Origin: Auanema rhodensis
Taxonomy: Eukaryota > Animalia > Nematoda
Direction: 5' to 3'
Assembly: GCA_964057225.1 (NCBI GenBank)
Contig: OZ059897.1
Coordinates: 15,500,001-15,564,000, forward strand
DNA length: 64,000 nt
In this document: positions 1 through 64,000 of the stretch, piece after piece
Numbering within the stretch: position 1 is the first letter of the stretch
Layout of the letters: the number at the start of each line of letters is the position of its first letter
Translations under genes and position numbers: made by a program
The notes under the pieces: generated by a model
What the model was told of the DNA's origin: nothing
Seen by the model: the letters and a program-made list of their open reading frames with translations, nothing else
Databases searched by the model: none

Positions 1-581
1 ATGGTATTCAGTTGAAGATAGGTCTGGAGAATATAGTCAATGCTCCAAAACATCACAACCAAATTTATCCAGCTTCTCTCTGATGGTACGGCTTACATGA
101 GCACTTATCGCAACTCTCTTGAAACAGTTGAACTATGAACACTCAACTTTTCAGCTAGAAATTGCTGAGGAACCCCACAATCCTCTCTCAATTTCTCTCT
201 AAATTACCTGCTCCCAGTTCTCTTTCTCTTTTTCTCATTTCGTCTTCTAAACTTCTTTCTCCTGTTCGAAATTTCTTAAACCATCTTGTGACTCTTGCAT
301 ATCCTACAATGAAATTATTCTCTTCATTCATTTTCTTATGCGTTTCGTAAGCTGTAAATTCTTTTTCGTAAAAAATAGCAAAACATGCCTAACGTGGAAA
401 CGCTTGTTAGATATTCTTTTTTGAAATTAATTTTAAATTATAAAAACACGCTACTTTATGCTAATTTTTTGTAATTTACGTGTAAACTATTTAAACTTTA
501 TACTTTTTTTCAATTTAAGCTAAAATTTTTTGTTTAGATGATATTAAAATATTAATTAATTTTGCCTACATACACCTAATA
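1..581 (-). mobile_element. Mariner relic, inverted copy truncated by the window edge
   Basis: Reverse complement of 5921-6501. Confidence 0.85.
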
Positions 582-792
582 TTAATAATTTAAAATTATA
601 AATGTAACAAAGACAAATATTTCATGTATATTATATTTGAATAATACTTTACTCAAATTTAAAAATAAAAAAAAAGAATTATATTTGATAAAACTGTTTA
701 TAAATTATGATATGTTTCAAAATGTATTTACATCTGAACATGTTATAATTATATAGTAAATTATACTATTTCATTATATTAGTGTCACCTCA

Positions 793-1770
793 TTATGGTG
801 TGGCCTCATAGATACTTCTGAAATAGAATATGAAATTTCAATATATTCTAATATTTCTTACTTGTTTATATATATATCGCATTCCAGCATGTTGGAAGCG
901 AATTGTTTTCTATTGGGCTTCTTCCATCCTCCGAATGGCTTGAAATCTTTGAAGTCAGCAGGAGATGCCAAATCAGCTCCATCTCCATTGTTACTTATAT
1001 ACCTTCAGAGAAAAATATTGTTTAAAGATATATGGATATTATGCTAACCAAAGATTGTCTGAAGCAAAACCAGCATAATTTCCGGTGATTTTTGTCCAAT
1101 AATTAGCACTAGTATAGAATCCAACTCTTACATTCTTGGCCTGTAAAAATACTTTGAAGTTTCGGAATCAAAAAGCATACTATACCATGGCAGCATCTCT
1201 AACATCCTTGAGAAGGTTAACATTACGCTGATAATCAGGGTACCAGTTAACCATAGGATCTACCTGTAATAATATCTTATTTAACTACATAAAAAGTAAT
1301 GTAAACCTTGATCCAGATGAATGTCAATTTGATTCCATTGGCCTTTAAGTTATTAAAGATACGATTGAACTGGGTAGTACCACTTAAACCAGTAGATATA
1401 AGAGGATACAGGTAAAACTCAGTTTCAAGTTCAGCTTAATAGTATGAATGATTGAATGAAAATGATTTTGATTATACCTTCACGGGCAGCGTGAACATTG
1501 AAAAACAACTTGACATCTATACTCTCTGTTCCATTCATGCCATTTATATCATTGACTCTAAAATGGATTTCATAAATAAAATTTAGTTTAAGATTCATAC
1601 AATGAAACAGAAGTTGAATAACTGTTATCTTGGTATCCCATACAAGAAAATACACTCCAGTTACCCCAAGGAATGAAGTCTACAGCATAAAGATATCCAG
1701 GAGGGGCAAGGCTGTACACATTAGCTAATGTTACAGTAACAGTACAGAAGAGAATAGCCAAGCGAAACAT
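793..1770 (-). CDS. Protist-type (GH25-like) nematode lysozyme, copy A (multi-exon)
   Basis: Mirror of 4732-5709. Signal peptide MFRLAILFCTVTVTLA; motifs FIWIKVD, VGFYTSANYW, PADFKDFKPFGGWKKPNRKQF. Confidence 0.9.
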
Positions 1771-2097
1771 TTCTGAAAATAAAAAATTAGTTTTGAAGGG
1801 AAAAGCTAAACGTGAAAGATGATTGCAAAATCTGAATGGAATAGCCTTCACTTGTACTGAGAGTTTATAAAGCTTTTCCTTATCATTTGATAAGTGTTTC
1901 GATAATATTGATAAAAATCATTTTTAATCATTTTCTAATAATAGTGACGACATGGTCTTATTCGAAGACTTGATAGAATAAATAAAATAATTTTTTTCTG
2001 TTTCTTCTTTTCAATTTGTAATTTTACAAAAAAAACAAAACAAATAAAATATTTGAAATAGTATTAAAAACATATATACTATACATATATAATATAT

Positions 2098-2240
2098 AAA
2101 TAGTATATATATATATATATATATAAATAGTATATATATATATATAAATAGTATATATATATATATATATAAATAGTATATATATATATATATATAAATA
2201 GTATATATATATATATATATAAATAGTATATATATATATA
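2098..2240. repeat. Compound minisatellite AAATAG(TA)n x6 (mirror at about 4264-4404)
   Basis: Six aaatag units spaced 27,21,25,25,25 nt; the same spacing is mirrored in the right arm. Confidence 0.95.
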
Positions 2241-2589
2241 TTATAATATCTTATTAATAAATTTATAATTAATATTTATATTTTATGAATAATAATTCAA
2301 ACAAAATCTCTGTGACTTCACATTTTTTAAAAATAAAATTTTATTATCATGTTCATTCAAATGTTTATTTTTAAATTTTTTAGATGTATTAACGGTTGTT
2401 CATATATTTCAAATTTGAATTATTTGAATTTGAAAAAAAGGGGCGGAGCTTACCAATTTTCACAATTTCTTCTTCTTGTATACGGTAATATTAGTTTTAC
2501 ATCTTTTGAAAGGTTGTTTAAAAAAACAGTATACTAGTTAATAATTTATTTTTTATACAAATTATTAAAAAAATTTGACTCATAATAGT

Positions 2590-3623
2590 TTAATGAAAGT
2601 TTCCACCAATAGTCAGTTCTTCATTGGTCTTTGCAATATTAAGAGTTGCAGAATCTCCTTTATAGACAATTCTAAATATTATTATAATTATATTTAACTA
2701 TATATGCATTTTTGTTATTTTAAACCTGTTGAGGTTGTGTCCACAAATTTTCTCGGCAACCGCAAAGGTCTTGACTTCTGGAGTTGTCCAATTTCCAAAG
2801 GAATTGAAATCATCGAAATTCTTTGGAGTTTCTCCCAATACTCCACTGGCAATGGTGTGAGTGTACCACAATGGAGTTTTGGAGAAGGTTGCATTATAGT
2901 TGGTGATGATATTCCAGTCGTCTGCGTTAGTCATGATTCCTACTGCGATTCCTTTAGCCTAAAAAGAAAATTAGTTTTGAAGATAGGAAGATGACCTTAC
3001 AAGAGCAGCTCTTTTGAACTCATTCACAGCGTTAACGTTTTGTACTTCAGAACTAGACCATGTTAGTTTATTGGCTACCTGTAAGACTATAGGAATATTC
3101 TCATTCTTTTGATTCTGTTCAAACCTTCAGCCACAAAAATTTGATTTTGATATTCTTAGCAGTTAACCCGGCATAAATATCTTTGAAGCTGCTAGTTGCA
3201 TTAACGAAAAATGACATATCAACATATCCTTCACACGGAATACCAGCTAAAATTATTTTAAATTTTAACATTTTCAATAAAAACAATAACCAGCTTGAGC
3301 ATTTGCGATAGAATTGGCAGACACAGGAGCGAATTGTCCAGTGAGTGGTACATTTAACCTGCAGAAATTGTAATATACTAATTGTACTTAGAAGTGACAA
3401 ACCTGATGAATCCGAGAGAATATCCGCTATTAGCTAAACATTTCATAGCCGTATCTATAAGCTCAAAACGGGTGTCAAAAGCAGTGAAATATTTCTAAAG
3501 TGAAAAAATTAGTTTTAAATATTTTTTTCAGAAACAAACAGTTGAAGCATCTTGCTCTTTAACCACAATGGGGTTGGCTAAAACAGTATAAACAGTACAG
3601 AAGAGAATAGCCAAGCGGTACAT
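2590..3623 (-). CDS. Protist-type lysozyme B, in the palindrome spacer
   Basis: Splices in frame: MYRLAILFCTVYTVLA...SGYSLGFIR...KFLWLKVA...VGIMTNADDWNIIT...PLWYTH...GETPKNFDDFNSFGNWTTPEVKTF...IGGNFH*. Confidence 0.9.
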
Positions 3624-4607
3624 TTCTGAAAATAAAAAATTAGTTTTGAAGGGAAAAGCTAAACGTGAAAGATGATTGCAAAATTTAAATGGAATAGCCT
3701 TCACTTGTACTGAGAGTTTATAAAGCTTTTCCTTATCATTTGATAAGTATTTCGATAATATTGATAAAAATTTTAATCTTTTTACATTTTTTCTTCACGA
3801 ATGACGATATATTTGAACTTTGATTTAGTTTTAAGTTGGAAAATGACAAATTTCATAGTTTTTATCTTCAAAATAGATGTGCTGATACTAGATGCATTGT
3901 TATTCGTATTATCTGTTCCAAACTGTTATCTTTACAGATTTTAGAGATTTTTACATGTATTATTGGATTATAAATCTAGAAAACAGGGTGTGGTCCATGT
4001 TTCCAAGAAGCTCGTATTACCGTATACAAGAAGAAGAAATTGTGAAAATTGGTAAGCTCCGCCCCTTTTTTCAAATTCAAATAATTCAAATTTGAAATAT
4101 ATGAACAACCGTTAATACATCTAAAAAATTTAAAAATAAACATTTGAATGAACATGATAATAAAATTTTATTTTTAAAAAATGTGAAGTCACAGAGATTT
4201 TGTTTGAATTATTATTCATAAAATATAAATATTAATTATAAATTTATTAATAAGATATTATAATATATATATATACTATTTATATATATATATATATATA
4301 CTATTTATATATATATATATATATACTATTTATATATATATATATATATACTATTTATATATATATATATACTATTTATATATATATATATATATATACT
4401 ATTTATATATTATATATGTATAGTATATATGTTTTTAATACTATTTCAAATATTTTATTTGTTTTGTTTTTTTTGTAAAATTACAAATTGAAAAGAAGAA
4501 ACAGAAAAAAATTATTTTATTTATTCTATCAAGTCTTCGAATAAGACCATGTCGTCACTATTATTAGAAAATGATTAAAAATGATTTTTATCAATATTAT
4601 CGAAACA

Positions 4608-4638
4608 CTTATCAAATGATAAGGAAAAGCTTTATAAA
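4608..4638 (+). promoter_or_regulatory. Lysozyme proximal promoter: paired GATA sites and TATA box (copies upstream of lysozymes A and B)
   Basis: cttatca aa tgataa ggaaaagc tttataaa lies about 100 nt upstream of the ATG. TGATAA is the nematode intestinal GATA-factor (ELT-2) core. Confidence 0.6.
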
Positions 4639-4731
4639 CTCTCAGTACAAGTGAAGGCTATTCCATTCAGATTTTGCAATCATCTTTCACGTTTAGCTTT
4701 TCCCTTCAAAACTAATTTTTTATTTTCAGAA

Positions 4732-5709
4732 ATGTTTCGCTTGGCTATTCTCTTCTGTACTGTTACTGTAACATTAGCTAATGTGTACAGCCTTGCCCCT
4801 CCTGGATATCTTTATGCTGTAGACTTCATTCCTTGGGGTAACTGGAGTGTATTTTCTTGTATGGGATACCAAGATAACAGTTATTCAACTTCTGTTTCAT
4901 TGTATGAATCTTAAACTAAATTTTATTTATGAAATCCATTTTAGAGTCAATGATATAAATGGCATGAATGGAACAGAGAGTATAGATGTCAAGTTGTTTT
5001 TCAATGTTCACGCTGCCCGTGAAGGTATAATCAAAATCATTTTCATTCAATCATTCATACTATTAAGCTGAACTTGAAACTGAGTTTTACCTGTATCCTC
5101 TTATATCTACTGGTTTAAGTGGTACTACCCAGTTCAATCGTATCTTTAATAACTTAAAGGCCAATGGAATCAAATTGACATTCATCTGGATCAAGGTTTA
5201 CATTACTTTTTATGTAGTTAAATAAGATATTATTACAGGTAGATCCTATGGTTAACTGGTACCCTGATTATCAGCGTAATGTTAACCTTCTCAAGGATGT
5301 TAGAGATGCTGCCATGGTATAGTATGCTTTTTGATTCCGAAACTTCAAAGTATTTTTACAGGCCAAGAATGTAAGAGTTGGATTCTATACTAGTGCTAAT
5401 TATTGGACAAAAATCACCGGAAATTATGCTGGTTTTGCTTCAGACAATCTTTGGTTAGCATAATATCCATATATCTTTAAACAATATTTTTCTCTGAAGG
5501 TATATAAGTAACAATGGAGATGGAGCTGATTTGGCATCTCCTGCTGACTTCAAAGATTTCAAGCCATTCGGAGGATGGAAGAAGCCCAATAGAAAACAAT
5601 TCGCTTCCAACATGCTGGAATGCGATATATATATAAACAAGTAAGAAATATTAGAATATATTGAAATTTCATATTCTATTTCAGAAGTATCTATGAGGCC
5701 ACACCATAA
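4732..5709 (+). CDS. Protist-type lysozyme, copy A' (identical to A)
   Basis: ATG follows ttttcag. Seven exons splice in frame to ...ECDIYINKSIYEATP*; FGGW..P..KQF motif of the C. elegans lys family. Confidence 0.9.
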
Positions 5710-5920
5710 TGAGGTGACACTAATATAATGAAATAGTATAATTTACTATATAATTATAACATGTTCAGATGTAAATACATTTTGAAACATATCATAATTT
5801 ATAAACAGTTTTATCAAATATAATTCTTTTTTTTTATTTTTAAATTTGAGTAAAGTATTATTCAAATATAATATACATGAAATATTTGTCTTTGTTACAT
5901 TTATAATTTTAAATTATTAA

Positions 5921-6666
5921 TATTAGGTGTATGTAGGCAAAATTAATTAATATTTTAATATCATCTAAACAAAAAATTTTAGCTTAAATTGAAAAAAAGT
6001 ATAAAGTTTAAATAGTTTACACGTAAATTACAAAAAATTAGCATAAAGTAGCGTGTTTTTATAATTTAAAATTAATTTCAAAAAAGAATATCTAACAAGC
6101 GTTTCCACGTTAGGCATGTTTTGCTATTTTTTACGAAAAAGAATTTACAGCTTACGAAACGCATAAGAAAATGAATGAAGAGAATAATTTCATTGTAGGA
6201 TATGCAAGAGTCACAAGATGGTTTAAGAAATTTCGAACAGGAGAAAGAAGTTTAGAAGACGAAATGAGAAAAAGAGAAAGAGAACTGGGAGCAGGTAATT
6301 TAGAGAGAAATTGAGAGAGGATTGTGGGGTTCCTCAGCAATTTCTAGCTGAAAAGTTGAGTGTTCATAGTTCAACTGTTTCAAGAGAGTTGCGATAAGTG
6401 CTCATGTAAGCCGTACCATCAGAGAGAAGCTGGATAAATTTGGTTGTGATGTTTTGGAGCATTGACTATATTCTCCAGACCTATCTTCAACTGAATACCA
6501 TGTATTCAGGCCTTTGGAACACTCTTTGAAGAATAAAGAGTTTGAGAGTAAGCAAGAAATAGAAAATTTATTGCAAAATCTCTTGAATTAAAATATTTTC
6601 AATAAAAAACCTTTTTTTATATTCAATTTAAAAAAAAAAACAAGTTTTACCTGTACACATATAATA
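5921..6666 (+). mobile_element. Internally deleted, decayed mariner (Tc1/mariner) element
   Basis: Transposase fragments VTRWFKKFRTGERSLEDE, LAEKLSVHSSTVSREL (HTH) and HVSRTIREKLDKFGCDVLEH*LYSPDLSSTEYHVFRPL (YSPDL motif), with stops and a frameshift. Degenerate TIRs at 5921-5944 and 6643-6666 match 17/24 ungapped, both with terminal TA. Confidence 0.88.
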
Positions 6667-6813
6667 TAAATAAAATGTTATAATCTAGAATTTTCAAACA
6701 AAAATGAAATTTAAAATCAAATATCTATACAGTAATACTCCACACAAACCCACAAGTTTTTTTTTCATTTATATAGTTAATATATTTATAATATTATATT
6801 TTTACTTTTAAAT

Positions 6814-6993
6814 ATAATTTATTTTTTATACAAATTATTAAAAAAATTTGACTCATAATAGTTTAATGAAAGTTTCCACCAATAGTCAGTTCTTCATTGG
6901 TCTTTGCAATATTAAGAGTTGCAGAATCTCCTTTATAGACAATTCTAAATATTATTATAATTATATTTAACTATATATGCATTTTTGTTATTT
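6814..6993 (-). pseudogene. Orphan 180-bp copy of lysozyme B last intron (part), last exon and 3' flank
   Basis: Identical direct repeat of 2541-2720; it lacks the splice donor and all upstream exons. Confidence 0.9.
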
Positions 6994-7130
6994 CAAAATC
7001 AAAGTATTGTAATATTATTAATTATAAATTTATAATAAATATTTATTTTATTTTTCGTAAAATAATTATAGTGATCAAAAGTGATCTTCATCAATATACG
7101 TTCAATTCTATTTAATTAATATTATCAAAT

Positions 7131-8245
7131 TTATTTGAACATGATTCCTCCGACAACAGGTCCTTCAGACTTCATGGCATTAGCAGCAACAAGTGTTCCG
7201 TTAGACGGATATACGTTTCTAAAAAAATATTTTCAAGAAATATTTAAACGAAAATTTCAATTTGTTCTCAATGTTATAATAAAAACAAATATTCTACCTG
7301 TTGATATTTTGGTTACAAACTATTTCAGATTGAGCGAATTGCTTAACAACTGGACTGTACCATCCTCCAAATGGATAGTAATCCGAGAAGTCAGGGCTAG
7401 TCTCTCCACGATTACCAGCTCCATTTATCTTCCAATACCTACAATATTTTAAATTAGAATATAATGAATTGAAGGTTTATAATCACTTACCAAAGGCTAT
7501 CTCCGACGTTAGAATATCCAACATAGTTGTTGGTGATTTGAGCCCAATCATATAAGCTAGTATAAATTCCAATTAGAACTCCTTTAGCCTATAGTATAAA
7601 ACGGATGTTAAAAAATAAAAAAAATGTAAATGTTACCTTAGCAGCAGACTTAATGCTATCAATAATTTGAATATTTCTTTTAGCATCATTATGCCAGGTA
7701 ATTGGATTTGTAACCTATATATTATAAATAAAATTATATTTTGATTAATATATAAATTAAAAACAAACCTGGACCCAGATGTAACGAACAGTAATTCCTG
7801 CTTTCACCAACCCATTGTATAATTCATTGAATTGGGAAATACCGCCCTTAGTTGAACTCATGCTTGGAACTAAATAAACTTCACTTCCGAGACCAACTTA
7901 AATTTTAAATTGCATTAGAATCATTAATATTTCAAGAGTTCTTACTGTTAAAAGCATTGCGAATACTAAGAGCTGCATAAGGGTCGAATGATCCACCTTT
8001 ATCTGAAGTATATCCTCTAATGAATACTGCAGAATATCCACTATTGTACATGCACGAGAATGTGGAATAGTTTCCAGGTCCAGTAAAATCAAAAGCAAGT
8101 TTATAGCCCTGAAGATTCAAAAAAAAATAAAAATTCGTGAAAGTATATAGAATATTCTGCTTACGTTATTGAGGGCGTTGTCAACGACAACAGGTCCTGC
8201 AAGAGCACAAGCTACGAGACAAGCAATGATAGTTAAGCTGTTCAT
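7131..8245 (-). CDS. Protist-type lysozyme C (lys-1/7/8-like subclass)
   Basis: MNSLTIIACLVACALA signal; GYSAVFIRGY, RYIWVQVTNPITW, IGIYTSLYDWAQIT; ends GPVVGGIMFK*. Confidence 0.92.
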
Positions 8246-9296
8246 GCCTTAATCAGATTGAATGATGCATTTAAAATTAAAATACAAATCATATAAATTT
8301 AAATATAATAAATTTAAATAATTATAGCACTAGAACATCAGAGCTTCTGAGCAAGTGCTTCACGTTGGGCTCATGGGCATATAAAGGCTGTTCTTATCAA
8401 TTTTCTTTATTTTCTAAAAAGAAGATAATGATCTCATTTGAAGATTAAAATAAAAATTAATGAATCATAATGTGGACTTTAATACTTTTAATATAGATTA
8501 TTGATGATGTTAATACATGTATATGACATATTAAATGATAAATAAAATAATTTATATTGTATAATTATATAAAAATATTAATAATAATTCAAAACATTTG
8601 TTTATTTTAATTTTTAATATATAATTTATTAGAATTATTTTGCTTCTTTTATCTTATTTTTCATACAAACATATGAGCAATTGTATTCTATTGGTTATTC
8701 TATTATATATTATATTATACTTATATATATATATACATATATCAGTATTTTATAAATTGTACCGGAAATAATTTTTTTATTTGAAATGGATTGCGTAATC
8801 TTAGTTTATACTACTTTAACTTTTTCTTTTTCTTAAACGGTTGACTAATTAATGATAATAGATATAATATGAGTAGATCAGAAGTAATTGAAAAACATAA
8901 AATTAATATTTTTAATCTTATAGCATCATAGATAAGAATAGAAAATTGATAAAATAATTTAGAAGTTCATAAATTCGTTTAATGAAATCATATTTATTCA
9001 AAATCTACCATATTTCCCATTGAAAATTTATAATTTCTATTTTATAAACAATCTATTCTGTGAAAAATAATAGTATTTTAAATAAATTTATTATTTTGTT
9101 TAAAAAAATTATATGATGATAGGAATATTTATTATTTATTGTTCATATGTACAAATATATTATAAATGTAATAAGTATTAATAATTAAGTTTAAAACAAT
9201 TAAAAAGATATGAAAATCAAAACATTTTGATTTACAAAATGGTTATTGTAATGCTGAAGTTCATATCTTTCAGTAATTATTGCTATGGCTAGATGT

Positions 9297-12200
9297 TCAA
9301 CGTCTTCTTCTACGACAACATTGATTATTTCCGCAGGTAAAGAAGTTTTCGGGGCAGTTACAGTTGCCATTAGAAGCGGTACAAATTTCAACCTAAAACT
9401 TAATTTGACAAACATATTCTGAATATCAACGAACCTGAAGAGGGCAGTTAGCTTCACAAGCCTTTTGGCAGACTGGCATACATTGTGGCTCGTTGGTTTG
9501 TTGTACACATTGTTCTGTACATTGAGTTGCACAAGCTGGAGCGCATGTTACCGTCTCCTACAAAGAATTTAAGAATATAAGTTTAAATATATTAAATTTT
9601 CTAACCTGCATAGGTTCTTGCAAAACGATCTCTAGTTTAATTGGCTGATTTGATGCACAGGTTGGACATACAGGTGATTCACATGTTGATACGCATGACT
9701 CTTCGCAAGCAATCTGTAAAAATATATTTATAAATAATAAGATATTATTTTATTTATAATTACTTGGCATTTATCTTGGGGCTGACTTTGTTGAACACAC
9801 GATTGTTCGCAAGATTGTTCGCAAGCTGGCATACATTTCTGATCAACCTTAAAAGCAAACACGTAAGAACTTGTTCACCAGTGGTTTTCTTATAAACTGA
9901 CGTGTGGTACAACAATTTCAAATTGATAATCCTGAGTACATTGGGGTTCGCAAGCAGGTTGACAAGCAGCTGCACATGTTTGAGCACCAGGGTTGTAGGA
10001 CTGTTGGTTTATAGGAACTGTCAGCTGAAATGGTCAAATGAGAACACCACCAAGATTCTCCTTGTTTGGCCGAAATGATCACTCAATACTAGCAAACAGT
10101 CTTTGTGGGGGTATAGCTCAGTGGTAGAGCATTCGACTGCAGATCGAGAGGTCCGTGGTTCAACTCCGCGTGCCCCCTAATTTCTTTTGTTTTTGTTGTT
10201 TTTGTTTGCAAAAGAAATGATATGAAGTACTTAAGGCATTTTGTTCTATAAAAGGTACTGAACTCACTTCAACTGTGTACTGTTGAATACATGAAGGCTC
10301 ACAGGCTGGTTGACAATTGGGGATGCATTGATTTTGTATAGTAGGAGCATTTACCGGTAGAGAAACCGAAAATGAATTCTGAATATAAAATATAATTTTT
10401 TTTTCTTCTCGAATATACATACAGTGTATTGCTCAGTGCATTTAGGCTCACATGCAGGTTGACAAGCAGGTTGACATTGATTTGATTGAATCGGAACTTG
10501 AACAGGGTATTGAGGCTGCTGTTGGACACATTGAGCTTCGCAAGCAGGCTGACATGCTGCAGGACAATGCTGGACGGTTATCTGAAAAAAGTAAATAAAC
10601 TTCATAGATAGCGGTGAGCGGAAAAGACACTCTATTGAAAATTTCTCGCATCACACAATATGATTCATCGCGAAATTGGACACTAAATGAAGTAATACCT
10701 GATAGCTTGTATGTTTCTCTATGCATTGAGGTAGGCACGTTGGTTGACACACTGGAATACAGGCAGGCTCCTTTGGTGGAGCTGGGTGATATGATTGGAC
10801 GCAAGAAGGCTGACAAGCTGGTTGACATTGTGGAACACATTGAATTTGAGGCGGGGCAGTTGTAGATGTGGTTGTTGGTTGCTCCCTCATCAATGCAAGT
10901 TGAAGGCATATTGTAGTACAAGATGGCATACATTGTGGTATACATTGCGGTTGTTGCTGAGGTTGAGAGGCAGGAACTTGAACTGTGAATGTCCGAGTTG
11001 TTTGAATTTCAATGCATTGAGGCAAACAAGCTGGTTGACAGGCTGGAATACATTGAGGAACAACGGGGGCAATGGTTGTTGTAGTGGTTGGGACGTCCAC
11101 GTACGTGATTTGAATATTGAGATTACTCGCTTGAATACATTTAAAATCACAAGCTGGTTGACACTGTGGAATACATTGAACAATTGGAGCTGGAGTTGTT
11201 GTTGTTGTTGTTGTCGTTGGAGGCTGAATACACTGTGGAAGACACAATGGCATACAGGCAGCTACGCAAATTATTGGAGCTCTGGTGGTAGTTGTGGTCG
11301 TTGGCTGAATGCATTGAGGTTCACATGCAGGCATACAAGCTGGAAGACATTGCTTGGCAGGTTGTTGATTTGGTAAAAATGGTTGAACACTGATAAGATA
11401 TTGTTGAATGCAAGATGTTGTACACTCTGGCTGACAAGCTGGTACACATTGTTGCTGTTGTTGCTGTTCTTGGATTTGGAATTTAATTTGCAGTTGAATA
11501 CAAGCTGGAGTACACTGTGGTTGACAGGCTGGAACACACAGAAGTGGAATTGGCGTAGTTGTTGTAGTCGTCGTAGGCTGGGTACATTGTGGAAGACACA
11601 ATGGCATACAGGCTGAAACACAAACTCGGACTGGTGCTGGGGCTCTCGTCGTTTGAACAGCTTGAACACAGATAGGTTCACAAGTAGGCATACAAGCTGG
11701 AAGGCATTGTTTCTGCACAACCTGAAATAAAAAAGTATAAACGAAGAAAATAAAGAAAGTATACTTACAGTTTTCTGAATTGCTGCTTGGCTACTAACGA
11801 TGCAACTTGGCTCACAACGCTCACGGCATTGTGTGACACAGATTGTAGGATTAAGCTGGACAGAACAGGATTTCTGACATTTATCTTTGCAAACAACTCC
11901 ACATTTAGCTGGATCGGATTGTTGTTCGACGTAAACTCGTACAGGTTGAGTATTTGAGTTTGATGAAGAGATCATGCTAGGGCGCTGGCTGCACGTTTGA
12001 CGACACGTGAACTTGCAAGTAGATTGACAAGCTGTACTTGGTTGGCTTGCCTGAACACAAGATTGAACACACGTTTTCTGACATGAAGGCTGGCACACAA
12101 TGGCTTGAGCTTGGCTAGCACAACTGCAAGATGAAGCTGGTGATGCACCGGCTGAACATTGGCACTGCTGGCTACCGGCTACAACTTGGCAGAAGCATTT

Positions 12201-25771: not shown

Positions 25772-27703
25772 TGAACTAATGCTGCCAGTTCAAAAATTAT
25801 GTGGTTGTGATTGAAGAAATGAGAGAAATGACTGATATAGTTTGTATAGTTCAGATATAGATCTTAGATTATAATATATTTAAATTGAATTTTAATTCAA
25901 AAAAAATGTATTTGATAATAGCGATAAAACAAATTTTCTATTTTCTTAGAAAATTAATTTAGAAAAGGAAGAAATAAAAACAAGAAATATGGGGGATGTT
26001 TCAATTTGATAAGAAATCGGTCAAAAGGAAAAAAACTAAAGTGGGTGTGACAATGGAGGGCAAAGGTAAATCGAGTAAATGACTGTCAGTTTGTCTGATG
26101 TTGAGACACCATTACGGAGATTGTACGGGGGCAAAAACGAATTGTTCTATCGTTAACGAAGTTGTCTCGTTTCTCTGTTGGTTCTGTATTATTTCCAGCA
26201 TAAGGATTTTGGCGTGCCGTACGAGCAATAGATAGCAATGAAACCGGTTGGAAACTTTCAAACAAAGCGAGAGAATAGGAGAACGATGCAATGAATGAGA
26301 GAGAAATAGATGTGGGAGGGGAAAAGATAGTTAGAGAATATGAGAGTAGAAGATGAATGAGAAAGATGTAAAATTTAGAGCAAAAAAGGTTGAAATGCAG
26401 CAAGTAGTTAGAAATCTAGGAAGCACTCACTTTTACCAGATACAACAAAAATTTTTTAAATACATTTCTTCTGAAAATGACAGAAAGATAATCATGAGAT
26501 GAGTTTGAGGGCAGACTTGCCAGGTTGCAAAGTAACCAGGCGTTTGAAGGATCACTAATCTATTTATCAGCTGTTATTAAGAATTTTGTTTTTTTTGTTT
26601 CAAATTATTAAAAAACAAAACAGCATTTTTCAGAAGAATTTCTATGTTCTGATTCTTCCGTGAGAACAGCATCATCAGGCTCAGGATTATCAGCATGAAG
26701 TCGATCGTAGGTAGTCCACGATCACGATCCGGTTTTTATGAATTTTCCAACCAAATTCTTGAAGGAATATGAAGAAAATAATCCTATGATTGCCATCGAT
26801 TTTACCAGAATAACTATTTGAAGAACATCATAAGAAAGATCCATAACGATTATGTTTTAGCTTAAGATAATCTTCAGATTTATTGGTAAAAGCAATTAAT
26901 TGTAGAATAGTATCTTTAAAGAAGTAAAAAATTGTAAAAGAAAAGCTAGTAGCGTATTGTATTCATTCAAATAAAATACAAATTTTAAGAATATGTTGGC
27001 GGAGTCATACGTGTCCGTCCCTACGTGACTCATTAGCATAATATTCGTTACAAAAAATATCAACAATGTTAGAAATGCATAAGAGTTATAGTATATGTAT
27101 TTGTTGTTAATTAAAAATAATATTTTAAATAATAAATACTATATAGATAGATATAGATAGATAGTGTGCTAAATGATCATCCTTTTAATCTTTTATTTTT
27201 TAACAAAAAAAAATTAATTAATGAATATTTATATGCATATATATGTATATAGAAATATTTTTTTATATTCAGTAAACATTTGTGAAGAAAGCAAAATATA
27301 CAATTCAAAGAAAAAAGTTTTATTTAAGCAGAAAACATGATATACACATTAGTAACAGAAAAATGATATACATATTGATATGAATGTTAATACATTTTCA
27401 TAAAATTGAAGAAGTTAAAGAAGAAAAGAAGATGGTAAGAGGGGAAGAGGAGGGGGAGGAAGAGGAAAAAGAATAATACAAATTATAATTCTAAAGTGAT
27501 ATAATTTAATTTTTTTTTTGTTCGATAATGAATAGAACATTGATAATGGTTTTCAATTTGATTGATACAAAATTCACAGATAAGAAGGAATATTGCACAT
27601 GAAATGTAATTCATAAAACAATAATTATTGTTATTTTCCTTTGTTTTCTTTTTTTTTCTATTTTTTTTTGAATTAAATAAATAACAACAAAAAGATGATT
27701 AAG

Positions 27704-28805
27704 CTAAAATGGTACACGGTTATCACGTAGATATGTTTCATCATTATCTAGATGATAGAAATATTTTTTTGAACTTTCAATCTTATCTATACAATATGCT
27801 GTTTGATTATGATGTCCACTACGTAATTGACAAAGTAAATATTGTTCACACATAAAATCACATTTCACATCTTCAACACGATAAGAATATCTGAAATTTA
27901 TTATAATAAGTATTATATCAATTTGATTTTAAACTTTAATTACCTTATAAATTGTTTTCTCCATACTTTATTCTTAACTATACGGTTAAGAACAGTATTC
28001 CATGAATTCGGAGATAAATCTTTCATTCCATATGCTTCCTAAATTTGAATAAAATTAAATATATAATATAATATAATATATATTATACCTTTGCTGAATA
28101 TAGTTTCTGCCAAATTGGTGGATTATCTTCTGTTGCTGTATTAATATCTGTCCAATAGTTATCAATATCAACAATATTCTTAAACAATTATTATAATTCA
28201 GGTTATAAATATAAAATTAAAATATACATAATTCTGCGCTGAATCTATGCTGAAGATTCGATAACCTGGGTTCACATCTGAGAATGTTGTAACTGAAGGA
28301 GCAGCATATCCAACATTTATTGGCTTTGAGTTAATATCATTCATATCTTCATAAAACATTATAAAATAATCTAAATGAACATGACCGAAGAACTGTCCTA
28401 CTATTGTTGAAGAAAATCTAAATTATATATTCAAAATATTTTCATATGAAATACTGATTACCTTTGTACAACTTTGTAATAATTTCTAGCCCATCCTTCT
28501 AAACATTCTTCATTTCCGGGAGGAATATGAGCCATGATATGTACAACTTCTCCAGCTTGTTCCGACTTAGAAAAAATAAGAATATAAGAAGAAAAGAAAA
28601 TTGTTATTTACCATATATAGTTCAGCTACAAGCCATGACATTGTACCATCGGGATCACTTTGATTTAAATATAAGAAACTGAAATTGAAAATATTCAAAT
28701 TAATTTTTTTAATCCAAAAACTTACAAGTTTGTAGTTTCACAGTAGCCAGTATTTAAAGAAATTAATTTTAACCCCTTAGCTGTATACATACTATATGAT
28801 CCTCG

Positions 28806-28850
<45 letters not shown>

Positions 28851-30219
28851 TATAAAAGAGAAAAACTAACTAATTATTTGTATCCAAAGCTACATTATCT
28901 AACCAATCATTACTTATATTACTGATTGTATTGTATAACCAAGTAGGTAAAAATTTCTTTTCCGTAATAGTATGAGGAGCAAAACTAAAGCAAAGAACTT
29001 TAAAATTGAAATAACTAATGATATTACCTATTAACTGGAACTCCTTCATGATTTCCAACAGCCCAATATATTGGAATATTTGGAAAAACATTTCTTATAG
29101 TATCAGAGATATTTTTAATTCCTTGTATATGCTTTTCTTTTGAATATTCCCAATCAACATGATTCAAGAAATCACCAGACATCATGATGTAATCAATCTT
29201 TAATTTTTTTTAAAATTGTCAAAACTTTGAAGTTATAACTTACTTCTTCAGTTTTCTTAATATGTTGAAGCATATGTGAGAATGTATGTATTGGAATATC
29301 ACAATCAGCAGCAGTTCCCCAGTATCCAGCTGGTTTTGATGGATTAGCTGAATGATTATAATGTTATTAATTTATTTTAAAAGAATATTAAATTAAATAA
29401 ATATTTAAAAAAAAACTGACGAACTGTATTCTGGCAACAAACGGGTAAACCGCAATTAGCTTCTGCACCAGGAGTATAATCATAATCTATATGTAAGTCA
29501 GATAATTGAAGTGCTCGGATAATTTTTCCTTTTTCAATATCTGAAAAAATATATTTTTAACTATAAGATATTGAGTAAGACAAACTTTTAGGAAGATGAG
29601 GCTTTGCCTTTACTTTGGGTTTAGGTGGTAGGAAAACCTTTAAAAATAACATATAAATAATTATATTAAAATAAGTTTAACATACTTCCCATCCAGCTTG
29701 ACTTTTATCAGTAACATCAGCACAATCAGGAAGCAAAATACCGCATAACTGTGATGGTGATGATGATGATAATCGACGAAAAACATAAAAGAATTCCTCC
29801 TTTAAAAATATAAAATTGTTTTAATTTTTAAAAAAATATATAAATTACCCTAAACTGATTTGATATTCCATCACATACAACCCAGCTTTGTTTAGCGAAT
29901 AATTTACAAATAACTTTTGCAAATTCCAAAATAACAGGCTCTGAGGCATCAACTTTAACGACAAAACTGAATAAGATAATAGAAAACTTGAAAGAAAATC
30001 TGAAAAATACCTCATAAACGATATAGCAGCAACACATGATGAACATTTAATATCAAATTGAAGTCTTTCATTGTCGTTTAGAACTGAAGTTTTAAAAAAA
30101 AGTTTTGAAAAAAATATAAAAAACATACTTTGATCATATTTATTATATTTTTTTATTGGATTACTTGTACTATAATGAACTAAAACTAAAGCAATTAGAA
30201 TTAGAGGTGGTTTTCTCAT
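27704..30219 (-). CDS. Acid sphingomyelinase (asm/SMPD1 family)
   Basis: Signal peptide; saposin-B domain (CSSC...ICKLF...VCDGI); metallophosphoesterase motifs LSDLHID, GDFLNH, GNHEG, HIPPG, FFGHVH; PSVTTF...NPGYR. Confidence 0.95.
28812..28846. repeat. (TA)n microsatellite in a sphingomyelinase intron
   Basis: Pure TA run directly beside the splice acceptor. Confidence 0.9.
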
Positions 30220-31771
30220 CTAGAAAATATAAAATAATAATTAAAGATTATTATAATAGTTAGTTTTTTGAAGAATAATAACACAACGATGAAATAAACA
30301 AGAAAACAGTGAAAAGAGAAGAAACATCATAAAGAGATGATGAGATCTCAGATGATTTCTGGAACGAATTAAGACAAAGAACGGAAGAAATAGAAAGAAA
30401 TCGATAATCCATATAGATTCTTTAGTGTTTTCACATACCATTAGAGAATCGTATAAGATTTAAAACTATAGTGAAGTAAGAAAAGACTTTATGAGCTGTT
30501 AGCTATTAGTACAATGAAAGATGAGGCAAGTGAGATAGGAATGTGGAAAAGCTGACGAGGAGATGACCTAGCTGTTGGGAGTTTGAACTATGTGACATAG
30601 ACAGCTTTATTAATATGTCTAAGTCTAAACTAAGGCTGACAAGTCGACCTACGACAGTTAAACTAAATCTGTGAAAGTCGTCTTAAGATTCAATGATTTC
30701 TTGATCTTCTTCATCAAACTATCTACTTCTCTCATCTTTGTCGTCAGCTGTTAAGCATGAAAAAATAACTTCAATCTAAAGCTGAATTAAAATAATTAAT
30801 CTTTTTAAAAACTATATCATATGGTATAAGTGGGTGATAATAAATGATTAAGATATATCAGATTATTCTGAACAAGTGTAACAAATTACATTTGAAATAA
30901 TTTTTTCTTCTTATTGTGTTATATAATTTTGAAGAATTTTTCTGTAATGATAGGCAGGTTATTGGAATATTTGATATAATTAAATCTAAAAAAGTTGAGA
31001 AGGAAAGTAAAAATTGAGAGAGAAACTTTGAAGAGGACATGAAGTATCACATGTTTCTCATTAATTTCAAGAGTCAGGTAGATGAGCAGACGTATTAATG
31101 GCAGAAATGAGAGAAAATAAAGAAAAACTAATAATGGATTGTGAATCTTGTTTTAAGGCTAGACTACAATTTTTTGTTCAAAAAAAGATTAACAGATGTT
31201 TGAAAATGAAAAGAAACAGTTGGTTTTCATCATTACCTCCTTTTTCTTTTTTTTAAATATTACTCAAAAGAAAAAAATAATAATTAATAATGAAATAGGT
31301 GGTCTGAAATTTAAATTTTAAATAATATATATTATACTGTATCTAAAATAAATAATATTAAAGAATAAATAAAAATATTATAATAAATCAACATTAATTA
31401 TAATATGTCAATAATGAATAGAATAAATAGTATATAATATGAAATGAAACAGCCTTTTCATCTCTTTTAAACTTAAGTTATATTATTATTGCTCATAATA
31501 TTTTTCATTTAAAAATCTGTTCAATAGATCCTGTGAACGAATGTATTTTCTTGATTATTCAGATTGATGATTCATATTCTTCAGAAATATTACATTGAAT
31601 GTGATATGTTTATTACTTTATTAACTATTATATAACGATTATATAAAATCGATTTATCCATGAATATTTTATTTGTGTGATATACTATATACTATATGTG
31701 GAAAAATATTATAATATTCTTAAATATTTTTATTTCAGATAATCTTTTTTTACAATTTCAATAAGATTAAC

Positions 31772-32895
31772 ATGTATAATCGATTCTTCTTTCTTTTATT
31801 TATATTATTTATTACTTCATTAATTTATCTTATATTAATATTTGTTAAAGCAAATTGTAAGTTTTGGAAATTTATTTTTGATTTTTAAATTAAATTTAAA
31901 TTTTTAAGTTTTAATTTCACCTATGACACATTCAATCCAGTCAAATAACGAAATATCAGATTTTATGATTGATGTCTTCCGAAAACAAGTATTTTCTTTT
32001 GAATTATAATTAACTTGAAAAAAATATTTACTAAGGCACCTTTACGTCGAAGAGCATTTCGAATAATTTTAGAAAATAATGAAAAGGATTACTTAACATT
32101 CTATAATGCTCTTGTACCTGAGGTAGAAGCATTTTCTTTTAAAAATTCAATTTTATGTGAATTTAAAGATATTTTGTATGGATAAAGTACGATTAGGAAC
32201 TATTGGAGATGGTGGTAAATGGATATGTAGCCCTCAAAGGTTAGTTATTTTAATATTTATATAAGTATGTTGATATAGATTACCAAATGATTGTGCAATT
32301 GTTTCTTTGGGATTATATAATTCAATAAGTTTTGATGAAGATTTACAATTAATTTCTAATAAACGATGCCGTCTTATCGGAATAGATCAGGTAAATTCAA
32401 ATTCAAACATGTTCAGAAGATTCACAGATATTCAGATGAAACAAGATAGTTCTACTAATAAACGATTAGCTGAACTAAATGGAAAATCAATTGTAGCTAG
32501 AGTAGGTGAAACTGAAGAACCCAATACTTCACGTTTATCTGATTTACTAAAATTGGAAAAAATAAATAAAGTCGAAATTTTAAAAATGGATATAGAAGGA
32601 TCTGAATACAGTTCTTTAATACCATTTCTTGAAAAGAACAATGTATCACAGGTATTCTTATTTTTTATTCTTCTAGAATTTTTTTATTTTTTTTCAGGTT
32701 CTCATGGAATTACATGATAATGGTGGTGCAGCTGGTAAAGTTAAAATTTTAAATAAGCTTTCGAAACTAGGATATTGGTTACTATCACAAGAAATTAATG
32801 GCCGTTATCACCAGTTAGTTGAACTAGTTTTCATTCATGAATCACAATTTAATCGTTATCATGTTGTTCCAATAGCTCGATATCTTGATTTCTAA
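31772..32895 (+). CDS. Type II membrane FkbM/Methyltransf_21-22 (METTL24-like) methyltransferase
   Basis: N-terminal hydrophobic anchor; RLGTIGDGGKWIC, IVSLGLYNSISFD, ILKMDIEGSEY, QVLMELH. Confidence 0.88.
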
Positions 32896-32971
32896 CTTAA
32901 TTTCTTTTTTTTTTCGAATAAATACATTTCAAAACCTGACAAAAGCAATCAAATAAAAAAGCAAAAAGATT

Positions 32972-33053
32972 CGCAGTCAGCAGGATTCGAACCTACGCGG
33001 GCAGAGCCCAATTGATTTCTAGTCAATCTCCTTAACCACTCGGACATGACTGC
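32972..33053 (-). tRNA. tRNA-Ser(AGA)
   Basis: Reverse complement GCAGTCATGTCCGAGTGGTTAAGGAGATTGACT-AGA-AATCAATTGGGCTCTGCCCGCGTAGGTTCGAATCCTGCTGACTGCG; 82 nt with long variable arm. Confidence 0.97.
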
Positions 33054-33209
33054 ACGATTTCGTAAGAGGTCAAAGTTTTTAACATCATCATTACACCCTA
33101 TAATGTAAAACTATTTATAAAGCATATTGAGCATGAAATATTATGTATTACATACATTGATTTTATATAATATTATTATACTAAAACTAAGTTAACGTAT
33201 TAACATGCT

Positions 33210-35214
33210 TCAGTATACAAAGACAAAACAAATTGATAAAATAAATGAAACTACAGAAAACTTGAGATCGAATGAACTACTTGTAGTTACGGAGTTTAAG
33301 GATTGTGTTGTTGCATATGTTGTGGGAGTTGGGTCAGTTGAGACAGTCGTATTAGATGGATCAACCCAATCAGCAATAAAAAGATTCAAATCATATTGAG
33401 AAGATGCATTCCTAGAAGATCCCCATACAAGCTTTGTTCCAGCATAATTCATCATAGCGAATGAATTAAATTGCCATTTATCACCATAAGTAACCTGAAA
33501 AGTATTTTTAAAAAATAAAAATAATTGACAAGCATACTCTTTCTAAGTTAGTACCATCATCATTAATTATATAAAGAGAAAATGCTCCAAAACCGTTTTG
33601 GGCATCATCATGATTTGAACTGAAAATTTAAAAAATCAACTTCTATTTGAAATTTTGAAAAATTTACCTAAAAATAACTCTTTTATTATCAATATAATAA
33701 GGAGCCCAATTAGCTTGTGTTAAATTAGTAATTTGCCTCATATTTTGACCATCAATATCAATAACAAATAATTCCATAGCAATTGGTTCTACTAAGTCGT
33801 ATGATAAAAGTGTCTAAACAATAATTATAAAAAAATGTTCTTCAATAAAATGATATAACCTTGTATTTCTTTATATCTTCATCAGTTTTTGGTCGGCTTG
33901 CACGGAATATAAGGCGTTTTCCATCAGGTGAAAAGAAACTTCCTCCGTCATATCCCAAAGTATTAGTTAACTAGAATATATTATTTAGTTAAAAACATTA
34001 TAATATCTTGTATTATACTTGTTTAAGATTGGTTCCATCACTATTCATTATCCATAATTCTAAATCTCCACTTCGAATAGATGTAAAAGCAATCTTTGTG
34101 CCATCTGGAGAAAGAACTCCTTCAGCATCATATCCTGGAGAATTTGTTAATCTCTGGACAATATTACCATATTTATCAACCTTTAAATGAATAATATAAT
34201 AATAAAAAGGGAAAGAAAACAAAAACCTTGAATATATCATAATCAGGAACAATATCCCAAGTATATGACGTATTACAGAGCTGTTTAAGTACAGGATCTT
34301 GAATTGTAGTTGGGTTAGCGCACTTCTTTGGTGGACAAGTCTTTGATATATCTGGATACCTATCAGCAGTTATCTAAATGTTTAGATAATTTAAATATAT
34401 TGAAAGAAAAGCTGACATTCCAAAAGTTTCCAGCATATAGACGATGATTATTATCAGCTTCTTTAAAGAAAAAGGAACAAGTTGTACCACCAAGTCCTGT
34501 ACTAATTCTGCGTAAAGTTTGTTGTCTTGGATCAATGTTCAAATCCAGTTCATAAATCTAAAGTAATATTTTGTGTTTTAACATAGGAATATGTGCTTAC
34601 TTGGTCACAATCAGTACCGTAACCAGTTGCTTGCAAAGTTAGTTTTGAATCATCAAAACTGGAATAAAAAGATTAAATCTAACGGAAGTAAATTTGAAAT
34701 TTTGTAAAACGATTAATAGAAAAGTTCAAAAGTACCTAAAATATCCTTCAGCATTTTCACCTTGAAATGTTAGTTGTTTAACATTTTTAAAATGTGTCTC
34801 TCCTTGAAAATGGATAACATTATCATATGGCTCTGTTTCTAAATCTTGCCATCTAGTCTATAACATCAATCAATAAAATTATTGAAAAATACGGAAAATG
34901 GAAATAAAATATTAAGAAATACACACAGGAATGGTTGATGTTGATATTCTATTTGTCTTCAATTCTTCTGCTTTAGTATCCCAAAATGAGCCTAAACTCT
35001 GTTTCTGCAATAAGTACAATTATTAATATGTGGAAATATATTATAAATTTTAAAAAGATTCAAATAATATTCATAATTACTATTATGAATAAGAATATTC
35101 ATTTCTTTCTTCTTTTTTTCTTACCCATTTGTCGTAGAATCCATCATCTGCAGATGGAATTGCAGCATATGCTAAAGAGCAAACAGCAACAAAGAATATC
35201 AGACGACGATCCAT
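33210..35214 (-). CDS. TolB-like/PD40 beta-propeller with signal peptide, Ser/Thr stalk and GPI-like tail (about 11 exons)
   Basis: Blades KQLTFQGENAEGYFSFD, RLTNSPGYDAEGVLSPDGTKIAFTSIRSGDLELWIMNSDG, QLTNTLGYDGGSFFSPDGKRLIFRASRP, QITNLTQANWAPY; ends NLFIADW, then a T-rich linker and FSVVSFILSICFVFVY*. Confidence 0.88.
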
Positions 35215-37445
35215 TCCTGCAAAAAAAAAGAATATGAACTTTACATAATTAAAGATCTTATCGAAACGAAATCATAAAATGGTATAATATCTGAAAATAT
35301 CATAATCAAACTTCTGCTCAAACGTTCATAGTTTATATAGTTTTGAGAATACACGATAAGCTTTTTCTTGCTCAACTGATAACCCATAAATTATCATGAT
35401 TTATTCACAGAAAGTTGAAGATTTTAAATCAAATTAACACCTAAAACTTTCTTTAGTTGGAATCTTATCTTTGTACATGAATACTATACGAATTACATCA
35501 AATACAGTACATTTTAAGAACATAAAAAATTCTTAACAAAACTTCCATAGAACTTGTTTTACACTTTTTTTTATGAAAGTGCTCAGTATCAGGAGAGAAA
35601 AAACAACATTTTGTCGTTAAAATTTGCTACTTTCAAACAATTTATATAATGACAATGCTTCTTCAATAATATAATCTATAAAAAACTTGTAGTACATCAT
35701 ATATTTATGGTAAAAAAAGCATTTATTAAAGGTTGTTGCTTTCTTTACGTAATCCTAATATCACAAACTTGAAGTATTAATTCCTGATAATTATCAAATT
35801 GCATCATAATACAAGGAATGATTTTCAAATGCAAGCGGCACAAAAAAGACAATCTAATCAGGTAAGAAAAACAAAAAAAATATGTTAAGACATGAAATAC
35901 TACATGATTTTACATGATTCATTATAATCCGAAAAATATAATAGAAAAAATTAAACTAATATAATTCTAAAAGTATGAAACATATATAAAAAAAATATTT
36001 TTAAATAAAAAAAAAAGGTTATTGTTTTTTTTTCTTCTCAGCTGATCACTCTCGCTCTCTCTCTATTTGAAAATCTGTCTCCTCCCATCTCTTTCTGCTC
36101 ACTTGTTTTTCTTCTTTCTTAGTGTTTTCTATTCTGTATCTTTTTCCCTCTTTACTGTTTATCATATCTTTTTTTTCTTTAAATCTCTATTTCTTACATA
36201 ATATTATGTTGTTGAACTTGGTCAAAATCTGTTGTTTCACTTATATCTTTAATAATTCCCAACACGTGATCATCGTCTGTTCCTCCAACACATACAAATC
36301 ATAAAAAATTTAATTTATTTAAAAAAAAAAAAATCTAAATTATGAATAATATGAATATTTTAAAAGGTTAATTCATCACATCTTTTTAACTGTTATTATT
36401 AAGAAAATGAAAAACAAAATCGTGTGATTTCTCTCACTTATTATCAAATGAAATATATTAATTTTCTTCTTTTTTTTGTTCATCTTCATTCATGATATGA
36501 CAAGAAATAGCTTGAAAATTTTCTTTAAAAACGATAAGAACTTAAAAACTTTCGACTATTCAGCTAAATTCACTGCAATTTTCAATGAAAAAATGAAAAA
36601 TACATTGATTTCTAAGTGAAAGTACAGTTATGATAAGATAAAATATTAATATAAACTAATTATACGAATATGTAATTGATTTTTTTTTAGTTTTTATAAA
36701 TACAAAATATAATAATATATGTATAAATCAATAGATCATTCTACAAAAATAACCTTATACGGTTTATATTACAATAATTTTATTATATTTTTATATTTCA
36801 AAAAATAAAATTGTTATTATATATTTGAAATATTATAATACTTTGTTTATTAATTGCTTTCTTAAACATATTATTTATATAATTGTTTAATTTCAAATAT
36901 TTGTTCGATCCCCTATTGAACCAATCAACTACTAAACCTTTGATCGGTCAACTCCCGGTGAAAGATGTTCCAACTTTTTTGAAACTGTCACATTGTTCAA
37001 CGTATGATTCAACCGTATTCATGATAAAAATTAATTAATTAATTAATTATCTAATTTATTTTTAAATTTTCTATTTATAGTTTTATGTCTGAATTTTTAA
37101 AATATTTGTTTGTTTTTATGTATGAAAAAGATATCAAATTCCTTGAAATGGTTAAGAATGCGATTAAAACACAACAGATAATAACCTTCTCAGTCTTTCG
37201 AATTAGCTGAACAACTTCCGGCTGAATAAATGATTTCTCTTTTTGGAAGAAATAGTTTTTATTGGCTTCCTGTCGCTAAATATAAATGCAAGAAATATAA
37301 GTTCGATATTACAGTCTCCTTAATTGGATATCGTATGTTATACCGAAAAGAAATTTAATTATAATAATATTATATTTATATATAATTAATAAAAATAAAA
37401 TATGTTAGTGATTAGGAAAGAACTGTATGTAAAAGATACCAAACA

Positions 37446-37520
37446 GGGAGGGAGAGAAAGAAAGAAAGAGAGAAGAAGAAGAGAGAGAGAGAGAGAGACA
37501 GAGAGACAGAAGGAGAAAAG
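37446..37520. repeat. GA-rich low-complexity tract
   Basis: (GA)n-rich purine run. Confidence 0.8.
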
Positions 37521-38222
37521 GATGGAGAGTAAGCTTGTGATGGATATCTGCCTAGAGTACAAACATATGTATATATGTCGCCAGTGGTCACCTATTAATG
37601 ATTGAGCGAGTTTTAAATAACTGGTTCATTTGCGGTTTGTTTCTGGTCTATCAAAGTTCGATTTGTCTAGATATCGTAGGAGCGCAAAAAGATAGAAGAG
37701 AGAATGATTATAATTAGAAATTTCTAAGAAAAACCTTCGTTATTAATGGTCATGAACTGGGCAGCAATAAAGAAGAAAGCGATGAAAGATGATAGAAGAA
37801 GAAATAGTCGTTTCCGATACCAAGACTACCGTAATATACATATAAGAGCTAAAAAGAAATATAATAAGATGTCGAATTTCAGAACATGAATTGTAGATGA
37901 AAGAGTGAGAAAGAATGTAAGTATTTGAGATTTTTAGGAAAAAAAGACAAAAACGTGGAGAATATCTTCACTTTCTTTCTTTCATAAACAACAAAGATTT
38001 TATTAGTTGTGTTTCAACTGTTACTGTAATGTTTTGTATATAGTTTGAACTAAATTAATAAAAAATTCTAAGTTAAACTTATTTTAATGATAACTAATAC
38101 ACTTTGTTAGCATTCTATAGAGTTGAAAGAATCATTCTACATGTGATATGAGATGAAGTTAGAAATTCAAGTGGAACAATATTTATTTCGAGTTTTATTG
38201 TTTATATTTGAGTATATTATAT

Positions 38223-38226
<4 letters not shown>

Positions 38227-38280
<54 letters not shown>
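38227..38280. repeat. (TA)n microsatellite
   Basis: Pure TA run of about 54 nt. Confidence 0.95.
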
Positions 38281-38283
<3 letters not shown>

Positions 38284-40399
38284 ATAGCATTTGTCATTAA
38301 ATTTGGATTATTAATAGTGGAGTTTTTAGGAAAAAATGATCTTCACTTTGGTATGATGACGTGCTACACTCAAAACACAGCACTGTCATCATATGCATGT
38401 ATCCCGTGTCTCAAATTAAAGTTTATATAATGAATTTGATAGAGTGAAATCATATATAGTTCATTGAAATAACTGATATACATAAATATCTTATGAGATT
38501 TTCTACAGTAATTTAACTGAGTGTGCCGTCATTCTTATATAGTTATCAAGAGCCAAAGTTTACATCTTTCAGATAATTTAGTTAATTGTTTCTGTCGTCA
38601 TCAATTCCTCTGTAAATTGTTTCTCTTTTTAATTATTTTATTTTTTCCAAAATCTTTTTAGTGGATTTTTCCGTGTTTCTCTTATTAAATTTCTACTAGA
38701 TTACAAATGAAATTATATAATTTAGTTAATTACATATTTCATTAGATATGGAAGCCTTAAAAGCCTTGTTGCATGACCAAACGACTGATTGTGAGTTTTG
38801 TAAACACTGACTTCCAAGTTGTATGTGGTTAACGGTTTCTTCATGTTTGGTCATTTTATCTTTTAACTATGTCCTCTCAACAGATATACATACTCGTTAA
38901 GTACTTTACGAGGTTGACGTCACATAGATAAGCCTATAGACTCAATCGAAATATTTATTTCGTTCTAATAAACTCACTAGAGTATTCGTCTTTTCTTCTT
39001 ATTTAAACAACTTCAATTTAAATATTGAATAGACATTGTTTTTTTTTTATTTAAAAAATGAATTTGAATGAATGAAATTGAGAATTAGCAAAAAGTGAAA
39101 AGAATAAGAGGATCAGTGAGTAAGAAACGGTAGATGAAAGAGAACAATATTTAAAAGAAAAGTGATGAGAGTAGAATTATTACATCACTTCATACCCATT
39201 TTCCAAGCTTTTTCGTATTGTTTTTTGAAGTTATTCTTATAATTTTTTGAAATTTCTTCCATCGTATATGTTGACTTTAGAACAATATCATATTTTCAAT
39301 CTTCCTTGTCCAATAGAAGAAAATGCCAACAGAATTGTTTTTTAATTTCATCGAAATCCGAAAAGCTTGATGTAGTTACACAGCATAAGCTATATTTTTT
39401 GTTTTATTTCCTTTCTCCGTGTATTTTCGTTGAAACATTTTTCTTTTTTTTTTTCGTTGAAATATTATCAAAAAATATATTTCAATCGTCATTCCATTGA
39501 TCATTTCTGCAAAAATATTGTCTTTTTCTCTTTTTTTTTTTGTTTTAAAATTCTAATTTTGACAATCTGACCTAAAGAATCAATTAAAAATATTGGCAAG
39601 TTTGTGTGCTCAAGAGAATATATGAAATGGTTGATCAAATTTATCAAATGATTAGATATATAGCTAGCACTTTTGCTTGAGCATTAATTGTTTTCAACTT
39701 TATTATGCCTAATTTAACTCTTTTTGTCTTTGATGATCATTAGAGAATCTTTGAAATTGCTATAAATTTTACAATGTATTTCATCTCTTTCTTATATATT
39801 TTATTTGACCATCTCTTATCTCTGATTTCTCACCTCGTTTTTGATTTCTTCTCTCTCATATTGTCTTTCTTTCTATTTCGCGCTCTCTCTCTCTCTCTCT
39901 TTACTTCTTTCATCGCCCTTCTACGTAATAATGTCCAATAAAAATCTTTTTCGGACTTTGAAATGCCAAAAACAGTTCATCTAATCAGTCCATTAAGGGC
40001 TTCCGTTCTCATTTCGATTCGTGGTCATGATGGGGGCATTGATAGATCGATGATAGCTCTTTCAGACGATTCTATTTTCAGAGATTTCTCTTCCTCGACC
40101 ATTAGTTTCTCATATCAAAACTGAATTACCGGAAGTCAATTGCAAAAGTTTAGCCAAAAGCTTATATCATATCATTTGTATTCTCCATTGTTTTTCTCAA
40201 ATATTGTTGCTGAAAACAGTCCATTTTTTCACCAAAATTTATGAAAAAGACATTTTGTGGTGAACGTTGTGTATAGATATTTCTCAAAATTCAACAATTT
40301 CCTTATCCAACAGAAATATCGAAATAGAAATCAAATTGATATATTATAGATCAAAAACCTAAAGCTATCAATATTTTTTTAGGAAACGAATAAAGAACG

Positions 40400-40563
40400 G
40401 GGGAAAAGACAAAAAGAGGGAGGGAGAGAGAGAGAGAAAGAGGGAGAGGGAGGGAAAGAAAGAAGGGGAGAGAGAGAGGGATAAAGAGAGATAGAGGAAG
40501 AAAGAGAGAGAGAGAAAGAGAGATAGGGAAACGGAAAAAGAGAGAGGGTAAGAAAGAGAGGAG
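40400..40563. repeat. Polypurine/polypyrimidine GA tract
   Basis: About 160 nt almost entirely G/A on the + strand. Confidence 0.9.
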
Positions 40564-43500
40564 TAAAGTATAAGGAACATTGATAGTTCAAACACATTGA
40601 GCGGGTTCGAAATAATAAAAATATTTTATATAGTTATATAATATGTTTAAATTCGAAAAGGGCGTCTTTTTTTTTTAAATTATTACAAGTTTTTTTGAAA
40701 CTATGTAGAGTTTGAATGAATACAAAAGCTGCTGTTAATTCTTGTTTCGGTTCACAATGTTTTTGACATTGCTTTGTCTTTTCCGTCAGGTATGTTATTC
40801 AGTTTAAACTTTTCTTTATTCTCATTATAATCTTAAATAAGACAAAGCTTATAGAAACAGTTTTCTTTTTTTTTGTTTTAGTGTATTAATAATTTTTAAT
40901 TTTATTAGATTGAAAACTGCTTCTGGCTATTGTCTAATAATAATCGAGGAAGATTCTTTTTTTTTTCATTTATTTCATTTTCTTTAACACAAATCACCAA
41001 AGAATCTTTCAAAAAAGTTTATTATCGTTAGTTTACTTCTCTTTTCTAAATACTAGAGTAGTATTGAGCCACTTTCTTAGTTTTTTAAACCTTAAAATCA
41101 ACCCAGTTTCTTATTTGAACATTGTGATGAGATATTAGTTGGATCGGTCAACTTTGCCATTCCGCCATCATACTCTCAGAAGTCCAGCTCATCCTCGGTA
41201 ATAATGTTACCAAGGTGTCTACCCAAGAAGTCGAAGATGAAGACGAAAAAGGAGACTACGATTGCAAAACACGTTTAGGCAACTACACTACAACGTCCAG
41301 ATTGTCTTTCCTTCAACTCGCCAACGTCCCTTAGGTCTTCGAACAGCGCGTTACCTATCTATAACTTCCTACTCTTAGTATTTAGAATAGTTCAATCAAA
41401 AATGGTCATGTCTTATTTCTTTAAAATCAAGCATTATGACATCGAAAGTTCGTCTTCTTTGATGAACTATGTGTTAACTGTTTGTTTTGTAAAAAAATAT
41501 TTGATCATTGCAGTATACTCGTCTTTAACATCATCATCATCTATTTTCATTATCACTTAAAAAAATCGTTTATCTTTCTTATGAAAACTGCCATCCATCA
41601 TCAACAAGATTTTTTCGGATCTCAAGCTTCACAAGCTGTGCCTTTCAGTATATACTAAGTTGCTTCTTCATTACAACTTCCATCTCGAACAGCCTTGCAT
41701 GAATTTATCTATTTACAAAGCAGTATGACGTTAAAAGCGCTTGTTCACCTTGATATACCTGTAGCTTTAAGATCTGACAAACTATAACTTCCGAATCTTA
41801 GTTTCCGAGAACTTCTCGAAAACCATAGACCATTCCAAAATATATAGTTCAAAAAATAAAATTGAAAAACTATAAAGAGTTTGTGAGGAAGTTTACGATG
41901 TATTTCATAATCTACCGGAAATGCTTGTGTCTAACTATCTGTATCAAGTTTTAACTATTACCGTAAATTCATTTTTTTATTCTCTAACGCTATCAACGGA
42001 TCAAATCGTCATATGTTCTTCTCACAAACCACACGTATACACATATTTTCTAAGAATAGACAATTCTCTGATTATTAGAAATTTCCGAATTTCATATCTT
42101 TGACAACGTGTCCACGAATTCGTTGAAAAGACCGGAATAACACCCAGACCCCCATAAACAAATTATCAAAAAATCATTTGAAATTTCATCGAGCTTGACA
42201 ACAGAGAAGAGCATATTTGACAATTTCAGTGCCATTTTTGAGATTAAAATTTGAACAGTACTGAGATTTTCTAAATGATTTGTTTCAATTAACATACATA
42301 ACAAATTTATGTATTCAGAACGATTTCAGTATTCATTATCGTTTGCTCTTTTTCCGTTTTTGTAACCTTTGTCCCTCTAAATTTCCTTTTTTTTTGTAAT
42401 TTTTACTCTACTACTACTATTATTCCTATTATTACTACTGCTATTATTTTTTTCATGTATTGATATTACTAGCTTCTTTTAACCTGTTCATTCTCACATA
42501 CATAGCTACCCCACCCATCATGTCAATGGCAACCTTATGTGTTCAATTTAACTTAATCAACTTTTTATCCACATATGTATGTTTTCTCGAGTCTTTTACT
42601 AGTTTGTAAATTTCTAATGTTTATGAATTAAGTCTCAACTTTCATCACTTTTTTAATAATTCATCATTTGCCTTTAATCAACAGTCTCACTGTAATATTT
42701 TTCTCATTCATTGTGACAATAAGGCTTCTGGAATATTGACAGAATTAGGAAAGCTTTTTTTTTCTTTCTTTTAAACTTTTCAACATTTTGCCTGGATAGC
42801 TAAGGAATAATTCAGTCAGCATACATCACAGCAGATGTAACATATAAACATCTCGCACGTGAGTCTGCTTACAGCTTTTTCCCAATAAAATTTACCGATT
42901 TTTACACTCAATCAGCAGTTGAATGTTCTTCAGTACCGGTTACAAACCACATTTTCTCCATTTTCTCACTGCCTTTCATGGATGGGCTAGGCAAGTCAAG
43001 CTAGTCATGAAGCTAACTTTTAATCGTTTTCTCGTTTTCTCTCACTTTTTTGCTAAGACTTTTCTGCTTCTTCAACTATTTCTTTACAACTGTTTCTCGA
43101 TGATAAAATGCTCCTCCCATGATTTTCTGTTTCATTTTGGCAACGAAGCTTCTTCTTCAGTGCCTGCGGCAAGCATTCCCAACTGAAAATATCGCATTAA
43201 CTCACAATCTCACGAAATACTATTTACTTAATTTTTTGTGTCAATTTTCTCTTCTACCTCTAAGTATGAATTCCATTAAGAAGCTTAAATTTCTAAATAT
43301 CTAAATTTCTTAATTTCTTTCATTTTTTCTCTGATTGGTTTCTCACAACTATACTGAATACGTCAGATTAGTTTTCAACTCAATTACCTCCAAGGTTTTT
43401 TGACATCATGAGAAAAGACACAATTACATACTATTTAATTCATTTAGATATTCTATATCAAGTATGTAAGTCATATAACTTCTATTCTGTCAAATTCTAA

Positions 43501-44227
43501 ATACGTACAATGAATGTATTTTCTATTTTCTCTTTTACTGTCGATCTAAAAAATCCAAAAATAGATACCATTTGCTTGAAAATTACTGATAACCCACACT
43601 GATAACTTCTGAAAAAGTGGCTGTGAGCGATCAGTTCATATTCGTCTAACCTCGACATGGATGGTTCATCCATCATGCTACGGAAATGCTGTCGAGATGC
43701 TTCAGATGGCGTCGTACCACGTCCTACCGTACTTCACCCAGAATGCTGATTGATATTGCTTATCGGTACCAAACCAGCTTCTTGCAAGCCTTTTGTTCGA
43801 TTATTTGAATAAGTTCCATATTAGTTAATGAAAAAAACAATATGAAGCTTAGACTAATAGTTGTCTCGTGGTTTAAAGCTTGAGAGGCTTCACGTGATCA
43901 TCTTCAACGAAGAACTCAAACACCTACGTTATCCCTTGAGTACAAATGAGTTTGAAAGAAAAAGAAAAGTTTGAAAAGAAGTTTAAGTTTGAGAACAATG
44001 TTATGTTAAACATTGTCTTTTATTATCTCCAATTCTTCTACCTTCAAAATTTGTCTATTTTCTGTTATTTTGTAAGAGTGTTCGACCAACTTAGATCAGT
44101 TGCAACATAAATTGTCACGCTTCAGCTGTGATAATCATTTTGATCGTATTGAGCGCTAGGAACGGCTGTACCGATTTTCTTTTTTTTTACCTTCTTGTTC
44201 TAATCCTATAATCTATCTAATATAATA

Positions 44228-44375
44228 TTTTTCTCTTTCTTTCGTTCTTTCTGTGTCTCTCTTTTTCTTTCTTTCTTTCATACATGCACAGGTCTGCCGC
44301 TCTTTCAATAATGCTTCTAATTCTCTCTCTCTTTCTCTCTCTTTTTCTCTTGTTCTATCTCTCGCTATCTTCTCT
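44228..44375. repeat. CT-rich low-complexity tract
   Basis: (CT)n-rich pyrimidine runs. Confidence 0.75.
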
Positions 44376-46084
44376 GCATATATTTCTTTACTGTTTCTTT
44401 CCGTCTTTAGGCCCACGAATATATTGCTGTCAGTTCCAATTTAGATTCACATAGGCTTCACAACCAAAAATAACTTGAGATGCGTGTGATGAGAGAATGA
44501 TATGAGAGAAAGTTCTTGTTCAACGTCCACTCACAACTCTGGAGACATTCTCGACGCTATCAATATGGAGTCAGCAATTGCATGCAAAATCTTGTTAATA
44601 ATCTCAATCTAGGCATTTGTTGAGCACTTGAATAAGTACCACACGTGATTCTGATTCTCAATTTTTTTCTTAAATGGAATGTGGCTCTTTTGTTTTTCTC
44701 ATAACAGCGTGATAAACTGATACAATCTACATATCAAGCACGAGTGATAAGTATCGCAGTACAAAATGAATCGTTTTTCATCCCTTGTCCATGCCATCTG
44801 AATTAATATCAATTTTTAACTTAATTCTTTCTTTATATATATACATACTATTATATATTATTTTATTACTATTATATCTATTTCTATTTCAAAAACCTAT
44901 GAGAATGAAAGTGTGATATGACTCATCAAATTCATATTTTCTCTGCGTATATCTTCAATAAACTTAACTTCTACATTGAAATTTCAACATCACAGAAAAT
45001 GCTTTCAATTATTTTTTGATGTTAGCGATGAAGAAGCTTTCCGATACACTTATCGATGTCATTTTTCGTAGGCCCTTGATTATAACTCTAGGCTCGACTG
45101 TTGCCTTAATGGTGTAACACTTCCTTTCAACAATAAATTCTTTAATTCTTGAGAAGCTTAAAACATTTGTATTATCAGCTAAGTATATGAAGATTATATA
45201 CAGTAATATTTATTTCAAAATGATTCAAAGTACAGTGATGTAAAACCGTAAAACAGTTCAAAGTGGTGAGTGGGAGGGCAGCCACTATTTAGTCAGGCAA
45301 AGTCATCGTTTTTGGCATTTTCATTAGATTTTTATTAGATGTTTTCACCTTTATATTTAGCTTCCGTTTAATCGTTTTCCTATCAATTTACAATCTGTCG
45401 CCAATGATCTATTATGCTTTATACACATAGATAATATCTGAAAAAAAATTCTAATTCATTTTATTTATAAGAGCAACTCATCGTCATCATACTATTCAAA
45501 CCCTCATGTTCTTAACTTCAAAATATTTGTTTTCAATGGCACATTCCTAGCATTCCCATTAATAGTCGCAGCTTATCAAATACAATCATTAAGCATTTTA
45601 TGCTTCAGATGGTAAGAGAGTTCTTCTTCCGTTTCTTCATTCCTTTTTCTTGTGTATCGCATGTCCACTAGGATGTTGCCCATGTTGTCGTCACCAATTC
45701 CTTTTCATATTTTAGCTTCCTGTTCTTATTCAAATTACTTTTTAGAATTATTCACTTTTTCTGTTCTCTCCGTATTTACATTAACTATCTTGTCTATTCG
45801 CTTATACCTTCAACTGAAAAATCCTCGTTCCACGGCAAAACGCCGATGACAAACAACTGTTATCGAAATATGCTGCTTTTGCTTTTATTTGGTTTGCATG
45901 TGGCTTCCTGAGTCCAAATAGTCAAGTTGCCAAATCAATCCAAACGTACAAGACCATAAATTGATGGTTTTCTTGATTTTGCATAACATCGTCAGAATCA
46001 TTGTCAAATGTTTCTTATTTTTATCTTAAATTCATGTTACATTGCTTAGTTCCATTCTTCAAAATCTTTATATTTTCAGAAATC

Positions 46085-48289
46085 ATGCGAGTACTTACAT
46101 ATGTGCTAACAAGCTTAATCGTTGTTGTAACATCGTTCAACATTATTTCGGTTGATAATTCTGTGGATAATCCAAGGCATCAACGAATGAAGAAGCTATT
46201 GGATGAATTACATCAATTGCAATCAGAATTCGAACACTCTTATGAACCCATAGAGGAAGACGATTCTGTAGAAGATACTGACAAAAGAATCAACAGCGAT
46301 CTAGCTTTTGAAATATCTCCCCATGCTATTAACTACTTTTGGCATGTAAGACTATAATAGGATATTCTTAAACTCAACAAACGAATATAATTTTCAGCAG
46401 ATGATGGCTTCAATTCGTCACGATGCTCTTCGTCAATCAACAATTTCATTCCAAACGTCATATTTAGAATTTGATGTTCGTGTAGATGCTATTCAGATTG
46501 TTCAGTTCCATCCACCAACCATACATATGCGGGTACGATAATTTACAGTAACGAACCGGGTTACGGTATACGAGATTTTTCAGTCAACAAAAGATCAAAT
46601 CCAAATTCGTACTGAGGGTGGACATGCGAAACTTTTGGGATTATATTACGGAAAGTATAGAACTATCCGTGAAGGGCAATTGGAAGCTGTTATTGAAGAT
46701 TTACACATTAATATTGATATTAATCGAGATGAAGACGGAAAACTTTCGGTTAGTTGTTGACTTTGATTTCTCATTAGGCTTCTTTTCACTCATTTTACAT
46801 GAAATACATTCAATAAACTAAACAATTTTCAGGCCAATGAACGTGAGTGCTCTCATACACTTGGTTCCGTAGATATCACACTTAGTCCAATTTTACCATC
46901 TCAAATTGCCGATACCATAAGGTATTCTTATTCAATCACAAAGATAATTAATCAAATTCATAACTTCAGAGATGAAATAATCACCCGAGTTGCTAAACGA
47001 ATCTGTCCAGCAGTTGTCAGTTTTGCCAATCGAATCATTAAAACTACCCAAACGTCGTTGATTCTTCAACGTGCATTCCCAAAGGTATAGTCAAGATTCA
47101 ACTTCATTTGTTCATTTTTTTTTTTAGATAGCAGAATCTATTCATTATAAGTTCACACACAGTGAGGCTAGCGATCAAAGCGTTTTAATCTACCATGATA
47201 ATCCTGATTCTAATAGCGTGCTTCGGCTCCCTAATAAGGTATCTCTTTAAATATGTTTGAAATTTTTACTATTTTATTTATATTTAGCCATCTGCTATGT
47301 CTACTGTAGCAATTTCTGAAACATTTGTGAACAATTACTTAAATGAACTCAATGAAAAAGGAAATATCATATTCCAGATTAATCGTATAGAGCAGGTAAG
47401 AGTATTTTGTGCTATTCAAATTGTATTTATATAATTTAAATATCTAGAACATTTAAATTATAATTTAATTTTAGATTAAAAACATTTTACGACTGAGCTG
47501 TGAGGAAGAAGAAGTTTGTGTTGGAAATGTTATCAAAATGCCACGAGCTATTGATGGGACTGGTGAGTTAAAAAAACTTTTTTCAAAAATACCTTATACT
47601 ATTCCAACATTCATTATAATCGTAGGTATTCATTAAATTAAGTTGCTTTCATTTTGATTTAATGAACTAAAGAAAGGTCAAACAACCTTTTAAATTTAAA
47701 AAATTAATTTTAAATACTTACTTGAGAAATGATTTTTTAATGTTTTTAGGTCATTTGGAAGCTAAATGTCTCGATGCTCCGATAGTGACGTTCACAGAAA
47801 ATAACGCTCATGTTGAAATGAACTTGCATTTCGAATTATCATATCAACAAGATGATTCTGAAAATCGCCAAGTTTACTTGTCATTCCATGCTCCAATATC
47901 TCTCAAAGTCAAAAATGTCGAGCTCATTCCTCTACCTGAAGGAAAATACCAATGGAAAGCAGATTATTCAATCGAAGAAATTCGTTTCGGTAAAATAAGA
48001 CAGAGTGATATTCACGTTTCTAACATTCAAAAAGTATTGGAGGAATTCACAGAAGAACATATTGAAGATATAGAGGTAAGAATTTTCTTTAAAAGAAACA
48101 ATTATATCACATTCTTTTTTTCAGTCTTTGTTATCAACATATTTGGGAGGAAATTTACCACTTTTTTCAAATCACAACATCCATATCAAACAGCACGGTC
48201 ACAGCCAGTTCAGTAATGGCCAAATGATCCTTCAGGCTGACTTCAAAGTTAGTAGAGCACTATTTCCAGTCTTTGACTTCTTGTTTTGA
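46085..48289 (+). CDS. Secreted protein, probably BPI/LBP/CETP (TULIP) lipid-binding family
   Basis: Signal peptide after ttttcag; AFEISPHAINYF, IQIVQFHPP, RECSHTLGSVDITL...KRICPAV (Cys pair typical of the BPI N-domain), AISETFVNNYL; ends LQADFKV...FLF*. The family call is by resemblance only. Confidence 0.65.
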
Positions 48290-48700
48290 ATACTTGGTCA
48301 CAACAAATCGGCCATAATTGTATGTATATCTTCATGTGTTCTAACCTATTAGAGGACCTCCGATAGCATTGTTTTGCCACTAATGAACATCATGTGTATG
48401 ATCTCAACTCGATGATCTCTATATATTGAATTTAAAGCGCGATTTTAATAATAAATGTTTCATTTTCACAGCGCTGTTATATCTCATTGGTTATCAAAAA
48501 AAGAACAAATTTTATTAAGGAATAGTGTTTTCGTCTTCAACATATCACATAATCTTCTTTAATCTTTGTTAAACAAAAAAGAATGTGTAACAATATATAA
48601 CAAACTTGTAACTATCAAACTAAGCTATCTGTAAACCATCTGGCGTAATTGTCATATGAAGAGCCTTTCAGCCATGACTCAGAAACAGAATGAAAAACAT

Positions 48701-49802
48701 TCATCCAGTGAAGCCTGCACTGTTTTCCTTATTTTTTAAAGCTTCCATGGCTTCCTTCGCTTTGTTCAAATAAATCTTAGCTTTATCTGGATTTTTTTCT
48801 ATGCCATCACCTATATTGTACATTCTGAATATGGGAAGAAACAGTTTTCGATGTCGTGAAACTATTGAACTAGCCTAGCAACATTGGCACAACTATGAGG
48901 AACATCGAATTCGCACGCTTTAGTACCATACAGTAAAGATTTTTCCATATTTCTTTCTAAGGAACCTAGTGGTACCCTATCAGATTCCTACGACACAAAG
49001 ATAAGAAAACCAAAAGAAAACTGACAATGACAACAACATACCTCGGCCTTAGCATTTAAAAACTTTTCCTTTTTTCCCATGTACCAGGTACTCAACAACC
49101 AACAAGCTTCCCCATCCTCCATTTCACACGCTCTTAATATTTTGTTTCTGGTTATAACAGTTAAAATTCAAACTTTTTCATATATTCTTCCGCTTTTTTC
49201 GAATCTGCTGGTCTATCTTTTTCTCCATTCCAGTAAACAAGAGACAAATATCTAATTTTTAATATCAAATTGGAATTGAAAGTTCAACTTACCTACAGCC
49301 TTGGCGTATTCCTCCATCACAAGCTATTTGCATAGGCTTGATCATATCTTTCAAACTTGGAGTGCATTCTGAAATATTTCAGGTACAGCTTCAACTTAGT
49401 ATTTCAGCATTTGAAAAAATTATAAGATGAAAACAAGTTACATACTAAATACTTAAAAACGTTCACTACCTTTTCCGCTAAGAATATACATTCCATATTT
49501 AAAACAACTCTTAGAATATTCTTTCTCTAAACAGTTCTTCTTCAACAATTCAAATGCACTCTAAAATAATTTTTAACTTTAACTTTACGGGCAATTTCAT
49601 TACCTTGAAGTTCAAATCAATAGCTTCAAAATATTCAGCAAGTAAATGACAAGAATCTGCCCGCTTCTCCTGAGATACCGTGAAATATTATAAAAATTTG
49701 GACAAAAACTACCTCATAGCATCCAAATTTATATTCAATTCCTATATTTTTAACATACTCTTTTCTTTCTTCATGCATCCTTTTGGCTTCTTCGGCCTCC
49801 AT
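48701..49802 (-). CDS. coa-7: Cytochrome c oxidase assembly factor 7 (Sel1-repeat)
   Basis: [70 protein letters not shown]. Confidence 0.9.
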
Positions 49803-50093
49803 TCTATTTATATAAGCAATACCATAGAAGTTTCCATTTAATCATTTAGATATTCAATGTAGGACACAATTTCAGATAAAAATCAAGACAAAATAAGAAT
49901 ACATATTTATGTCGTAACATTTGTTTTAAAAAAAGGACAAATATATTACAACACATAGTAAAACAAACATCACTAAAACCAACAAGAACAACCCGATCTA
50001 TAAATGGGAGAACACACAGACGGCGGAAATCATTAGAGCACAAAGATGTTGTTTAGTGATTACAGCATAGTATTATGTCAAGCAAGGCGGGCA

Positions 50094-51530
50094 TTAGATG
50101 TCACCTTCCTAAAATCATATATATTTGCTTATATATTAAACTATTAAAGCATATACCGTCATTCTATTAAGTATGTAATCTACAGCCAACTCCTCATTTT
50201 TGTCACAAGCAAGATAGGCCTAAAATGACATTCATGAGCAAACGTTTTGTAAACTTAATTATACCTCAAGGATAATATGTTCAGGAACATTGAAACCCAT
50301 ATCTTTAATTCTCATCACGGCAGCGTGTTCTTCTTCAGTCAATCTAATAGCATGTTGTTGACCACCAGCGGGCTAAATAAATAAATAATTTTAAAAATAA
50401 TGGTATAAACACTTACTCTTTCTTGTCCAGCACCACCGGCTCCCAACAATCTAAGAAAGCCTTCTTGGTCTTGTGAGATAGCATTCATTAAATCAGGATT
50501 AACTTGAGCGATTTGCTTAAACAAGAACTATGCAAGAAATTATAAAAAAAATGTCTTACTCTCATCAAGTTTGGAAGAATAGCCGGGTTTTCGCGAACAG
50601 CCATACGAAACTCTTCAAATTGAGGCAAATGGGCAAGAGTCTCCATTCCACCTAGTTAAATGATAAGGAAAATATTTTAAAATTTTAACTAACTGGCAAC
50701 TTCATGAGCTTCTTCTTCAGCGAATCCCAAAGCTTCGCCTTCAGGATCCCCAGTGAGAAGCAAATCAACTGCTCTATCGGGGTTCCACAAAGCTGCTCTT
50801 AAAACAGCAATGGTCTAAAAAATATAAAAAAAATATAAAAATTGGGATTGAAAAAAACCTGATCTCTTGGATAACCCATAGAAACAATATTTTGAATCAT
50901 GTTTTCTTGGTCGGCAGTAATAGGCTCTACAAAATATTATAAAGTCAACATGTATAAAAATATTATACCATCGTCAGATTGGGGACGAGCGGCAGCAGGA
51001 GCAGCCGCTGGCTGAACAGCAGCAGCAGAATTAGTTGAAAGTTGCTCAGGAGCAGGAGTGGTTTCCAACTTAGGAGCAACAGCTGGAGCAGGAGCAGGAG
51101 CAGGAGCTGTAGTATTAGTAGAAGAAGCAGTGCTAGATTGAGACTCTGTGGTTGCGGATGTAGCGGCAGCGGGTTTCTTAATCATATGCTGTTAGTAGTA
51201 AGAATGATCAACTAACTCTTGAAAGCATAACAACAACAAACTTTGAAGCATCTATTCCTGCTTGTTCAATAGTACTGTCATCTCCCAAGATCTGAAAATT
51301 CTCTGCTTAATTGTCATACTTATACACTCACTTTTCCATTATAGATTAGTTTCTGAAGCTCGACGGCATAATCACTGCCCTTATCAGCAAAGATCTTCTG
51401 TTTAACCTCTCCAATCTAGCAAAAAACATTTAGCTCTTTATGAATTGAAGACAAAACTTACTGAGAGAGATGGTTCGAGTTCTAAGGTGAATGATAGCTG
51501 TGTAATGGTTTTGAAAGTGACAATAACCAT
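50094..51530 (-). CDS. rad-23: UV excision repair/proteasome shuttle RAD23
   Basis: UBL (MVIVTFKTITQ...QKLIYNGKIL), Ala/Pro linker, UBA1 (SMGYPRD...RAALWNPDRAVDLLLTG), STI1 (LPQFEEFR...QIAQVNP), UBA2 (AYLACDKNEELAVDY). Confidence 0.95.
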
Positions 51531-51850
51531 GATGAACCCTAAACGATCAATTGTATAATAGCAACTTCATCTTCATAAAAACTTCAGTTTATAAGATATG
51601 TAAAAAAACGTGGTCAACAGTAAAAAAAAACAGTTGAATTGGTAAATCATAGCAAATTTATTATAAAGGTCTAGTCATCCTATTCAATTGGTCCCGTATG
51701 GATTCTGATAATTTTTTACAGCAACAAGCCGCGAGTATTAAATTTTTAAAAAACCAGATTAATATGCATAAAAATTTAACTAATTAAAACTTTGAGCTTT
51801 TGTATATGTAATTATTAATTGCCTTTTCATTCGATTTCCTTTTCAGATCC

Positions 51851-54800
51851 ATGGTGGATACAGTTTTTTCGCCATGGAGGCCGCTACGTCAACTCCGATC
51901 AGGATCTGTGGATGATACTCCAACAGGGAGACGAAATAATCCTGTATTTCGTAATACATTTAAGGCTACTGCCATGGTTTACAATTCTTCGTTCTGAGGT
52001 TCAGAATATTTATTTGAGTTTTTAGTGGAATGATATTATCACCTCTTTCGTTGATGAGGGACCAAGAAGGAAGCACAGAAGGCAATTTTCGTACATAGAG
52101 AATTCATTCACTGGAAAAGAGGCTGTTGATTTTCTCATGGACGAGATTCCCTCAAGATTTCTGAACGGACGTACTGTATCTAGGTTTTTCTTAATATAAA
52201 GGCTTAAATTTACGTCCACTTCACAGAGATAACTGCGTAGCTTTGTTGACAAAATTCTTAGAAAAGAAAGTAATCCAACGCTATCCACCTTCCGAGAAAA
52301 TGGAATTCCGTGATGGAAATTCTTTGTATATGTAATTTTTTAAACATTACGCACCATTTTTTACTATAAAGTTTTAGACATGCTGTGCAACCTACAGCGA
52401 AGACACCAAAACTTATTGCTGAAGGTACTGATCATACAGGTGGATTAACTGCGGTATCAGAAGAAAATGTGAGCACGGTTGGGTATGTGTAATTTAACTA
52501 ATCTAATATACTTGTTTGTTTTAAGTGTAATGAAACGATGTACTACACCTGAATTTCTACGCTATAAAGGTTCACCTCTTAAGTCTACCTCAAAATGGGA
52601 TAGAAGAACTTCCATGTCTCATGGTAATCTGGCGTCTTTAGTTTCTACATGTCCAACCGGGGAAGTACGCTCAAAAGTTTGTAATGCCTTATTTACTTTC
52701 TGTTTAAGGATGTAGCTATACATGTAAGTCCTCGAGGACGAGGAGTTTCAGATAGTAAATCTATTTCAACTGCTAACTACGATAATATAATAGATGAGAA
52801 GTGTAAGTAATTTGTTTTATATATTTAAATTACGTGTTCCTTTTAGCAAATCCATTTCCTGTGGAGGAATCTGCTGAAGAAAAAGAAGAAGGTCAAGATG
52901 GTAACTATGTTTGGTTATCGTTCGGAAAGCAAAAAAAAAGAGATGCTGAGGTAGTTTTACCTTTTTTTGATCTTATAAAAAAAAAAAGATAAAAATAACT
53001 TTCAAACTTAAGGTTAGAAAAACTTTGGGAGAAATCAATCGAGATTTGCATTATACGGGTTCCCTTAAATATAAATCGACGACTGGATCTGAAAACAATA
53101 ATGGTACACTACTTCATGTAAGTTTTAAAAAAATGTGCTCTGCTATTATTTTGTTTAGACCCGCGCGTCTATAAAATTCCCAGAAATCGATGTTCACAGT
53201 ACTTGGAGGAACATGATGCTTTCGAGGTAAGTGAAAACTAGTAATATGTATTACCCAAGTAATGATATTTGAGACTAAGACAAGAACTAGGAAGTGACGA
53301 TTTATCATTCATCAATTGGAATGTAAATGGTTTTGATATTAAATGGAATGCTGAAAAAATTGGAAGCAGTGGTGTGGTTAAGTCTAAATCTGATAAAGGT
53401 ATTAATATAGAATTTAATTTACTCATTATAAATTTTAAAAATTTAGAAGAATTTTCTTCGTATCTTGTGCGTTTGATGAAGTATTTGGAACAATTTCCGT
53501 TTCCCACTGGTTCTTGCAATGTTATAACCTACAAGGAGTTTCAAGAGGTAACGGTCTTCTATTATAAAATAAAACTCTGTTTACTTCAGGTTAATGTGTT
53601 TAAAACAATTTGCTCTAATTTATCACGAGAGCCACCTATTCTCAACAAGGATGAATCATCCGCTATTTTACATTTACTTTCCATTTTCAATGATCGACAA
53701 AAACTTGAATCACCATCTTGTAAAATATTTGTTTTTATCATAATTAACATGTATAGCTTTTCAGTACCTGCCCATAAAGAAATAGAAACAGTTTTCGGCG
53801 ACAGCCAACCTTATACTAGAATTGTAGATAGAAAATTTCCCACTTTTATGGTTTGCTTGTTAATTTAGGACTAATACTCATTTTTCATTTTTATAGTCGA
53901 GCTCCTCAATAGCATCTCCCTGCTCGGACTTGTCTGATACTTCTGTTCGTCTACCTCCTGCAATCCGCACTAATGGCATCTCTGAAGATGTACGATTCAC
54001 TTTTTCTGCCAGTAGAGATGATGGGTATTTGGAACATAATTATTTTTTCATATTTCTACATTTTTAGCATTTTTGACACATTGCCTAAGACTACGGAAAA
54101 AGGAAGACTTAGAAGACGAAGTGATCGTCTATGTGAGTTCGATTTTGTCTTATTTTTTTATGTAAAAATTAATTTATTTAGTAGAGGAAAGTGTAGATGT
54201 TAATGATGCTCTTGGCTTACCTGGTTTGAAGAAAAGTCCAGATGTTGTTTCAAAAATTACGCAGATGTGTACACCACTTACTTCTGGAGGTATGTATTTA
54301 TTTTTTAAATTAATTTAAATTTCTGTTAAGTTTCTGGCAGAACAACCTCTTGTTCGTATCGAACGGCACCTGTTACTTTCAGCCCATCTATATACAGTAA
54401 GTAATTATTTAGAATAATTTAATCTTCTTTGATTCTTAAGATCTCCCACGCGGCGTCTTGAGCTCACTCATTATTTGTGTTTCTCTCGTTTTATTATCAC
54501 TTCGAACATCCAATCGACGAAAGTTACACCATTTAATTAAATTTATGAACAAAATTTCTTCAAACCACTGTTTACAACTGGAGCCAAATTCGACGAACCG
54601 TGCAGTGGTATTTTTTACAGTCACAACTATGTTAATTAAATATATTTCTACAGTTGCTGGAATCTCTCACTAGCTGCATTGTGTCATGTGATGACAATTT
54701 ATCACCATATCAAGCAATGGATTTAGTTTCTTTGCTAATGGATTTCGAAAGAGAGGTGTTCTCTGTTGATGATAAATTAAAAGCATCTGTTTCGGAAGCT

Positions 54801-55270
54801 GTTCGTGATCGTCAACGTCGTCAAACGGGACTGGTGAGTCAATTATTTTCATAAGTTGTTTACTTACTTGTCATAGATTATTTCTACTGCGGAGCCTACT
54901 TTAAATGATGTTCCAACACCACCGAATAATGTTATTCAGTTCTGTGAAAAAATTCAGGTTATTTAAACAATATATCAGAAAATGTTCATTATTTAAGCAT
55001 TCGAATTATGTTGAGCAGCAAACTTCCCAGGAAGATTATTTGATACCTCTTCTTGAGCAGATTCTGACGGATACTCATATTAAAGAAGCTGACAGGGATA
55101 AGAAGTTGAAACAGGTAACTATCGTTATCTATCTTTCTATTCAAATGTATTCTTTTCAGTTCAAAAAAATGCATCCTGACGTATACAGAAAACGATTCCC
55201 TAACGACAATGCTTTGAAAATTAACAAAGATGCTCATAATGGTTTTCTCAGGCGTTTTTTTAATAGGTAG
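51851..55270 (+). CDS. let-99: DEP-domain protein of the DEPDC1/LET-99 family
   Basis: FKATAMWNDII...KHRRQFSYIENSFTGKEAVDFL (DEPDC1-type DEP), LRTSNRRKLHHLIKFMNKIS (RhoGAP-like region), C-terminal KKLKQFKKMHPDVYRKRFP. Exact orthology unverified. Confidence 0.8.
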
Positions 55271-55454
55271 TTTTCATTGTTTGTTGTATGTAATATAGTT
55301 GCATCTGTATGGTTTATCTTTTTTTGTATTATTGTTAATCTGATTCTTCCCTTTTTTCTGAAATTCCACGATTCGATTGATCTCAGGTAGCAACTACCAT
55401 ACGCATGTTGTGTCCCACTACTTTCAAAATTCTTTATTATAATTTATACGTTAT

Positions 55455-58400
55455 TCAACAGATACTGATATTAATTGTACATGCAGTGACTAGTTTTTCG
55501 AAATCACATTTATAATTTGGCTTAGCTCTCACATTTATTTCAAGTTGTTTTAGCCTATTGGTATTCCATGCCGAAGTGATGTATAATGAGCCGATAGAGT
55601 CCCGACAAATTTGAGATCCACGACTGAGATCAAGTGTAGACACGTAATTTCCTAATTTGTTTCAATTATTATTGAATTGTTTGAAGTAATAACCTTCTTT
55701 AATATAAAATAGACACAATTTTCCTTCTTCTGTCAGAATCCACAAATTTTTAGACAAAGCTTGTATTTGACTAATCACAGGTAAATTTTTGTAATCTGGT
55801 CTCGTCCAATCTAAAAGAGATAATTTTACAATTTCAATCAAGAAGAAAACTAAAAAATACCTGTACATTCCATATCTATTTGATCACTGCAATATCTATG
55901 AAGCAAGTGATTTTCTGTTGTGACAGCCCAAACAGAGTGGCCAGATTCAACGGCAATAGCTTTGATCTTATAATCACATAATATCTAAACTTCAAAATTG
56001 AAAATTCTAGAAATGATAAACACAAACATGTTTCCATGTGCATCCTTCTGGAGATTTTCCATCTACACCTTGTCGTACAACTAGGTTTCCATCAATTGTA
56101 ACTCCCCAGACAAATATCTTTAATAATTTTGAAATAAAATATATTTTTACTCTTAAGTTACCCTGTCGTCCTGCTGCTTTTGAACATGAATGCTCTTCAA
56201 AAGTAGACCATCAATTTTTTTCCAAGGACCACGGCATGCAAACTTTGCTGTCCGGTGCCAGTAACGAACACGGTATTTAGGACTTTCTCCCTGTTCAGCA
56301 CTTCAATGAAATAACTAGGAAGACAAAATATACCGGTTTCCGAGCACTGTATGGGCCAGGAGCACTATCTGAATATAACCATCCCTCGTCATCGCACCCC
56401 TGCTTGTGAATGCTAATCCAATCGTCATCAATCCAAGCCCATTTATTTGAAGGCAAACGATAGCTTTTCCCATTTACAGTCATGTCACCTTCCATCCAAG
56501 CGGATAACCCATTGGAAACCCCAATTATTGCTATATAACCTCTAAGAAAGGCGTTTCGCTGGTATTCTTTAATCTGGATATAAATTTATAGTGTGTACAT
56601 TAAGTTATATCTTACTTCAATATTCTTTTTATCAGTAAACTCATGCCCGAAATCTGAAGCTTGGAAAGGTGACCATGTGCTGTCTAGAATGTATGATTTT
56701 CCTTCCTAAGAATAGATTACATATATATTAATATTTATTCAATTGCCTCGTTAATAGCCCAAATAATTCGTTGGGCACCCGCAGAGACTTGTTTGAAATG
56801 ACCCGGTAGAACAACAGCTCTCATTTTATCCAAACTCCGTTGTTCTGCCTAAAGTTGCAGTACGGATAATTCAAGATGAAACGTATTCTTACATTTCCAT
56901 TCGAAGCTATAACTAACTCATTCATAGGATGACATCTAATAAATCCTCCGGGCGATATTGTCCAAGCTGCTTTAAAACGATTTTCCCTAGGAGACTCAGC
57001 TAATGAAGTTATGATTACCTGTAATCTAACTATAATCACTAAAATCATTTGTACAATTCGTGCATTTTGAAGTATATTTAGCCAATCCATCCGTTCTGAC
57101 TCAGTAGAGAAACCAACTTGATAGTATTTAGTACCGATAAACATCAAGCCTATGCAACAAATAGTTGTAGGATCAAAGCATTCCTCCACAATTTGTAGCT
57201 GTTAATCAGATTATTTTTCTCAAAAAAAAATCGTAAAAATCAAACTTCGTGTCGGCATTTTCGCACTCCACTTCTGGATGTTACAATTTCAATATCATCT
57301 TTGCATATACGAATGACTCCGTCCTACGAATACATTTGTTTTACACCTAGTGATTAGATAAAGCCACCTTATACAACCTCTCTGATGGTAGTTTTATCTT
57401 CACCTTCGATGACTTCATCCATCCGTCCATCAGCTCCCAATCATCATCATTAGTGTCATTGTCAGGATATTCATTTCCTTTTTCGGCGAATGTGTGGGAA
57501 TAATTTTCACTTTGTTGAATAAGTCGTTGCAAAATCTTTAAAGGAAATTTTATATGAGACTAAGATAGGGATTGTAATGTTACATGCTGATAACGATTGA
57601 TTATAAATCAACTTAATATAAAAATCATATATCAGCACAATAATGGCGCTTGATCTTCGAAAAATAGTATAGTAACTTTTAAACATCTTACACTATTTCT
57701 CCAATCCGCAGATGCGAAATTATTTTCTACTCGAAGGTGGAATGCCTGATTAGTCCAATGTTTTGGAATGGAACTGCACCCAGAAGCGCAAACCTGTAGA
57801 ATCAAAAGTAAAAGACCAATTCAATATGTTAATACATACAGCAGACCAGTATAAATTACTCTCTAATGTTCTTTCTATCAATGGAATAAAGCGTCGTCCA
57901 GCAGACTCATCAGGTGTGATTCCCTCCCGAATTTCGATTTTATTCTTTTCATTCAAGCAAAACAACTGAATTTTTTAAAGAATTAGTTTAAGCCATAAGA
58001 AAGTAAACAAACGGTCATGAAACCGAGATATAATGATTATTTTTAAAACTCACTACTCCCGAAGAGGATAAGCTGAAAGCTCGTTTTCGCAGAGAATTTT
58101 TATCTTGAACTTGCACATAAGATAAAGCAGTGACAGACTTCCAATCTTGCATTGTTCTTGAACTATTTGCTTGTAAAGGATGCATCCAAACCTTCAATAT
58201 GATTTTTGTAATAAGAATGTTCTATCAAAGTTAAACTTCGCCCCCCACTGTGGTTACCCATAACGAATTGTTGCCTAATGTAGCTTCTGTAACTGGTAAG
58301 GAATGTGGTGTTGGGATGTTATGCCAAATAATACCCGTGGGGGTTACTAAAACCAGCATGATTATATATACTATGATTATGAAAACATACCGTTATCAAT

Positions 58401-59500
58401 TCCCCACCTCCAAAATATTCTACCATCCCATGTTCCAGCTATCATACTTGGATAGTACGGAGAACACGACAAGAAAACTATATCTTCATGAGAATCTAAA
58501 TACAACTTTGACTCAACTCATATAACACTTCTGACGAACCGGACTTATTTATACCTTCCATAACTATCCAATCTACTCCTTCCGGGCTCTCTATTGTTAT
58601 TCCTATTCTACTGTATATGATACCGTCACTTCCCAAACCATACAGTATAAAACCCCCATTTTTAAAAGCAGATGAACATCCTGCAGCTATAGCCAAGAAG
58701 GTTATTCCATAGTCTGGCATCTGTAGAAAAATCGTTCTTCTTCTCATTAAATTAATACCTACATACCTTCGACCATTGTCCTGCCACTATATATCTCATG
58801 TATCTTTTTAGCATACGACGTCGCACTAAGGTTGAAGTTTTTGGCTCTTTGCTCCAATTGCCTTGTTTTCCAAAACCAGTAGCATACTCCCAACCCCATA
58901 ATGAAATAAGTTATTTTTAAAAACTATGCTCGCGATCAAAACTTCTTTATCCGTACAATCATCAACTTTATATGACCAATTTTCTTCCCATCGCCAAGCT
59001 ATGGAGGGCAAAGATAGTAACACTAAGAATATTCCGTTTGTCAAAGTTCAGAACAGAAAAAAACAAACAAGGAACAATCGTTTGGCCATCTTCTGTTGAG
59101 AACTCAGACCGATCCGTTGGTAAAGTTTTAGAATACCCAAGAAAAGGATACCAGCGCTGGCAATTCAACTGTTGATTTGCCTTAAGGCCAAAGACCAACC
59201 TGATTTTGATAGTATTCGATCAACTTTCGTACTACAAGGACACTTGGTTTTAAAAAAATATAAATAGACCCTTCTGAATCCACAGCAAAAGCTGAAGATG
59301 AAGTACACGTAATATTTATAACTTTGATATGTTCGTCCAAACTTATCGGATACGGTCGCCACTCAACCTCAGATTTTAACTCTTTAAGAATATAAAAGCT
59401 GAATAAGCAAAGCAATGCTTCACCAACCTGGCTTATCAATTTGATCAATACAATAAGGTATACCCTCTCCATTGACGACCCATAACCACCCGTCACTCAT
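55455..59500 (-). CDS. TECPR1: Tectonin beta-propeller repeat protein with dysferlin and PH domains (3' end approximate)
   Basis: YQNQRWYPFLGYSKTLPTDRSEFS and WRWEENW (DysF); YSRIGITIESPEGVDW and REGITPDESAG (tectonin); VGFSTESERMDWL (PH); second DysF LPSNKWAWIDDDW...GWLYS. Confidence 0.85.
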
Positions 59501-59860
59501 CTGAACTTCTTTTGTATTCTTTATTCAACTAACTATCAAATAAATAAAATATTTGATTAGCTAGACACTTGTGTCGTTAAATGAAAAGCAGACAGATTTA
59601 TAATTCTATTCTTATAAATACATACATAATTTCAAATTACAAAAATCACAGTGAAGAAACAATCTACAATAGAACTTTCCTAGCTTAGTAATGTATTATT
59701 TTGCTAATACTAATGAAACAAGCAAAAAGGTGATCACGGGTACTGATCGACTGTACAGATGGAAATGACAACCAGATTAATAAGTGCTATTTCTGTCGGG
59801 AGCGACAGTTTTAAAAGGAAAAGAAATGGAATGTATGTTTTACCTTGAACACTAAGTGAC

Positions 59861-60753
59861 TTATTTCTTATTTCCCATGGTTGCTTTGTTAGTCTGCAAC
59901 AGTAAAATAAGCTTAATTGCACAAAAATAATAATTACCTGTACGATGCCGATGATCATTCCGAAGAGACCAATGGCAGAAGCGAAAATTTCGATAATAAG
60001 AATCTTAACGAAAAGGGCTGGGTTAGCAGCATCAGCAATAGCAGCACCGGATCCAACAATTCCTGCACAAAGGTAAAACAGTAAACAAAAGCAAAAACAA
60101 TTTGTGAAAAGGACTAACCGACAGCGAGACCGCAAACCAAGTTGGAGAAACCAACAGTCAATCCACCACCAAAGATCATGTATCCTGCGGCAAGGTTGCT
60201 TGATAGAATAGCAAGACTGTTGGGGTCATTAAGATCGATAGCTTCTCTTGAGAAATCCTTTAATAATATTTATTTACTGTCATATCATAAATATTTAATT
60301 TCAAACCTGAAGCTTTCCGACAAAGACAAAAGCCATAATAATTCCAAAAATGGCGACGGCTTCGCAGAAAATAATAGAAACTAAATTTTTCGTACGAATT
60401 CTTGGAGCCTTAACACCACCACCAAGAATGGAAGATCCAGTTGTGAAAATTCCCCTAAATTGTTATAAATCTGCATATTGCTCATCTGATTTTGACTAAC
60501 CATCCAGCTCCAAGAACAGAGAGGGAAAGGGAGAAACCAATACCCAATCCAGCCCACATATGAGGAGAAGTTGAAGTCAAGAACCAAGCAATATCAAATC
60601 TGTGTCCTTGCCCAGTAAGCATGTAGAACAAACCTTAACTTTGTGTTCTTCTACTTATTCTAATGAATGTTATAGCTTACCTGTTCCAATAAGAACGAAG
60701 GTTGTGATGGTAATGACCGCATATGTGGTTTTGAGTATAGCACCCGCGGCCAT
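59861..60753 (-). CDS. vha-4: V-ATPase 21-kDa proteolipid subunit c'' (ATP6V0B)
   Basis: [62 protein letters not shown], with the extra N-terminal helix. Confidence 0.96.
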
Positions 60754-61133
60754 GACTAAAAAAAATATTGATAATAGTTACTGAAAGCTGAAAAATGAAC
60801 CGGAAGAGTGAGTAAAACGAAAATTTGCTCAAAAATTAAAAATTCCGTTTCATCAACCCGAAAAAGCATTAAAGACCAACTTCTGTTCTCGGTCGATCAT
60901 GGATACACTTAGGGCGTATTCATACACTTTTGCAAACACGCCCCACACTCCGACGCACTACCATGCAAAAAGCTAACTCTAACACAAAAAAAAAAAAATA
61001 CCAACGTGAATATATATCATCGGATATTCTCATACATAATGCTGAATATTGAAATGCTTTAATTTTTCAATAACTATATGGTTAATATTATTCAAGATTG
61101 CTTTCTTCTTCGAGCGATTCTTTTTAGTTTTGG

Positions 61134-64000
61134 ATGCGAAGGCTGCTTGACGAGGTTAGATTTATTATGTAAGTCTGTATAAACGATTTGTTTACTCCAG
61201 GAAGAGCCTGAATCAGTGTCTCTAATTTCATCACCTGTAAGAGGAGCTAGTTTCGCTAATAATCGTCGTTTCAGGGTATTTTTTAATGTTTAATATATTT
61301 TTTTACTCATAATGTGCTTATAATTAGATGGATCGGCGGGCAGCTACACGTGACATTTCGCTAGAAGAAGTGAATATGGAGAATACATTTGGAAGTGGAA
61401 ATGCTGACTCAGGTGTTTTTTAATTTTTTAAAAATATTATCTTGTTCTTACCTTATCAGCTTTCCGTGTAGCATTTCTTCGTTAACTTTCATTTTTGATA
61501 TTTGTATGCACGAAAATTCGCAGTTGAAAATTTTATGATTGTTGAAGATTTTACTTATTTGTTCACTGACGTATGTTTAGAAGGCGTTGGATATGCATCG
61601 TTTAATGCAGGCGGGCATATTAATGATATAGAGGAAGAAGATTCAGCGCAAGAAAATGCTCTTCCCGTGTTCAGGTTTTTGATTCTTTTTTTAAAATAAA
61701 AATTTTTGTTTTTAGCAAATATGGAGATTTCCACACTATTGACTGGCAAAGAGATTTAGCTCGAGATCGATTTCGACATAAGCATATTTTACACAAAAGG
61801 TTTTCGTTTTCGACATACTGTTTAATATTAATATCATATCTACAGAGCTGATTTTCCCCTTGGTTTACTTCAAGCTGCGTGGGATGCAGGTGCAGGTTGG
61901 ATTTGTGTTCTCATGGTGGGAATGGCTGCCGGAGCTAGTGCTGGTATTATCGATATTGGTGCTCGTTGGATGAGCGATTTAAAAGTATAATATTTTTTTC
62001 GATCTTCCTTTGATGTATTTTACATAGGATGGCATTTGTGCTGACCGATTTTGGCTGGATCGTGAGCATTGCTGCTGGTCTTCAAATGATACAGCTTATA
62101 AGGTTTGTTTTAATGCTTGTAATTTTTTAACGAATAAGCTTAAAGGATAACGATTGTAATGCTTGGACAACGTGGCCGAAAGTTTTTGGCTACGAGAATG
62201 AAAATTCATTTTATTATTTTGTCGACTATATATTCTACGTAGGATGGGCAGTATCGATGGCAACTCTTGCCGTTCTTCTTGTAAAAGTAAGGATTAAGGT
62301 ATTGAAAAGCGGTCATTAACATATATAGGTGTTTGCTCCATACGCCTGCGGTTCTGGTATACCTGAAATTAAATGTATATTGTCAGGATTTGTAATTCGA
62401 GGTTATCTCGGAAAATGGACTTTTATCATTAAGTCTGTTGGTCTTATGCTTTGTACGGCTTCAGGTAGTTTTTGGTTATAGTTCTCTAACTTTTGTTTTG
62501 TTTAGGATTATCTTTGGGAAAAGAAGGACCTATGGTACATCTTGCATGCTGTATTGGAAACATTTTTTCCTATTTATTTCCTAAATATGGTATGAACGAA
62601 GCCAAAAAACGTGAAATTTTATCAGCTTCCGCTGCCGCCGGTGTCAGTGTGGCTTTTGGAGCACCGATTGGAGGAGTTTTATTCAGGTTTTAATTTATAT
62701 ATGTATATATTTTGAAACAATTGATTCAAAATATTAGTTTGGAAGAAGCTTCTTATTATTTTCCTCTGAAAACAATGTGGAGATCCTTCTTCTGTGCTTT
62801 AGTTGCTGGTATTATTCTACGTATTGTAAATCCATTCGGAAGCGATCAAGTAGTATTCAGATTCTTATCCATGCTTATAAAATATTTTTAGACTTCACTT
62901 TTTCATGTTGATTATATTATGCGTTGGACATTCGTTGAATTATTCCCATTTGCCGCTCTTGGAGCATTTGGGGCTGTATTGGGCTGCTTATTTATTTTTG
63001 CTAACATTAAGTAAGTATGATTCATTTAACATTTTTTTGTACTGTAGGGGTTTAGGTGGTGCAGATTCCGTAAAAATTCTAAAACATTGGGTGGAAATCC
63101 AATCTACGAAGTTGTTGTTGTTTCCTTTGTAACAGCGGCTATATCATACTTTAACCCTTACATGCGGAAAAGTGCTTCTTCTATGATTAAACAAGTTAGT
63201 TTTTTTTTTAATTTTGTCTGGTGTTATTCTCGTTTCCTTGCAGTTATTTGATCGGTGTGGACCAGAGGATTACATGGATAACCTTTGTGATTACAGTAAT
63301 CAAACATTCACATCTAACAAGGTTGACGATAATTATCACACTGGCGTGTTTGGAGAAGGAGTTCATGTTAGTTTGAGTTTCATATTTGTTAAGCTGTAAC
63401 ATATTAACTTTAGGGTGCTTTCATTCAATTGTTAACTGCTTTGATTTTCAAGTTTATTTTTACAATTTTTACTTTTGGTATTAAGGTATAATTTTCTATT
63501 TTACCCAGTTTATTTGTTACTTTTAGATCCCATGTGGCCTTTTTGTTCCGTCAATTGCTATGGGGGCAATTTCGGGACGAATAGTGGGCATGATGATGGA
63601 GAGCCTTTTTAGAAATCTACAGGTACCATTTCTTTTACATTTTATCCTTTCTACAAATGTTTTCAGGAGGATGGAATAAATGCTGGGCTATGGAGTTGTC
63701 AAATTGGAAAGGACTGTGTCATGCCTGGCGTATATGCAATGGTTGGTGCCGCAGCTGTTTTGAGCGGAACAACGAGGTTGATTTTACAGAATTAATTTGT
63801 TGTATTATTTTTTGTTATAGAATGACTGTATCACTTGTTGTGATCATGTTTGAGTTAACAGGCAGTTTGGAGCTGATTGTACCTACTATGGTTGCGACAA
63901 TGTTCTCAAAATGGATTGGCGACGCCATTTGCAAGGCGGTATGTATATGTTTAAAACAATTTTTGAAGAATTTGTTTAAGAGTATTTATGATGCTCACAT
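61134..64000 (+). CDS. clh-5: CLC-3/4/5-type 2Cl-/H+ exchanger (3' truncated; start approximate)
   Basis: [30 protein letters not shown] (gating Glu), FSLEEAS (proton Glu), [23 protein letters not shown]. Confidence 0.95.

What the first reader, a model, noticed from the sequence alone, without database searches (positions are those of the whole stretch)
33210..35214. Bacterial-type TolB/PD40 propeller rebuilt as an intron-rich, probably GPI-anchored animal surface protein
Seen: the spliced protein has the motif series QLTFxGENAExYFSFD, CDQIY, STGxGxTTCSFF, CPP, YDIF, PGYDAExxxSPDG, GYDGGxFFSPDG, RASRP, ANWAP, NLFIADW. The gene has about 10 host-style introns, a signal exon, a Thr-rich stalk, a hydrophobic terminal tail, and a TATA box plus ACTGATAA (35375) upstream. 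Recalled: this motif order matches an uncharacterised bacterial PD40 family rather than animal WD40 proteins, and bacterial versions end at ...IADW. Inference: an old horizontal acquisition that gained a GPI tail and a gut promoter, possibly binding bacterial envelope components in the lumen. The introns and nematode flanks argue against contamination. Automated 'TolB' annotations may already exist in other nematodes, but I know of no function.
Basis: partly seen in the sequence, partly recalled or inferred. Interest (0 to 1): 0.85.

Follow-up and report, generated by a model that had tools for sequence, protein, structure and literature searches.

The report
Nematode tag-10 propeller gene, bacterial origin
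This is a real, intron-rich nematode gene for a surface-anchored beta-propeller protein of bacterial ancestry, but it is the ordinary counterpart of the C. elegans gene tag-10 (C31C9.1), whose bacterial origin and membrane-raft location are already published and whose function is still unknown.

Summary
On the minus strand at 35214-33210 lies an 11-exon, 10-intron gene for a 473-aa protein.

It is the orthologue of C. elegans tag-10 (C31C9.1), at 78% identity. It is 87% identical to the Auanema sp. JU1783 gene, which has the same ten intron positions and sits among the same neighbouring genes.

The family occurs across rhabditid nematodes of clades III, IV and V, often already auto-named "TolB". 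The next relatives are Bacteroidota PD40 proteins at 45-54% identity, which exist either stand-alone or fused to an M28 peptidase and a PDZ domain.

In the tree, all eukaryote-type sequences form one clade (support 99/99) set among bacterial sequences. They also share a two-cysteine insert that all 49 bacterial sequences lack.

A bacterial origin for C31C9.1, and its description as a gut apical raft protein, are already in print. "TolB" is a misnomer: there is no TolB N-terminal domain, and the TIGR02800 score is 89 against a cut-off of 343.

The proposed function is untested, and the novelty was overrated.

The parts
33210..35214 (-). Whole coding region of the tag-10 orthologue (ATG at 35214, stop at 33212-33210): 11 exons, 10 introns, 473 aa
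   Evidence: Spliced model with an open frame and GT..AG at every intron. Exon structure is the same as the annotated Auanema orthologue.
35125..35214 (-). Exon 1: signal peptide (MDRR + hydrophobic core + AYA) and the start of the N-terminal extension
   Evidence: judged a signal peptide by inspection. This exon is 90 nt in Auanema too.
34927..35004 (-). Exon 2: N-terminal extension carrying the conserved TNR[IV] motif
   Evidence: The motif is also seen in the linker of two-propeller proteins of strongylids.
34736..34857 (-). Exon 3: RWQDLETEPYDN..QLTFQGENAEGYF, start of the propeller
34601..34658 (-). Exon 4 (..TGYGTDCDQ)
34417..34557 (-). Exon 5 (IYELDL..STGLGGTTCSFF..AGNFWN)
   Evidence: alignment A5
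34227..34373 (-). Exon 6. It includes the insert with two extra cysteines at about 34257-34337 (CPPKKC...LKQLCNTSYTW), which marks all eukaryote-type members.
   Evidence: The insert is 24-30 residues with 3 Cys in 23 of 23 eukaryote-type sequences, against 13-16 residues with 1 Cys in 49 of 49 bacterial sequences.
34019..34180 (-). Exon 7: PD40 repeat (PGYDAEGVLSPDG..)
   Evidence: Pfam PD40 E 2.8e-12; 67-82% identical to Bacteroidota loci
33860..33970 (-). Exon 8: PD40 repeat (GYDGGSFFSPDG..RASRP)
   Evidence: Pfam PD40 E 9e-9
33668..33813 (-). Exon 9 (..ANWAP..)
33538..33619 (-). Exon 10
33360..33494 (-). Exon 11, first part: last propeller blade, ending ..NLFIADWVD
   Evidence: It is 79% identical to the Ancylostoma ceylanicum terminal exon.
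33261..33359 (-). Exon 11, middle: Ser/Thr/Pro-rich stalk (mucin-like, probably O-glycosylated)
   Evidence: The 51-residue tail, which comprises this stalk and the hydrophobic end, is 45% S/T/P. Comparable stalks occur in Caenorhabditis and Auanema orthologues.
33213..33260 (-). Exon 11, end: 16-residue hydrophobic C-terminus with no cytoplasmic tail, preceded by small residues (TTSSS). This is a GPI-attachment-signal-like peptide.
   Evidence: Kyte-Doolittle mean 2.1 over the last 17 residues. The same feature is present in 20 of 27 complete or partial relatives listed. C. elegans isoforms a and b have it, c and d lack it.
35375..35382 (+). Extended GATA site ACTGATAA (antisense to the gene, 168 nt upstream of the ATG). 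A second TGATAA lies at 35391-35396 on the minus strand.
   Evidence: TTATCAGTT is the longest identical block in the 260-nt promoter alignment with Auanema.
35217..35223 (-). TTTGCAG acceptor-like site 3 nt before the ATG, a possible trans-splice site
   Evidence: Its role is inferred from nematode biology only; there is no RNA evidence.

Best explanation
The locus is the orthologue, in a rhabditid nematode close to Auanema, of C. elegans tag-10 (C31C9.1). It encodes a secreted-pathway protein with these parts in order: a signal peptide, a short extension with a conserved TNR motif, a PD40 beta-propeller of about six blades, a Ser/Thr/Pro-rich stalk, and a C-terminal GPI-attachment-type peptide. 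[quoted passage not shown] A soluble form is also possible, as in C. elegans isoforms c and d. The family descends from one ancient transfer of a Bacteroidota-type PD40 propeller gene into an ancestor of at least the Rhabditida (clades III-V). After the transfer it gained introns, a two-cysteine insert, the stalk and the anchor signal, and it duplicated into two types that are often arranged in tandem or fused. These steps are shown: the gene model, orthology, distribution, the single eukaryote-type clade among bacterial sequences, and strong purifying selection. These steps are inferred from sequence plus cited literature: GPI anchoring and gut expression. This step is inferred only, at roughly 0.3 probability: the protein is a non-catalytic binding platform that captures peptides or unfolded protein, or a partner hydrolase, at the membrane surface. 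That inference rests on bacterial relatives being fused to an M28 aminopeptidase plus a PDZ domain, and on the nearest folds being substrate-gating propellers of S9 peptidases and the ligand-binding propeller of TolB.
For: Gene model and motifs. PD40 repeats. Identity to Auanema 87% and to Caenorhabditis TAG-10 78-81%. Same 10 intron positions and phases as Auanema, and at least one shared with C. elegans. Collinear neighbours (tRNA-Ser, methyltransferase, ASMase-like phosphoesterase, histidine phosphatase and upstream genes). dN/dS 0.056, GC3 18%, intron GC 19%. Distribution: the top ~35 hits of a eukaryote-type query comprise 27 named nematode proteins (clades III, IV, V) and 7 sequences of unnamed origin (P0281, P0288, P0291, P0300, P0302, P0305, and P0311 ranked 37th), with the first bacterial hits (P0307, P0309, P0310 at 357-364 bits) already interleaved from rank 33 and only bacteria after that, no non-nematode eukaryote being named. 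Tree: the eukaryote-type clade has support 99/99, the core nematode clade 100/99, with a distant bacterial clade as outgroup. Shared two-cysteine insert in 23/23 eukaryote-type against 0/49 bacterial sequences. Hydrophobic C-termini across orthologues and alternative C. elegans ends. Conserved GATA block. Literature on C31C9.1 as an HGT region and a gut apical raft protein. Bacterial architectures (stand-alone, or M28 plus PDZ fusion). Structure model of the Auanema orthologue: pLDDT 86, propeller at residues about 68-425. Nearest folds are putative TolB 2ojh, TolB, S9 peptidase propellers and oligogalacturonate lyase.
Against: No RNA data exist for the window's splice junctions. No GPI predictor or experiment was available, and the raft and gut statements come second-hand through a citing paper because Rao et al. 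2011 could not be read. The full spliced protein could not be submitted to any database search, so distribution was judged with a related query (L092 C-terminal propeller) and only its best 120 hits. Three basal eukaryote-type sequences (P0302, P0305, P0311) come from unidentified organisms, so the recipient lineage may be wider than Rhabditida. The root rests on one distant bacterial clade. tag-10 depends on muscle transcription factors in embryos, which does not fit a purely intestinal role. Bacterial gene neighbourhoods are not conserved, and no ligand or partner is known, so the functional part is weak. High conservation of many polar residues between bacteria and nematodes would also fit an enzyme.
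Confidence: 0.8

Rival explanations
1. The family is an ancient eukaryotic or metazoan gene inherited vertically and lost almost everywhere except nematodes. On this view the similarity to Bacteroidota reflects slow evolution, or a transfer from eukaryote to bacteria.
For: The eukaryote-type clade sits on a long stem rather than deep inside one bacterial genus. Three basal members are of unknown origin.
Against: No non-nematode eukaryote appears above more than 85 bacterial clusters in a search of 5.8 billion clusters that includes UniRef, nr and EukProt. The bacterial family is very large: at least 8000 clusters in each of two searches. It has two architectures and a more distant bacterial clade as outgroup. 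Published analysis reached the same bacteria-to-Rhabditida conclusion.
Confidence: 0.05
2. The region is bacterial contamination or an assembly artefact rather than a nematode gene.
For: There is high similarity to bacterial proteins.
Against: The gene has ten spliceosomal introns with nematode-type acceptors and host-like composition, with GC3 18%. Intron positions and gene order are conserved with Auanema. Orthologues exist in about 30 nematode species.
Confidence: 0.01
3. One reading: the propeller is a gut-lumen receptor for bacterial envelope components, working like TolB binding Pal or a colicin TolB-box peptide. It would serve to sense or hold food bacteria or pathogens.
For: The fold is closest to TolB-type PD40 propellers. 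The protein is probably located at the apical gut surface. The ancestor was bacterial and presumably periplasmic or surface-exposed.
Against: The protein is not a TolB orthologue. The bacterial relatives are not in tol-pal neighbourhoods. The family is kept in tissue-dwelling filariae that do not feed on bacteria. No binding data exist.
Confidence: 0.12
4. The propeller is itself an enzyme (a hydrolase or lyase on a propeller scaffold, as in oligogalacturonate lyase or propeller lactonases), tethered to the membrane.
For: About 40 positions are invariant between nematodes and bacteria, many of them D, E, R, Y, W or S. Purifying selection is very strong. Fold matches include oligogalacturonate lyase 3pe7 and lactonase 8djf.
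Against: Most invariant residues lie in the canonical PD40 repeat motifs and may be structural. Family matches to enzyme models are weak and below their cut-offs. The bacterial fusion supplies its own catalytic M28 domain.
Confidence: 0.15
5. The protein acts mainly at the muscle or body-wall surface (adhesion or matrix attachment) rather than in the gut.
For: [quoted passage not shown]
Against: GATA sites are conserved upstream, and no CArG box or CAGCTG-type E-box lies within 800 nt upstream in three species. The cited description is of a gut apical raft protein.
Confidence: 0.1

Closest known systems
C. elegans TAG-10 (C31C9.1, chromosome II; isoforms of 439-473 aa) and its orthologues in Caenorhabditis and Auanema
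   Same: 78-87% identity over the propeller. The domain order is the same: signal, TNR..RWQDLET extension, propeller with the two-cysteine insert, S/T/P stalk, hydrophobic end. One intron position is exactly shared with C. elegans and all ten with Auanema, and gene order matches Auanema.
   Different: The window gene has 11 exons against 6 in C. elegans. Its base composition is much more AT-rich (GC3 18% against 56%). Its stalk is shorter than in C. elegans isoform a. Whether the window species makes a tail-less isoform is unknown.
Bacteroidota stand-alone PD40 proteins auto-named 'TolB family protein' or 'PD40 domain-containing protein' (for example L058:2593-3627, 345 aa)
   Same: They align end to end with residues about 70-424 at 46-54% identity. 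They share the motif series and end two residues after ..IADW.
   Different: They have no introns, no two-cysteine insert, no N-terminal extension and no stalk or hydrophobic tail. They carry a bacterial signal peptide.
Bacteroidota fusion proteins: PD40 propeller + Peptidase_M28 + PDZ (for example L001:2581-4812, 744 aa, Flavobacterium branchiophilum)
   Same: The N-terminal propeller is of the same family, about 49% identical.
   Different: They carry a catalytic M28 aminopeptidase and a PDZ domain after ..IADW. The nematode proteins have neither.
TolB of the Tol-Pal system
   Same: It has a PD40-repeat beta-propeller fold, is among the best structural matches, and its propeller binds protein or peptide ligands.
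   Different: The nematode protein has no TolB N-terminal domain. It scores 89 bits against TIGR02800, whose cut-off is 343. Identity to TolB is only 13-20%. There is no Tol-Pal genomic context in the bacterial relatives.
Propeller domains of S9 peptidases (acylaminoacyl peptidase, DPP-IV family) and of tricorn protease
   Same: There is fold-level similarity, weak DPPIV_N matches, and precomputed Tricorn_N matches.
   Different: No alpha/beta-hydrolase catalytic domain is present, and sequence identity is 10-15%.

Membership tests
Nematode TAG-10 (C31C9.1) orthologous group | High identity to TAG-10 over the whole propeller and placement inside the TAG-10 clade | tested here: met
   78-81% identity to Caenorhabditis and 87% to Auanema. 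The clade of 9 type-B sequences has support 100/99.
Nematode TAG-10 (C31C9.1) orthologous group | Domain order: signal, TNR..RWQDLET extension, propeller with two-cysteine insert, S/T/P stalk, hydrophobic C-terminus | tested here: met
Nematode TAG-10 (C31C9.1) orthologous group | Conserved gene structure and gene order with an annotated orthologue | tested here: met
   All 10 intron positions and phases are shared with Auanema. Neighbours are collinear on both sides. Gene order with C. elegans is not conserved.
TolB (Tol-Pal system) | N-terminal TolB_N domain preceding the propeller | tested here: not met
   A Pfam scan of the Auanema, C. elegans, Dirofilaria and H. polygyrus proteins, and of the window exons, shows PD40 only.
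TolB (Tol-Pal system) | Score above the curated cut-off of the equivalog model TIGR02800 | tested here: not met
   88.9 bits (Auanema), 84.2 (C. elegans) and 123.8 (bacterial L058), against a cut-off of 343.15
TolB (Tol-Pal system) | Gene lies in a tol-pal operon (bacterial relatives) | tested here: not met
   Ten flanking genes from seven Bacteroidota loci encode MarR, NUDIX, aldo-keto reductase, hydrolase, phosphodiesterase, oxidoreductase, HmuY and SurA-like proteins, plus two with no Pfam match. None is a tol or pal gene.
PD40 (WD40-like) beta-propeller superfamily | PD40 repeats above the Pfam cut-off, folding into a closed propeller | tested here: met
   PD40 at 46.7 and 35.5 bits on window exons 7 and 8, cut-off 20.9. 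The AlphaFold2 model of the 87%-identical orthologue has pLDDT above 90 for most of residues 68-425, with about 24-26 strands.
GPI-anchored proteins | N-terminal signal peptide, plus a C-terminal hydrophobic stretch of about 15-20 residues with no cytoplasmic tail, preceded by a polar spacer and small residues | tested here: met
   By inspection and hydropathy. The feature is conserved in most relatives. No dedicated predictor was available.
GPI-anchored proteins | Experimental lipid anchoring (PI-PLC release, raft fractionation) | not testable with these tools
   Only second-hand evidence exists: C31C9.1 is cited as a membrane-raft protein from Rao et al. 2011, and the original paper is not held.
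S9 / DPP-IV peptidases | C-terminal alpha/beta-hydrolase catalytic domain | tested here: not met
   No Peptidase_S9 match was found. The protein ends in the stalk and tail right after the propeller.
Horizontally acquired gene (bacteria to animal) | Recipient sequences form one clade nested among donor-domain sequences, there are no homologues in related eukaryotes, and the gene is integrated in host DNA | tested here: met
   Clade support 99/99 with a bacterial outgroup. Among named hits, only nematodes rank above the bacteria, whose first three clusters already interleave with the lowest nematode hits; several other high-ranking sequences are of unidentified origin. Introns, conserved gene order and host-like composition are shown. 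Caveats: only the best 120 hits were seen, three basal sequences are of unknown origin, and the full window protein itself could not be searched.

The most novel reading that the evidence does not exclude
The nematode propeller may have kept the working partnership of its bacterial ancestor. As a raft-anchored, lumen-facing capture module it would hand peptides, or bacterial envelope fragments, to membrane peptidases of the gut brush border. That would make a bacterial periplasmic accessory domain an essential and nematode-specific part of digestion. Because it is conserved in filariae, hookworms and trichostrongyles, it could then be a hidden gut antigen or drug target. A related unexplored point is that the ancestral nematode gene may have encoded two propellers in tandem, and the TAG-10 N-terminal extension may be the remnant of the inter-propeller linker.
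Probability: 0.12. Interest if true: 0.65.

Novelty: already known. Interest (0 to 1): 0.3.

Why it matters
As a discovery it adds little. The gene family is annotated across nematodes. Its C. elegans member has a gene name and a reported raft and gut location, and has been published as a bacterial acquisition.

It still matters as an open functional problem. This is a bacterial-derived, surface-exposed protein under very strong purifying selection. It is present in free-living and major parasitic nematodes and absent, as far as seen here, from their hosts, and it has no known function.

The points added here give concrete handles for experiments in C. elegans:
- the 'TolB' label is wrong;
- bacterial relatives are fused to an M28 peptidase and a PDZ domain;
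- a diagnostic two-cysteine insert marks the eukaryote-type members;
- the family has two paralogue types, with tandem or fused arrangements;
- an extended GATA site is conserved upstream;
- C. elegans has both anchored and tail-less isoforms.

Tried and rejected
1. An exhaustive HMMER search with exon 7 alone was useless. Ranking by summed repeat scores put giant multi-PD40 proteins on top.
2. A word-index search with a bacterial stand-alone homologue was swamped: 8000 bacterial candidates and no eukaryote among the best 120.
3. I tried to build a full-length query by aligning the window's exons to bacterial scaffold sequences (A1-A4). MAFFT stacked the homologous blades on one another, so these alignments were not used for any search.
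4. The full spliced protein has no reference and was therefore never submitted to a database search, a structure prediction or a contig look-up. The 87%-identical Auanema protein P0296 served as proxy for Pfam, NCBIfam, PDB and structure work.
5. The Ancylostoma ceylanicum locus (L081) holds only the last exon within 10 kb. Upstream exons were not reached.
6. The metagenome scan with a nematode-specific exon alignment returned mostly bacterial loci. The exception was L092, which turned out to be the key query.
7. I considered whether the conserved [RK]TNR motif is a furin-type cleavage site and rejected it. The P4 position is K in the window and D in Auanema, so only TNR[IV] is conserved.
8. 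Looking for run and sample accessions in the literature, to identify the organisms behind L082, L083, L095, L096, L097 and L092, found nothing. No SL1 leader is present on the transcript-like contigs.
9. Bacterial gene neighbourhoods gave no conserved partner.
10. Crisp et al. 2015 supplements, the rml-3 HGT preprint, and GPI-proteome and hookworm secretome papers do not mention the gene.
Full report
**1. The observation**

Reading the minus strand of 32800-35600 and splicing at GT..AG sites gives a single open frame of 1422 nt in 11 exons. Two boundaries needed correction while building the model.
- The exons are 35214-35125, 35004-34927, 34857-34736, 34658-34601, 34557-34417, 34373-34227, 34180-34019, 33970-33860, 33813-33668, 33619-33538 and 33494-33210.
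- The ten introns measure 120, 69, 77, 43, 43, 46, 48, 46, 48 and 43 nt. Most have TTTCAG-like acceptors.
- Pfam finds PD40 repeats in exons 7 and 8.
- The product starts with a typical signal peptide. After ..NLFIADWVD it ends with a 51-residue tail that is 45% Ser/Thr/Pro, and the last 16-17 residues are strongly hydrophobic with nothing after them.
- Only one copy is present in the window.

**2. Bacterial relatives**

Exon 7 alone finds 461 related loci in one-genome-per-species bacterial contigs. The best 80 are nearly all Bacteroidota (Flavobacterium, Saprospiraceae, Lewinellaceae and others), at 67-82% identity. The whole spliced protein aligns to these loci over residues about 70-424 at 46-52% identity, E about 1e-104.

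The bacterial genes come in two architectures.
- The other is a protein of about 744 aa in which the same propeller is followed by a Peptidase_M28 domain and a PDZ domain.

Flanking genes are not conserved and are not tol-pal genes.

**3. Finding the eukaryotic relatives**

The spliced protein has no reference, so it could not be searched directly. Three first attempts failed; they are listed under tried and rejected (and alignments A1-A4).

Exon 11 found a 73-aa fragment annotated in Ancylostoma ceylanicum, also present in A. duodenale. It is 80% identical and has the same kind of hydrophobic end. Exon 11 also found an ENA contig, L082, that carries two intron-containing copies in tandem next to an intron-split ribosomal protein L3 gene.

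A metagenome scan with a nematode-specific exon-5 alignment returned L092. This is a 3.6-kb contig with an intron-less 721-aa two-propeller gene beside an intron-less inositol polyphosphate kinase gene, which is a eukaryotic marker. Its C-terminal propeller scores 393 bits against the window protein but at most 321 bits against Bacteroidota.

Used as a query, that propeller gave a clean result. Most of the top ~35 hits are named nematode proteins, and several others are sequences of unidentified origin:
- clade III: Setaria, Loa, Dirofilaria, Thelazia, Gongylonema, Parascaris;
- clade IV: Steinernema, Strongyloides papillosus, Halicephalobus, Panagrolaimus;
- clade V: Heligmosomoides, Teladorsagia, Ostertagia, Ancylostoma, Cylicostephanus, Pristionchus, Auanema, and eight Caenorhabditis species.

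Only bacteria follow, at 364 bits or less, their first three clusters already interleaving with the lowest nematode hits. Many of the nematode proteins are already named 'TolB', 'Biopolymer transporter Tol', 'WD40-like' or 'DPPIV_N domain-containing'. The C. brenneri and C. briggsae proteins are named TAG-10. The C. elegans protein is the product of C31C9.1 on chromosome II.

**4. Orthology and the host genome**

The window protein is 87% identical to the Auanema sp. JU1783 protein and 78-81% identical to Caenorhabditis TAG-10.

Exact spliced mapping of the annotated proteins onto their loci shows the following.
- The Auanema gene has 11 exons of nearly the same lengths, and all ten intron positions and phases coincide with the window gene.
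- C. elegans tag-10 has five introns. One is at exactly the same position (after ..DYDIFK) and two are within a few residues.
- The two paralogue types on L082 also share several of these positions, so some introns predate the duplication.

The window is collinear with the Auanema contig on both sides of the gene. Shared neighbours are the adjacent tRNA-Ser, a Methyltransf_21/22 gene, an ASMase-like metallophosphoesterase, small genes, a histidine phosphatase and two upstream genes.

dN/dS against Auanema is 0.056 with saturated dS. Coding GC3 is 18% and intron GC is 19%, matching the AT-rich host. The window therefore comes from a rhabditid nematode related to Auanema, and the gene is a long-standing, constrained resident. 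Contamination is excluded.

**5. Origin**

I built a maximum-likelihood tree from 76 propeller sequences: 26 eukaryote-type, 45 Bacteroidota-type, P0311, and four members of a more distant bacterial clade from metagenomes as outgroup.
- All eukaryote-type sequences fall in one clade: support 99/99 including P0311, 98/80 for the 26, and 100/99 for the core 24.
- That clade sits among the bacterial sequences.
- The window and Auanema are sisters (100/96) inside the TAG-10 clade (100/99).

An independent character agrees. Between the conserved CP and Y.W positions, all 23 eukaryote-type sequences carry a 24-30-residue segment with three cysteines, while all 49 bacterial sequences have 13-16 residues with one cysteine.

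Together with the very large bacterial family, and the absence of named non-nematode eukaryotes above the bacterial hits, this supports one old bacteria-to-nematode transfer followed by duplication.

Caveats:
- only the best 120 hits were visible;
- the root depends on one outgroup clade;
- three basal sequences (P0302, P0305, P0311) come from unidentified organisms and are transcript-like contigs without an SL1 leader.

**6. What is already published**

- A 2026 BMC Genomics paper, and its 2022-24 preprint, list the CDS of C. elegans C31C9.1 as a horizontal transfer region linking Rhabditida and bacteria. [quoted passage not shown] That paper is not held here.
- No functional study was found.

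**7. Topology and regulation**

The stalk plus hydrophobic C-terminus without a cytoplasmic tail is conserved in Auanema, most Caenorhabditis, hookworms, Teladorsagia, Strongyloides, Steinernema hermaphroditum and Pristionchus, and in the two basal transcripts. Filarial, Thelazia and Parascaris type-A proteins end in charged tails instead. C. elegans isoforms a and b have the hydrophobic end and isoforms c and d replace it with ..PGKWWWSRGG, so both anchored and soluble forms probably exist.

Upstream of the window gene two GATA sites lie 182 and 168 nt before the ATG.
- Auanema has sites at -191 and -142, and C. elegans at -296 and -274.
- The block TTATCAGTT, which is ACTGATAA on the other strand, is the longest identical stretch in the promoter alignment with Auanema.
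- A single TGATAA is not remarkable in this AT-rich DNA, at 1.8 sites per kb. The conserved position gives moderate support for intestinal GATA-factor control.
- A TTTGCAG acceptor 3 nt before the ATG suggests trans-splicing. This is inference only.

**8. Fold and family membership**

The AlphaFold2 model of the Auanema orthologue (alignment A6, 72 sequences) has mean pLDDT 86. It shows a confident propeller over residues about 68-425 with roughly 24-26 strands, about six blades. The N-terminal extension and stalk are of low confidence, and there is a terminal helix.

No close solved structure exists. Sequence matches to the PDB are at the level of single repeats. The best fold matches are a putative TolB from Agrobacterium (2ojh), TolB, S9 peptidase propellers and oligogalacturonate lyase, at 10-20% identity and TM about 0.35-0.46 over the full query.

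The 'TolB' name fails its membership test. There is no TolB_N domain. TIGR02800 scores 84-89 bits for the nematode proteins and 124 for the bacterial relative, against a cut-off of 343. There is no tol-pal context.

**9. Mechanism**

- What is shown: a constrained, secreted-pathway PD40 propeller of bacterial descent.
- What is inferred with good support: display on the outer membrane leaflet through a GPI anchor on a glycosylated stalk, at least partly in the intestine.
- What is only a best guess, at about 0.3: it is a non-catalytic capture or docking module for peptides, unfolded protein or a partner hydrolase. This rests on the M28 peptidase-PDZ fusions of its bacterial relatives and on the role of related propellers in S9 peptidases, tricorn and TolB.

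Rival functions remain open: a receptor for bacterial envelope components, an enzyme, or a muscle-surface role.

**10. Verdict**

But this is the ordinary orthologue of a named C. elegans gene whose bacterial origin and raft location are already in the literature. Novelty is low, and the residual interest lies in the unknown function of a conserved, nematode-restricted surface protein.

Noticed in passing
window 10448-12266 (minus strand): This is a GC-rich island (42% against about 27% around it). It holds long ORFs encoding a Cys/Thr/Pro/Gln-rich repeat protein with many C.P.C.P.C units and poly-Thr runs. It looks like a secreted structural protein and was not identified.
   Followed up: no
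window 32971-33054 (-) and 10107-10178 (+): tRNA-Ser(AGA) lies about 155 nt downstream of the gene's stop and is conserved at the same place next to the Auanema orthologue. tRNA-Cys(GCA) sits beside the GC-rich island.
   Followed up: partly
window 17190-32889 and 46070-49557 vs L094: Gene order is collinear with Auanema sp. JU1783 contig CALQYR020007493.1. Shared genes are a Methyltransf_21/22 gene, an ASMase-like metallophosphoesterase, a histidine phosphatase and two upstream genes. Between the tag-10 orthologue and the upstream syntenic block, about 10.9 kb (35.2-46.1 kb) in the window has no matching segment, against about 6.4 kb in L094.
   Followed up: partly
L082 184-2456 (ENA ERZ22382522 contig); also P0276, P0286, P0297, P0282: In strongylid-like genomes a type-A propeller is followed, in a splice-compatible frame, by a linker containing the TNR motif and then by a type-B (TAG-10-like) propeller. 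The TAG-10 N-terminal extension may therefore be a remnant of an inter-propeller linker. Filarial proteins (Setaria, Loa) also carry a second, divergent propeller.
   Followed up: partly
L092 29-3519 (JGI Ga0164288_1018352): An intron-less 721-aa two-propeller gene lies next to an intron-less IPK kinase gene. Its C-terminal propeller is 82% identical to Halicephalobus sp. NKZ332 and 87% identical to an ENA fragment, so this is probably a panagrolaimomorph nematode with intron-poor genes. The N-terminal propeller is highly divergent, about 23% identical to family members.
   Followed up: partly
L093 (C. elegans chr II 13628662-13640918); P0292, P0394-P0396: The four C. elegans isoforms differ only in stalk length and in having either a hydrophobic GPI-type end (a, b) or the short end ..PGKWWWSRGG (c, d).
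   Followed up: partly
window, whole: The extended GATA motif ACTGATAA occurs 11 times in the window against 4.5 expected, and none of 100 shuffles reached 11. Whether this reflects several gut-expressed genes was not examined.
   Followed up: no
L061, L037: Two metagenome bins titled 'uncultured Bifidobacterium sp.' and 'Variovorax paradoxus' carry propeller genes that nest tightly within Bacteroidota sequences. Binning contamination or mislabelling is the likely cause.
   Followed up: no
L095, L096, L097 (P0302, P0305, P0311): Three transcript-like contigs from unidentified organisms encode the earliest-branching eukaryote-type members. They have the two-cysteine insert but a more bacterial-like NAEAYF motif. 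Two of them have hydrophobic C-termini.
   Followed up: partly
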